In this document: in pieces, positions 1 through 64,000 of the stretch
Layout: every line of letters begins with the position of its first letter
How positions within the stretch are numbered: position 1 is the first letter of the stretch
Origin: Glaucostegus cemiculus
Lineage: Eukaryota
NCBI GenBank assembly: GCA_976551045.1
Contig: CDPCPM010000598.1
Location: 930,001-994,000, forward strand
DNA length: 64,000 nucleotides
Reading direction: 5' to 3'
Position numbers and translations under genes: made by a program
The notes under the pieces: model-generated
Database searches by the model: none
What the model was told of the DNA's origin: nothing
Seen by the model: only the letters and a program-made list of their open reading frames with translations

Positions 1-1260
1 TCACAGGTAAAAAAAGCACTACAGGTCAGTCAGCCCACCAGACCTTCACCCGAATTTCAACCATTTACAAATCACCAATGTGAACTGAGCCCACAGGATG
101 GCTGCGTGTTATAGGGCAGTCGAGTCATGGCTCCCCCTCAAGGTCGCAAGCACATACCCTGCGATCTGCATGACACTCACCCCGGGGTGGTCAGAATGAA
201 GGCACTTGTGAAAAGCTGTGTGTAGTGGCCGAATATTGACACCGATATTGAGAATACGGAGTGCATCTGCCCTATTTGTAAGGAGACCCAAAAAGCATCA
301 CCAAAGTCCCCCCTTAAACCATGGGCCTGGCCCGATTCTCCATGGAAGCGCATTCATATCGACTATTTTGGACCGTTCTGAGGACACGCGTTTCTGATTA
401 TTGTGGGTGCCCAAAGTAGATAAGAGGCGTTACCTGCATATACATAGCGTTCCTCAACAACTACGATAACCAAACTACAGTCGGTCTCTACTACATTTGG
501 TATTCCGGAACTGGTCGTATCCAGTAATGGCCTGGCTTTTAGGAGCGCAGAATTTAAGGAGCTTGTAGAGAAGAATGGTATGAGGCACCTGACAACGGCT
601 CCACATCACACAGCTTCAAATGGCCTGGCTGAGTGAGCAGTGCAAAGGGTGAACTGAGGCCTTTCTGAACAAACAGAGTGATTTGATGATGAAATTAAGC
701 TGTTTCCTTTCCTATTGCTGAATCACCCCAAGTGAATTAATGGGTGCCTCCCTCGCTGGATTAATATTCAAACGGACATTATGCACCAGATTGGATCTCC
801 CTTAGCTGGTGTTCAGGAATGAATTTGTAGCAAGCAAGAGGCCATGAAACAAAACTATGATGCCCACACTAGACCGCGTATGTTTGGTGCCGATGTCGAC
901 TCATGCACGAAGAAAACTGGCAACCAGCCATCGTCAAACATTGTAGTAGCCAAGTTGCAGAATTTGAATTGCCAGACAGTTGATTTGTCAGGCGACATTT
1001 GGATCACATACGCCAGCAAACCGATGGAGGACCCGGCGAAGCCACAGAAGTATCCCCTGCCAATGAATCTACCCTTCAAGTAGATGAACCAATGGACACT
1101 TCATCAAGAGGGGAGGACCTTCACAGTCCAGTGACCTTGGAATCGGCTAATCAGGAAGACACCAAGAGAGAAGCCCCACCTCCCCTGTGGTGGTCCATGA
1201 GGGTGGACCCTGCCCTGCAGTTCCTCTTATTTGGGGGGGGGGGGGGGGGGGAGGGGGGGG
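1..1260 (+). mobile_element. Decayed Ty3/Gypsy LTR retrotransposon, 3' internal part (integrase) ending in a G-rich polypurine tract
   Basis: Frameshifted and stop-containing integrase motifs: HDTHPG..RMK, WPNID, CPIC, PWKRIHIDYFGPF, PELVVSSNG, LTTAPHHTASNGLAE. G-run at 1233-1260. Confidence 0.85.
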
Positions 1261-1265
1261 CGCGG

Positions 1266-1615
1266 TGAGATAGCGGAATGAACCAATTGCAGCAAATTGC
1301 ATGTGCGTGCCAGTCGGTCGATCATCCAGCGGATCAATGGCACAAATGTGGTAGTACACATGCACGTACCTATGTACATGCATGCTCTGGCCAGCCAATT
1401 AGCTGATTGCTTGGCAGAGGAATGATGCCCTCTGATGCATGCAACTTCACTTTTGGTGTGGGATTTCAGGGACTTGCTCACTTTTAGGTCTCCACAGACT
1501 TTCTCGTGGATCTAAAATTATAAGTTGCCCAGCTTCTGTATTTTGATTAATATGAATCAGTAAAGCTATTTATTCTACTGCACCGATGTCATTCTTGGTC
1601 TGTGCATATCTAACA
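1266..1615 (+). mobile_element. Putative 3' LTR of the Gypsy element
   Basis: Begins with TG just after the polypurine tract, has an AGTAAA polyA-like signal near 1560 and ends TAACA. The 5' LTR is not in the window, so the ends cannot be confirmed. Confidence 0.55.
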
Positions 1616-2094
1616 GAATCCACATACAAACTCAATTGGAAATCAAAACTGATTTCAGAGACAAGCTAGTTTTGAACAAAAAGAAACTAAATTTAAAGGG
1701 TTAAAGCAACAAGAACTGCACTGCAGATTGCAAAATACTTCTGATAAAAGAACATATCCAGATGAGGGAATAAAGAAAGATCAGACAAATCCATGAAAAT
1801 TTAAAGCAGCAGACAAGCATCACATTAAATCAGGTTTGCCAGTATATCAACCATCAAGATACTCTATCTATACAGGCCACCTGCAGAGCATTTGTCTTGG
1901 AACAAATGCTTGTTACACTATTCTACTCAGACTGACAGGCAAGAGTCCGTGTTTGGAAACAGTATCATTTCTTTTGCTGCAATTAGAAACTGTGCTAGAG
2001 TCTCTCAAAACCCTTCACAGATATAAATCAAAACTATTTACCATCAGTTATTCTGCTTCTGAATTTTTGAAAGAGAATAAAGTAGAGTCTCTAC

Positions 2095-2305
2095 CTCAAA
2101 TATCTCTTCCCTGGAAACCTCAATGCGACAGTGACCAGCCTGGGGCTGCTGCTGTGACAGCTCTTGTCTGAGGATCTTGAGCTTTTGGACCAAGTCTCGT
2201 TTATATCTAGGCACGGTAAGGCATTCAGCTTCATCAGGCAGGAGAATCGGAGGGGCCGGAGGGGGTTGCTGCTGTTGTTGCTGTTCTTTCAGGTGATTCT
2301 GGCGA
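2095..2305 (-). CDS. SMURF2: SMURF2 exon 11 (211 nt), linker and HECT N-terminal region: RQNHLKEQQQQQQPPPAPPILLPDEAECLTVPRYKRDLVQKLKILRQELSQQQPQAGHCRIEVSREEIFE
   Basis: Lies within ORF 2044..2421(-); acceptor tttttctatccag, donor gtagag. Confidence 0.97.
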
Positions 2306-2439
2306 CTGGATAGAAAAACAGAAGGATGATGAGAACAAGAACACTTTAAAATTGATCTGAAGAGTGCTCCGGGAATTTCTGGTACATCCCAGGAAGAGTT
2401 TGAGTTATACACCATCAACATATGCAGAATCAGACAGAT

Positions 2440-3010
2440 CCTTTCTCACCACCTCTAGAGCATAGTAAGAAGCAATTAACTGCATCAGCTATTCTTTCCA
2501 ACAGAAATCTTTGTTTAAATTGTTGGAGATTAAAATGATTTAGACCTAGGAAGGCAGGACTGTTGCATGAGGAGAGATCGGGTGAACTAGGCTTGTGTTA
2601 AATTTGGAAGAACAAGAGGAGAATTCATTAAAACAGAGAACTGATAGGGCTTGCAGGGAGCATGTTTCCCTTGGCTGGGGAGTCTAGAACCAGGGGTAAC
2701 AGTCTCAAGATATGGGGTACTATTATGTCTTCTATGTTCCCATATTTGTCCTCCTCCCTCAAAAAGCACACCAATGTATCCAATGTAGAGTTATGTGAAG
2801 TTACATGTTCGGGAAGGGCAAATCAAGTAAGATAAATGGTAGGCTACTGACAAATGCAGAATAGAAGGATCTAAGAATATATGGTCATAGATCCCTGAAG
2901 GTAGAGCCAGCTACACCACTGTCTCTCACTAAATTTCTTTTACAGGGAAGGCTGAGGGGAGATACAAATTGAAGTGCATAAAATTATGAGAGGCCAAGAT
3001 AAGGTGAAGA
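2440..3010 (+). mobile_element. Decayed CR1-type LINE fragments
   Basis: CR1 3'-region motifs (gagtctagaaccaggggtaacagtctcaagat; ggctgagggggagat...tataaaattatgagagg-like). Confidence 0.6.
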
Positions 3011-3339
3011 AGACTGTTGAAATACAAACAGAAAATGATGGAAACAGCAAGTCAGGCATCCGTGGAAAGAGAAACAGAGTTAATCTCAGGTTAAAGACCC
3101 TTCACCAGAACTGCAAAAGATGCATTTCACTGTGTTTTGATATACATGTGACTGATAAAGGAAGGAGAGAAAATAAATTACTATTTAATTTACGTCTAAA
3201 AAAGACGTACGGGTAGGTTAATTTGGGGGTTTAAAATGGGCGGCGTGGACTCGTTGGGCCGAAAGGGCCTGTTACCACGCTGTAAATAAATAAATAAAGA
3301 TAGATAAAAATGCAGCGAGGCTGGATGAAGGATGGAGGA

Positions 3340-4330
3340 ATAGGACAATTGGCATAATTCTGACATAAGATAAGTGTTGCTCTGGGGTTAAGCTGTGAAT
3401 GGCATCATCTCCTTCCCTTGTGATGAGACTATTCCCTTCGCGACTCCCTGATCTGCTCTTCTGGCGCCACCAAGCACCCCACCTCTTGAAGCACTTCCCC
3501 ATGAAACCATAAGAGTTGCAACACTTGTCCTTTTGGCTCTTCCGTTCCCACAATCCAGGGACGCAAATAGTCCTTCCTGGAGAAGCAGCAATTCAGTTAC
3601 ACTTCTTCCATCCTGGTAAACTACATTTGGCATTCAAAATGTGATCTCCTCTACATTGGAGAAAACAAATGCAGATTGGGTGACCGCTTTACTGAGTGCC
3701 TACATTCATTACGCAGGTCTTCCTGTTGCCCACCACTTCAATTCTCCATCCCACTCTGACCTGTCTGCATCCTCCTGCACTGTTACAATGAGGCCCAACA
3801 TAAGCTTGAAGAACAATACTTTGTCTTCCCCCTAAGGATGGTGCAGTCTTCTGGACTCAAGTTTGAATTTACAACTTCATCTAACTTGCCTTTTCCATGT
3901 AATAGTCCAGGTAATTCATCTTTGATATTAGCTCAGTTTTTTCTATCTTCTTTAATAGTCTTGCCAGCTGGGCACGATCTGCAGCCCTGCATTTCACATC
4001 TTTTATGCTCCTTTGTTTGCATTTTCACTTTCTAACTTCCTTCATAGATGTTATGAACAAAGGAGCACGTTCTTTCTGCCCCATTAACACATCAACCAAA
4101 TGCTCTCATTTACAGCTTATCCCCATGACAATCCTGGCTTCACCTTACAAATATTCCGTGTCCTACTCATCCATATCTCATTCTCCGAGCAAATTAATCT
4201 CAGTTTATTTTCTCTCCTTCCTAGTTCAGACAAACTGACATGTTAACTCTTTCTCTTTTCACAGATGCTGCCAGTATATTTTGTTTCTATTTCAGATTTC
4301 CAGCATCTGTAGTGTTTTTTATTTCCGTTG
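3340..4330 (+). mobile_element. Penelope-like retroelement fragment (GIY-YIG endonuclease region and 3' terminal repeat)
   Basis: Degenerate CNTCP and C.LLYIGE.K.RLGDRF.E.L motifs at about 3520-3710; terminal cagatgctgcc...ccagcatctg segment. Confidence 0.75.
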
Positions 4331-4339
4331 ACTGTTGAA

Positions 4340-4660
4340 TAGGAAAGCTCTTATCTTTATAAACAAGACAACCACAAGCAGCATAGATTTAAGATAATAG
4401 GCAGAAAGTGTGGGAGATAGTTGAGGAAATATTTTTTCACCCAAATACTGCCAGGGGTCTGGAACTCACTGCCTGAGAAGGATGCTTGGGGCAGAAAATC
4501 ATAATACATTGAAAAAGTATCTGGATGAGCACTTAATATGCACAACCACCACCAGACTATAGATCAAGAGCCGGGACATGGGATTAGTTGGAATAATTCT
4601 TGGCTGTCCTGAACATGACTGGCCAAATGACCTATACCTGTTGGTGCATTCCAATGATTC
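4340..4660 (+). mobile_element. CR1 LINE 3' end
   Basis: gaggaaatattttttcaccca...ctggaactcactgcctgagaagg...aagtatctggatgagcactt, typical of a CR1 tail. Confidence 0.7.
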
Positions 4661-4668
4661 TATGCACA

Positions 4669-4806
4669 TTCCTTCTTTTGGTAAATTCTGGAAGGCAGTT
4701 AGGAGATGTGCGTTTCCTTCTATCGGTAACTTCTGGAAGGCAATTAGGAGATGTATGTTTCCTTCTATCGGTAACTTCTGGAAGGCAATTAGGAGATGTG
4801 TGTTTC
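4669..4806. repeat. Minisatellite, 3 x 45 bp
   Basis: Unit TTCCTTCTATCGGTAACTTCTGGAAGGCAATTAGGAGATGTRTGT starting at 4669, 4714 and 4759. Confidence 0.95.
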
Positions 4807-7192
4807 TCTCCTTAAAAGCAGGAAAATGCAGCAAATGTAGCATCATACTAGAATCACACAGGACAGGATAAATCACCTTTGTGACTATAGAACAAATAGG
4901 GTTCAGAAATCCAGTTTAGATTATGTTAATGTCAATATATTAATGATAAAGGAAATATTGCCCCTTTTTTTTGAGTAGTTGTAGATGGTGAATAGGAAAT
5001 GCAAAAATCAGGGAAATGGGATGGAGAATCAGAAACTTTCCTTTAACAGTGACTAGATTTCAGAAGTTACTAATTGGCCACAATATGCTTCTAAATTCAG
5101 AGGCTGTAAAAGGCACTGTATAAGCAATGTTTTTTTCCCCTTCTAGTGACAGAAAAGTAATTCTCCCACAACAATTTTCCCAACCTCAAATCCCTACTCT
5201 GAAGAGTGACAGCATGGCTGGTTAAAATGGTATACATTAAGAATGTTTTGATTTAAATACTGTGGGGTCATTCTAAAACAATGCTAATTGCAAATCTCGG
5301 GATTTTACAGCAGGGACCCTGGTAGAGAACAGAGACAGGAGAAAAAATAAGATTTCTGCCAAATAGAAACCCTTCTTCAGTCTAACCCATAATCTAATTA
5401 ATACAGCAGCTGCATGAGAAAACATTTATAAACTAAACAAGGTCATTCTGAAAGCAATAGTAATTCTGGACTGCTGATTCTTGCTTCCACCAATCGTCAG
5501 GGCCAAAAAGAACATCTCAGATTTAAGAGTACCATTTCAAAATACAACAGCATGCCAATCTTTACACCTTTGATCTAAGCTCTGTACCACATCATGTTCC
5601 AAGTAACTGATTGGCAAGAGCCTATTACTGACAAAATGCTGTTTGTATTAGCAACCTGGCTGGGACAGTGTTCCTGGCTGGCTGACCACAGGAATGAGGG
5701 AATTTTTCAGTACTACCCATTGGCAATAAAACTAGAAAAATCTTTGGCAATTGTTGCAAATCTCTGCAGCTCATAAACAGATGGCCTTTCAGGTACTTTT
5801 GATTCATTGTTTTAATGGTATGTTTTAAATAGCTATAATTTGAAGGATAATAAACTTCTGTGTCTCTATTTAAAATTGCCTAACTACTCTAAAGAACACT
5901 TCCAAACAAAACGAGTTTCACTTTTGGGATTATAATTCTTAAAAGTTTTCACATTTACTATGCGCTACAAACGGTTTTCTGAAACAAATATACAAGTTCA
6001 AAAGCTGCAAGAGGGTACAAGCATATTTTAGAAGCTAAACCACAATTCCAGTTTGAACAATGAGGATGAATTTTTCACAATTTCTAAGTTAGTGAGGGAA
6101 TGGTTTCTAAAACAATGAGAAACTTAAAACAAAAATTAACCTAGTATCGGAGAATCATTTGTTTTAACTTGTGGCTTAAATTTAAATTCAGATTCTCATG
6201 GCAATTTCTGTACAACTTCCATTCCTTCTATTTGCCTCAAACATTTGGCTAACATCAACCAAAGGAAACCCCTTGGAGTGCACCTGCTGTACAAGTCAGG
6301 GCACTGGTCTTTTAAGGTTACATTGTAACTCATCTTAGCCTCTTCGTAAATTTGTTAGGTTGTTCCAAATTCTCCACAGGGTGGAATATATAAAATGCAA
6401 AAAATTTTAAATAAAATGTTGTTTACAAAGCACACGTTCTGGTTGTTCTCTGCAGATTCTCCTTGCCCTCAGACAAAACTCAAAACAGGCTTTTCTTTCC
6501 ACCAGTAGTTTTTACATTAGCAAGAGTTATTATTTTTGGATAAAAATTCCCATGCTACTGGCCACAAACTACTTTCATCTTGGTGAAAGACTAGACTATG
6601 AATGAGCCAGGGCTTAACTGGCAGCAATACAAATCTTGCTTAGTGCAAAATCATGATGAAAATCATAGACACAGCCATACATACAAACACACATCACACC
6701 TTGCAACAACATACAATAATTACTTAAGTGCTTAAGAAATGAGGAGCAGCCCATATAGAACCTCAAGTCGACTCCACCATTGTGAAGACCATGGTTGCTC
6801 TGCTGTTTGGCATGAGCTTCACATCTCTGCCAATAGCCTTCGATTCCTCTATAGTATAAAAATATGTACCTTGGCTTCGAATATACCAAATGATTCAGTG
6901 TCCACAGCCTTTTGGGCTACAGAACTTCAAAGATCCATGGGTTTCTGAGAAAAGAAATTCCTCCTCATCTGAGAAGAGCACCGTCCAGCTCTGCTTGGTC
7001 TCTCCTGCGATGGAGAATCTTTCATCCCTGGAACCAGTCCTGAGAATTTTCTCCATGCTTCCTCTATGGCAAATATGCTTTTTTTTATTGGAAAAGGTAA
7101 TGCAATTGTTCATAATACTCCATGTGCACCAGTCTCATCAAGTCCAATATATCTGCATCATTACATCTCTGCTCCTGCCCTCAAAACCTTGT

Positions 7193-8230
7193 ACAGGTGA
7201 CCCCCATGTTATAGAGGGGTTACATTCCTAGAAAGCAGTCCTTGTTGCAACTTTCTGTAAAGCGAACCCCCCTCTCCCATTGAATCTCACATTATAAGTG
7301 GAAATGTATTCCCACTGGATGTTTTTCCTCTCATGTTAAGCTGTTTGATCGATGATGACGAAGTGACTCTCTGCCACTGAGGACAGCTGAGGACAACATT
7401 AGACTCGGGGCATGGACAAGGTTCATTGAAAGAAACAACAAATTTTGTCAGTTTTTATTTTTACTTACTCAATACCATGGGGCAATAAGATTTGGATGTG
7501 ACGCCACTGCATTGATTGGACTGGTAGTCACAGCTGAGTCCCTCTTCTTCAGTCCGATGTCATGCGAACAGACATCTCAGAGCGCAGCACTACCGTGTTC
7601 TTTATCTGCAAGACACTTTCTCTGACATGCAAGACTTGTGGAGCGAGGAAAGGGTGCTCCTTTCCTCCTCCTCCTCATGGTTTTGGAAGTGGGGATATCA
7701 GGCAAAGGGATGGGATTCGAGGATCTGGGTTTATGGGAGAAAGTTGGTGTCGAAGGAATTCAGCGGATAATGGGTTAAAGTGCAGTGAGTTAATGGAAGT
7801 GGAATAAAGGCTGATGGATTATTTAAAGGAGCCAGCCGTGGCTTCTGTGGCTCCCCACAATGCAGCACATCAGAAAAAATGCCTTGCAGATGAAAAGCGC
7901 AGCAGCGCTGCACTCCGAGACCTCTGTTCACATGTCCTTGGTCTGGACGGGGAGTGACAAAGGAGGGACATGGCTGTGACTGCTATTCTAATTGACGTTG
8001 TGTCGTCATGTCCAAATCTCACTGCCCACGACTGAGTGACTAAAATTAAAAAGCTGACAACGTTTGTTGTTTCTCTCACATTTTGTATTTATTTCCTTCA
8101 TAAGTTCCATAAGAGCAAATCTTAATCTGTAGCTCAAATCTCTGGGTAGTGACTTGCGAATTCGGTAAGGGAAAATTTCTATAACCCAGACAGCTATATG
8201 TAGGAAATGTCTGTAATGAAGGCCAGCATA
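7193..8230. mobile_element. Possible Tc1/mariner (Tigger/pogo-like) DNA transposon relic
   Basis: Starts TA-CAGGTGACCCCC and is GC/CpG-richer than its flanks; the right terminal repeat was not clearly recovered. Confidence 0.35.
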
Positions 8231-9359
8231 TCATTTGTCTTCCAAAGCACTTGCTGCACCTACATTTTGGCTTTCGGTGACTTTTATACAAGTCCTAGGT
8301 GTTTTTGACCAACAACATGACCCAATCTCTCACCATGAGAGAGGAACCCTGATTTGTGTTTTGTGCATTGTATCTGCTCTGTTCTTGCCCACATGCTCAG
8401 CTTGTCTACATCTCATGAAGCTTCCATAAACTGATCATATTACTGGGATAATGAAAATGCTCTAATCGATATACTAACTACACATATCAAGATGCCATTC
8501 AACAGACAAGTACAACTTCACATATTTTAGCTCAAATTAGTCTCATAGACTAATGAGACATTAGTCTCATTTGAGACACAAATGAAAGCTAACAAAGCAC
8601 ATTACTCACATAAAGTGTAAATCAGGCTGCAAAATTTGATACCAAAAAACAAGAATTAGGATGCTGCTGCCCTAGCATCATTCTAATAGATTTGATTTTA
8701 AAATAAATAAGACAGCAAGAGTTTCCCATACTTTACTAATGCATACACACTAACTCACCAAAATTAAGACTCATCTTCAATTGTATGACAACTCATAATG
8801 ACATCAACAATCAGTCTGGCAATTTGAAGTAATTCTTATGTCTGGAATCTCAATTCTTTAGCTTTTAATTGATAAATTGTTCACCACTTTTTGCTTTCTC
8901 TCTCTCTTTATCCCATCTCTATTTCACAACCTCTAAATATTTTAGAATTGAATTAGATCTCAGCTCTCTTCCTGATTCAGATTCTGCACATCTTCAACAA
9001 TTCTTCAATCTGAATTTTCAAGGACATACACAGTTTACATGATTCATGCACTAAGGTCACCTTTGAAGGTAAGGAACCTAAATAGCCCTCCAAGTACAAA
9101 ATCCTTTTAAGAGCCAATAAGCAAGACCAATTGTGACATTGGCTGTTCTTTGCAAAACTGAGGCTGTTTAGATAGTCCCATCAGCAAAAAAAAATACACT
9201 TAGTATTAATTTATAGCAAGATATTTACACATTGACAAGGAATGTATTACTACCTTCAAAGCCCTTTGATGTCACGAGTTCTATTAATATTAATCATCAG
9301 ACTTTCATGCAACTGAATGAGTTGACCTTTCCCCACAATGAAATGAGAAGTTTGTTCTG

Positions 9360-9670
9360 AACACAAGAATACAAGAAATAGTAGGCCATAGGGCCATTAA
9401 GTCTCCTTCACCATTCAACAATATTGTGGCTGATCTTTTCCTGCATTATCTCAATATCCCCTGATTTCTCTCATGTCTAGATATCTACCCATTACAGTTT
9501 TGAATAGAAAGACCATCTCTCTTCAGCTCTCCAGGGAAGAGAACTCTGAGGATTCATCACTTTTTAAAAGGAGGAATTCCTTCTTGTTTCAATTATAAAT
9601 TGTCTACCCTTATTTTGATATTGTGATCCCATAGTTCTAGCCTCCTCACCCAGGAGAAAACATCTTCATG
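9360..9670 (-). mobile_element. CR1 LINE 3' end (reverse)
   Basis: Reverse-complement CR1 tail motifs (gtaggccat...ccattcaacaatattgtggctgatc...agttctagcctcc). Confidence 0.6.
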
Positions 9671-10549
9671 TCATGCTAGGAAATTACAGGCTCACTCGAT
9701 TTTCTGTGTTTTGGAACATAAAATTTCCCCTATGATGCAACCACTGAGCAGCAGCTAGGCTGGGATTCTTACTAGAAATCCCAAAGAATGGGTGACTAAA
9801 TTGTACCACATGGTACAGCTTCACTTAAGAAAATTTTAAGCTTTAAAGCTTTAACCAGCTTACCACATATATCCCAAAACTGAGCACAGAAAGTGGGCAA
9901 CAGTATTAACCATTTTGGGCCACAGCCCTCCAATGCAATCAAATATACGCTTGTTTTGACATCAACTCCAGTGTCAAACTCAGGATCAAAAAACTAGTTG
10001 TACTGCAAAATCTCCTTGAGGCTTGGGATTATTAGCTCCCTATAACAAAGCCGCCACAATATGAGATGTAATTTAACAGTTCATTTTAAGTGCCATCAGC
10101 CGCACCAAATGGCAGCAGGAAAAAAAGGGCACCATCACTAGCAGCAGCAGGAACACTACCAAAAGTGCTGGCTTTGGCATGCATCTTATTACTGAGGGAT
10201 ACAATAAAACTTCAGCTTTGTCCATCTAGTGAAACATGGCTGAAGTTTTTATAAAAGGGGGAACTTGAGATACAGAATTACTTCAGCAACAGTTCACATT
10301 CTTATAGCGTCTTCAAGTGCTTCACAGGAATGGTTGAAAATGTTGGCCACTAGGTAAACTCTCAGATAAAAATTGCCTAAAAGTTTATTCTGTTCAGAAC
10401 ATTAAAATCAGCAGAACAACTTAATTTTTTAGTAGGGACCATTCATCAGCTTATACAGAAATTTAACTAACCTCTTTTAGATACTGACTGCCTCTTGGGT
10501 TAACCACCTTCAATTGCGTCATCGGTGACCTTCCTTTTATTATTAGGTC

Positions 10550-11340
10550 AAAAGCACTGGTGTCTGTAATGATTGCACAATGTTCAATTGTATTTGCAAC
10601 TACTCAGACAATGAAGCAAGCCTGTGCCACCATGTAGCAAGATCCATAAGTTATTCAGGCATGGGTTGATAAATGGTACTTAAATGCTAGACAATGACCA
10701 TCTCCAATAAGAATATTTATCTCTTGCTTTAGTATTGCCAAGCCTCCCTCCATCTAATACTACCATACACCAGACACTTAACTGGACCAGCCACATAAGC
10801 ACCATGCCTACAAGAGAAGTCAGAGGCTGGGTATTTTACAGCTGGTGGCTCATTTCCGACTCCCCAAAGCCTTTCCACAATCTACAAGTAACAAATCAAG
10901 AATGTGAGGCAACATTCTCCACTTGTCTGGATGAGTGCAACTCAAACAACACTCAAAAACCTGTCCTGATGCAGGGTTTTGACTGGAAATATTGTCAACA
11001 ATTTCTTTCTTCCCAAAGATGCTTCTTGACCCGCTGAATTCCTCCAGCAGACAGTTTGTTGCTCCAGATTCCAGCATATGCAGTCTCTTATGACTCAAAA
11101 ATCTTCAGGGTCCAGGACAAAGCAGCCCACTTGATTGGTACCTCACCCAACATTTTAAGCATTCACTCGCTCCACTACCAGCATACACGGTTGTAGAATG
11201 CACCAGTCTTCAACTGCTCTACAGTTGCTCACCTTGGTGCCCCCAAAGCTGTGACATTTATCAAGCAACAGAAAGGAACATGGGAAATTTGGGATCGGCA
11301 ATAACTGCTGGCATTAATAGTGATGTTCATATCCTATAAA
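10550..11340 (+). mobile_element. Non-LTR retrotransposon 3' RT fragment (CR1/L2 group) interrupted by a Penelope-type terminal segment at about 10970-11095
   Basis: LNWTSHISTM, PQSLSTIYK and SPLVWMSA-like degenerate motifs. Confidence 0.6.
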
Positions 11341-12447
11341 TAAACTAAAAATCCATTTCCTGTATTCATTTATTTTGTTTGATTGGTATTGGTATTGCTC
11401 CCACTTTGAGCTTTTTCAACTCAACAGCTTGTGTACTTTAGGGAAATTACTGATTGATTAGATAAATGCTGACGAGAATGAGAATGTATGATAATGACCA
11501 CAAAACTATATGCTTCAGACATTTCCTTTACTTACACATAAGAGGAAGCACTGCTTGTAGAGATCACAACGTTGCACAAATGGTTTCCAAATATCTTAGG
11601 AAACTGATGCATCTCATTGGTATATATTTAAAAAAAACCACAAATGCAACTTTAGTGTCTGCCTTTTAAACCTCAGACTTTGCCATTAACCACCTGCCAG
11701 ACGACCTTTTCAGAAGAGGCACGTAGCCAAGTCTAAAGCCTTGCTTTTTACATTGCTTGAACAACTTACTGAAATTTGCAATATTAAAACTGTTTCTAAA
11801 GTAGTGGTTTTCTTAACTGTTTGCTCTGAAGTCGGAAACCCCTGCTATGGTAGAATTCCATACAGGTGACACTGCTGCCTCTTGATTTCTTGTCCTTGTT
11901 CATATGAAAGTCTGAACAGTCAGCCAGTTAACTATTTTACTAAGAAAGTAATCCTTACCTTATCAACCTGCTAGCCTTCCCAGGTAGATGTTAAGCAAAT
12001 GTTTCCCACTTGTGAGGTGGGGAGAAGGGCAGGAATAATGGAGAAAGGGAGAATCCAAAACTGGAGGCAGACAAAAAAAAGGATGTGCTGAAATGGTCAA
12101 AGTATGTTGGTTGAGAATATGCTCTTATGATATAAAGTCTTTGTGTGAGTCTGTGTGGTGGGGGAGGGGGGGTGGGTGGGGAGAGAGAAGAGGCTGAAAG
12201 AGAAATGGGTAACAGAGCTGCAGAGTTCAATGTCCCTTTGTCAAATTCAGGCCTTTTTCATTTCTAGAAACTGGCCAACTCAGCAGAGGTGTTGGATGAG
12301 ACCTTGCTTATCTTTGATTGAATGGCCATTTTGTACAGAGAACATAATGTGTATACAAGTTGTTCTTTAAAAGAATTTTTTCTTGAAGCATCAAAATGAA
12401 GCAACATGAGAATAAGCAACTGAAACACTTGCCATTCCCTCAATGCC

Positions 12448-13174
12448 ACCACTGATATCCACATCATTGATGGCGAGGCAGTAGAGAGAGTTACAAGCTT
12501 CAAATTCCTGGGGACTCACATCACCGAAGACCTCTCCTGGGGAACTCACTACATTAAGCATCAGGAAGGCGCAACAGCGTCTGTACTTCCTACGGCAGCT
12601 GAAGAGTGCAAACTAGTCAACAGGTATCCTGGTCAATTTCTGTAGGTGTGCAATAGAGAGCATTCTGACATACGGCATCACTGCCTGGTATGCCAGCTGT
12701 CCCAACAAAGAGAGGAAAGGCCTACAGCCGGTGATTGACACGGCACGGAAGATCATAGGGGTGCGCCTACCTGCATTGGCGGACATTTATGAGTCCTGGT
12801 GTCTGAACAAGGCTACAAACATCATTAAGGACTCTACCCACCCGGCCTATCACCTCTTCAGTCTGCTCCTCTCAAAGAAACGCTTCAGGACATTCCACAC
12901 ATCCACGGCCAGATTGAGGAATAGCTTCTTTCCCAACGCCATGAAAATCTTAAACAAGGACTTTAAATTTCACAGATTGCACTAGTTCTTTCTCGCTTCT
13001 TTTCTCTCTCCCTCTAATACATCAAGTAAACCCTACAGTGTAAACTCTAACTTAAATATTAAATAAATAGAGAATAAATTAAGTACTGTGCCTATTGTCT
13101 GACATGGGAGTGCCAATGAAATCTTGTTGTTCTGTTGTCTCAACGGCTCAATGACAATAAAGCAATCTTGAATC
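12448..13174 (+). mobile_element. Rex1/Babar non-LTR retrotransposon, 5'-truncated
   Basis: SFKFLGTHITEDLSW, RKAQQRLYFLRQLK, IESILTYGITAWY, IIKDSTHPAYHLFSLL and TARLRNSFFP motifs; 3' AATAAA followed by a TCTTGAATC tail. Confidence 0.85.
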
Positions 13175-16100
13175 AGCATTTCAATATCAGGTATTCCACT
13201 AGTGGAAAGCAATACTAGTCTGTTCTAACTACAAATGAATGCAAATCTCAGCAGATTATCACTAATGTGTCATTATGATGTTTCAATTTTCATAAGCTAT
13301 GAACAGCCTTGATTAGTATTAATAAGAGTAACAAAGAACTACTTAAATTTATTTGAGCCCAAAAAGCCTGGAAAAGAATTTGAGGAAGAAAAACAGAACG
13401 TTTCATTCTTGCGATCTAGCTTCTAAAACATGCACTAATCACTTGTATCTATAAATATGATTGTTAACTCACTCTAATGCAAGTAGTTTGAATACTAATT
13501 CTTCAAAGCTTGGGAAATGCATTTAGAAACTAGTTGCTTTTTGAATTGAAAATAAATCATTCACATAGTTTCAAAAAGCAAATGCAATATAAAATAAGTG
13601 GAAAAGACATTTTAAACCTGCTGAATATACATCTAGAACATGGTCTTATTTGCAGTTCAATACAGCAAACTAAAGTCATGTCAATGAAGTAACAATTTGA
13701 ATTGCTTCAGCCATCTGAGTCTTAAGCACTAACAAACTGAGGTTATTATGGACTCTGTCGCTGATATCGAGACATCCCAGGGCAAAGATCAGTGTTCCTT
13801 TTGATAAATTACATCTGTCAAGTCTGAGTACTGTTCCTGCTTGTGTGTGCATGACATGAAAGAGGAAGCTTGCATGGGACTAGAGACTCCAATACAAATA
13901 AAAGGGCTTCATTCTTGCTCCAAGTCCCTCCCTTCACAAATGTCAACAGGAAGTCTCATCTTATTCATTACTTGCATGGCAGACACCACTGTGGAGCCAA
14001 CTAATAAAACCATCCTGAGATCTAAGAACACACTGACCCCAGAAGTTGAGAACAGTGAATGGACTATTCATATGGCACCTAGAACTCATATAAAACAAGG
14101 AAGGAATTGGATTGGTTAGGGAAAAGTTTCCTGTTCCTCTTTCTTAAATGGTAATGCAAAGAAAATTTTTAAGAAGCGATTAAAGTAGGAATAGTGTAAA
14201 TGGGTGATCGATGGCCAGCAAGGTCAGTGGGCTGAGGGGCCTGCATTCGTGTTGAATCTCCGAGTGGTATCAGACAGAAATGAGAGATCAAAATTGTTCA
14301 ATCGCAACACTGTCTTGGAATAAAGCAAAGAAAATTTAATAGTGCTAATTCCTTTTTAAGCAAGATTAAATATATACTTTGACTTCCGACAGTGTTTATT
14401 AAAATAACACCTCTTTTTAGCATACAGGATAAGTATGTATGTTTTAGCAAAATAAAGCAGCATTACGTCAGAATGACAACTAATTAGGATACATAAGAAT
14501 ACACTTGCACGATACAGTTGTAAGGACCTTTGTACTCTTAATTTAAATCCCTTTTTATTCATGGTTCAATATTTATGCCTTTTAATACAGATGCCATTTC
14601 AATATTCAGGAAAATAAATTACCATTTATAAGTTTTAGAGTTATTCTTGTTCTGTTGGAGATAGTTCTCAGCATAATCACAACTTAGCTGGAATTATAAA
14701 CATCAAAGCTAATGAAAGCTTCAAACTATACAGCTGAACAGAATAAGCCACAGGAGGCTTTGTATACACCTGGCAATTAGGCAGAAGGATAGATCATGAA
14801 GTTCAATCTACAGAATGCAAAGTACTTTACATGGGACAAAAAAAAAATGCAGGAAGGAAATGCTAGTTAAATGGTAAGGATTTGAAGGAGATGCAATTTA
14901 CCATTGACCTAGCTTCCAAGAAATGGTTCTATAGGAAGGGGTTAGATAGTCTTAGGTGTGGTTTGAAGGTTGGCACAACATGGTGGGCCAAAGGGCCTGT
15001 ATTGTTCTATAGTTCTAAATAAGACTTTGGATTAAAATACTATATTTATCCAAAATACTGACGTACCCACTGCACCTTTACACTTAGAATTGTGCATATG
15101 GTTTCTGGTCACCACAGCATAAACAGGTTTCCAAAGGGGCTAAATAATGTGAACCATGACCTTTTGTAAAGTGCAGAAGCAGTCTAATATCTAACTTAGT
15201 CTGCAGAAACAATTTCAGAGAACAAGTGCTCAACCTACAGAACAGCTTCCCCACAGAGGTAATGACAATAGTCAGTACTGATTAAACTTGCAAATAAGAA
15301 CACTTTTTGGAAAAATATACTTGGGATGTAAAGTAAATGATATGTGATATTTGGTAAATGTAGCATGCTAAGGTGTATCATTGACTCACAGATTGATTAT
15401 TTTAGGCACAACTCTTGTTTAATGGTGCAACTACTAAGAGAGTGGAACATGATTAATATGGGCCATGGCTTTTCTTCATCCAACAATTTATATCCTTCAA
15501 TGAAATACAGGTCTACTTGACTATTGAGTTAAGGCTTGAAACTCCCATAATGCTAATACGAACAGCAGATTCCTTGCATTTGGGCTTCATTTATCTATTT
15601 TGCCTCAGCATCACAAAACAGAGCCCAATGTAATCAATATGTCAAAGAAGAATACTGAACACAGCAGATTGCATTCCCAGACAGCAACCCCTCTAATAAC
15701 TAATGCAAAACCTTGTTGATGTAAATAAACATTAGGCAGTGCTTTTTTCAGAATAAAAGGCAAGTTTGAGCAGGAATTACATTAATCAAACTAAAGAGAT
15801 TTGTCATGCGAACCCATAAAAAATTGCACAAATTAAACATTATACCTATTGCATAAATCATAAAAATTAGTGACATCCCATTTTAAAAGTTAGAAATAAA
15901 TGAGTGCTCATCATAAAAATCAGGGATGACACAGTTTTTATTTCCCTGCAGTTTCATTTCAGTAAAGCGCACACTATTTGTACTGAAGGGCATAGAAGTG
16001 CTCAACATACACAAAAGATTTTTAAACATTCAAATCTATTGGGATTATGCACAGCAAAACTCGCTAAATTAATGAACTGGAGAATCTGTTCCCAAATCAA

Positions 16101-18981
16101 TCCCTTTTTGACTTGTTATTTATTGGATGCTTAACAAAATAAATTTAGATAAAACTGATTCTTAAATCACTTCTTGTGACTGTCCGTCACTATCAAAAAA
16201 GTGTGCTTTGTCGAATATTTAAACATTGCATCATTATATTAAAAGTGTTCCTACAATTTGAGAATATACCACAGACTTCTGGGCAAATTATTTTATATTC
16301 TTTTCTTTTGCTGGAAGTCCTTCAAATTTAATTAACTTCAAATACATCCTGACTGAAAGTGGAAGACAAACAGTTCCCAGTTTTTGTCAAAACTGTCCAG
16401 CAATGGCTGTTAAGATGAATATAGCAGCTTTCATGCAGAACTAGCCTCTTCCCCTCGAGAGGAGGAACCTGACCTCACTATGGATCCTGGAGCCAACAAC
16501 TTCCAGCCCTCCATTGTATGACACAACTCATTTTCCAATGTGATGAATCACCCATGTTATGCAATCTAGCAATAAGACCATTATTCACAACTAAACATGG
16601 TGTGAATGTTTTCAAAAATCAGATTGGATCTGATTGCAGAAGGTGACCGAATCTGATGGCAGCAGGAATAAGACTTCAATGGAGGAAACAGTCCAAGATG
16701 ATGGAAACATGAAGTCAACTACCAGCCCTATGTAAATTTGCTCTAGAAAAAATTAAGTCTAGGGTATTAGTTGCCCAACAAACAAACAAAATTAGCACGG
16801 GAACAGGAGTGCAGGTAAATTGGAGAATAGTAGAGGATGAAAACACATTCACTAGAAGTTCAACTGCAGAGCTGCAACTTCATTACAATATCACATGGGC
16901 AACTTCCTTTGGTTCATTAGTTTCATTTCAAAGACATTTAAAAACACATTTCAATAAACCCTTTGGCACTATATGTTATATAAAGTAACTAGTTGAAAGG
17001 TAAGAGGATTACTGTACAGCACAACCTGAAAATAACAGCTTGCTATGAATTTGGGTCACAATCCTCTATTACAGAATGGTGAAAGCCACCTTAAAAGAGA
17101 TACCAAATTTATCTTGGAAAGCATTTAAATAATAGTCTTATAGAACCTACAACCACGAAAATACTTGGCTTGGTTTTTCCAAGTCTAGCATGCCAGAACA
17201 CCATTTCCTCTTAAAAAATGCCAATATCATCAGAAATTCAATCACCAAGGGCAAAGTCTGCAGATGACTCTTCAAACAAATTAGATTTATCTCTTTAGAG
17301 CAATTCTAGCTCAGTGCAGTTATCACTGGATCACCACTGATGAAACACCAAAATTCCCATATTTAGGAGGCCTGTTGGCTCTTCTAACCTCATTTTGCCA
17401 CAATATCAATGCAACAGGGGCAAAGCTGATTTTAAGTTTAACATTATTTTCAAATATTATTAAATTCCATTCAGGACTTAATTTCCAAGTTCACACAATG
17501 AGAGAGGAAAGGAAAAGGACAAAGATATGAAAATGAGAAAATGACAGTGATACCAAATAATACACCGCAAGTAATGCGTACAATTTTATAACCTGTTCAA
17601 CACATAATAGTAGCTGCAGAAAGAATGATTTAAATTAAGAGCTAAGTAGAGCCTACAAATTAGGAGATGAACTGTTGTGGAAAACATTACACTTGGTGCA
17701 GAGATAAAACCAGTTCTAATGTTGGGCAATTTAAAAACTAAATAAAAACACAAACATGAAAATTTAATGCATTAGCGTGTTTGAATGAATATAAAGTTGT
17801 TCTCTTAAGTGGCCACTTAGAAATATTTCACCAATGAGCTTTTAAATGTGCCATAATATGCCCTTTTCTAATTGATCAAGAGTACTACTTTGATTTTGAA
17901 CTAGTCATTGTAGAACTGTGAAGTAAAACTCTAAAACTTTAGTTGAAGGCAGGTCAGCAGACTGTCTGGATTCTTTACAAAGTTAGAAAAGGCCTGACAG
18001 AATGATTTGCTCTTTTCCATTATTAAGAACTTAAAACATTTCACTGACATTTGGAAGCTGCTGAAGGAAGCTGAGTGCATTTAACTATGCATGCACAGAG
18101 ATCAAATTTCTGGATTAGAAAATGGCACAAACAGACAGTCCAGGCTCTCAATATTCACTTGCACGGAATCAAAAGTATGTTTCAGTAAAAAACTGTTTCA
18201 TTAACAAGGAAAGGAGGCAAAGAAATATACAAAGTGCCAACAGTTCCTGGCAGAACAAACTCCAGATCCCAGGTTGTCAAAAATTTGCACTGAATGCAGG
18301 TCATATGTTTTGCAGGAAGGGTGTGAGGGAAAACTGGAGGGCAAGTCAACACAAGCCCCATCAATGTGTCTGACAGCAGTCAGTAAATTACAGTAGATGC
18401 TTGGGGGCAGGTTATTTGTCTGCTGTCTTTACTGAAAAATGATGCTCATTCCTTGGAAAAGAGGAATGGAAAACCTAAATTGAATGGAGTAAAAAGTCCT
18501 TTTAAAGTCAATACTATTTATGGTTTTAGACCTTGAATAAATACATTTAAACATTTGCTGCATGTGGTTTCCACCCAGATTACACCAACTTTGGACTCTA
18601 TCCAGTTAAGAGGTCATCCCAGACAAGTGAAAATAAAGTTGGGACAAGCAGACAGTCGTCAAGATAGGATAGTGGTTTCTCGAAATGATGTTTATTACAT
18701 ACTTCTACTAACAGCAGCATATAAAAAGTAGCATCCCTCAGCCTCTGTGGTGTCTGGGTATTTACCAAAAACTGTCTGCATTTCTAGGTCACTAAATTTT
18801 TCTTACTATGAACAATATTCCTTGAACCCGTAACCTTCATTCTATCTTCTAACATCTGTTGCTTAGGTTATTTCACTGACTGACTGAAAACCAATTCAGT
18901 TGAATCATAGACAGACAGACACACACACTAACATAATAAAGCAGACCAACTTATGATGTTAGAAGGCAGAAGAAAATATAC

Positions 18982-19029
18982 TTGGTAGGATTGGGCACAC
19001 AATTCTGTTGATGAACTAGACAGGCTCTT
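18982..19029 (-). CDS. SMURF2: Candidate 48-nt in-frame cassette exon of SMURF2 (KRACLVHQQNCVPNPT)
   Basis: Branch-like CTAAT, TGC+T9CCTCCTCCCAG acceptor and gtatat donor; phase 2-2 with no stop in the SMURF2 frame. Predicted from sequence only. Confidence 0.55.
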
Positions 19030-20024
19030 CTGGGAGGAGGAAAAAAAAAGCATATTTCAAATTAGATTCCAAGTTACCACAGAACGCTGCTCCACACCTG
19101 CCAACTGCTAGATACATAGCCGTATTCACGGCATCTCAAGAACAGCATACCTACATATTCTCCCAATTGCTGAAGAGTAAATTGCGGGTTTTGTGTGGGT
19201 TAAAGAACGTAGAGCCAGAGGGAAGGAAGAATTTTTTGAAAATATATATTTAAGTATTTGACCACACACATTTAGATCAAACATTTAAAAAACTTCTTAC
19301 TTTCTGTTACTGGGAATGTATGTACACATTGTGATTGCAGCCTTTTACAGTATTTGCCCTCCCAAATGTCAGCTGTAGCTATTGGAAAAAATCCTTTTCA
19401 AAACATTCACAGTATACAATTCTCCAATTTCATTTCACTGCTGGTCTAGACAGCATAGGAACCGCATTAGAGAACCTGCTTGCGTTACACAGTTCGCTTA
19501 TTTGAATTTAAGCTCTTTGCTTTTGATCCTATTTGCAATTTTGCTCAGGAATCATTATGTTATTTACAGAATTTGACCAATGCAAATCCAATCGAGTTTG
19601 GACTAGAATAATCAAAGGCAGTGTCTGAAGTGCATTTCTTTTGTCATTTTGTTAAGTCTTCTGATGTTGAAAGAGCCTCTATGATTCTGAGGGCATTTCA
19701 CACTTCTGGTTTTGAGCCCTAAGAAAGGAACAAGGTTCATCATGCCATTTAAAACTGATTTCTGTTTCAGTAGCAAACAGAAGACAGCGAGTCTTCAGCA
19801 ACTTGACAAATGCCTGAAGTTTTTTTTTAAAACATACTCAGTCACTGAAGTATGCTAGTGGACAGATTCATTCATCAGGGATCTAAAAGTAGAAGCAAGG
19901 CTCATACAAGTCAGTCTGAGAAAGGTAACCTGGCATAATGAACTTGAATAATGTCACTTCCCTCAACATTTTCAAGATAGTATAAAGAACATCACTCAGT
20001 GGATGATATTTTGTGAAAAATCAA

Positions 20025-20670
20025 AAACGGCTGATGTTGGAAATCTGAAATAAAAATGGAAAATGCTGGAAAATCTCAGCAGGTCATACAGCATCTGTGC
20101 AAAGAGAAACAGGTTAACATTTTAGATTGAAGATCCTTCATCTGAACTGAAAAAGAGAGGAAGCAATTTAATTAGTCTAAGTAGCAGAGAAGATGGGGAG
20201 CACAATGGCTTGAACAAAGGAAACATCTGTAATAAGGTGAAATGATGTAGCCACTAAATGGACAATCGAGTTCCCTTGTCTGCGTAATGTGCTGCTATAT
20301 TGTGAGCAGGCCAGAATTACAAATGCAGAAAGGACGAGAGGAATGGTAAGCATAAATGGCCAGTTCTAAAACAGAAAGAGCAGGTTATCTGATATTGGAG
20401 AATTCAATGTTGAGTTCAGCAGGATGCAACATGCCGAGATGAAAAATGAGGCTTTGTTCCTCCAGCTTACATTGGGTGTTGTTGTATCAGTGCAGAAGGC
20501 TGCAGACAGAGGGGTCAGAGTGGGATGGTGAATTAAAACCCAGGCAATCAGAAGCTCGGTCACTCATGCGGACTGAGCGCAGATGCTCTGCAAAGCGATC
20601 GCCCAACCCGCATTTGGTTTCTCCAATTTGGAGGAGGCCACATTGTGAACAGCAAATGCACTGCACAAGA
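20025..20670 (-). mobile_element. Penelope-like element fragment (reverse)
   Basis: Reverse complement of the LLQIGETKCGLGDRFAEHL GIY-YIG region plus the terminal repeat. Confidence 0.75.
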
Positions 20671-21469
20671 GTGATGCCTTCTGAGTTCTATATAGTAATA
20701 ATCAAATTTACTTTGCACGTTGACAGTCCCGTGGACAATCCAGGTCAAGAATCAAAGCATGGGCTGCTTTTAGCATCACACATCCTTTTTAAAAACAATA
20801 TTAAATGGTTTAACAAATGGAAGTACATTTCAGACAACCACCACTGAATTTTACAGTCCCGAAGAGAAATTGTATGTGGAGTGGTCAAATTATAAGAATG
20901 CAGAACAGCATGATCCTCAAGTAAACATAGAATGCTGAAATGTGACTGTCCACAGCAGACAATTTATACATAGAATCCACTGCTTACTTTGTGCAAAATG
21001 AAGGAAAGACTACAATAATTAAAGCAAAGACATTTCACCAGTCTTACCAACTGAGGTTATAACATGCTATAACCTCAGCTGGTACAGTTTGTAAGGAGTG
21101 AAGATTGATACTTTTGAGCCTTTCCCAAAATAGTGCCACCCTTCACATTACCTGCAGACAGCAGGCTCAATTATAGTAATACCGTTACCTACTGGTCTTC
21201 ACTTAATCTTCTTCCATTTCAAGGCAATTACTTGTTAAAATATATCAGTGAAAGCCTCATTTATTTTGAGTCTCTCCACAATAGGATGCCTGTAACAGCA
21301 GTAACCTACTTTATGCCCATATAACTTACCAGCTGTTCAATAACATCAAACATGAGCTAAATACAGCACAAAAGATAGTAAAAATTACACAAACAATGAT
21401 TTATAGAAAATTAACTACAAATAACATTTGTATAACAACCTGCTGGTGGACTGGTAAATGTTGTGCCTT

Positions 21470-22790
21470 TTCTTAAGAAGGGCAGCAAAGAAAAAACTGG
21501 GAACTATAGACCAGCAAGTCTAACATTTGTGGTAGGTAAGCTACTGGAGAGGATGCTGAGATAAGATATACATACATCTGGAAAGATGGGGGCTGATTAG
21601 GGGCCGCCAGCATGGCTTTGTGCATGGGAGATGTTTTACAAACTTGATTGAGTTTTCTGATGATGTGACTAAAGAAAGTTGATGAGGATAGGGCAGTAGA
21701 CATGGTTTACATGGACCAGTAAGGCCTTTGATAAGGTTCCACATGGTAGGCTGCTCTGGAAAGTTAGATTGCATGGAATCCAGGGAGAGCTGACTAATTG
21801 GATACAATTGGCTTGATAGTAGAAAGCAGAGGGTGATGGTGGAAGGTTGTTTCTTGGACTGGAGGCCTGTGACTAGAGGTGTGCCTTTGGGGTTGGTGCT
21901 GGGCCAATCACTGTTTATCATCTATATCAACGGTCTGGATAAGAATGCAGTGGGCATGATTGGTAAGTTTGCAGATGACACCAAAATAGGTGGTATAGTG
22001 GGCAATGAAGAAGGGGGATATTAATCAGCTGAGTACGTGGGTTGAGGAATGGCAAACAGAATTTAATTTGGATAAGTGCGAGGTGATGCATTTTGGAAAG
22101 TCAAATCCAGGTTGGACTTTGTGAATAGTAAGACTCTGGGGAGTGCTGTAGAACAGTGGGAGCTTGGAGTACAAGTACATGGTTTACTGAAACTGGAGTC
22201 ACGGGTATTGGTAGGTAGGTTGGTGAGGCATCTTTTGGCACACTGGCCTTCATAAGTCAGGGCACTGAGCATATTTTGGGAGGTCATGGTGTGGTTGTAC
22301 AGGACGCTGGTGAAGCTGCACTTGGAGTATTGTATTCAGGTTTGGTTGCCCTGTTGTGGGAAAGTTTGTTGCTGGGACTTAAGGGGCTGATTTTATAGAG
22401 AAAGGTTGAACAGGGCTTTATTCCTTCCAGCAGAGGAGACTGAGGTGTTCCTATGGAAGTGTATAAAATCATGTGGGGCACAGATTGGGTGAATGTACTC
22501 AGTCTTTTTCCCCCCCAGGGTTGGGGAAATCAAGAACTAGAGGGCATAGGTTTGAGGGGAGAGGGGAAAGATTTGATAGGAATTTGAAGGGCAATTTTTT
22601 TTTAAAAACATGAAGGTTGGTATCAAGAGTAACAACTTTTCAAAAAGACAGTTGGACAGGTACATAGATTGGAAAGGTTTAAAAGGTTATGGGCCAAATG
22701 CTGGCAAATGAGACCAGTTTGGATGGGCAACTTTGTCGACAAGGACGAGTTGGGCCGAAGGGTCTGTTTCCGTGCTATATAACTATGACT
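21470..22790 (+). mobile_element. CR1 LINE, 5'-truncated and decayed (RT domain to 3' tail)
   Basis: GNYRP.SLT.VVGKLLE, QHGF, FDKVPHGRLL, GVPLGLVLG and KFADDTKIGG motifs; 3' tail gggccgaagggtctgtttccgtgct. Confidence 0.92.
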
Positions 22791-25700
22791 AAAAACTCAG
22801 CTACCCATTGAGCCAAGAAGTCCTCACAAAGTCTTTTTTTAACCTAAGCAATGGGTACCCACCCAGGCAAATTCAATCCTCCTAACATTCAAGATACTCT
22901 GCTTATCCAGTATTATCTCCCCTCTTCCTTCTCCAGTCATCTACACAATTCAAGCCATTTCTGATTGAGAAATGTTAATGGATAAAATGGAGTTATTTAT
23001 CTTTCAGACAATGCTCTAATTACTTCACCTTGTATGTTGATAGTGTAGATTCGATCCTTGGTTCGAGTCTCTCCTTCAGCACAGTACCCACGATAAAGAA
23101 ATTAAAACAAAGTATAGCAATTAATTATATAAAAAAGATAAACTTAATGCTTTTTATTGAAAACTCTTCATTGATTATGCATTGTGCCAGATTTCAATGC
23201 AAAGTAATAAAATAAAAAGCAACAATGGCTAATATTTACAATACCTACTGCACAGTATCATATTACTGGCTGCACATAGTGGCATTGTTAGTTGGCCAGA
23301 CTGGAGATGAATGGGTAATTCCTGATAACCAAGCTTGATTTTATGCATACAAGTTATAAACAACTATTCTCCAGCCACTGCAATTTCTTTTGAAACATTA
23401 TCTTTTACTGGGAAACGTTGTCATAGCTTCCATCACAAATTCTGTTTCACCTTTATCAAGATTCTGTTTTCTGACTAAATAGATTTTTCTGTAAAGTACT
23501 GTTTACTGCGAGTTTTATGCCCCAACCCACGTCTAACTGCCTGGATGAAATAGCAATGTCTACAAATGTTCTGTATTTTATTACGTCAAACTGAAATACT
23601 GGCAAGAATATGGTAGTGTAACGTAACCAAACCCCTAACACAACACACCAGTGATGTAAAAGACATCTTGAACAACATTAAAATGCTAAAGTGGATCAGG
23701 TGCTGTTTCTCAATCTACACAACAGCTTCCAAGTCTATTAGCCATGGCCAAAATCAAAACAAATAAAATAATTTTAGAGCCGAACAGATATTCTGCCCAT
23801 AACTACTCTAAACAATAATCAGATGTTCTCAATAGCTAGGTAACAGCACCAACTGTGTTTACACGGTTAAATACACGTTTTGGTTTTATAAAGCAAAGGA
23901 AATAGACAAGATAACCACAACCAATCAAGTGCCCTCCATCCCAATAATTAACTTTGTCTACTCTATTTTTCCATTGAGAAATAACAACTTGAATTTATAT
24001 AGTATTTTTAAAATAGTAAAGGTACAGAAGTGTTCTGTACATTGGGCCAGAGTGTGCTGCCAACTGCCCACCTGCATACATCTTTTCTGGATGCAGAGGG
24101 TTGTAAAAATCAATTTTCCAGATCTGAGAAGTGCAGTGAGACTGAGAGGTTTCAAGATACTTTTAGCAATTTGCCATTGAGACCCCGTTCTTGGAAAACT
24201 GATGGGCTTTGACAACTCATTGCTGTTAAAAGTTTTTCAATGTTTTTTTAAAATTTCCCTGGCAGCTGTGGACGTAACAAAAACTATCCAAAAGATCAAA
24301 TTAATTATAAATAAAATTTGCAGAAAAAAAACAAGAAGCTCCTTAGAATACTAATAATAGACATTAAAATAAAATAATCCATAGTGATGGTAACAACAAC
24401 CAAAATAAATGGGGCTCACTGTCCATATGCAAGCCAGGTCTGGAAATAATGCAAATGGACTGGATGTCGCTTGCTTCTGATCTCTTTCCAGCATGCAAGG
24501 GCTCCATGTCAGTCTGGCCTTCAGCTTGCCTTGGACTTCTGTGCAAGCATGGCCAAATGTAGAAATCCAAAATGACTGAGCAGCAAATGGGTGAATGCTC
24601 AATTCATCCCTATGAATTATCTCAAACCTACCTATACTGATCACTTCAATGTCTTTTGCAACTAACCTTTCCAACAGTGCAATTAGTCTGCATGTGGGAA
24701 AAGTTTATCCATCTTGCCTTCTTTCCCCCAAACCCAATATTTAAAAAAAATGTAGGCCCTTCAGCATTTGGACACCATGAACAATTTTTGCCAGGTTCAA
24801 TTTTCCAATTCCCTCTAAACAGCTTTACTTGGATACCTGAAATTTATTCAAAAGAATATAAATCTAATTTATTTTGCCATTTTTCTGAAAAATTCTTTGT
24901 TCCTACAATCACCTCCACTGACTACCTTGTACCTTTTCAACAGCTATAATCGTTCGCAAATTTTATTAATAGAATCATGCACAATATTTCAAATGGGTGG
25001 TCAGAGTAAATCCTTATCCAACAGCAATACAATCTCTTTATTAACTACATACCTTAACATTATACAATTTTTATTCGTCCTTAAACAAAACTGGGACTGA
25101 TCACAGAGAGGTTTTATGGTTTTCACCAATAATCCTGGATCATTTTTACTGATTACTGCTGCTGTATGCATGATTAGTATTTTTAAACTTTCTTTTAGAG
25201 CTCTTTGTTCCTACACTAATTACTTTATATTTACATTGAATTGTAACTGACATCCACTGATCAATTTAAATAAAATGCTCAAATACCCGAGACAGAACAC
25301 CTCATTTCCAAAACAAAATCTGAATAAGGTGCTTTGGGGATTGGAAAATGATCAGCAGTCCACGCTATCCTCATTGGTAGCTCATACACAGATCAAATTT
25401 GTCAAGAAAGGTTGTCCCCTTCCTCCAAATATTCCAAAGCTTGCGCACAGCACCTATATTGCCTGCTAGAATGAAAACCAGATCCAACCCTTTCTGAAAA
25501 CCCTCCTCGATAACATGTAATGTGCTGTTCATGCAACATTTTTTTGTGTCTGCAAAATGGGAACTTAAAATGGTTAGAAACGCCATTCACTCGCTTGGAT
25601 GCCTCAAGATAAATCTAATACAATAATATGAAATCTGAATTCTGCATAAATAGCATAATTTGCTCAACAAGCAAGCAATATTCTTCCATTTGAATGTTCA

Positions 25701-26530
25701 AGGAATTTTCTATCCCACAGTAATGGCTATTAAGTAAATTGCTCCATTAATAGGACGCTTGTTAAGTAATTGGACTGCATTTGACAGAACATTCTTTCTG
25801 ATCAGTGAAACCATCTGCAGCTATTCTAAACTATACCTCCATTAATGTTCAATGTAATGAACACTTGTTCTCCATCAGTTTCAAATTCATATGACAGACA
25901 CATCTCTAGCTGGGAAATTTTGTTTGGTACAAATTGCTTACTTTTTTCAGCTTCTGGGTCTTGACACTGAAAACTTATCCTATTTGCTACTGGTAATTTC
26001 CATTAGATCATGGATTGAATAGTTCTGTTATACAGTAAAAAGCCACTGCAGACACCTCAGGTGCTTGCCATGAAAGAAAATGTTAAACGTATTTTTTGAA
26101 CCATCAGATGGGAATATCATCAAAGAAAAATGCTTTTTTTCCCCCCTCAAAGCAAGACATTCTATGTAAAGGGCAGAACATAAAAGAGCAAGTGTTTGGT
26201 AACAAAACATAACTGTGAAAAGTCTGGAACATTTAACATAAATCAGAGCAGTTGGCAAATCTGAAAATATTTCAACCTTGCTAATAGCCAAGCTTCAAAT
26301 GTTTTGATGGGACAATTTAATAAGTGTACAACCAAACTATTCCAGATTGATGTCAATATCTGTTTTCAAATGCTGTTTAAACAGCTGCATTGGGAAAAAA
26401 AACAATACCAATTTAAATAATAGGACATCCAAAAACTATGTTTGAAATTCAGTGCGTATAAGAATTTGAAACTTTGACAAGATGGGTGTGAAAGGGAAGA
26501 AAGTGACAAAAAAAAAGTTCTGTTACTTAC

Positions 26531-26689
26531 TTTAAAATAAAATGCAAATTAGCAGACAACCTTGGGTCTGTAAACTGTGTTGTTCTGTTGTTGTGGTCAA
26601 CAAAGTAGACCCTTCCTGTAGCTGTGTTGCGAATTTCCCAGCCCGGAGGTAATGGCCCTAGTTCCTCACAATTTACGTTGCTAAGATCC
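26531..26689 (-). CDS. SMURF2: SMURF2 exon 10 (159 nt), WW3: [52 protein letters not shown]
   Basis: Acceptor ttgttttgcag, donor gtaagt; WW3 motif; ends in phase 2. Confidence 0.97.
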
Positions 26690-27775
26690 CTGCAAAACAA
26701 ACACAGACGGCTACCTCAGCGTACTTCATGCCAAACCAATTAAAATGGTAAGGAATACAATTCCATAATGTCAGAACAACCAGAGTGTTCCAAGAACTTG
26801 ATACTTTCTGTTAGAATCCTTTAGTATCCCAAGATACAAGCTTACAAAACCTGCACAGGCCTCAAAACTAGGTTGTCATATCATTAATCTACATTTTAAG
26901 CGCAGGTCTTAGCCAAGTGGCTTTATCCCAAAGAATAAATCCATTAAAAGCAAATGTTCCGGTACCTTTCACATTCATATTATACTGGTAGTCCTTCCCA
27001 AAGTATACAGAAACATGAAAACTTGCTTTCAACCAAAATCTTTACCGCAAAATGTACAACATATCTATGCTCTGTTACACTGCCAGCAACCAGGATAATC
27101 TGATTGCCATGTTTCTTTCAAATAAACTTTTTTAAAATTTCCTCACTGATTTAATATTCACTCTAAGAAAATGTTCCAATTCTACAACTGCATCGATCCC
27201 CCAGAGAAATCTGAAGGCAACTGACCTCTGCCAAAAAATTCTTTAACTGGGTGTCAATTGCTTTGTGACAGCCGCCAGGGTAGTTGCATTCTCTACCCAT
27301 GTGCAGAATTGTTTTGCTTCCAATTAATGTCCTACTAGTGGCAGGAATCTCTCAAAGGAAGAATTTCCAATCTTAACTTGAACATAACAATCCTTATGAT
27401 GTCACCAGCTGTTGTGAACCTCCTAACAATGGCTATTGCTAGGACAAGTTGTACTGGCTATTGTTTTGATAGGGAAATATTAGAAGGCAACCCAAAAGAG
27501 GAAATAAAATTGAAACATCTATTGTCACTGATCAGGCAGTTTCAAGTATGCGCCTGAAATTCAAACCATTAAAAATTTGATTTTTTGTTTTGCACATCAA
27601 AATTTCTCTAACACAAGAAAATCCACAATCTTACAATCTAGATTTAACTGAGTTATAAGAAACAATGCTGTCTTTTTCCCACACAAGCGGTTTATATTTT
27701 CTATCACATCAACTGAAATAATCTTGACTTTTGAGTCGCTGCCAAAGTAGACCTATTAGGCTAGGTTTCCTTTAC

Positions 27776-27860
27776 CTGGGTACTCGAGGATCATGCCATG
27801 TGCTCACTCCGGTCTGTGTGTGCAGAAAGTACACCTGACCTTGCTGTGTTGTTCTTTGTT
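27776..27860 (-). CDS. SMURF2: SMURF2 exon 9 (85 nt), WW2: EQRTTQQGQVYFLHTQTGVSTWHDPRVPR
   Basis: Acceptor ttttatatag, donor gtaaag; WW2 motif. Confidence 0.97.
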
Positions 27861-28817
27861 CTATATAAAATAGAAGAATAATAAATACTAATGACAGTAG
27901 CAAGAAAGATGAAGTTATTTGCAGCTGATAAGATCTGCACCGGTGTGTATTTCAACAGCTCCTACATATAACATGGCAAGGCTGTCAAAGAAAATTACTA
28001 ATTGTAGTTGCAAATTTCAGGCATGAAACTGGCAGATATTCATGCATAAGAATAGAACTACTGCAAAATATTTTCTTTCATGTTCCCTCTCTCTACTTCA
28101 GATGGTGTCGAACAGAACAACTGACAAATGAATCAGGCTCCAAAGCTCTGCCAAACCATTACTGACCGCCTGGAGGTCAAAAGAAATTACAATTTTTCCT
28201 GTTCAGTATACACTGAAGCATTTAGTTCCCACTCCACACTTTCCCAAAACTTGAAATAGGTACAAGACAAAATCCAAACACAGAACTTGTTTCCTTCCTG
28301 TTGCCATTTCCATGCATAAATTACATGAAATGGACTTGCACCATGCATAGACCAATGCACCTTAACCCTGACATCTAACACTATGAGCGCCAACGTGAAA
28401 AATGATTTTAATCCATTAACCAGTGACTTACACAATATCAGCTCTGGAGAAATATGCTTATAAATTTGCCAATTCATTCCTTCAAATTTTTTATTTTGTA
28501 ACACAACTGCTTGGGAAAAGATAACTACTTTGAGGTTAAAGGAAAGACATTGACAGTATATTTTTGAATCAGCAGCATAAATCGGTGCTTAATGTGTATA
28601 GTTGAACAATGTTCTCTCTACTATCCATTTCAGAAAGGCTCCCTATGGCCACAAAATTCATTATCCCCTCATAACCCTAAAGTTAAGGAAAGATTCAATC
28701 ATATTTGACTGAGAATTCCTGTGCACCTTTTTATTAGGTGCCTTAATCCATAGCATGACAATGACGTTATGAAAAAATGGCAACAATACTACAATTTCCA
28801 AAAAGTCATCTGCCAGT

Positions 28818-28851
28818 TTGTGTGTGTGTGTGTGTGGGGGGGGGGGGGGGG
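28818..28851. repeat. (TG)n microsatellite followed by a poly-G run
   Basis: Direct inspection. Confidence 0.9.
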
Positions 28852-29179
28852 AAATAAAGGAGTGGCAGATGATGGAAGAGCTGGGAGATGGGTGGGTGCT
28901 AGGGAACATACAACACACATACATGGAAAGGTAATAGACACAAGCTGTCATCACATAGCTGATACATAGCCCCTTAAAACAATGTGAGCAGAGGCTTGGA
29001 ATTAGAGCACAACATAAATAAAGATCAACAGGTGGAAAATAAATAAATTCCATAAGAGAAAAACAATGTAATTACAGAAATGGACAAAAATGATTGTGAC
29101 AAAATGGATCGGGATATTTAATGGTTTATTAAAACAAAACTAAATATGTGATGAAACTTATCAAATCATAAATGCTACC

Positions 29180-29480
29180 CACATGTTGGTAACTACACAT
29201 ATCAGATTCCATTCTGCTCTGTGTTGATTTGCTGATTAACAGCAGGGGGAGCACTCCAATCAACCCACAAACTTGCACTAGTGACAAATGAAGAAGAAAG
29301 TAGCTGGATTCTCCAACTATCAACTCTTGCTGGAAAATGTGTGTTTGGATATCAGGTGTAAGCAGGATTGGGCCTGGCCATGATGTCTTCTATATCTGAA
29401 GGAAAATGGAAGTACTCATTGTCTTGGCCAGATTCCAGGGGATATCTGACCCTTGTGAAATTTTATGCCAAGTCAGCACC
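29180..29480 (+). mobile_element. Ancient LF-SINE-like relic
   Basis: tgctggaaaatgtgtg...gcaggattgggcctggccatgatgtc resembles my recollection of the LF-SINE core; not aligned to a consensus. Confidence 0.4.
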
Positions 29481-30283
29481 TCACTGACAAAGGGAAAGAT
29501 AATGCAAACAATTTTTTTTTAAAAAGCATAGAGTCTCAAGAAATACAGACAGAAGAAAAATAAGGCAGATATAAAAATGTGTCTGGATTACATCAGGCTT
29601 GTTCAGTATATGTGAAGCAAAGAAACCTGCTGTATTTGACTTGAACCTCCATGCTCTGCATCCCTGAATGATTTTCAGTGTCAAGGGACACTGAATAAAA
29701 AGCATAATAGAAGAATGACTAATTAGTAAGTTAAACAGGACAAATATGACAATGGCTTTAACTAATAAACTTTCAGAGACACTAATTCAAACAGTAAACC
29801 TCTGAATGACATCCAACAGCACCAAATGGATTCACTTTCAACATCCCAGGCTCAAACAATGGAAGAATAGCAAGAGATTGAAATTATTCTTCACATATCT
29901 ATTGCAATTAACTATATGCCATGCATGCTTCAAATACCTACACCACAAATGCACTACTGACTAATCATAATGGTGATTTCCTTGCAGATGCAATACCCTC
30001 CAACAGTGCAGATGCAAATTTAACTCCAAGGAAGACCTTTGAAGGAATGAATTGGCAATTGACCAAGCCAAGGGCTACCACTCATGTGCATGTGCACACT
30101 CCAGAGAAGATGGTGGTGAGTTTTCAATTTTTTTTTACAGCTTTTCTCCCCCTATGGTGAAGGTTGCAGATTGGATGTAACTGGAAATGGAAGTAGGGTA
30201 GGTTGATGCTTAGGATGGGGTTCCAACTTTTGGTGTATAGTCCAGCTCTTGGTATCTAGTTAACATCCTTCTGCCACATCCTA

Positions 30284-30630
30284 GGTGGCACAGTGGCACA
30301 CCTACTAGAGCCACTACCTCACAGCACCAGAGACCTGGGTTCAATCCTGGCCTCGGGTGCTGTCTGTATGGAACTTGCATGTTCTCACTGTGACTGCGTG
30401 GCTTTCCTCTGAGTGCTCCAGTTTCCTGTCACATCCTAAATGACATACAGGTTAGTAGGTTAATTGACCATTGTAACTTCCCCTAGTGTATAGGGGAGAG
30501 GTACAATCTGGGAGTAGTTGATGAGAAGAGAATAATAATGTGATTAATACAAGATTGGTGTAAGTGGGTAGCTGTTGGTCTCTGCAGACTCAGTGGGCCA
30601 AAGGACCTGCTTCCTCACTGTATTGTTCAG
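30284..30630 (+). mobile_element. tRNA-derived V-SINE (HE1-like)
   Basis: A-box-like GGTGGCACAGTGG, B-box-like GGGTTCAATCCT, V-domain ttgcatgttctc...ctccagtttcct..cacatcc, and a CR1-like 3' tail. Confidence 0.85.
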
Positions 30631-31059
30631 ACTCCAAGAACCTTCTATCTACCAGATTTTCCTCTTCTCCTCTAACGCAGCCACTTACACTTCTTCTGGA
30701 CCCATACTTTGTCACGTAATTTTTTCTTGCCCCATCATAACTTTTGTTACTTAATTGCCCTCCACATCACACACATCTCTGTTCATTCCACAGAATGGCC
30801 CCCAAAGTTCACATTGAGCCTTGATCCTACATCTGAATTGTTTAAAAGTTGTCCAGCTGTGCCCTCCTATCCCTGCAATTTCCTCCAAGGATATGTAACC
30901 ACTCGCAAGGTCTGCACTTCTCTCATACTGGACACGTACGCACCTCTGAAATTAAATCTGATTCACCACTGAATGCCCTCTATTCAGCTGCAAAGCACAA
31001 AGCTTTGGAATTCCCTCTGTAAACCTCTGAATCCCTGACACAGGCTCTCCAACCAGAAA

Positions 31060-32140
31060 CGTCCCTATGAAATGCTGAAAGAGTAGGAGAACATATCCCT
31101 TTCCCCTGTATACCTTGGTGGACAGAGCCCTTAACTGTAACCCATCAATTTCCCACATCTCTGCTTTCAACCCTTTTGACCCTGGATCAAGCAAGGATAT
31201 AGTTTCCCTGGTCCTCCCCATAGCCTCTGCATTTAACGGATTACCTTTTGTAATTTCTGCCAGCTCCCAACAAGATTCCCCCACTGGAAACTGACTCCCC
31301 TTTCAGCATTTTTAAAGGGCCATTCCCTTTGCATCTCCTTGGTCCCCATTTCAATTCCCTCCAACTACTCCCCACAATTCAGCATTTTCCTTTGCTACTG
31401 GGAGACTTGCAACACTTGTCCTTTCCCCCATTCAAGGGCCCAAACAGTCTTTCCAAGTAAAGCAGCAATTCACTTCTTCCTATCTGACACACTGCACGCA
31501 GAATTCTCAAAGTCCCCTATATTTAAGAAACCAATCACAGATTTGGCGAATACTTTGTGGACCACCTGCATGGAGTCCACAGGAGTGACCCTGAACTTCC
31601 TGCTGCCTTCTCATTTAATTCGCCATTCAATTCCAACCTTTGTCTGTGATCTCCTGCACAGATGCCCGAGACAAGTTCAAGGAACAGCATCTCATCTTCC
31701 ATTAGGGAACAATGCAGCCTTCTGGAGTCAACATCAAGTTCTTTAACTTCAGGCAACATGTTTTTTCTATCTATATTAAAACTGGCCATTTCTGCTGCAA
31801 GTCATCTTTCTGTGACATTGGCTTGGTTTTTCTCTCTTCACTAGTGCAGCCTAACCTCATGGGTGTCCCCCACAGCATAGGTATGGCAATACATAAGAGT
31901 CAAAAAAGTGTAAACACTTGCTAAATGCCCCACTAACCCCTTTGACCTGGTCTCACCCAATCGCAGATACTCCCTTTGGCCTATCCATCCCTCCTGCCAC
32001 CTTCCCTGCAACTTCAAATTACCCTTCATCTTTTTCCCAGTGCTCAGTTCTCCAATATGAAATGCTAACTCTTTCTGCTTTTCAGGGATGTTACCTAACC
32101 TGCTAAGCGCTTAAAGTATTTTGTTTTTTTAAACTTTGTC
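31060..32140 (+). mobile_element. Penelope-like element fragment
   Basis: tgcaacacttgtcc...caagggcccaaacagtctttccaagt...ggaacagcatctcatcttcc motifs shared with the copy at 3340-4330. Confidence 0.7.
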
Positions 32141-32611
32141 TTGGTCTAATCCCACACCTAATCTCTGGTCTTGAGAGAAATGTGTTTATTTGATGGTAAC
32201 AGTTTATGCCTCTAACATCCTTTCAGGGCAGAGAGTTACAGATCCCCTCCAACTCTGGCAAAAACACTTTCCTGATTACCCCTTTAACCTCCTTCCTCCA
32301 CCCCCCACCGCGCCATCCCACTAAATTTATGCCCCTCAGTTTATGACCGTTCTGCTAAGGGAGATAGGTCGTACCTACTCTATGCAGCTTGCCAAAAGCT
32401 TTTGTAAAATTCCTTGTAGATTACATCAAGTATATTGCTATCACCAACCCTCCTTGCAACCACCTTAAAAAAATATCAAGTTAGTCAGACAGCCTTCTCT
32501 TAAATTCCAGTGGACTATACTTGCTTAATCTGTGTCTTTCTGAACAAAGCTGTATACTGTTGCTCAGAATTGATTTTAATAATTTGCCCACCAGTGATGT
32601 TGGCCTATAAT

Positions 32612-33050
32612 TACAGTAAAACTGACAATCCAGTTCCCTTGGGACTTTAATGGTGCCGGACTATCAGATGTTCGGGACTAATGAATGTTATTTCTATCAA
32701 TACCCAAACACATTTTTAATTCACTTCTTTTTACGAAGCATTATAATAAACTTTCCAGTGGAGGCAGGCAAGTTGAAGGGGTGTACTGGAACCGGGAGCT
32801 CGGAGAGTGGGTGGAGCACACGGGATGTATTTCATCTGAGTCTGATGATTTACTCGCTTTCAAAAGAAGCTAAGCCTCTTAATACTCCCTCATTATGCTT
32901 ATTCCATTCAATACGCCATTCTTCCCCCTCAGTAATAACACTGACATCATCCCACAGACAGTCACCTGGAACCTGCACGGTGATGGCACTGAACAGCATT
33001 TTATCAGAGATCAAGATATCCAAAACATAGTATAAATGTAAGCTTTATAT
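32612..33050. mobile_element. Possible Tigger-like DNA transposon end next to a reverse CR1 fragment (about 32200-32611)
   Basis: TA-CAGTAAAAC...GTGCCGGACTATCAGA start; the other end was not identified. Confidence 0.35.
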
Positions 33051-33184
33051 GTAAGCCTTCACACACCTCAGTAAACCTATGTAACTCAACAGTTATTTCA
33101 GTTTCAGCATCTGATACCTTGGTTATATCTATTCTCCATGGCAGAGAAATCAAATCTATAATACAAAGATATAGCAGTATTCAA

Positions 33185-33990
33185 AAAACAAAAACATTGC
33201 AGCTGCTGGGAAGTGGAAATATATAAAAAACCTAGAGATACTCAGAAGGTCTGGCTGCATCAGGTCAATGATCCTTCACCAGACTAGAAAAAAAAGAAAG
33301 ACCTGTGTTTTAAATTGCAAAGAGGGAGAGGGAGAGGGGTGGAGAGAATAAGGACATGTTTGTGATAGGGTGGAGATCAAGTTGCAAAAATGCTTTAATG
33401 CCATCTAAGAGTGTGATGAATGCTTGTTAATCACAGCTGATCTGTCTGGAGGACTGTAAATAGAGAGGGAGGAATGAGGGTTATAAACAAAAAAAAAACA
33501 TTGCTGGAACTTTAATATGCAGAACAGAGCAGTTTCTAGGGATCAGAAATAAAAACCAATGCTGGAAATACCCAGCAAATCAGGCAATATTTGTGGAGAA
33601 AGGAAAAACTGAGTCAATGCCACAGGTGAATAACTTTGCATTAGAAACGCCAGTTTGACAAGCAGGAAAGGCTGAGTATCTGAAATTATATTTAATTCCT
33701 GAGGACTACAACATGCCTGGACAGAAGGTGAATCACTGTTCCTTAAACGTCGTGTTGGGTTTTGTGTAGGAGACTAAAGACAGAAGTGGCTAAGGGTCAT
33801 CCTCACAAACTGCAGTGTTCTGCAATGGAATCACCCAATCTACATTTGTTTTCTCCACAGCAGAAAAGAAAATATCATGAGCATCCATTGCAATGGCCTA
33901 AATTATGAGTGTCAGTAAATTACTGCTTCACCTGAGGAACTGGATCCCTGATGATGGAAAAGGAAGTAAATGGCAGATGTTGCATCTCCT
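33185..33990 (-). mobile_element. Penelope-like element fragments (reverse)
   Basis: Two copies of the terminal segment (gctggaaatacccagca...) plus a decayed GIY-YIG region. Confidence 0.65.
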
Positions 33991-34318
33991 ACAACTGCAT
34001 AGGAAAGTACTTAAGAGGAGTGATTAGTGGAGATATAAAAGTGAATCATGAGTCACCCTTCACCTCTGAATTATCATACACAATAACTGTTAAAAAAAAG
34101 CTTCACTCAATACTGCTGCCAACTGTTTTAGTCTTAGTTATAAATTTACAGGTTACAAGAGGAAACTCAACTGTCTTTTGTACACATACCATTTACTTAA
34201 GTACATTAAACCCAACTGCTTATAATTCTTAAAATAACTTCAAATGAATTCACCTGCAATGCAATAGAGAACAATTCTCAAGATCACATACTCTTTAAAA
34301 TAAAATTAAGTGACTTAC

Positions 34319-34521
34319 CATAACCTTCTGGGAGATCAGGTGGAAGGTGCAAGTGTGTCCGACTCATATAATTCCTGTGTCTTTGTGACCTCACCCTCCT
34401 CTCTGCCATCCTTGGGTCAGGTGTCTGTCCACATGAAGCACCATTAGCTGGACTAATAGGTGTATTCTCATCCACTATGCAACTCAATGGCCTGCCAGGA
34501 CTGGCATATTCAGAAGCAGGT
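34319..34521 (-). CDS. SMURF2: SMURF2 exon 8 (203 nt), WW1-WW2 linker: PASEYASPGRPLSCIVDENTPISPANGASCGQTPDPRMAERRVRSQRHRNYMSRTHLHLPPDLPEGY
   Basis: Overlaps ORF 34284..34487(-); acceptor gatcatag, donor gtaagt. Confidence 0.97.
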
Positions 34522-35181
34522 CTATGATCAGGTTGAAGAGAAATGAAACACCAATTATCATATTTAGGTAAAAAGAGAACAGCTCAAAACAAGAAATACA
34601 TATAGCAGCGCATAACAAAACCAAACATACAACCTACTAACACATTTGCATGGTTTTGAAGAAAATATGGATCAGGAAAAAAAGTGATGAGGCAGAGATG
34701 GTTATCTACAATTGCCACACTACGCACTCCCGATACAATGGTACAAAGTTGTAAGTAGTGATTTGGTCTTTGCTTAAATGAGAGGAAAAAAACTAAAAGA
34801 AATTTAGATTGCCATCCTGGAAGGATAAGATTGTGTACTTGGGGGATGATGGAAAGGAAAAGAAGTGATCAAAATAAACTTAAAATAATATTAATTTAAT
34901 TCCAGTCCATTGATGGTATGCTGTGTAACTAACATAGAGAACCTGACTGACTGATGGAAGTTCTTCTCCACAGGAGAGAAGTGGTAAATGCATCAATTTA
35001 TGATGGTTTTGTAAGGGAGAGGAGGGGGGGGAATCTTCTTCTAGCACTGCAGCTGTGTTTAAAAAGGACCCAGGGACAGATTAGATAATAGCAAAAAAAT
35101 AAAGAGAGAAAGGACAATTGAGTGGCATGCTACTTGCAAAATGTAATATCTATGAAGATCATCCCAACAAGGTGTTTAGAG

Positions 35182-36016
35182 TGTTACGAAGTAGCTTACA
35201 ATAGGCAAATATCCCTTTAAGATGAGACATTGTGTGTGTGCACCTATAAGAACGTATTATGTCAACAGAAGATAAGACTAACGTGATGAGGTCATTACAA
35301 GAAAGAAAAAGAGAGGAGAGAGAGAGACAAACAGACGGAGAGAGAGAAGGAGGAGAGACGGCAGCCTGTTTTGTTTCTGTCAATGGATGAAGGACAGTAA
35401 CTGTGTTTGTCACTAAAATCAGTGGATGGATTTCTGGAGTAGTCCAGTGGAGTTCACTTTGTCGGTAACCTGTAGAAGGACACAGGTGTTTGCGTGGACA
35501 ACCACATTTTGGATGCTCTTCAGAGTGGCAGATATTGTGGAACAAAGTGACGGAATTCACTTTGCCGCTAACCTGTAGAAGAACACAGGTATTTGCATGG
35601 ACAGTCACGATCCAGGAGTTTTCGGGGTGAGAAAGTCACTACCGAGTTAGCCCTGAAGTATTGTCTGAATTCTGAGTGGAACATTCGGATTTCGTGATTC
35701 CTCTCTAATCTCTCTCTATATCTATGTTGTGTCTTTGGTGGACGGTGCTTGTGAAGAAGCCTTTATTCGTGTTTCATCTTACGGCTTATTGAACTGAACT
35801 TTAAGAACTAATTCCTGGACTTTGAGTTTAGGAGTTCAACACACACACACGATGAGTAGTTTTGGGGTTATAGTTTAAGATTCTAATATTTTGTTTTGTA
35901 CTAATATACTAACTTTTTATTCTTATTTTACGTATTATCGGATGTAGTTATTAATAAAGTAGTTTTAACACTGAAGTATGAATTGGTGTGCTTCTTTTGG
36001 TGCTGGTTTCGTAACA
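35182..36016 (+). mobile_element. Solo LTR, 835 bp
   Basis: Perfect 9-bp terminal inverted repeats TGTTACGAA...TTCGTAACA; flanks AGAG/AAAG (4-bp TSD with one mismatch); AATAAA at 35953-35958; internal 53-bp direct repeat. Confidence 0.85.
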
Positions 36017-36719
36017 AAAGGCAATCGGAATATGAGCAGAATATTTAAATTTCATACTTCCAAATTCAACTGACATTGAAGACTATATGTGGTAAAGATT
36101 TTTTTGAATTGATAACTTATTTAGTTAATGCATTAAATTATCACCCCATTAAATTTTGGAAATTATCAGGAAATTTAAACACAAGTGTGGCAAACATAAA
36201 GTTATATTTCACATCTTGTAACATATTAACCATAAAAAATGGATAATTTTCAATAATTTATCTATAAACATAAGTAGAATCTTAAATGGCCCACTCACAG
36301 TGCAATCACCACTGAGCCAGGAAAACCAATTTAAAGAAAGCTGGAATATGAAACTGTTAATAATCATAAATTAAGGATTTTAAAACTAAGACTGAAAAAT
36401 GCCAATCCAAATGAATTAATCACCCGAAACTCTGACATCACCAACCCCAGCCTTTCAGGAAATAATTGATGTAGAAAGACTGGTTTGTGTTCACATGACT
36501 CACATCCGTCATCCTGCACGACAGGAAAGAGTCAGATATGATGGAATTTTTGAAGGAGACAGGTCTTATTATCTGGTGATGTCAGTGGTTCTTCATTTAC
36601 CTAGGATCTAAGAAACACCATCTATCTCAATTTTAGATGCAAAACTGACGCATGTAGCGTCCCGAAGAAGTCAGTACTAACATGTAAATAAGGAGTATGG
36701 CTTGAGCTTGCTTTGTCAG

Positions 36720-38280
36720 TTCATAAGATTGTAACTTCAACTCTGCATTTATCTACTCCTGGTAACTTTTCATCCCTCCTGCTAATCAAATATCTATTTA
36801 CCTCCGCTTTAAAAATATTCAAAGACTCTGTAGCCACCCCCCTTTGAGGAAGTGTGTTCTAAATGCTCATGAACCTCTGAAAGAAAACAAAATCATTTCA
36901 TGTCTTAATTGAGTGACCCTTTATTTTTTTTTAAAACAATGACCATTAATTCAAGATACTCCCACAAGAAAAAAAACATCCCATCCACATCCACTCTGTC
37001 ATGATCCTGCAGGACCTTATGTTTCAATCAAGTCCCCTTTCACTCTTCAAAGCACCAGCTGATACAAGTTGAACCTGTCTAACTTTTCCTTAAAGGACAA
37101 CCTGCCCATTCCATGTAGCAGTCAAGTAAATGTTCTCTGAACCATTTCCAATGTATTAGCATAATTTTTTTAATAAAAGGAGACCAATATTATCCACAAT
37201 AGAGTCATAGAATTTTTATTAAGTTGGCCACACTTGGGTTTAAACTTCCTGATAATACTAAATTTAAATTAAGCAGAAGACAATACTAAAACATTAACTC
37301 CAAAAAAAACTGTTATTGGGCATTTCCTTACCAAATGTAGCCTTCAATGTCAGGTGGAAATAACAAGATGGTAGATTATTATCGCAACAGCAAAACTTTG
37401 GGAGAGAGATGCAATGAGGCCAGTCTGTTCTTATGCACCAGTCACCAAAGGTAAGCATGTAGGTTCATCAAGCAGTTAAGCTGGCAAATTGTATGCCAGC
37501 CTTTACAGATAACATGATTTGAGTATGGGAGCATAAAAACACTATGTCTTGCCATAGTTGTATAGGGCCTTGGTAAGACCAGACCTGACACCCCAAAGCT
37601 GCTCCACCATCTACAAAGCACAAATTGTGGGTGTAGTTAAGTACACCGCACTTGCTTGGATGAGTACAGTTCCAACAACAAGTAGCCTGACACCATGCAT
37701 CCACTAGCCTAAACCTCATCATTAACCTCATCAGTGGCGGCTGTGAATACCATTTACAAAAATGCATTTACTTGCCTTGCATCTCTCAAGCCTACAGCTT
37801 CATGGAAACAACACCACAGCAGGATCACCTCCAGCATGGAAACATATTATTATTCCTTGAAAAGCTTATCCAAAAGCACTATGGGAATATAATTACCTCA
37901 AGGACTGCATCAATTTAATGCAGTAGCTCTTCATCATCTTCAAAGACAACTGCGGATAGGCAATAAATAGTGGCCTTGGTGATCACATCCAACAGCTCCT
38001 CAAAACCTCAACCTTTTCCAACTAAAAGAACTAACGTAGCAGGTGCATTGGAACACCACCACATCCAAGTTCTCCTTCAAGCCACACACACCTTCCTGAC
38101 TTTGAAATATATTCATTCCTTCATGGTTGATGCATCACAACCATGGGGCTCTTTACGTAACAACAAAGGATGAATCTTCACTGACTTTTAGCAGTTCAAG
38201 GTGGTGGCTTACCAGCAGCTTCAATTAGAAATTGACAATAAATGCTGTCTTGTCAGTAACACCAGCTAAATCCCATGAAT
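36720..38280. mobile_element. Cluster of decayed CR1 and CR1/L2-group LINE fragments in both orientations
   Basis: Reverse CR1 tail at about 36720-37200; forward CR1 (LYRALVRP) at about 37340-37590; further RT 3' fragments up to about 38280. Confidence 0.6.
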
Positions 38281-39021
38281 TAATTTAAGGTGTGCAAATT
38301 GCTTTCAGATTCAAACAAAGAATGGAATCCAGGAAAGGCAGAAATAACTAACTATTTAAATAAGAGGAAAAAAAAGGTTTTAAAAGAAAAATTAAAATCT
38401 AAAATAAAAAACTGGGAGAGAAAATTTAGAGTTGAGGAATAATATAATTTGTTAATAACTCATTTTGTATTGAAACTTTACACTTGATCGCTTCTAATGC
38501 TTTTAAAGAAACTTATTATTTACAGAGAACGGCAGCATTTAACTCTGAACAGTGCTTTCTGCAAATTAATCACAATCACTGTGTGTTTAGGAATTTCAAC
38601 TTGGTTGTCATTTTATACAATTCCTTGCAAAAAAACAGATCAAATTACAAACTCTTTTGATCAGAGCAGTGTGGCATCTTTATAAGTATGTAATATAGCA
38701 GGAGCATTAAACAGATGCAGTCATCGTTTGTAGTGGATAAGCTTAAATAAGTCATTTTTATTTAGGGTGGCTCATTAAAAATGTGGAAAAAAGCACTAAT
38801 GATTGTGATTAAATGGACACACAAGAGGATGTGTATTCTTCTCAGGGAAAGACAATGCAAATGGAAAAATGTATCAAAAATGAGATGGTAATTTAACCTT
38901 CAATAAAAGGCTGGTACCTTGCATAATTTTTTTTGGGAAAAAAAGCATTAAAAGCACTTAAACATTGTTGGACCTCAGATATTCTAGCAACTAAAGAGAA
39001 CTACCATCATCCTGTGCTTAC

Positions 39022-39105
39022 CGAGTAGGTCGTTCCCACTGTGTCGTTCGTGTGATGTGATTGAGATACTGTATCCGACCCGAGGCAGTTCTTCGTTCTT
39101 CCCAT
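39022..39105 (-). CDS. SMURF2: SMURF2 exon 7 (84 nt), WW1: WEERRTASGRIQYLNHITRTTQWERPTR
   Basis: Acceptor ttgattag, donor gtaagc; WW1 motif. Confidence 0.97.
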
Positions 39106-39878
39106 CTAATCAACAGAAACAGATCGTAAGTGACATTTCCTGGAAAGAAGGATAAGAATGTGTCCAAAGCCAATATTGGAAACAATTAATACTAACAAAA
39201 AGCATTGTCAAAATGCATTCCAAAACTGGTTACAAATTCAGTAACTGCCAGAATGTAGGGCATACTGGTGAAGTGATCACAAATTATTTATGTGTCACAA
39301 ATCAGGTCTTCTATATATGGGTTCAAACCTCATTCCAAGAACAGTTGTGCTAATGGATACAATATTAAAAGCGTGCTGCATTATCAGAGGTGGATATTTG
39401 AGGATTGAACATTAGAATAAGAGCTGTGTTTGCCCGTCTGCAATACATAATCTATACACCTAGAATTTTCCTGGTGTCCTGGCCAACATCCATTATTCAA
39501 TGAATACCATAGCAACAAAGCAGGTTCTCCTATTGCACACAAAGTTTATGCCAATATTCCTAATAACATACTTCAGAGCTACATACGAGATTTAAATCTA
39601 TCCCCCACTTAGTGTGAATACATCTCACACCTGGACATTGGTTACCTGAACTGCCAAAAAGGCAAGAGTGTTACAAACATTCCTTGGTGAACATTCAGGA
39701 ACATTAAAATAGGAAAACAAGTCCAGTAAATAAATAAAACTGAGTAAAAAATAAGAGCAAGTTTCTTGGCCTGTGACGGCTGCATTGTCAGGAATCAGGA
39801 ACAAAATCTGGGCGTTGCTTAAATAACAGATTAGAGATTAGACTTGGAGGATCTTCAAAATCAGAAAAGGCTGGAAGC

Positions 39879-40033
39879 CAGAGGCCAACTGAGACATTGT
39901 GATCAAAACTGAATTTTTGCATGCAAGCCAATTTTCAATGTGAATTTAAGATTTGTATATGCAAGTGAAACTAATTATTAACTATTTGGTATAAAAAAAT
40001 TCGAATAACAAGACCTCATTGTTAAATGATACA
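39879..40033 (+). repeat. Source copy of a roughly 155-bp local duplication
   Basis: Near-identical to 41479-41631. Confidence 0.95.
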
Positions 40034-41478
40034 CAACAACTAACTACTCTACAGGTAGAAAGCTATTTAGTGCCTTTTTGCAATGTGTTTTAAAATTATT
40101 CCCACACTGACATGCACTCCTTTGACTCTCAGTGCTGCTGCATTTCCTGAGTAGAAAAGTGAAGTGGATGAATGCTACAGACATCTGCAAAAGAGATTGA
40201 CCTGGATTCAGTCCACTTCCAAGTCCAGTCCACTAGTGATTTCTGTCTTTTTCCCCAGACTAACTTCAGTTATTAATACATAGATTTTGATTGAGGAAAA
40301 TAAAAACAAAATGAAACTTGTAAGTTCTTCCACATGCCCCAACTGAGATAGAAAACTATTATTTAATACTTATTCTCCCTTTTATATGCAATTCTACATA
40401 CAAAACATGTTAATTAAACTCCATTTACTTTCATTGAGTTCTATTAATGTTATTTACATCTTATTTAAACACCTTATTTTCGCAGTCATCAAAAAAATAG
40501 ATTCAAGAGGACAAACAGAGGAAAAAAATACATAGTTAACTCAATACTTTGCAAGATGTCACAGCATTAGCACATGCACCAATGATATCCACTGACAAAC
40601 CAGCAATAACATACAGGTTTTAATTATATTAACAAGTCATCAATGTGGACTATTTGAATTTCAATTTTAAATCTCTTTGAAATTTGAGTATCTTATGCAT
40701 TTAGGACCAATACCAATTCCAGGTAACTTTGACTCAAAAAATAAGCTAAACCCAAACTTATTTGAACTACGTAACCAAAGTAAAAATGTTACCTGTGATT
40801 CTTTAGTTACTTGAGAATAGAATACACCAGTGCCAATACTTTCACCATAAGAAAAATGCCTGCAAACTGTTCCTATGTGTTGAAATGCTAGTATAGTAAT
40901 ACAATTATAGCTCATTAAAAGAAATGATGGCAAGTATTTGCTGAACAAAATTTGACAATTACGAGGGAAGGTGAAGATAAAACAAATCTGAAACCGGATT
41001 TGAAATAGAATACTAACTTGAACCGTAGTTAAGCTCAGATGGTGTTGGGGAATGAGAAGGAAACTATTGTTCCTGTACAGCAGCTACTATCGATCTCAAT
41101 AAAACTTGCTCAGAAACATTAAAGTGGTGTGGCTCCGTGATCTGGATTTCCTTTTTTCTTTCAAAGTGCATAATCAGGCACCTGCTATAGGATATTTCCT
41201 GTTCCAGCAGGAGTGAGTGCATCAGCAGGATATCCACCAATTAAATTGAAGAATTCTGAGACACTAAGTATTTTACTTAACTTTTAAAAATAGACTGAAT
41301 ATACAAGATTAAGCTGAAATAAAACAAACTTTAAAAATATAATTACTTTTAAAAGTATGTGACTTTTTACATCTATTCAAAATTAATTACACAGGGTTTT
41401 CAGCAATTTTTATGTAATAGATTAAGAACTCAGTCACATCTGATTTAACAGTAGTTTGAGTTAAGTTGACATTCATGT

Positions 41479-41631
41479 CAGAGGCCAACTGAGACATTGT
41501 GATCAAAACTGAATTTTTGCATGCAAGCCAATTTTCAATTTGAATTTAAGATTTGCATATGCAAGTGAAACTAATTATTAACTATTTGGTATAAAAAATT
41601 TGATGACAAGACCTCATTGTTAAATGATACA
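41479..41631 (+). repeat. Inserted copy of the roughly 155-bp local duplication
   Basis: Near-identical to 39879-40033; bracketed by a 36-bp direct repeat. Confidence 0.95.
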
Positions 41632-43532
41632 AAACACATTGAGTAGTTAGTTGTTGTATTTTACAAGTTGAGAACAGTAGTGTGAGATAAGTTGACATTC
41701 ATGTCAGATCACTGATTCTGTGTTAATGCCTCTGTGAAGAGCACAAGAAACGCATGTAATCTCAGGCAACTCTGCCGGTTTAAAAGATGGTCAACATAGA
41801 CATTTTCAGCCTTTGTTACAACCACAGATTTATGCTAAGATTCTAGGAGGTTGATCCAGCAGTCTGGACTCTGGGTAAATCTGTCAGATCACCACAGGGG
41901 AAATTTCTCATTTCTTGCATGCAAAGAGTTGACTTCCTGAATTGGACATTATTCACCAAAGACAATAAAGTAAAAGTGTTACTCTATGGAAAAAAAAACA
42001 CAAGATGAATAATCATGTCTAGGATATGTCTCACATTTCTTGGTTGATAAATCCTTTCAAATATAGCAGATACATTGCAAAGGGAAACACAAGATGTAGG
42101 AATTGGCCATAGAGTCTCTCAAGCAAGCACTGCCATTCAATATTATTATTACATTAATTCCACTTCCCTCTATTGTCTTAAAATAACTCTCTCAGTTCTA
42201 AAACCTATTAATCTCAGTCTTGAGCATGCCCATCAAATAATCAGACACTACCATGCGGGGAAGAGAAATCCAAAGATTCACAGCTCTCAAAGAGGAGTTC
42301 TCGAACCAACCCTTATCCTAAGGTGTGATTCTCTCGACTGAGACAGCTATCCCCAGACGTTCCTGTGGGAAGGACTTTTCAAAGTCAAAAAGGTTGGAGA
42401 GCAACTTTGTTTTGTCTGAATTCTGTCCAGTTTTATCCTTCCTTCTTGTGATCTTGTTACCATATTGTGATCTTGATGCAAGTGAGAAACTAGCTAAGCC
42501 ATTTCAGAAGACAGCTGGGATTCCATCACATTGCTGTGTGTGTATGTGTGTGTGCACACGTGCGCAATAACCACTTAGGCAAATTTGGTGACACTTGTAA
42601 CCCTGTGTTGCAGTCTAGCCAGGTTAGTAGCTCATTTTCATGTACACCTACTGCTGCCAGTTTGCCCCTCTACATTCCTCTTTTCTCTAACCTGCCCATT
42701 ATGTCATCGCTATTCATTTGCTAATGTACCTTACACTTCAAAACCTTTGGTTTGCATCAACAGTGAACATTTTTGAGATCATTTCTCTGTTCTTTTATCA
42801 TGAACCTCAGGTTTTCACTGCAATGAAATCAACTGCTGTATGAAATTCACTGCTGTATCAAGTGAACATCCACTTAAGGTGAATTTTCCCAAGTAATTAA
42901 GAGTGTAGCAATGTGTTTAAGAAGCCGAAATATATTTGTAGACATCTCTCTAAAATAAAGACAAACAAAAAAAAATGTGGGTGCTACAAGTTTCAAAGAA
43001 AGAAATAAAAAGTTGTAACATGCAGACAGTCAGGAAGCACTTTGGCACATAGTTTAGTAAAGGCAATTGGCATGTAATGTTAATTCCATCTCTCCTGCTC
43101 CAGACAGCAGTTTTTGCTTCTACTTATAATTGAAGTTTCATCACAGAGCACTTACTCTTTGATCAAAGAGTTTGTTGTTTATGAGCATGCAGCAATAAAA
43201 TGCAAGGTAGAAATAGAAAAAAAATTAAGAACAATCTATGAAGCTGTTAAAGCTTGGCTTTAAGATTTGTTCATTTCTCCTGTAGCTCAAAAATCTGCTT
43301 AGTACCGATTTGCGCAAACTTTTTGTCTGTTTAAAAATATAATTTAAAATATCAAGGATAATGATGTAAAACAATGAAAGCAAATAAATATGAGTACACC
43401 CTAAATTTCAATTCCTAAAGTAGTTTATCATCTTTCACTACTTACTTACTATTAGCAATTCACAACATTTTACAAAATGCTTCAGCTTTTCACAAAACTT
43501 CCCAAATACTTATATTAATAATAATTTCTTAC

Positions 43533-43617
43533 CCATCTGGCAAATCATTGTCAAACAAACGACTGCAATCTACCACAGGACCTCCACTGCCTATTCGATC
43601 CCTAGACTGAAGGCTCA
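43533..43617 (-). CDS. SMURF2: SMURF2 exon 6 (85 nt): VSLQSRDRIGSGGPVVDCSRLFDNDLPDG
   Basis: Acceptor tttattaacag, donor gtaaga; manual translation. Confidence 0.96.
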
Positions 43618-44211
43618 CTGTTAATAAATAAAGAATCCAGTTCAGTTAATTTATTCTTATAACATTTAAAAACTATGATAAATTACATGAATATTAAATA
43701 AAAAGGTAAACAAAGATTTTTCTTCTGGGTCCCCTGTGCAGAATGACAAAATACCTTGATCTAACAAAACCAATCAATCCAAATCTTGAAGACTTCAAGT
43801 CAGGCACAAATCACAGCATTTTAGGCGAGAGAATTTCTGATTTCTTTTCTCCTTGTATTAAAAAAAGTTTTCCCCATTTCATTTTTAAATGACTAGTATC
43901 TAATTTTCAGTTTATGCCCCATATTCCACATTTCCAAGGCAAAGGTCCAACAGTGTCCAGTTTTCAATTGTTACTAAACACTACTGGCCATTATCTCAGA
44001 TATTAAACAGCAGGGAAAAATAATTTTGCCTCTCTTCCTGAGAAACGCTTCTAACGGAGTAAGATTTTAAAAAGTCACTTAAGTTGACCACTCATCCAGT
44101 CCTGTGACTTTTATAAGAAAATAGAACAGTGCACAAAGTCTGTATTTTTGAGCTTTTAAAATTTGACCGCTATGTGCTCTTAAAAACAATAGCACTTTAT
44201 ATTTTACATAC

Positions 44212-44277
44212 CTACTATCTGCCCTCTTACTGTATCATTGTCATTAGGGCTCAGTTTGCATAGATCCAGCCTCTGGT
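44212..44277 (-). CDS. SMURF2: SMURF2 exon 5 (66 nt): YQRLDLCKLSPNDNDTVRGQIV
   Basis: Acceptor poly-T followed by acag, donor gtatgt; manual translation. Confidence 0.96.
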
Positions 44278-44599
44278 CTGTAAAAAAAAAATGAAAACAT
44301 TAGAAACAATTACATAAATTTCTAGTCAACAGAACTAGAAATAAAAATATTCTGTGTTGTCATGTCAGTCAAATTTCAAAGTTAACAGCATACAGATACT
44401 TTATAATGACCATGCTCGATCTGCAGTCTGATGAGTTTTAACAGACGACAAATAATAAAACACAATTGGTACACATTTCAATTGCTCATAAAATGCCACC
44501 AGGTCATTTTGTGTATAGGATGATTAGAAGTCTAAAATTTAGCAGATGGTATCATTAACTAAAAACCTTTTATTACAATATCATACAGTCACTATACTA

Positions 44600-45140
44600 A
44601 TGAATTTTGTCCTTACACCCATTTTAATGTACCTTCTGAATGATCTAGTTAATTCAATTTACAGGGAAGTCTAACATCTGGGCAACATACTTAAAGGCAG
44701 ATGTAAAGGCTTTGGAACTAGTAATAGAAGACATCAAACCGAATGATTTTAGGGATGAGATTCCTGTTGTGTGGAAAGACTAGAGAAGCTCCGAGTCTCC
44801 TCTAGTAAAGAAGGCTAAAGAAATTTGAAAGGAGTTATTTAAAATCATGTTAGGTTTTGAAGTAAATATAAACCATCTCCAGTTAAGGGTTATTAACCAT
44901 GGGAACAAGCAGAAGTCCTTTAAAATTCAATGAGATAAGATGTTAAATGTACCACTTGTATGAATAAAGGACACAGTTGCATAAGTTCCTTTCATAAAAG
45001 GGAAATGGATAAATAGTTGATCAAAAATAATTGTGGGGATATGGGTTAAGAGCAGGGTACTAGGACTAACTGAATTGCTCTTCAAAATATTCATCATAGG
45101 AACAAATGGCCTCCTCCTTTCCAAAGTGTATTGTTGTGCA
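44600..45140 (+). mobile_element. Highly decayed CR1 3' end
   Basis: tctggg.caacatacttaaagg.agatgtaaaggctttgga and downstream CR1-like motifs. Confidence 0.5.
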
Positions 45141-45359
45141 AGTCACAATCAGGGCTGTGAATCTATTACTGCAAAGAACTGGACTAAGCTTTAGGGCAGA
45201 TTTTCATCTGTTAAATTCTGTTCTCATTTTTTGTCAATTAAGTTATGTGGCAATAAACTGCAACATGGAAAGAGGGAAGGTTCAGAAAAGTTACTTCATA
45301 ACTTCATAAGTGTCATTATATTTAATTAAATCAATTACATAACTGCTGAAAGTTGAAGT

Positions 45360-45520
45360 ACAACACTTGCATTTTTATAGCCCCTGAGCCTCAGGTCATT
45401 CCAAAGAACTTTACAGGTAGCAACATACTTTTGAAGTGTAATTGTTATTCTAATGTTGGATATGCTGCAAATAATTTGTGCACAGTGAAGTCCTGAAAAT
45501 GTTGTGTAATAATGAAGAGC
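45360..45520 (-). mobile_element. Deu-domain SINE relic; related forward copies probably at about 39370-39580 and 56720-57020
   Basis: Reverse complement of gtgcacaaatt...acacttcaaaagta...gtaaagttctttgg...ctataaaaatgcaagt, resembling the DeuSINE 3' half. Confidence 0.55.
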
Positions 45521-46307
45521 ATGTAGGAGATGTACAAAGTGGCCTTGAGGTAATCAAGTTCTTTTTTTATTTTGTTCCTTCCATCCTACTGTCATATAGT
45601 CAAGATTACATGCTCTTTAGAACATTAAAGATGTGTTTTCACCCAGTCCTCTTTAATCCTGATGGCAAACTAACTTCAACAGCTAAGACAGGTACAACCT
45701 CAACCTGACAACTGCCGCCCTCAGATGTCATTTGACAATGCCTACATCAGTATAAGATGCTAACAACTTAGCAGGAGGAAACTAAATCTATTTTGTTCCA
45801 TTTATTCTTGCTGGATACTTGACTCAAGTATTTATTTTAAAGAAAATGCTTCAATGAGGCAGAGAACTTTAAGATAATGAGCATCAGAAAATAATATCAG
45901 AGGTGAGCAATTCACACTTTCACAATTTTCAACCTTCAATATGATGAAATTTCAGGTCAATATTTGTCCCAAGTTCTATTTAAATGGAAAATCAGTTTGC
46001 TGTTGCTCTTCAGTGTTTCCCAATTAAAACCAATTCCATTTGAGGGGCATTACTGAAAATCAAAATAAAACTGGAGATGTTAGAAACCTAAAATTAGAAA
46101 CAGAATACTGGAAACACTCAGCAGGTCAGGCAGCATCTGTGAAAAGAGATACAGAGTTAATTATTTCCTGTCGAAGACCCTTCATCAGAACTGAGAAACT
46201 GAGAAAACAAGTTCTGATGTCAAGAGAGGCAAGATGTTAGCAGAGATTAAAAAAGGCAAGTCTAAATTATCAAATTTAATCTTTGTCTTTCAACTGTTTA
46301 TACTCAC

Positions 46308-46441
46308 AACCAGTATCTTTAAGGCGATTTATGGCATTGGAAAGGAGTCGCACGCAGCCAAGAAAACCTGCACCCTGTTTTTTATGGATTTTCTTATGAT
46401 TCCAAACGCTGATAGTTATAGAATCTGACCTCCCAATATAT
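46308..46441 (-). CDS. SMURF2: SMURF2 exon 4 (134 nt), C2 domain: YIGRSDSITISVWNHKKIHKKQGAGFLGCVRLLSNAINRLKDTG
   Basis: Lies within ORF 46276..46479(-); acceptor ttgttccag, donor gtgagt. Confidence 0.97.
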
Positions 46442-48599
46442 CTGGAACAATACAAAAGTAGTAGAATCATATCAACCATTCATATAATATTTTACCTGTA
46501 TCATTCTAGTCAAATTTGACTTCAAAAAGAGAAGCAAACAAATGACTTCTCACCCTCTGTATTTTCCTGGTTTGCACTTTTTGGTTACAGCATGCCACAT
46601 GCCACCCAAAACAACAAGCAAATAACAAAGACACAGTCCTCTAGGGGAATAAAGAAATGCAGTATGCCATTTACACCCAAATCCTATTGCCACCATTCAA
46701 TGAGATCTTGGTTTATTATGATCCTAAATCGAAGCAAAGATCTGAATGACTTTCCTCTTTCAAGCATACAGAGGACAATTGCTACATTATCCAAGATCAA
46801 CTAACGTTGGAAACTGATTCAAATCTGGATCCTTTCCTCATTGCTTCGAAGCCTGGTTCGAATCTTTAGACTAGTAATAGAGTTCCCAACCTGTGTAAAT
46901 AATCGGTCTACCCATTCTGCCTTAATATCTAGGAAACTTCAATCATATCCCCCTTTGACCTTCCAATTTGGAAAAATAAAAAATTAAAGTGAAGAGTTTT
47001 TACTATAATTCACAATACCATTTCAATTCCTCACTTGAAATATTTATGGAATTGTATAACAGATGGAAGCAATTCAGCTCATTGCACTGGTGCTGACTCT
47101 TGAAGAGCTTTCACTAAGTCCAATTCCCTTGTCCTTTTTTCAGAGCATTTTAAATTATTTCTTTCAAATATCTATCAAATTCCCTTTTGAAAGTTGTATT
47201 AAAATTACATTTGCAGTTAATTATTTACAAGTTGACCGACACTTCAATTTTCTTGCATAATTGAATCTAATCCAGAAATAAGAGTCAGAATGATTTATTT
47301 TCCCCAGAAGCTGATAAAGTGAATAAAACCTAAACAATTGACAACACTTATGCAAATCTTAAGGTTAGATCACACACATCTATAACATTCTGCATTATCC
47401 AGTATACTTTACAATATATACAATCTGTGTGTGCATGCATTATAGATGTGCAGCAATGAGCAGTTAACGATGATTTTCAAGTTCAATCACAATTTTGAAA
47501 ATGTCAAAAAAATTAAGGTGCCCAAATCTGAATTAACACCTTGTTGCTCACTTAATTGAACACTTTCCTGAGGGTTGAATGGTGAAATAATAAGAATGAA
47601 GTCTGCAGAACTGAAAAAGAACTTCCAAGCTTCTTCCCACCCTTCTTCAAATCTCCCATGCAAAAAATGCTACATGTATCAGAACTGTTGTACAGATAGT
47701 GAAGAATATATGTTGTGTTGAATCATATTCACTTCCTAGAATGTGTATATCAGTGAAGTTCCACTCTAATTACATATCAAAAGCAGAGTCTTACAAATTC
47801 AGCAACATATTTTGTTCAATTCCTCCCACCATTCTTGCCATAGGGGAAACAGTATGGGTTCACTGTTAATATTGCCATTGTAGCAAAAGCTTTGCAACAC
47901 CACCATTTTGTTATTTTATAACAATTGGTCTTAGATAAAAATTCAGTGAAATATATCTCCATTTCTAAATCTGCAAATAGCAAGATAAACTACCAGTAAA
48001 TGAAAGATCATAGCAGGCTTCTCCTCCTCTGCAATAAAATGGCTTTCCAGGAAACATCAGCCAACTTTGGAAACTATGGTTTCAGATTCACTTAGCTTTA
48101 CATGCATTTTTACAATGGAAAAATGCAGACTGAAGAGTTTAAAAACAAGGATTCACAGGATCCTTTTCCACTTTCAAACAGTGGGTTATGTTACAATAAA
48201 CTGCCAACATCTTTTCCAATTTGGAATTGGTTAATAACACAACATTGATTATTCAATTTTTTCCCCATGCAAAACTACCAAAACAATTATGCTAAGGTGT
48301 GGTACTATGGACTTTCTCTTCTTAGCTGACAACCCTCCAATACATCTCTGAGCCTTAACTCAAAAATGGCAGTTTTTGGGCAACCAATGTCCTCATGCAT
48401 TAGTGGGGGAAATTTGGAAAAGGATTCCCAATTTCAGTGACCATTGGTGCAAAATGTATATGTTCAGAGAATGCATGAAGAAAAAACACAGGCTTTTCCT
48501 GATTTTTTTTTGTAAGGTTGAATTATCCATGGACACTTCACTTTAAGCTCCAAAATGATGAATACTTGAGTGAGGTACATAATGATTCTTGTAGCCAAG

Positions 48600-48810
48600 G
48601 AGAATTCAAGTTGTATACTTTATAAATTTAGTTTCCAATGTTTGGTTTGGCAATGGATGTTATTGAATGTGAAGTCAGGCTGTGTGCCACTGGTAAAAGA
48701 AAAGGATCCATCATTGGAAAGCCAGGTTTCTGCAAAACCCATAATGCCAAGTAAGATGATGAATAGTGCAGTTTGTTCATGAGAGAACAAACACTTTGAT
48801 AGCAAAGGAT
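48600..48810 (-). mobile_element. Decayed LINE AP-endonuclease fragment
   Basis: IMGFAETWL motif in ORF 48620..48805(-). Confidence 0.4.
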
Positions 48811-49954
48811 GAGGGGGAAGGATGCCACAGATTTGGGGTGTGTTGTGGAAGATAAAAAAAAATACTCACAAGAGCATGGATTGACAGGAGTACCACAGTG
48901 AACGTGATAGGCAGGAAAGGCACAAGACAGGAAAAGCAAGATCAATAGACTAACTGTTGGGAGTATACAATGGTAGACATACCAAATAATTATTGTTGGT
49001 TGCAGAGAGAATTAGGAAGAAAATGTAATAAAGAGAAATGTAATTGGGAATTTGCTCTGCAGGTGGGTCCAAGCTAGAAGGCCATGTGGAGGATAGAGCT
49101 GATAGTGTGTTAGTGGTAAAGGTATGGAAATGAATACAGATAAAACACAAGGAGTAAGCGCAGATCTATGGTTGGTAGCCATTGTGTGCATGATTATAGA
49201 GGCGTCTACATTACAATAGCAACAGCAGAATTTTAGGTCATATACCGTAACGCATCAGAATTTCTACAACTTTAATGAAAATTAATTGCACAATGCCAAC
49301 ATCAACAATGGAACATACCAGAGAGTATCAACTCCAATGTGGCAGAGAACAAATCACTATCAATCATTCCAGCCAAACTCATGTTTTATGAATAAAGGAC
49401 CTAGAAATGCAAATTAGGAGCAAGGACAGTAATAACAGTTGAGGAGTGAGACCTCTGTTACTTCACGTCCTCCTATTTACATTGACTTCAGGTAGATAAA
49501 GTACAATTAACAAGCCTTTTCAACCTTTCTCAGCTTGCACTGTCCCCACTTATGGCATTCCATCTCCCCGAATTATCGGAAAATTATCAGACATTCTTTT
49601 TGTCCTCTCAAGCTCTCCCTCTTCTTTGCAATTTGAAACTTGTTTGATTTCTATCTTCCTCGGTAATAGAGGTCATCATATTAAGATGTTGGCTATTTCT
49701 CTCTCCTTAGATGCTGCCTCATCTGCTGATCATTTCCTGGATTTTCTGTTTTTATTCCCAAAATATTTCATGTTTACATATGCTACAGGTATAGCTTTGT
49801 TTTTTATTTTTGAGGGACAAGTGATGTGTACCAGCTATTTCAATTATAGAACGAGTTGTTACATTTGGAGGATTACAAGATGGTTAACTGTTTATTATCA
49901 GTGGAGAAACATTTGCTTTCACAACATGTAGTATTCAATCAACAGGAACAGTGA

Positions 49955-51320
49955 AAAGACACTAGCTTGTTATAAAATCATTGCCAAGATCCTCTTCAAC
50001 CACCTCCTCCCAGTGGCTAAAGAGTTGCTCCCCCAAATCACAGTGTAGATTCTGTCTAGCTGGAGGCACAGTAGATGTGTCTTTTATCAAGTGTCATCTC
50101 CAAGAGAAAGGCAATGAACAGCACCAATGACCATTCTTAGCTTTTTGCGACTCACTAAAGCTTTTGTCTTCGTCAACCAGGAAGAACTCTGGAGCACTTT
50201 CCTCAAATTCATGCCCGTGTAGAAATTCAAGTCCATCTCATGTTTACTTTATGATGGCATGCAAGCCATTAACCTAACCAATGAATTTACAACAGAACCA
50301 AGCAAGAATCATACCCTTAGACCAAAAACTGGTGTAAAACAAGGCAGCATTATTGCCCCAACATATTTTTCAGTTTTCCTCAACACAATACTACATCTCA
50401 CCTTCAACAAACTTCCAAGGGACTACTGTTTATCCTACAGAGAAACTAGATCATCCAACCTCAGCAGTCAAGCAGAGGCATACAGATAATGCCTGCACTC
50501 AAGACCAAAATCTAAGCTGTACAACACCGCCTTCTGACAATAAAAGCCAAGATCCTGGACCACTTATCATATTTAGCGAAGGCAAACATAGATAATGAAA
50601 TTCACAACTGTCTTCAGTGTACCAACAAAGCCTTTGATTGATAAAAAAGTGTGTTTTTAAGATCAAAACCTCTGACCTGTCATGAACCTCAGTCTACTGG
50701 ATAGCAGTGATCATTGCCCTCACATATGCTTCTGAGCTTGGGTTACCTTAGACAGGGACCTCTAAGCACTGGAAGAATGCCACCAATACAAGATCCTCCA
50801 AATTCACTGCAAGAGTAAGCAAAGCAGCATCAGTCTCCTCTCACAGCACCAAGGACTGGTTACACTTACTCAGCTCCTTTGGGCAGGCCACATCACTCAC
50901 AAATCCAGCACCAGATTCCAAAACAGATATTCTCTTCCAAGCTCTGTCACAGGAAGAGATTACCAAACGGCCAGAGGAGAAAATTCAAGGAAATGATCAA
51001 AGTCTCCTTGAAAAAAAAATGCAATGTCCCCACTGACATTTGGGAATCTCTGCTATAAGGCCATACCAAATGAAGTAGGAGTCTTCAAGTTCACTTAGAG
51101 AAATTAGAATCCATGCTTCTGGAGCAGAAAGAAATTCTGCATAAGTGGTGAGAGAAGTGCACCATCTCACAAACTACTCAACCACCTGCTCTGCCAGGCA
51201 CCTCCTGCCCCAGCTGCAAAGGAGTCTGTGGTTTCCACCCTAGCTTCATTGATCACCTCAGAACCCACAAAACCAGAGTGGAAGTAAGTCATCTTCAATG
51301 CTGAGGGTGACTACCAAATA
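49955..51320 (+). mobile_element. RTE-clade LINE, decayed and 5'-truncated
   Basis: KIIAKILFNHLLPVAKELLP, LQEKGNEQHQ, TGVKQGSIIAPTYFSVFL, QLLWAGH and PKQIFSSKL-like motifs; C-terminal CxxC..HLRTH. Confidence 0.85.
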
Positions 51321-54300
51321 TGCTGACACCTCCACCCTGTGGGTTGAGCTTGAAAATGTGCAGTTGATTTGCTGATAAGAGGCACAAAAATGCAAGAAAA
51401 ACTATTACATGGAGTAATTTGCAAAATTCAGTGGGCATATGCATTTCAGAAGGTAAAAAAGACCTTGAACTACCTGCATTTAAACTTCTTTCAAAACATT
51501 TCAACCATGTCACTAGATGTCTGTGGAGTGTGCGACCTCAGTAACAGTATTTTTTCCCCACTGCAGCTCAATGCTCCAATTCAGGGATATGACTGGACTA
51601 GTTCACAGGCTCTGCTGCAGACTCAGATGATTTTAGAGTCTGGGATTGGGTAAGGAGACAGCAAGCTCTGGAAGTGACAAAGGGCAGATCACAAACCCCA
51701 AAGTGTTCAGACGACCCTGCCTAGTGCGGTAGAGGGCTGACATCGCAGAATTTGCAAACTTTGGTAGAGTCTTGAAGTTAGAAAGATACTGACTATCTAA
51801 TAAAGCAAACCAGAGCTAATTTCTATAAAACTGTTGATCGTTCTGTGCCTTCTATTTTTAACAAGCTTGGCTCTACATGAAAGTACAAGACTCAGCTGTT
51901 GTAAATCACTTTAATCAGAATGTGTTAAGAATTAATGCACTCTGTACAGAGTAAAAAAAAAAATAGGTAACCCTCAGAAAGCTGATTACAATAAATTCGT
52001 AGGAATCAGAGATTTAGCTGCAACACATCCAATCATCATCAGGATCAGTTTTTATTGTCACTACTATATACCCATTCAGTATGCACAGTGAAATACCGTA
52101 CTCCACAGATCAAGGTGCTCATCACATTAAAAATGAAAAACAATGAGAGACACAAAGACAGAAAGACACTAAAAACATTGGAACCACAAACTGTATTAGA
52201 AACTTTATTACAGACTTTATTACAAACACCTGGGAATGTGTCTTGTCTTTAATCACATTGCATTTTTCAGATTTGTACTTCTCTAGCAAATAAACTAAAG
52301 AAAAGTTTTGTTTTATGGTACTGATTACTTTCTGGTTAAATATAGCTTGATTGGAATTATACCTGCTTTGTTCTTCCATTCTTCCTAATGATACACCTAA
52401 AGCTGAATTATGGAAGAGAACCCTCTTTGGTATCAAACTGGATTTTCTCTATGCCAATTTAGTAGCACAGAGAACACATAGGTAATGCAGTTGACGCCAA
52501 GACAGAATGTGTTGCAACTGCCAACTCATTTTCCATTCAGCCAGCAGACAAAACAGAATTCCATCAATCAGTCTAGGCTACTTGGACTGAAATAGCAAAA
52601 ACTTGTAAAAATAATTAAAATATTAACTATAATGCGCTTTTAATGGAGAAAACATCCGGTTGCGTTTCATATAAATTAATTATTTTAAAAAGTGAAGGTG
52701 AGCAAAGGAAGTGACATTAAATTGCCAAAATGTGGGATTTCAGATGCTAACTTAAAAGAAGGGGATTAGGGAAAGAAAGAGTAATAAATGAATAGGCGAG
52801 CAGTTAAACAAGCAGCTGCCAAAGGGGTGAATGGACAAAAGGGTTCAGTTGGAGGAATGGAATGTTTAGCTCAGATGGGATGGTGAAGGAAGATTTATGA
52901 CTATAGAAGTTACCAAACTGGAATTAGCAACATTAAATAACTTTGACATGAGCATGAGAATTTTACATCTGTGCCATTAGGAAGTGGGAAAATTCAATGC
53001 AGTAAGGACAGGAGTGATAAGTAACAAAATGATAGGTCAAAAAAAGTGGCAATGGAGACAATGATGAGATTAAAGACATCCAAGACTCCAGGACTTAAAT
53101 GGTTTCCTGAGGGTATTGGTGATAGTAGTGAGGAAACTGTAATTGTTTTGGTCAAAACTCTTGATTCAGGAATTCCTTGGACTGGAAAATTGCCAAATTT
53201 ATTTGTCTTTGATTTAATTCTTTGATGAGCGAGAGCAAGAAAGAGACATATATATAACATGTTCAATTAGTGAGGAATTTAACTTATTAGGGAGTGACTG
53301 CTTCAGCAATTGGGCAGAGAAGACAAAGTTATTTCTAATCAAAGGTTACTGACATGGTGATTAATAAGTTCTCTAAACGTAGAAGTTATTTGTATTTCCA
53401 CAGCTACTCAGTGGGGGCCATAGAAAAGATAGGAGGGGAGAGAAAACAGAAGAAGTGAATGAAGGCAATCTTTTGATATAGTTAGTAATTAATGCCACTA
53501 GTTATGTTCTCCAGGAAAGTGAGGGAATCATGAAGCAGATCCAAGAGCAACATAGTGAATAAAAGTGCAGAATTATGAGTTTGAAAGTCAGTAGTTACGT
53601 GACTTGGGCAAACAGTTTGGAGGTAGAATCAATTGGTGAAAGGAAAAACATGATATGCAACAAAGAAATATTCAAAAATTCCCTTGCCATAAGAATAGAA
53701 AGACTGAGGAAGAACAAAGTTAAGGCATGGTCACAAATACAAGTACACATGAAGGAATAATATTAGAGAGAAGCAAATTTAGGGAGAGCCCCATGTGAGC
53801 CTAAATGAAGACTGCAGTTGCTAATGGAGTGTGATAGAGGGGAAAAAGGGGAGATAACTTAGTGAAAAGAGTTAAGGGAGCCTTGAAGGCAGCAGACAAA
53901 CAAGATTTTAAAGGAAAAGCAGGATTACAAGATGAGGTGCTTGAAGTATCAAAAGAGTATGGAAGAAGATATCACCACCCACAAATTAAGAACATCAATG
54001 CAATAATCCACAACAAGGTGGTAGTTGAAGGGGTCTTGCTTGATTCTGGACAGGAAAGATAAAATATGATGAAAGATTCTTAGGGCTGTGCCTCTGGGAA
54101 TGAGTAGAGCTGGAAGGAAGTTTCCTAGGTTAGGCCCAGTGAGCAGTGCACCTATTCAGCCAGGTACTTTTTACTTAAAATCAAATACTTGCATCTATTC
54201 TCTGGCATCAGATCTAAACGTTTCTGCTTATGCACCTTCAGCTTGTAAACATTAAGACAAAAATTTATTTCATCAAGTTGCCAAGATCAGACTTAGACAC

Positions 54301-55439
54301 ATTCTAAAGACGAGCCCTGGCCTCCCCTGTAGTTTTGTTGTGTAATACACAACAAAATACATTAAAAACACAATGGTGTTTCCATTAGCTGGTTCTGGAA
54401 TGAAGCCAAAAGTAATTCTTAATCTTAAGGGAAAAAAGCCATGTATAAATTGTTTCAAGTTTTCATTTTATCAACATTAAGAGATCTAAATAAAAATCTT
54501 TTCCGTTAAGCATGTTTCTTTGAACATGCATGATTCTCAGGATTACCTAATTCCGTTTTTAATTGGGTGAAACCTGGAGACTCGAAGGCCAAGTTCTATG
54601 TCGCCTTTGTGGAGCCTCTTCCTAAAGGTTACCAGAGGATAATGTCAGACCTCAAGGGAAATATACAATAGATGCCTCACAGAGGAAAAGGCTTACTATT
54701 AGGGTGTGTGATGCTTTCTCTTTGGACACATTCCAGAATGCTAACTATGAATATGTGGAAAGGCTGCTCCTTGTTAGGAGCAAATAGCCTTAAGAAGAGA
54801 ACCTGTTAGAATAAATCATGAGAACAAGAAAAACTGGGTTGGACACCTGGCAAGCACTGTGTTCCCTGGTTACTTTTAGTACCAAACAGAAATGTCTCAA
54901 CTAAAATTCTTGTATGCAAGGTAAGGTATGCACTACAGAAATCACTGCAGAGTAAACAGTACAACTAAGGCATCAATAAGGTGCTCATTATAAACTACTC
55001 AAACTTGGCGTTACAACTTTGTTGAGCTTGGCTACAAAGGCTTGCAGCAATAATTACTTTTTAAATAAGTCAAAGGGTCTTTACACTATAACTGAAAAAT
55101 ATTTATGACTTTTTTTGGGTTAAATCCTTCCACGTTTCATTTCTCTCATCATTACCACCACTAATCACTGACCTGCTTCACATCCCATTTGCTACCATCA
55201 ACTGCCCTCTCACCAACAATCCCCCTCCCTCAAGATCAGTGAGAGCCACAAATGAACTGCAGCTAGATTTGATTCTACTGCAACGAAGTGCATATCCTAG
55301 ATGAGGAAGTCACTGTCTTACACAACATAGACTGAGATTCAACCCACCTCAAATAGGTTGTCAAACTGCCTATTGTCAATTAACTGCAGTGTACTAAATG
55401 CTCTGATGTCTCTTGCTCATCTAGTAAGCAACTGTAAAA

Positions 55440-55760
55440 TTCATGGAAGGCCAAAGTTCAATGCACATTTCATGCAAGGTTAGCTATGCTCAACCACTTT
55501 GCAACAAGAATGCTAGACCTGATTGAATACCCCCAGGCTTAGTGAGGAGGAAACCATGTAGAGCTCCTGCTTTTGATAACAATCCTGCAGCCTACAAATG
55601 CACATTGTAGAATGGGTATGAACAGGATCAGGCTTGGTGCGAATGCATAGAACAGTCTTGTGAACTACACATGAACATCAACAATGCAGTTCTTGGGCAA
55701 GTTATCATCAGCACTGATTCAGTCATTAACGTACTGGGAAAAGAGCTGAAGGAAGGGATC
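55440..55760 (+). mobile_element. Ancient LF-SINE-like relic
   Basis: ccccaggcttagtgaggagg...ctcctgcttttgat...gaacaggatcaggcttgg...cacatgaa resembles the element at 29180-29480. Confidence 0.4.
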
Positions 55761-55849
55761 GGGGAGAACTAAAATCACATATCCTAGAGAAAGATAAGTA
55801 TAGCCTGAAGCCCTACGAGTTCCCATAGGCATAAAGAGGAAATGCGTCT

Positions 55850-56170
55850 AGTTAAGAGTCAAACTGTTCAATGAGAGAATGTGTTCAGCTGGGTGAAGGA
55901 GGGTTGAGATGGACGGCCTGGCAGAACCTCTGTTCAATGAGTGAAGTCCCCTCAGGCCATCCTGGAGGGGAATGGCTTGAAAAAAAAAATTGGATGTATG
56001 TAATGAAAATGAGCAGTTTGGGACCTGGAAACTGGAAAGTGTTAAAAAGTGGCAGAACACGTCAGATGTGTCACAAGAGGTAAAGCTTTGGGGTCGAGGG
56101 GAGAGTGTTGTTGGGAAGACACCAGACAAGGGGAGAAAGCAGAGTCAAGATAGGCAGAAATGAGTTGGGA
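55850..56170 (-). mobile_element. Penelope-like element fragment (reverse)
   Basis: Reverse complement of a GIY-YIG-region-like sequence (CDT..VFCHF, ISTLLHPAEHI). Confidence 0.45.
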
Positions 56171-59100
56171 TAGAAAACAGGATTAAACAATGATGCTACA
56201 ACAACTGTCTCAACATTCAGAAGACAGAAAAAACAGCTGTGCATGGTTGGGGGATTAACAGATGGAACTTCCAATTCCTTTCAATGCTTATAACATTTCT
56301 TTTTGGGCAATTTAGTGCATCAATTTCAGAAAAATACCCAACTATGTAAAACTTAAGTCACCGGGGCAACATTTTCTTCAACACTACAGATTGCAGAGAG
56401 TTTGGTGCATGCTGGAAAATATTCATCTTTAGTTTAAGACTCGGCTTAAAGAAATGAGACAAATTGCTGCTTTGAAAGGCAAAATATAAAGGTTACCATT
56501 TGAATGCAAATCCAACTAAAGCAATTAACTTTTTCCATTTATCCTCTGAGCTGGGTAGCTGTCAAAATGTCTTTCACCTCTGTTTTTACTTCATGTCGCT
56601 CAAACTTTCTTTTAATCTAAAAATGTGAATGTTCTTTGTTTGGCATCAGGTTTCCCTTCACTGCCAGTAGCATTATATTTTCAGTGCAATATAACTCAAG
56701 AACAACAATGAGGGCGGAAGGCTACAGTGTTGGAATTGGCATCCTTTTTCTATGATGTCAAACCAATGTTTCAACAAGTTTCTATTCTGGTGGTTGAAAA
56801 TGAGTATTAAAGATTCCAAATCATTCGAAAAGTTTTGACATTGTCTACCCAAATATGTTCCTCAATGCAATATCAAAAACAGGTGGTTATTCATTTCATA
56901 GTTACTTCTGGGATCTAAGTGTGCGTAAAAATTCTAACATCTCGACTCCCTTAAGACATACTGGGCTCAAAGCAGCTCATCATGCAAAGGGTCACTAAGG
57001 AACATGATATAAACACAACTATTTATTTCTATCTATAAATACAACAATATTTCTATCTATTATTTCCATCCTGGGCTTCACTTCACTCATTTAAAATGTG
57101 AGTATCCATTAAGCTATTAAGCACCTCTTCCCTGGTCCAGGAATTAATGTTTGCAGATTATTCAATACCCTTTCATACCTCACCCTATAATTTTGATACA
57201 ATATCTCAATCAATTTTTTTTTGCCAGGAGTTAATTAACAAACGATTTGTGTGTTTTTGGTGTGATAAATTCCACATTTCACTGCTTTAAATAAAACGAG
57301 ACACTGAAACATCACTCTTGTCATAAATTATCCCTTATTTGGTACATAACATGCAATCATGAACTGATCACTTCATGAGATACAGAAGAATATATGGGGT
57401 AATTTGACAAAATATTTTGATATAAAGTATTTTAAACAGCAAAACAAATAATCTCAGTTTACATGGCATGTTAAAATCAGTATAATCATCTAAAATAACA
57501 TGTGCTACATGGCTCCATATTTTGATAATTGTGAATAAAATGGTTCAATTTTATTTCAATTTATGCTGACCTACTGATGCCACACAAATAGCCATCGATA
57601 TCCTGACTGGGGATGGAGAGGATTTGCATGTCCAGCCAGCAAAGCAAGCAAACAAACAAACAAGAGGTAGTAATCTAATATCAAGAATCAGAAACATTCC
57701 AATTCCAAATCATTCCTGATGTTTACAAAATTTCTATTAGTTATTCTATATCCTGTCCCTGAAAAATATCATGAAGGAATAATTTCAGGTAGTGTAAAAC
57801 CTGTTCAATCATTTTGCATGTGAAGACTGGCTGCTTGCTATATTTGATTCTGTAGGTAACCGTGCGAGCTAGGAACTGACAAATTACACCCAATTAAATA
57901 ATATTCCTAACCTGCAAATGAAACAGACACTGATTACCTAAAAGCAAGCATGAAAACTGGGTGGCATTGATCACATGAGTCACAATGCACAGGAAACTAT
58001 GAAGCTGTACATCTCATTTGTAGAAACAGAACCTTTATTGCTTTGGTTTATTCCTTCATCCTCAATGGATTAATACAAATGAAAAGACCAATTGTGTTAC
58101 TGTTCACTAATAATGTTTTCCAATCCTGGGCTTCTTGTGTACTGCCTTTTTATTATAACTCTAGCCATGTAAAATTATACATTCAATTCTGCATTTCATT
58201 TTAGAAAAAAACCGCAGCAAAATATGTACAACTATCTACTTTCACCAATAACATTCTGCAGGCATATCAGTCTTAATCTGTTTTAATCTTGAAAAAGCAA
58301 TCAAATGAACAAGCTGGCACTTTACCAGTGAGACACCATCTGTCATCCAAGGCATGTAAGCTATTTCCTGTTACACTGCATGTATCATAGGCCAGTCAGA
58401 GTCTGATTATGGCAGACCACAAACAGAGTTTTCCAGGGACTCTGACACACACAAAGCACAGCACATTCTTTAAAGAAATCCACATTATTATTCCTCATCT
58501 ATTATTACTGATAGATTAAGAATGATATTTTTCTAAACTAGTATGTAAAATTACTTTACACTGCATCTTAACAGCAAAGTTGCTCCATGATGGTTTCTTT
58601 GATGAATTCAGTATTTGGGAGAAAAATGTCAATTGTTAATTTGATCATGACAAGGACAAATTCTTCGAGAAGGAAAATAATTCTGCAGGGGAGATAGTAT
58701 ACAGTAAAACTCTGCTGTCCAAACTGTTCTGAAATCCTGATGGCTGTGCATCTGGCTCACCAGGTAATGTTTGCTGTGTTCCTTCCCACTCAAATGGAAT
58801 CCAGTTCCCATGTTCCACTCCCAGTTACAGGAGCCCCTGTTCCTACACTCCCTTTCAACTCACCTGGTTCTATTTCTCTTGAAATTTGTCAGGGTCTTGT
58901 TTCCAGTGTTCCCTGTACACCCAGAGTTCACTGGAATATTTATAATTCTACTGTGCAACATCTTAAAAGACAAATTAACATGCATAACATCCAACAGTCC
59001 GGAGAACCTGGCACCAAAGTCCTGAGTTGCTGGATTAATGGAGATAGGTATATGCCTCAATTTTAGAGATTAAGAAATTGTAAAAGCTACAATTGAAGGA

Positions 59101-59962
59101 CTATGTACAATCTAGGTGAGCTACCTTCTGGAATATCTGCAGTCTTTCCCACAGTGCATATCAGAGCTATTTTTGCAGCAATTGTCTTTATGTGATGGAC
59201 CCAGCTAAATTGTGAGATTGGGGGTAGGTCAATCTGCATTTAATTTGATTACCATCCTTAAGGGCATTTGACAATTCACTGAGATTCAGTATCAGGAATT
59301 GCTGCACAGCTTATTTGGAAACTGATCTTAGTGGCAAAGTGGGCCTTTTTATGCCAAGACTTGGTTTTTCAGGAAAAGAAACCTTCTCTTGATATCTCTG
59401 CACCATTGCTTATCACAGTGCTCTTGTGCATTTGAGTTTCAATTCTCATTTGGCATGGTATAGCCAAACATAAGATAGGAAATTATGGGTTGAAACCTAA
59501 AATTCCAACATCATGACAAATGTGGATCAATGAGGGTGATCCTTTCCCCACCTCTGATCCCTCAATTCTAGCTTGGTGATTCAAAGCTACATTGTTTGCT
59601 TTGTGAATAAACTCAGCAATCAAACATTTACAGCTCCATAACAAGACAACGCTTATTTCAATGAAATCAAAGTTTTACAGTTGTGAAGGAAATAATTACT
59701 CTCAGTAACAGTGCCCACTACGCACAGACTACCTCACTCAATGACTGTTGGGTTAATATTTTAAATGTTTTGCTTCTTGGATGTTTTCCAGCAGGTAACC
59801 TTACTGGTCAACAACATATATGTCAAACCTTTCTCTTTCCAAAAAGAGTCAAACTACATACTGCAAGATGTTTAAAACTTAAATCATTTGTCTTCAAATA
59901 TATGGGGCATGAACAATTTTTTGATTGTAGGAATAATACTTGGAATTTAATAAGATACTTAC

Positions 59963-60071
59963 AGATCATAATGCTGATTCCACTTTGGGTCTAGGGTGTT
60001 CTTTACTGTGTCTGTAGAATGGCACTGGCCTGAACCGTCCACTACTATTTTTGCAAAGGGATCAGGGAGTC
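59963..60071 (-). CDS. SMURF2: SMURF2 exon 3 (109 nt), C2 domain: RLPDPFAKIVVDGSGQCHSTDTVKNTLDPKWNQHYDL
   Basis: Acceptor tttccatttag, donor gtaagt; manual translation. Confidence 0.97.
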
Positions 60072-61950
60072 CTAAATGGAAACAAGATGCTATCATTTTT
60101 TTTGTTATAATGCTACCTTCATTTCTTGATAGAAATGAATCACTATGAAATATAGAATTGTATTTATTCTTAGAATGAACAATGCTGCATACAAATTACA
60201 CCTTTTCAATGAAAAAACTCCTATTCTCAACTCAACAAATGAAGATATTTCACTTCCTCTCCAAAAGGCAGCGCTTCATATAGTAGGGCATGGCACCTAA
60301 TGAGTGTATTCACTGATAACTGCGATGAATACTTTTCTTCCATCATTTAAGTCTCCACACAAAATCTTAATCTCTTTACTCTAAAGGAGTTCATTGACAG
60401 GTGACTGCATCTCATACTTATTTCTTTGATTTCTGGTATTAGTACTTTGCTTTTCACCATTACATATTACTGAACCAAACCATGGGGTCAATTGACAGAA
60501 GTTTGATATAATGCTGCTTCACGGAGCCAACACAAAACTATTAAATAGCGAAGTCAGCAAAATATCAAGACAATTATAGAGCAGTCCTCAAAATGACAAA
60601 ATAACAAAGGGAATCTGCAGCAGGTCCAGAACAAGAGTTAATATAGGTAAGAGGAAAAATAAGTCCACAGAGTTTGACAAATTAAACAGTCTTCAATCAG
60701 GCAAAAAAATACAATTATTTTGTTCCCAACGTAATTGAACTCTATGCCAAGATAAAAAACAGAAAATGCTGGAAGTACTTAACAAGTTCGTCAGCATCTG
60801 CACAAAGAGAAGCAGAGTTAGCATTTAAGCATGATGGTCTTGCATCAGAACATTTGTATGCCCACCTTACTCCATCTCAGCTGGAGAAGAGCATACTCGA
60901 GCTAGGCAGCTTCAAAAGTTTGGAAGTGGGGAGATAAAAGGAGAGGTAAAAAAATTAAAAAGAATTTTCAGCCAACAATTTGTTCTCAGGTAACCTTAGA
61001 GGAAATAGTCCTGATACTTTGATAAACAGAGTCTTATTTTCAGGACCTGCACTTTGCTGGCATGCCCAGCAATTATTGTCAATTCTGAATTTCCCTGGAG
61101 AAAGTGGAGGTGAGCCAATATAAAACGCTACATATCAAGAGCTAGTAAATAGGCTTAGTATAAATGGTTACTTTATGCTTGCCATGGATACTGTAGGCCG
61201 AAGGACCTGTTTCTGTACTGCTTTGCTATAACATTAATTATTTCTACCTGGAATTACACTTTTCAAGTATTTCTTATTCCAAACCATAATAGTCATTAAA
61301 ATGCATGATGAAAAAAAACCAAGACCACCTTTTTTCCACAAACTATTTGCACATCAAACCATTCAAACCTTTCTACAGTTAATTTCTCAAAAATGGATTA
61401 ATATTACTCTTAAAATACATAAAAGGTCCATTAACTCAATGCTGAATTTTTGAACTATGTGTTTACATCTAGGTGGCAGAGCGACAAAAGGTGAAAATAG
61501 TGTATAAAATAGGTCAAACTGGTCTGAGAAATGGTACCCTCTGGTAAAACATCAATGATTCAGTGCACAAAAGAAATAAATTCCAGAGCAATGAATTATT
61601 TTGTTGGGATGGAAATTAGCCATGTGGACTAAGACCCAATTTCAATCCTTGGTTTGTGCTGTGTTTCTAATATTGTATTAGAACAGTTTTGAAATATCAA
61701 TCCAAATAAGTTCATGTAAATTTGCAATGCATGAATATACCTCTGAATGCAACCTACAAATATCGTTACACTGCACTATAAATAGAACAGACTTCTGACA
61801 ATTATTTTTAAGATCTACTTTACTCATTAGAATGGTATGCAAATGATTTTTAAAGTGCATTATTATCCAACTAGCTTCCTTTCAAGAAAAAACTTGTATT
61901 TTTACTAATATTGCTGAGACAGAATTGTCTCATCCAGCTGGAATACTTAC

Positions 61951-61989
61951 TGAAGAAGTCTTTCTTCACCAAATTCTTCGCACATAACA
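61951..61989 (-). CDS. SMURF2: SMURF2 exon 2 (39 nt), C2 domain: (V)LCAKNLVKKDFF(R)
   Basis: Acceptor ttttcctttatttctag, donor gtaagt; translation matches the start of the SMURF2 C2 domain; phase 1-1. Confidence 0.95.
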
Positions 61990-64000
61990 CTAGAAATAAA
62001 GGAAAAAGATTACTTAATTTCTGAAACAATTCTACACCTTATCAAAATATCTGAGCATTTTAACTAATGATTTAAGCAATGGAACTCATTAGATAATTCA
62101 ATTATAGGCTAAGAAAAAGTCACAAATGCTATTTATGTGAAACCACCAGGAAAGAATGTTCTATTACCAATGTTATAGAAATGGTTTAAAATATGCAGCC
62201 GATTGTCAGTGCACTAAAATCAAGTTGAATTTATTCCATGATCAACCTGACAAAATACTGCAAAAGCTAGCTACACTTCATGCTTCCTATTGCTAATGCT
62301 GTGAACTTTCTTAAAATTTGTGACAACGCTGTATCCAATTAATCTTAAAACATTCAGGCATTTTATTTAAAAGCATCCATTCCCTAATCCATGTAGGATC
62401 AAATAGCAAAAGCACAGTTAATGTACATGCATCCTTAAACTCAATGGCATGCAAATGAACCAAAGCTATCAAGTATCACAAAATTCTGTACTGTGTTATG
62501 AATTAAAAAACACAGAAATAACTATAGATTGCATAACCATAAAATAGTCACAAATTACAACTGTAGTGACAAGCACATGCTTGCAGAACAGCATTTGAAA
62601 TCTACCAGAATAGCTATCGCAACACTCATATCTTGAAGTGCCATTTGAATGTTGACCTGTAGTTCTGAACCAATTAGAATAACAGAATGTTGGCAATGCA
62701 TCAGTAAGATTTTCTTAAGCCAGCTCTTCTATTACTTTTGCATTATATGTAAAATTGGGTAACATTCTAAAAGCAATAATAAACTTTACTGGCTCTATCA
62801 ACTTGTCAAAGTCTCATCACCCTATCCAGCCAGTAGATCCTTAGATCCAAACCATCACAATACATTGCAATCTGATGCACAGAATGCAGAGTCCCCTTTT
62901 CTGTGATATATTGGGGTGCAGAGACCAATGAACAAATAAGCATGTGAATGCAGAGTTCGCAGATAGTATTCATGTCATTCTTCATATATATGGATTAAAA
63001 TGAGAAAAAATTTAACCAACTTTCATAAGAACTATGCATTTCTTTTTTGCTGATCCAATAGTTATAAACAATAGAATTTTAGATGCAAGATCACCACATC
63101 TTTCTTACAAATTTCTTACAAGTCATGTTTAGTTGCAAGAAACATTTCTTTTCAAGCACAAAAGCTTGATATTTTGTCTATGAAAAAATGTATTAACAGT
63201 CATAATCCTAGTTTATATTATAATTGGGAAAACTCTAATCTTTTCAGTCTACACACACAGTCAGATTAGTAATGGAGTTACTCTAGTGAATAACCTCAAG
63301 TAGTTTCAATCAATTTGCAATCCCTAAACATTTCAATGATTTCCAACTTGAAAATAAGCCTAAAATGCTTTATACACAAATCATGCACATCAACTGAATC
63401 GATAAGTTTGGTAAATGACAGAAAATGAACATGAATATGGAATTACTAACATTTTCTATGGTACTAAAGCCAAGAAGAAAGCAGAACCTCAAACATGTTG
63501 GGGAAGATGAATTTTGAGCGAAGTCTTGGGATCACAAAGGGATTAATTTTAAACAGTGCAATCAGGCAGGTTATCTGAGAATTACACAATTATCCTCACA
63601 ATTTTTGCATCTTAAAATGGATGAGGATGGCTGGGCACTGGTTTTTCAGTGGCTAATGTATAACTGTACATAAACTGACCAACACGATAAAAATGGTGTC
63701 TAATGGAAGGGGAAAGAATGAAACAACACTAACCAAAAGTTTCAAACAAAAAGTAATAGATTCATTCACCATCAGCCTTTAAAAGACATGAATGATAGCA
63801 GATGTATACACTAAGTGCTTACTTGGGTTCAAGTATTTTTTTAAAATCATAAGTACTTCCTTTCATGTTCATAAACTGCTGATATATTACGTGCTAAAAT
63901 AGTATGCAATGCAAGTGAAAATGCTGCACTTAAGTAACACGAAAACACCAAATTTTGGATAGAGGAAAGCAATCATGGTAACTCTGCCAAATCAAAACAA

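What the first reader, a model, noticed from the sequence alone, without database searches (positions are those of the whole stretch)
18982..19029. Candidate frame-preserving 48-nt cassette/microexon in SMURF2 intron 10
Seen on the minus strand: TCTAAT (branch-point-like, about 33 nt upstream), then TTGAAATA-TGC-T9-CCTCCTCCCAG with no intervening AG, then 48 nt, then GTATAT followed by U-rich and UG-repeat sequence. Exon 10 ends in phase 2, and this segment is phase 2-2 with no stop. It would insert 16 aa (KRACLVHQQNCVPNPT) between WW3 and the HECT linker. Established: short symmetric exons with a UGC motif near the polypyrimidine tract are typical of SRRM3/4-regulated neural microexons, and SMURF2 is controlled by intramolecular C2/WW-HECT autoinhibition. 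Inference: this could be a tissue-specific switch of linker length, and so of ligase activity, that is absent from canonical human SMURF2. The donor site is weak.
Basis: partly seen in the sequence, partly recalled or inferred. Interest (0 to 1): 0.7.

Follow-up and report, generated by a model that had tools for sequence, protein, structure and literature searches.

The report
Wrong exon; real SMURF2 cassette nearby
The proposed 48-base mini-exon in this cartilaginous fish's SMURF2 gene is likely an unused look-alike, while a different 45-base exon 4 kb away in the same intron is spliced into the RNA, conserved in sharks and rays, and already present in database protein records.

Summary
The sequence is as described: 48 nt (19029-18982, minus strand), AG/GT, phase 2-2, no stop. 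Its acceptor is excellent, but the donor lacks both -1G and +5G, unlike 17 of 17 real donors of this gene. As a whole it scores about as chance allows (rank 3 of 243 look-alikes; antisense control 2, 0, 1). No joint to it was listed in 4 of 4 RNA runs, and three had no depth on it; 0 of 353 fetched proteins carry its peptide. None of the four runs looks neural, so brain use is untested. Ray-finned fishes have a 16-34-residue insert at the same junction; tetrapod records lack one. It is included in non-neural tissue, so it is not a neural-only microexon. Low interest.

The parts
18982..19029 (-). The finding: 48-nt in-frame AG..GT segment; likely pseudo-exon
   Evidence: Sequence; no joint listed and depth 0 in X1, X2, X4, about 149 letters in X3; peptide in 0 of 353 proteins
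19030..19066 (-). Strong acceptor-like stretch of the candidate: branch-point-like CTAAT, TGC at -23, pure pyrimidine tract
   Evidence: Score 10.0, among the top 2 of 4054 AGs; features
18976..18984 (-). Weak donor of the candidate, lacking both -1G and +5G
23029..23073 (-). Real 45-nt phase 2-2 cassette exon of SMURF2 (+15 residues in the WW3-HECT linker)
   Evidence: Joint to exon 10 in 4 of 4 runs; peptide identical to Narcine isoforms X1/X2, near-identical in three sharks; single copy in the genome
23074..23140 (-). Weak acceptor of the 45-nt exon: TGC at -8, U-rich tract shifted upstream, no other AG within 70 nt
26531..26689 (-). SMURF2 exon 10 (WW3), 159 nt
   Evidence: reads
2095..2305 (-). 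SMURF2 exon 11 (linker and first HECT helix), 211 nt

Best explanation
The 48-nt segment is likely a pseudo-exon that the spliceosome passes over, and the short exon actually spliced to SMURF2 exon 10 in this animal is the 45-nt exon at 23073-23029. Shown: the 45-nt exon is joined to exon 10 in non-neural RNA, keeps the frame, and is conserved as protein in sharks and rays. Inferred: it is a true cassette (skipped in part of the transcripts); the candidate fails because a donor with neither -1G nor +5G pairs too poorly with U1 for a 48-nt exon to be defined; the 45-nt exon is the counterpart of the ray-finned fish insert, so an ancestral jawed-vertebrate linker exon was lost on the way to tetrapods. 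Its likely effect is to lengthen a flexible tether between WW3 and the HECT domain by 15 residues, changing reach or adding a modification site rather than touching the known autoinhibitory lock (untested).
For:: joint 23073|26531 in X1 (9 reads), X2 (7), X3 (3), X4 (one contig, depth 31.3); no joint to 19029 listed; depth 0 over the candidate in 3 of 4 runs; with about 35 reads of exon-10 depth, 0-2 candidate reads bound inclusion below about 8-17% in these runs; candidate peptide best score 25 (self 88) in 353 proteins; 7 carry the 45-nt exon peptide (scores 68-79, next best 29). Narcine X1/X2 have it, X6 lacks it. table 8: X4's 104-nt contig holds the exon plus 30 letters on each side and exon-10 contigs end at 26531, the shape expected if a skip path also exists (my inference; 31.3 of 53.4); 17 of 17 real donors and the 45-nt exon have -1G or +5G; the candidate has neither; chance-level rank; 45-nt peptide resembles 14 ray-finned inserts more than shuffles (p 0.016 with the junction residue, 0.042 without); the candidate does not (p 0.67, 0.61).
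Against: No neural RNA was tested: SNAP25 drew 0, 2, 2 and 0 records in X1-X4. Depth is thin (10-14 reads per run) and joints are listed only from 3 reads, so X3's roughly 149 letters near the candidate could hide one or two spliced reads, although one unspliced 150-nt read fits best. The acceptor is among the 2 best in the window, and the donor's matrix score (-1.1) is no worse than those of real exons 11 (-1.2) and 18 (-1.6). Only a handful of the 353 proteins are chondrichthyan, and only 15 of the 440 members of their main cluster were listed. No other shark or ray genome could be aligned. The skip junction of the 45-nt exon was not seen directly. Homology to the teleost insert rests on a modest p-value from related, non-independent sequences.
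Confidence: 0.78

Rival explanations
1. The 48-nt segment is a real tissue-restricted second cassette (brain, retina or another untested tissue), used with or instead of the 45-nt exon; a tissue-specific activator would rescue its weak donor.
For: Top-ranking acceptor, 57-nt AG-free zone, branch-point-like motif, frame-keeping length, single-copy sequence. The four runs are non-neural. UGC is reported not to be strictly required for SRRM4 response.
Against: Peptide absent from 353 proteins including annotated shark and ray isoforms; Narcine's X1 isoform is the short form plus 15 residues, not plus 16 or 31; architecture is opposite to neural microexons; donor lacks -1G and +5G; chance-level rank.
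Confidence: 0.14
2. It is a cryptic exon: included in a few percent of transcripts as splicing noise, or held down by a UG-binding repressor on the downstream GT/CT repeat, with no selected function.
For: Strong acceptor plus weak donor with a GT repeat about 55 nt downstream; the read bound does not exclude inclusion under about 10%. That UG-binding proteins such as TDP-43 repress cryptic exons is recalled, not from a call.
Against: The repeat is short (five GT units); no spliced read is shown.
Confidence: 0.08

Closest known systems
Annotated SMURF2 isoforms of Narcine bancroftii (XP_069785830/833 with, XP_069785839 without the insert), Scyliorhinus torazame (XP_072339808), Chiloscyllium punctatum (GCC32094), Rhincodon typus (XP_048448373)
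   Same: They carry the peptide of the window's 45-nt exon at the same junction, identical or with one change.
   Different: None carries the 48-nt candidate's peptide.
Ray-finned fish Smurf2 linker insert (sturgeon, medaka, flatfish, salmonids)
   Same: Same junction, frame-keeping, ends in Ser, N/G/S/Q-rich; medaka records exist with and without it (P0075, P0078); 0 of 22 exon-11-only genomic ORFs carry its motif upstream, so it is likely a separate exon.
   Different: 16-34 residues (one record 4) instead of 15, low identity; homology is inferred.
SRRM3/4-dependent neural microexons
   Same: Short symmetric exons; the 45-nt exon has a weak acceptor, upstream-shifted U tract and TGC at -8.
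   Different: Both pieces exceed 27 nt; the 45-nt exon is highly included in non-neural RNA; the candidate has a strong acceptor and its TGC upstream of the tract.
Intronic pseudo-exons
   Same: Good-looking AG..GT pairs in long introns without use; 243 such segments in this window.
   Different: The candidate's acceptor is better than nearly all of them.

Membership tests
Spliced cassette exon (48-nt candidate) | AG/GT sites, frame kept | tested here: met
Spliced cassette exon (48-nt candidate) | Junction reads in RNA | tested here: not met
   0 of 4 runs list a joint; non-neural runs only, listing threshold 3 reads
Spliced cassette exon (48-nt candidate) | Peptide present in relatives' proteins | tested here: not met
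   0 of 353 proteins; few are chondrichthyan
Spliced cassette exon (48-nt candidate) | DNA conservation in related genomes | not testable with these tools
   No relatives held; metagenome scan blank
SRRM3/4 neural microexon (48-nt candidate) | Length 3-27 nt (51 nt under the wider definition) | tested here: inconclusive
   48 nt meets only the wider definition (both definitions from abstract starts)
SRRM3/4 neural microexon (48-nt candidate) | Weak acceptor, upstream-shifted pyrimidine tract, UGC between tract and AG | tested here: not met
   Pyrimidine share 1.0 at -15..-5, TGC at -23 versus passages
SRRM3/4 neural microexon (48-nt candidate) | Inclusion in neurons, not elsewhere | not testable with these tools
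   No neural run among those laid
Alternative cassette exon (45-nt exon) | Inclusion junction in RNA | tested here: met
   Exon 10 joint in 4 of 4 runs; the joint to exon 11 lay outside the stretch
Alternative cassette exon (45-nt exon) | Skipped form exists | tested here: inconclusive
   Inferred from X4 contig shape and X3 depth; annotated skip isoform in Narcine; skip junction not seen directly
Alternative cassette exon (45-nt exon) | Conserved peptide | tested here: met
   7 proteins
SRRM3/4 neural microexon (45-nt exon) | Low inclusion outside neurons | tested here: not met
   Depth on the exon about equal to exon 10 in X1 and X2, both non-neural by SNAP25

The most novel reading that the evidence does not exclude
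Intron 10 holds two tandem short cassettes: an ancient 45-nt linker exon shared with bony fishes and lost in tetrapods, and a newly born 48-nt exon switched on in brain, so that SMURF2 of this lineage has up to four WW3-HECT linker lengths (+0, +15, +16, +31) that tune ligase activity by tissue.
Probability: 0.12. Interest if true: 0.5.

Novelty: already known. Interest (0 to 1): 0.2.

Why it matters
The candidate itself probably does not matter. The exon that is real is already in database annotations, but I found no paper on it (searches; supplement searches). It offers a small evolutionary point: fishes and sharks keep a frame-preserving exon in the SMURF2 WW3-HECT linker that the tetrapod records lack, so zebrafish-type and shark SMURF2 are natural variants for asking whether linker length matters for this TGF-beta/BMP pathway ligase. 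If the 48-nt piece were used in brain it would be a case of exon birth next to an old cassette.

Tried and rejected
Run search with the candidate stretch: no RNA holder listed; not used as evidence. A direct database search with the 15-residue candidate peptide was not possible (too short; its genomic frame is open for only 36 residues), so fetched relatives were scanned instead. Exact 22-base scan of metagenome contigs for host DNA: 0 hits, uninformative. Duplication of one short exon from the other: best local DNA match is 9 bases; rejected. Repeat origin of either piece: each 301-base stretch matches once in the genome; not supported, though that search skips common words. RBFOX motif TGCATG within 300 nt of either piece: none. 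Earlier scan findings: none near or by words. Papers on the WW3-HECT linker of SMURF2: passages of PMC12087876 and 10.1101/2023.10.14.562361 gave nothing on it. No structure prediction was run: a 15-residue insert in a linker between solved domains would not decide anything. One bird record (P0009, flagged low quality) has an unrelated insert and was treated as a model artefact. Proteins that did not match my junction pattern (230 of 353: fragments, SMURF1, unrelated cluster members, odd gene models) were left out of the insert counts but not of the peptide scan.

Full report
Observation. The window's minus strand carries SMURF2 exons 2-11, and exons 12-19 follow in the next 30 kb of the contig. 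The closest proteins are from sharks and rays. The candidate is as described: 48 nt at 19029-18982 between AG and GT, phase 2-2, no stop, branch-point-like CTAAT at -33, TGC at -23, a pure pyrimidine tract, and donor CAA|GTATAT. The stretch is single-copy in the genome search.

Is it more than chance? I scored splice sites with a matrix trained on this gene's own 18 acceptors and 17 donors (a small, home-made model). The acceptor scores 10.0, matched by only 2 of 4054 AGs. The donor scores -1.1, matched by 20% of 3692 GTs; real exons 11 and 18 score as low, so the score alone does not exclude it. But 17 of 17 real donors have -1G, +5G or both, and the candidate has neither; that these two positions compensate for each other is established knowledge, recalled. 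As a pair it ranks 3 of 243 in-frame 12-60-nt segments in 58,720 intronic bases, and the antisense control yields 2, 0 and 1 segments as good. The TGC and the branch-point motif are not diagnostic (47% and 24% of all AGs).

A different exon. Shark and ray SMURF2 proteins do have an insert between exons 10 and 11, but it is 15 residues and of different sequence. It is encoded in the window at 23073-23029, 45 nt, phase 2-2. Of 353 proteins fetched, 7 carry this peptide (Narcine X1 and X2, two Scyliorhinus records, Chiloscyllium, Rhincodon, one unnamed) and 0 carry the candidate's (best score 25 against 88 for itself). Narcine X6 lacks the insert. Of the 123 proteins that span the junction by my pattern, 84 have no insert (2 with a fish-type exon 11: Narcine X6 and a medaka record; the other 82 are tetrapod-type), 6 have the shark insert, 32 have a ray-finned type insert, and 1 low-quality bird model has an unrelated one. 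The shark peptide aligns to 14 distinct ray-finned inserts better than its shuffles (p 0.016 with the junction residue, 0.042 without); the candidate does not (p 0.67, 0.61). These inserts are related to each other, so the p-values are only a guide.

RNA. Six runs under the same species label were listed; four were laid on 18700-26800, with 18-24% of each raw run read. The joint from exon 10 to the 45-nt exon appears in X1 (9 reads), X2 (7), X3 (3) and X4 (a contig at depth 31.3; the tool guessed X4 to be DNA, but this contig skips the 3457-nt intron). Depth over the 45-nt exon is about 19, 13 and 7 against 14, 11 and 10 on exon 10, so inclusion is near complete in X1 and X2 and perhaps partial in X3. 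The candidate has zero depth in X1, X2 and X4. X3 has about 127 + 22 letters in the two bins around it, which fits one unspliced 150-nt read; because joints are listed only from 3 reads, one or two spliced reads cannot be ruled out. With about 35 reads of flanking depth, inclusion is below roughly 8-17% (mates are not independent, so this is approximate).

Tissue. To learn what this negative is worth I laid the same runs on a SNAP25 exon (found; 41 of 43 residues identical to SNAP25 chains in the PDB). It drew 0, 2, 2 and 0 records. That SNAP25 is abundant in neural tissue is established knowledge, so none of the runs is likely neural. Two things follow: the 45-nt exon is included outside the nervous system, and brain use of the candidate is untested.

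Against the SRRM3/4 reading. Passages of 10.1101/2024.09.17.613571 describe the UGC as near the 3' splice site, scan it between the end of the pyrimidine tract and the AG, and say it is not strictly required. Passages of 10.64898/2026.01.16.699960 report weak acceptors and a tract shifted to 15-30 nt upstream in neural microexons. The candidate has the opposite layout. The 45-nt exon has that layout (score -4.7, TGC at -8) but fails the tissue criterion.

Mechanism. The 45-nt insert falls at residues 344-357 of Narcine X1, after the solved WW2-WW3 fragment (to 337) and before the solved HECT constructs (from 386-390); in mouse numbering the junction is residue 339, 29 residues before Y368. Passages of PMC6639328 map SMURF2 autoinhibition to C2, WW1 and the linker residues Y241/R244 packing on HECT, with WW2/WW3 mutations barely weakening it. 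So the insert most likely lengthens a tether and does not alter the known lock; any effect on activity is untested.

Literature. Searches for SMURF2 with splicing, microexon, zebrafish or shark terms (listings and abstract starts only) showed no paper on this exon. Supplement searches for smurf2 were blank in PMC12626420 (one file not searched) and PMC5703972; the main text of 10.64898/2026.09.05.749416 has no 'smurf'. bioRxiv supplements and VastDB, where the fish exon may well be listed, could not be seen.

Verdict. The candidate is most likely an unused pseudo-exon (0.78), with a real chance of being a tissue-restricted (0.14) or cryptic (0.08) exon. The real cassette is already in database annotations. 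Interest 0.2.

Noticed in passing
window 23073-23029 (-): The real 45-nt SMURF2 cassette exon, not listed in the finding; weak acceptor with TGC at -8 yet highly included in non-neural RNA.
   Followed up: yes
window 41983, 12060, 21356, 47602 (-): Other high-scoring in-frame AG..GT segments (27, 51, 27, 51 nt). The one at 21356 has a GTAAGT donor but its bin shows no depth in any of the four runs; the others were not covered.
   Followed up: partly
window about 20035-20070 and 21630-22780: Repeat-derived stretches in intron 10 that collect reads from elsewhere in the genome (many loose ends and mismatches).
   Followed up: no
L016 and L017 (G000:C284:1928929-1929069 minus and 1862816-1862953 plus): Two near-identical SNAP25-like exons 66 kb apart in opposite orientation; a local duplication or an assembly duplicate.
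   Followed up: no
Proteins P0142, P0319, P0321, P0322 versus P0057, P0307: Teleost records show two sequence types of the linker insert; possibly two smurf2 paralogues that both kept the exon.
   Followed up: no
L003 336 to L004 9972: The intron between SMURF2 exons 17 and 18 is only about 160 nt, against 24 kb between exons 10 and 11.
   Followed up: no
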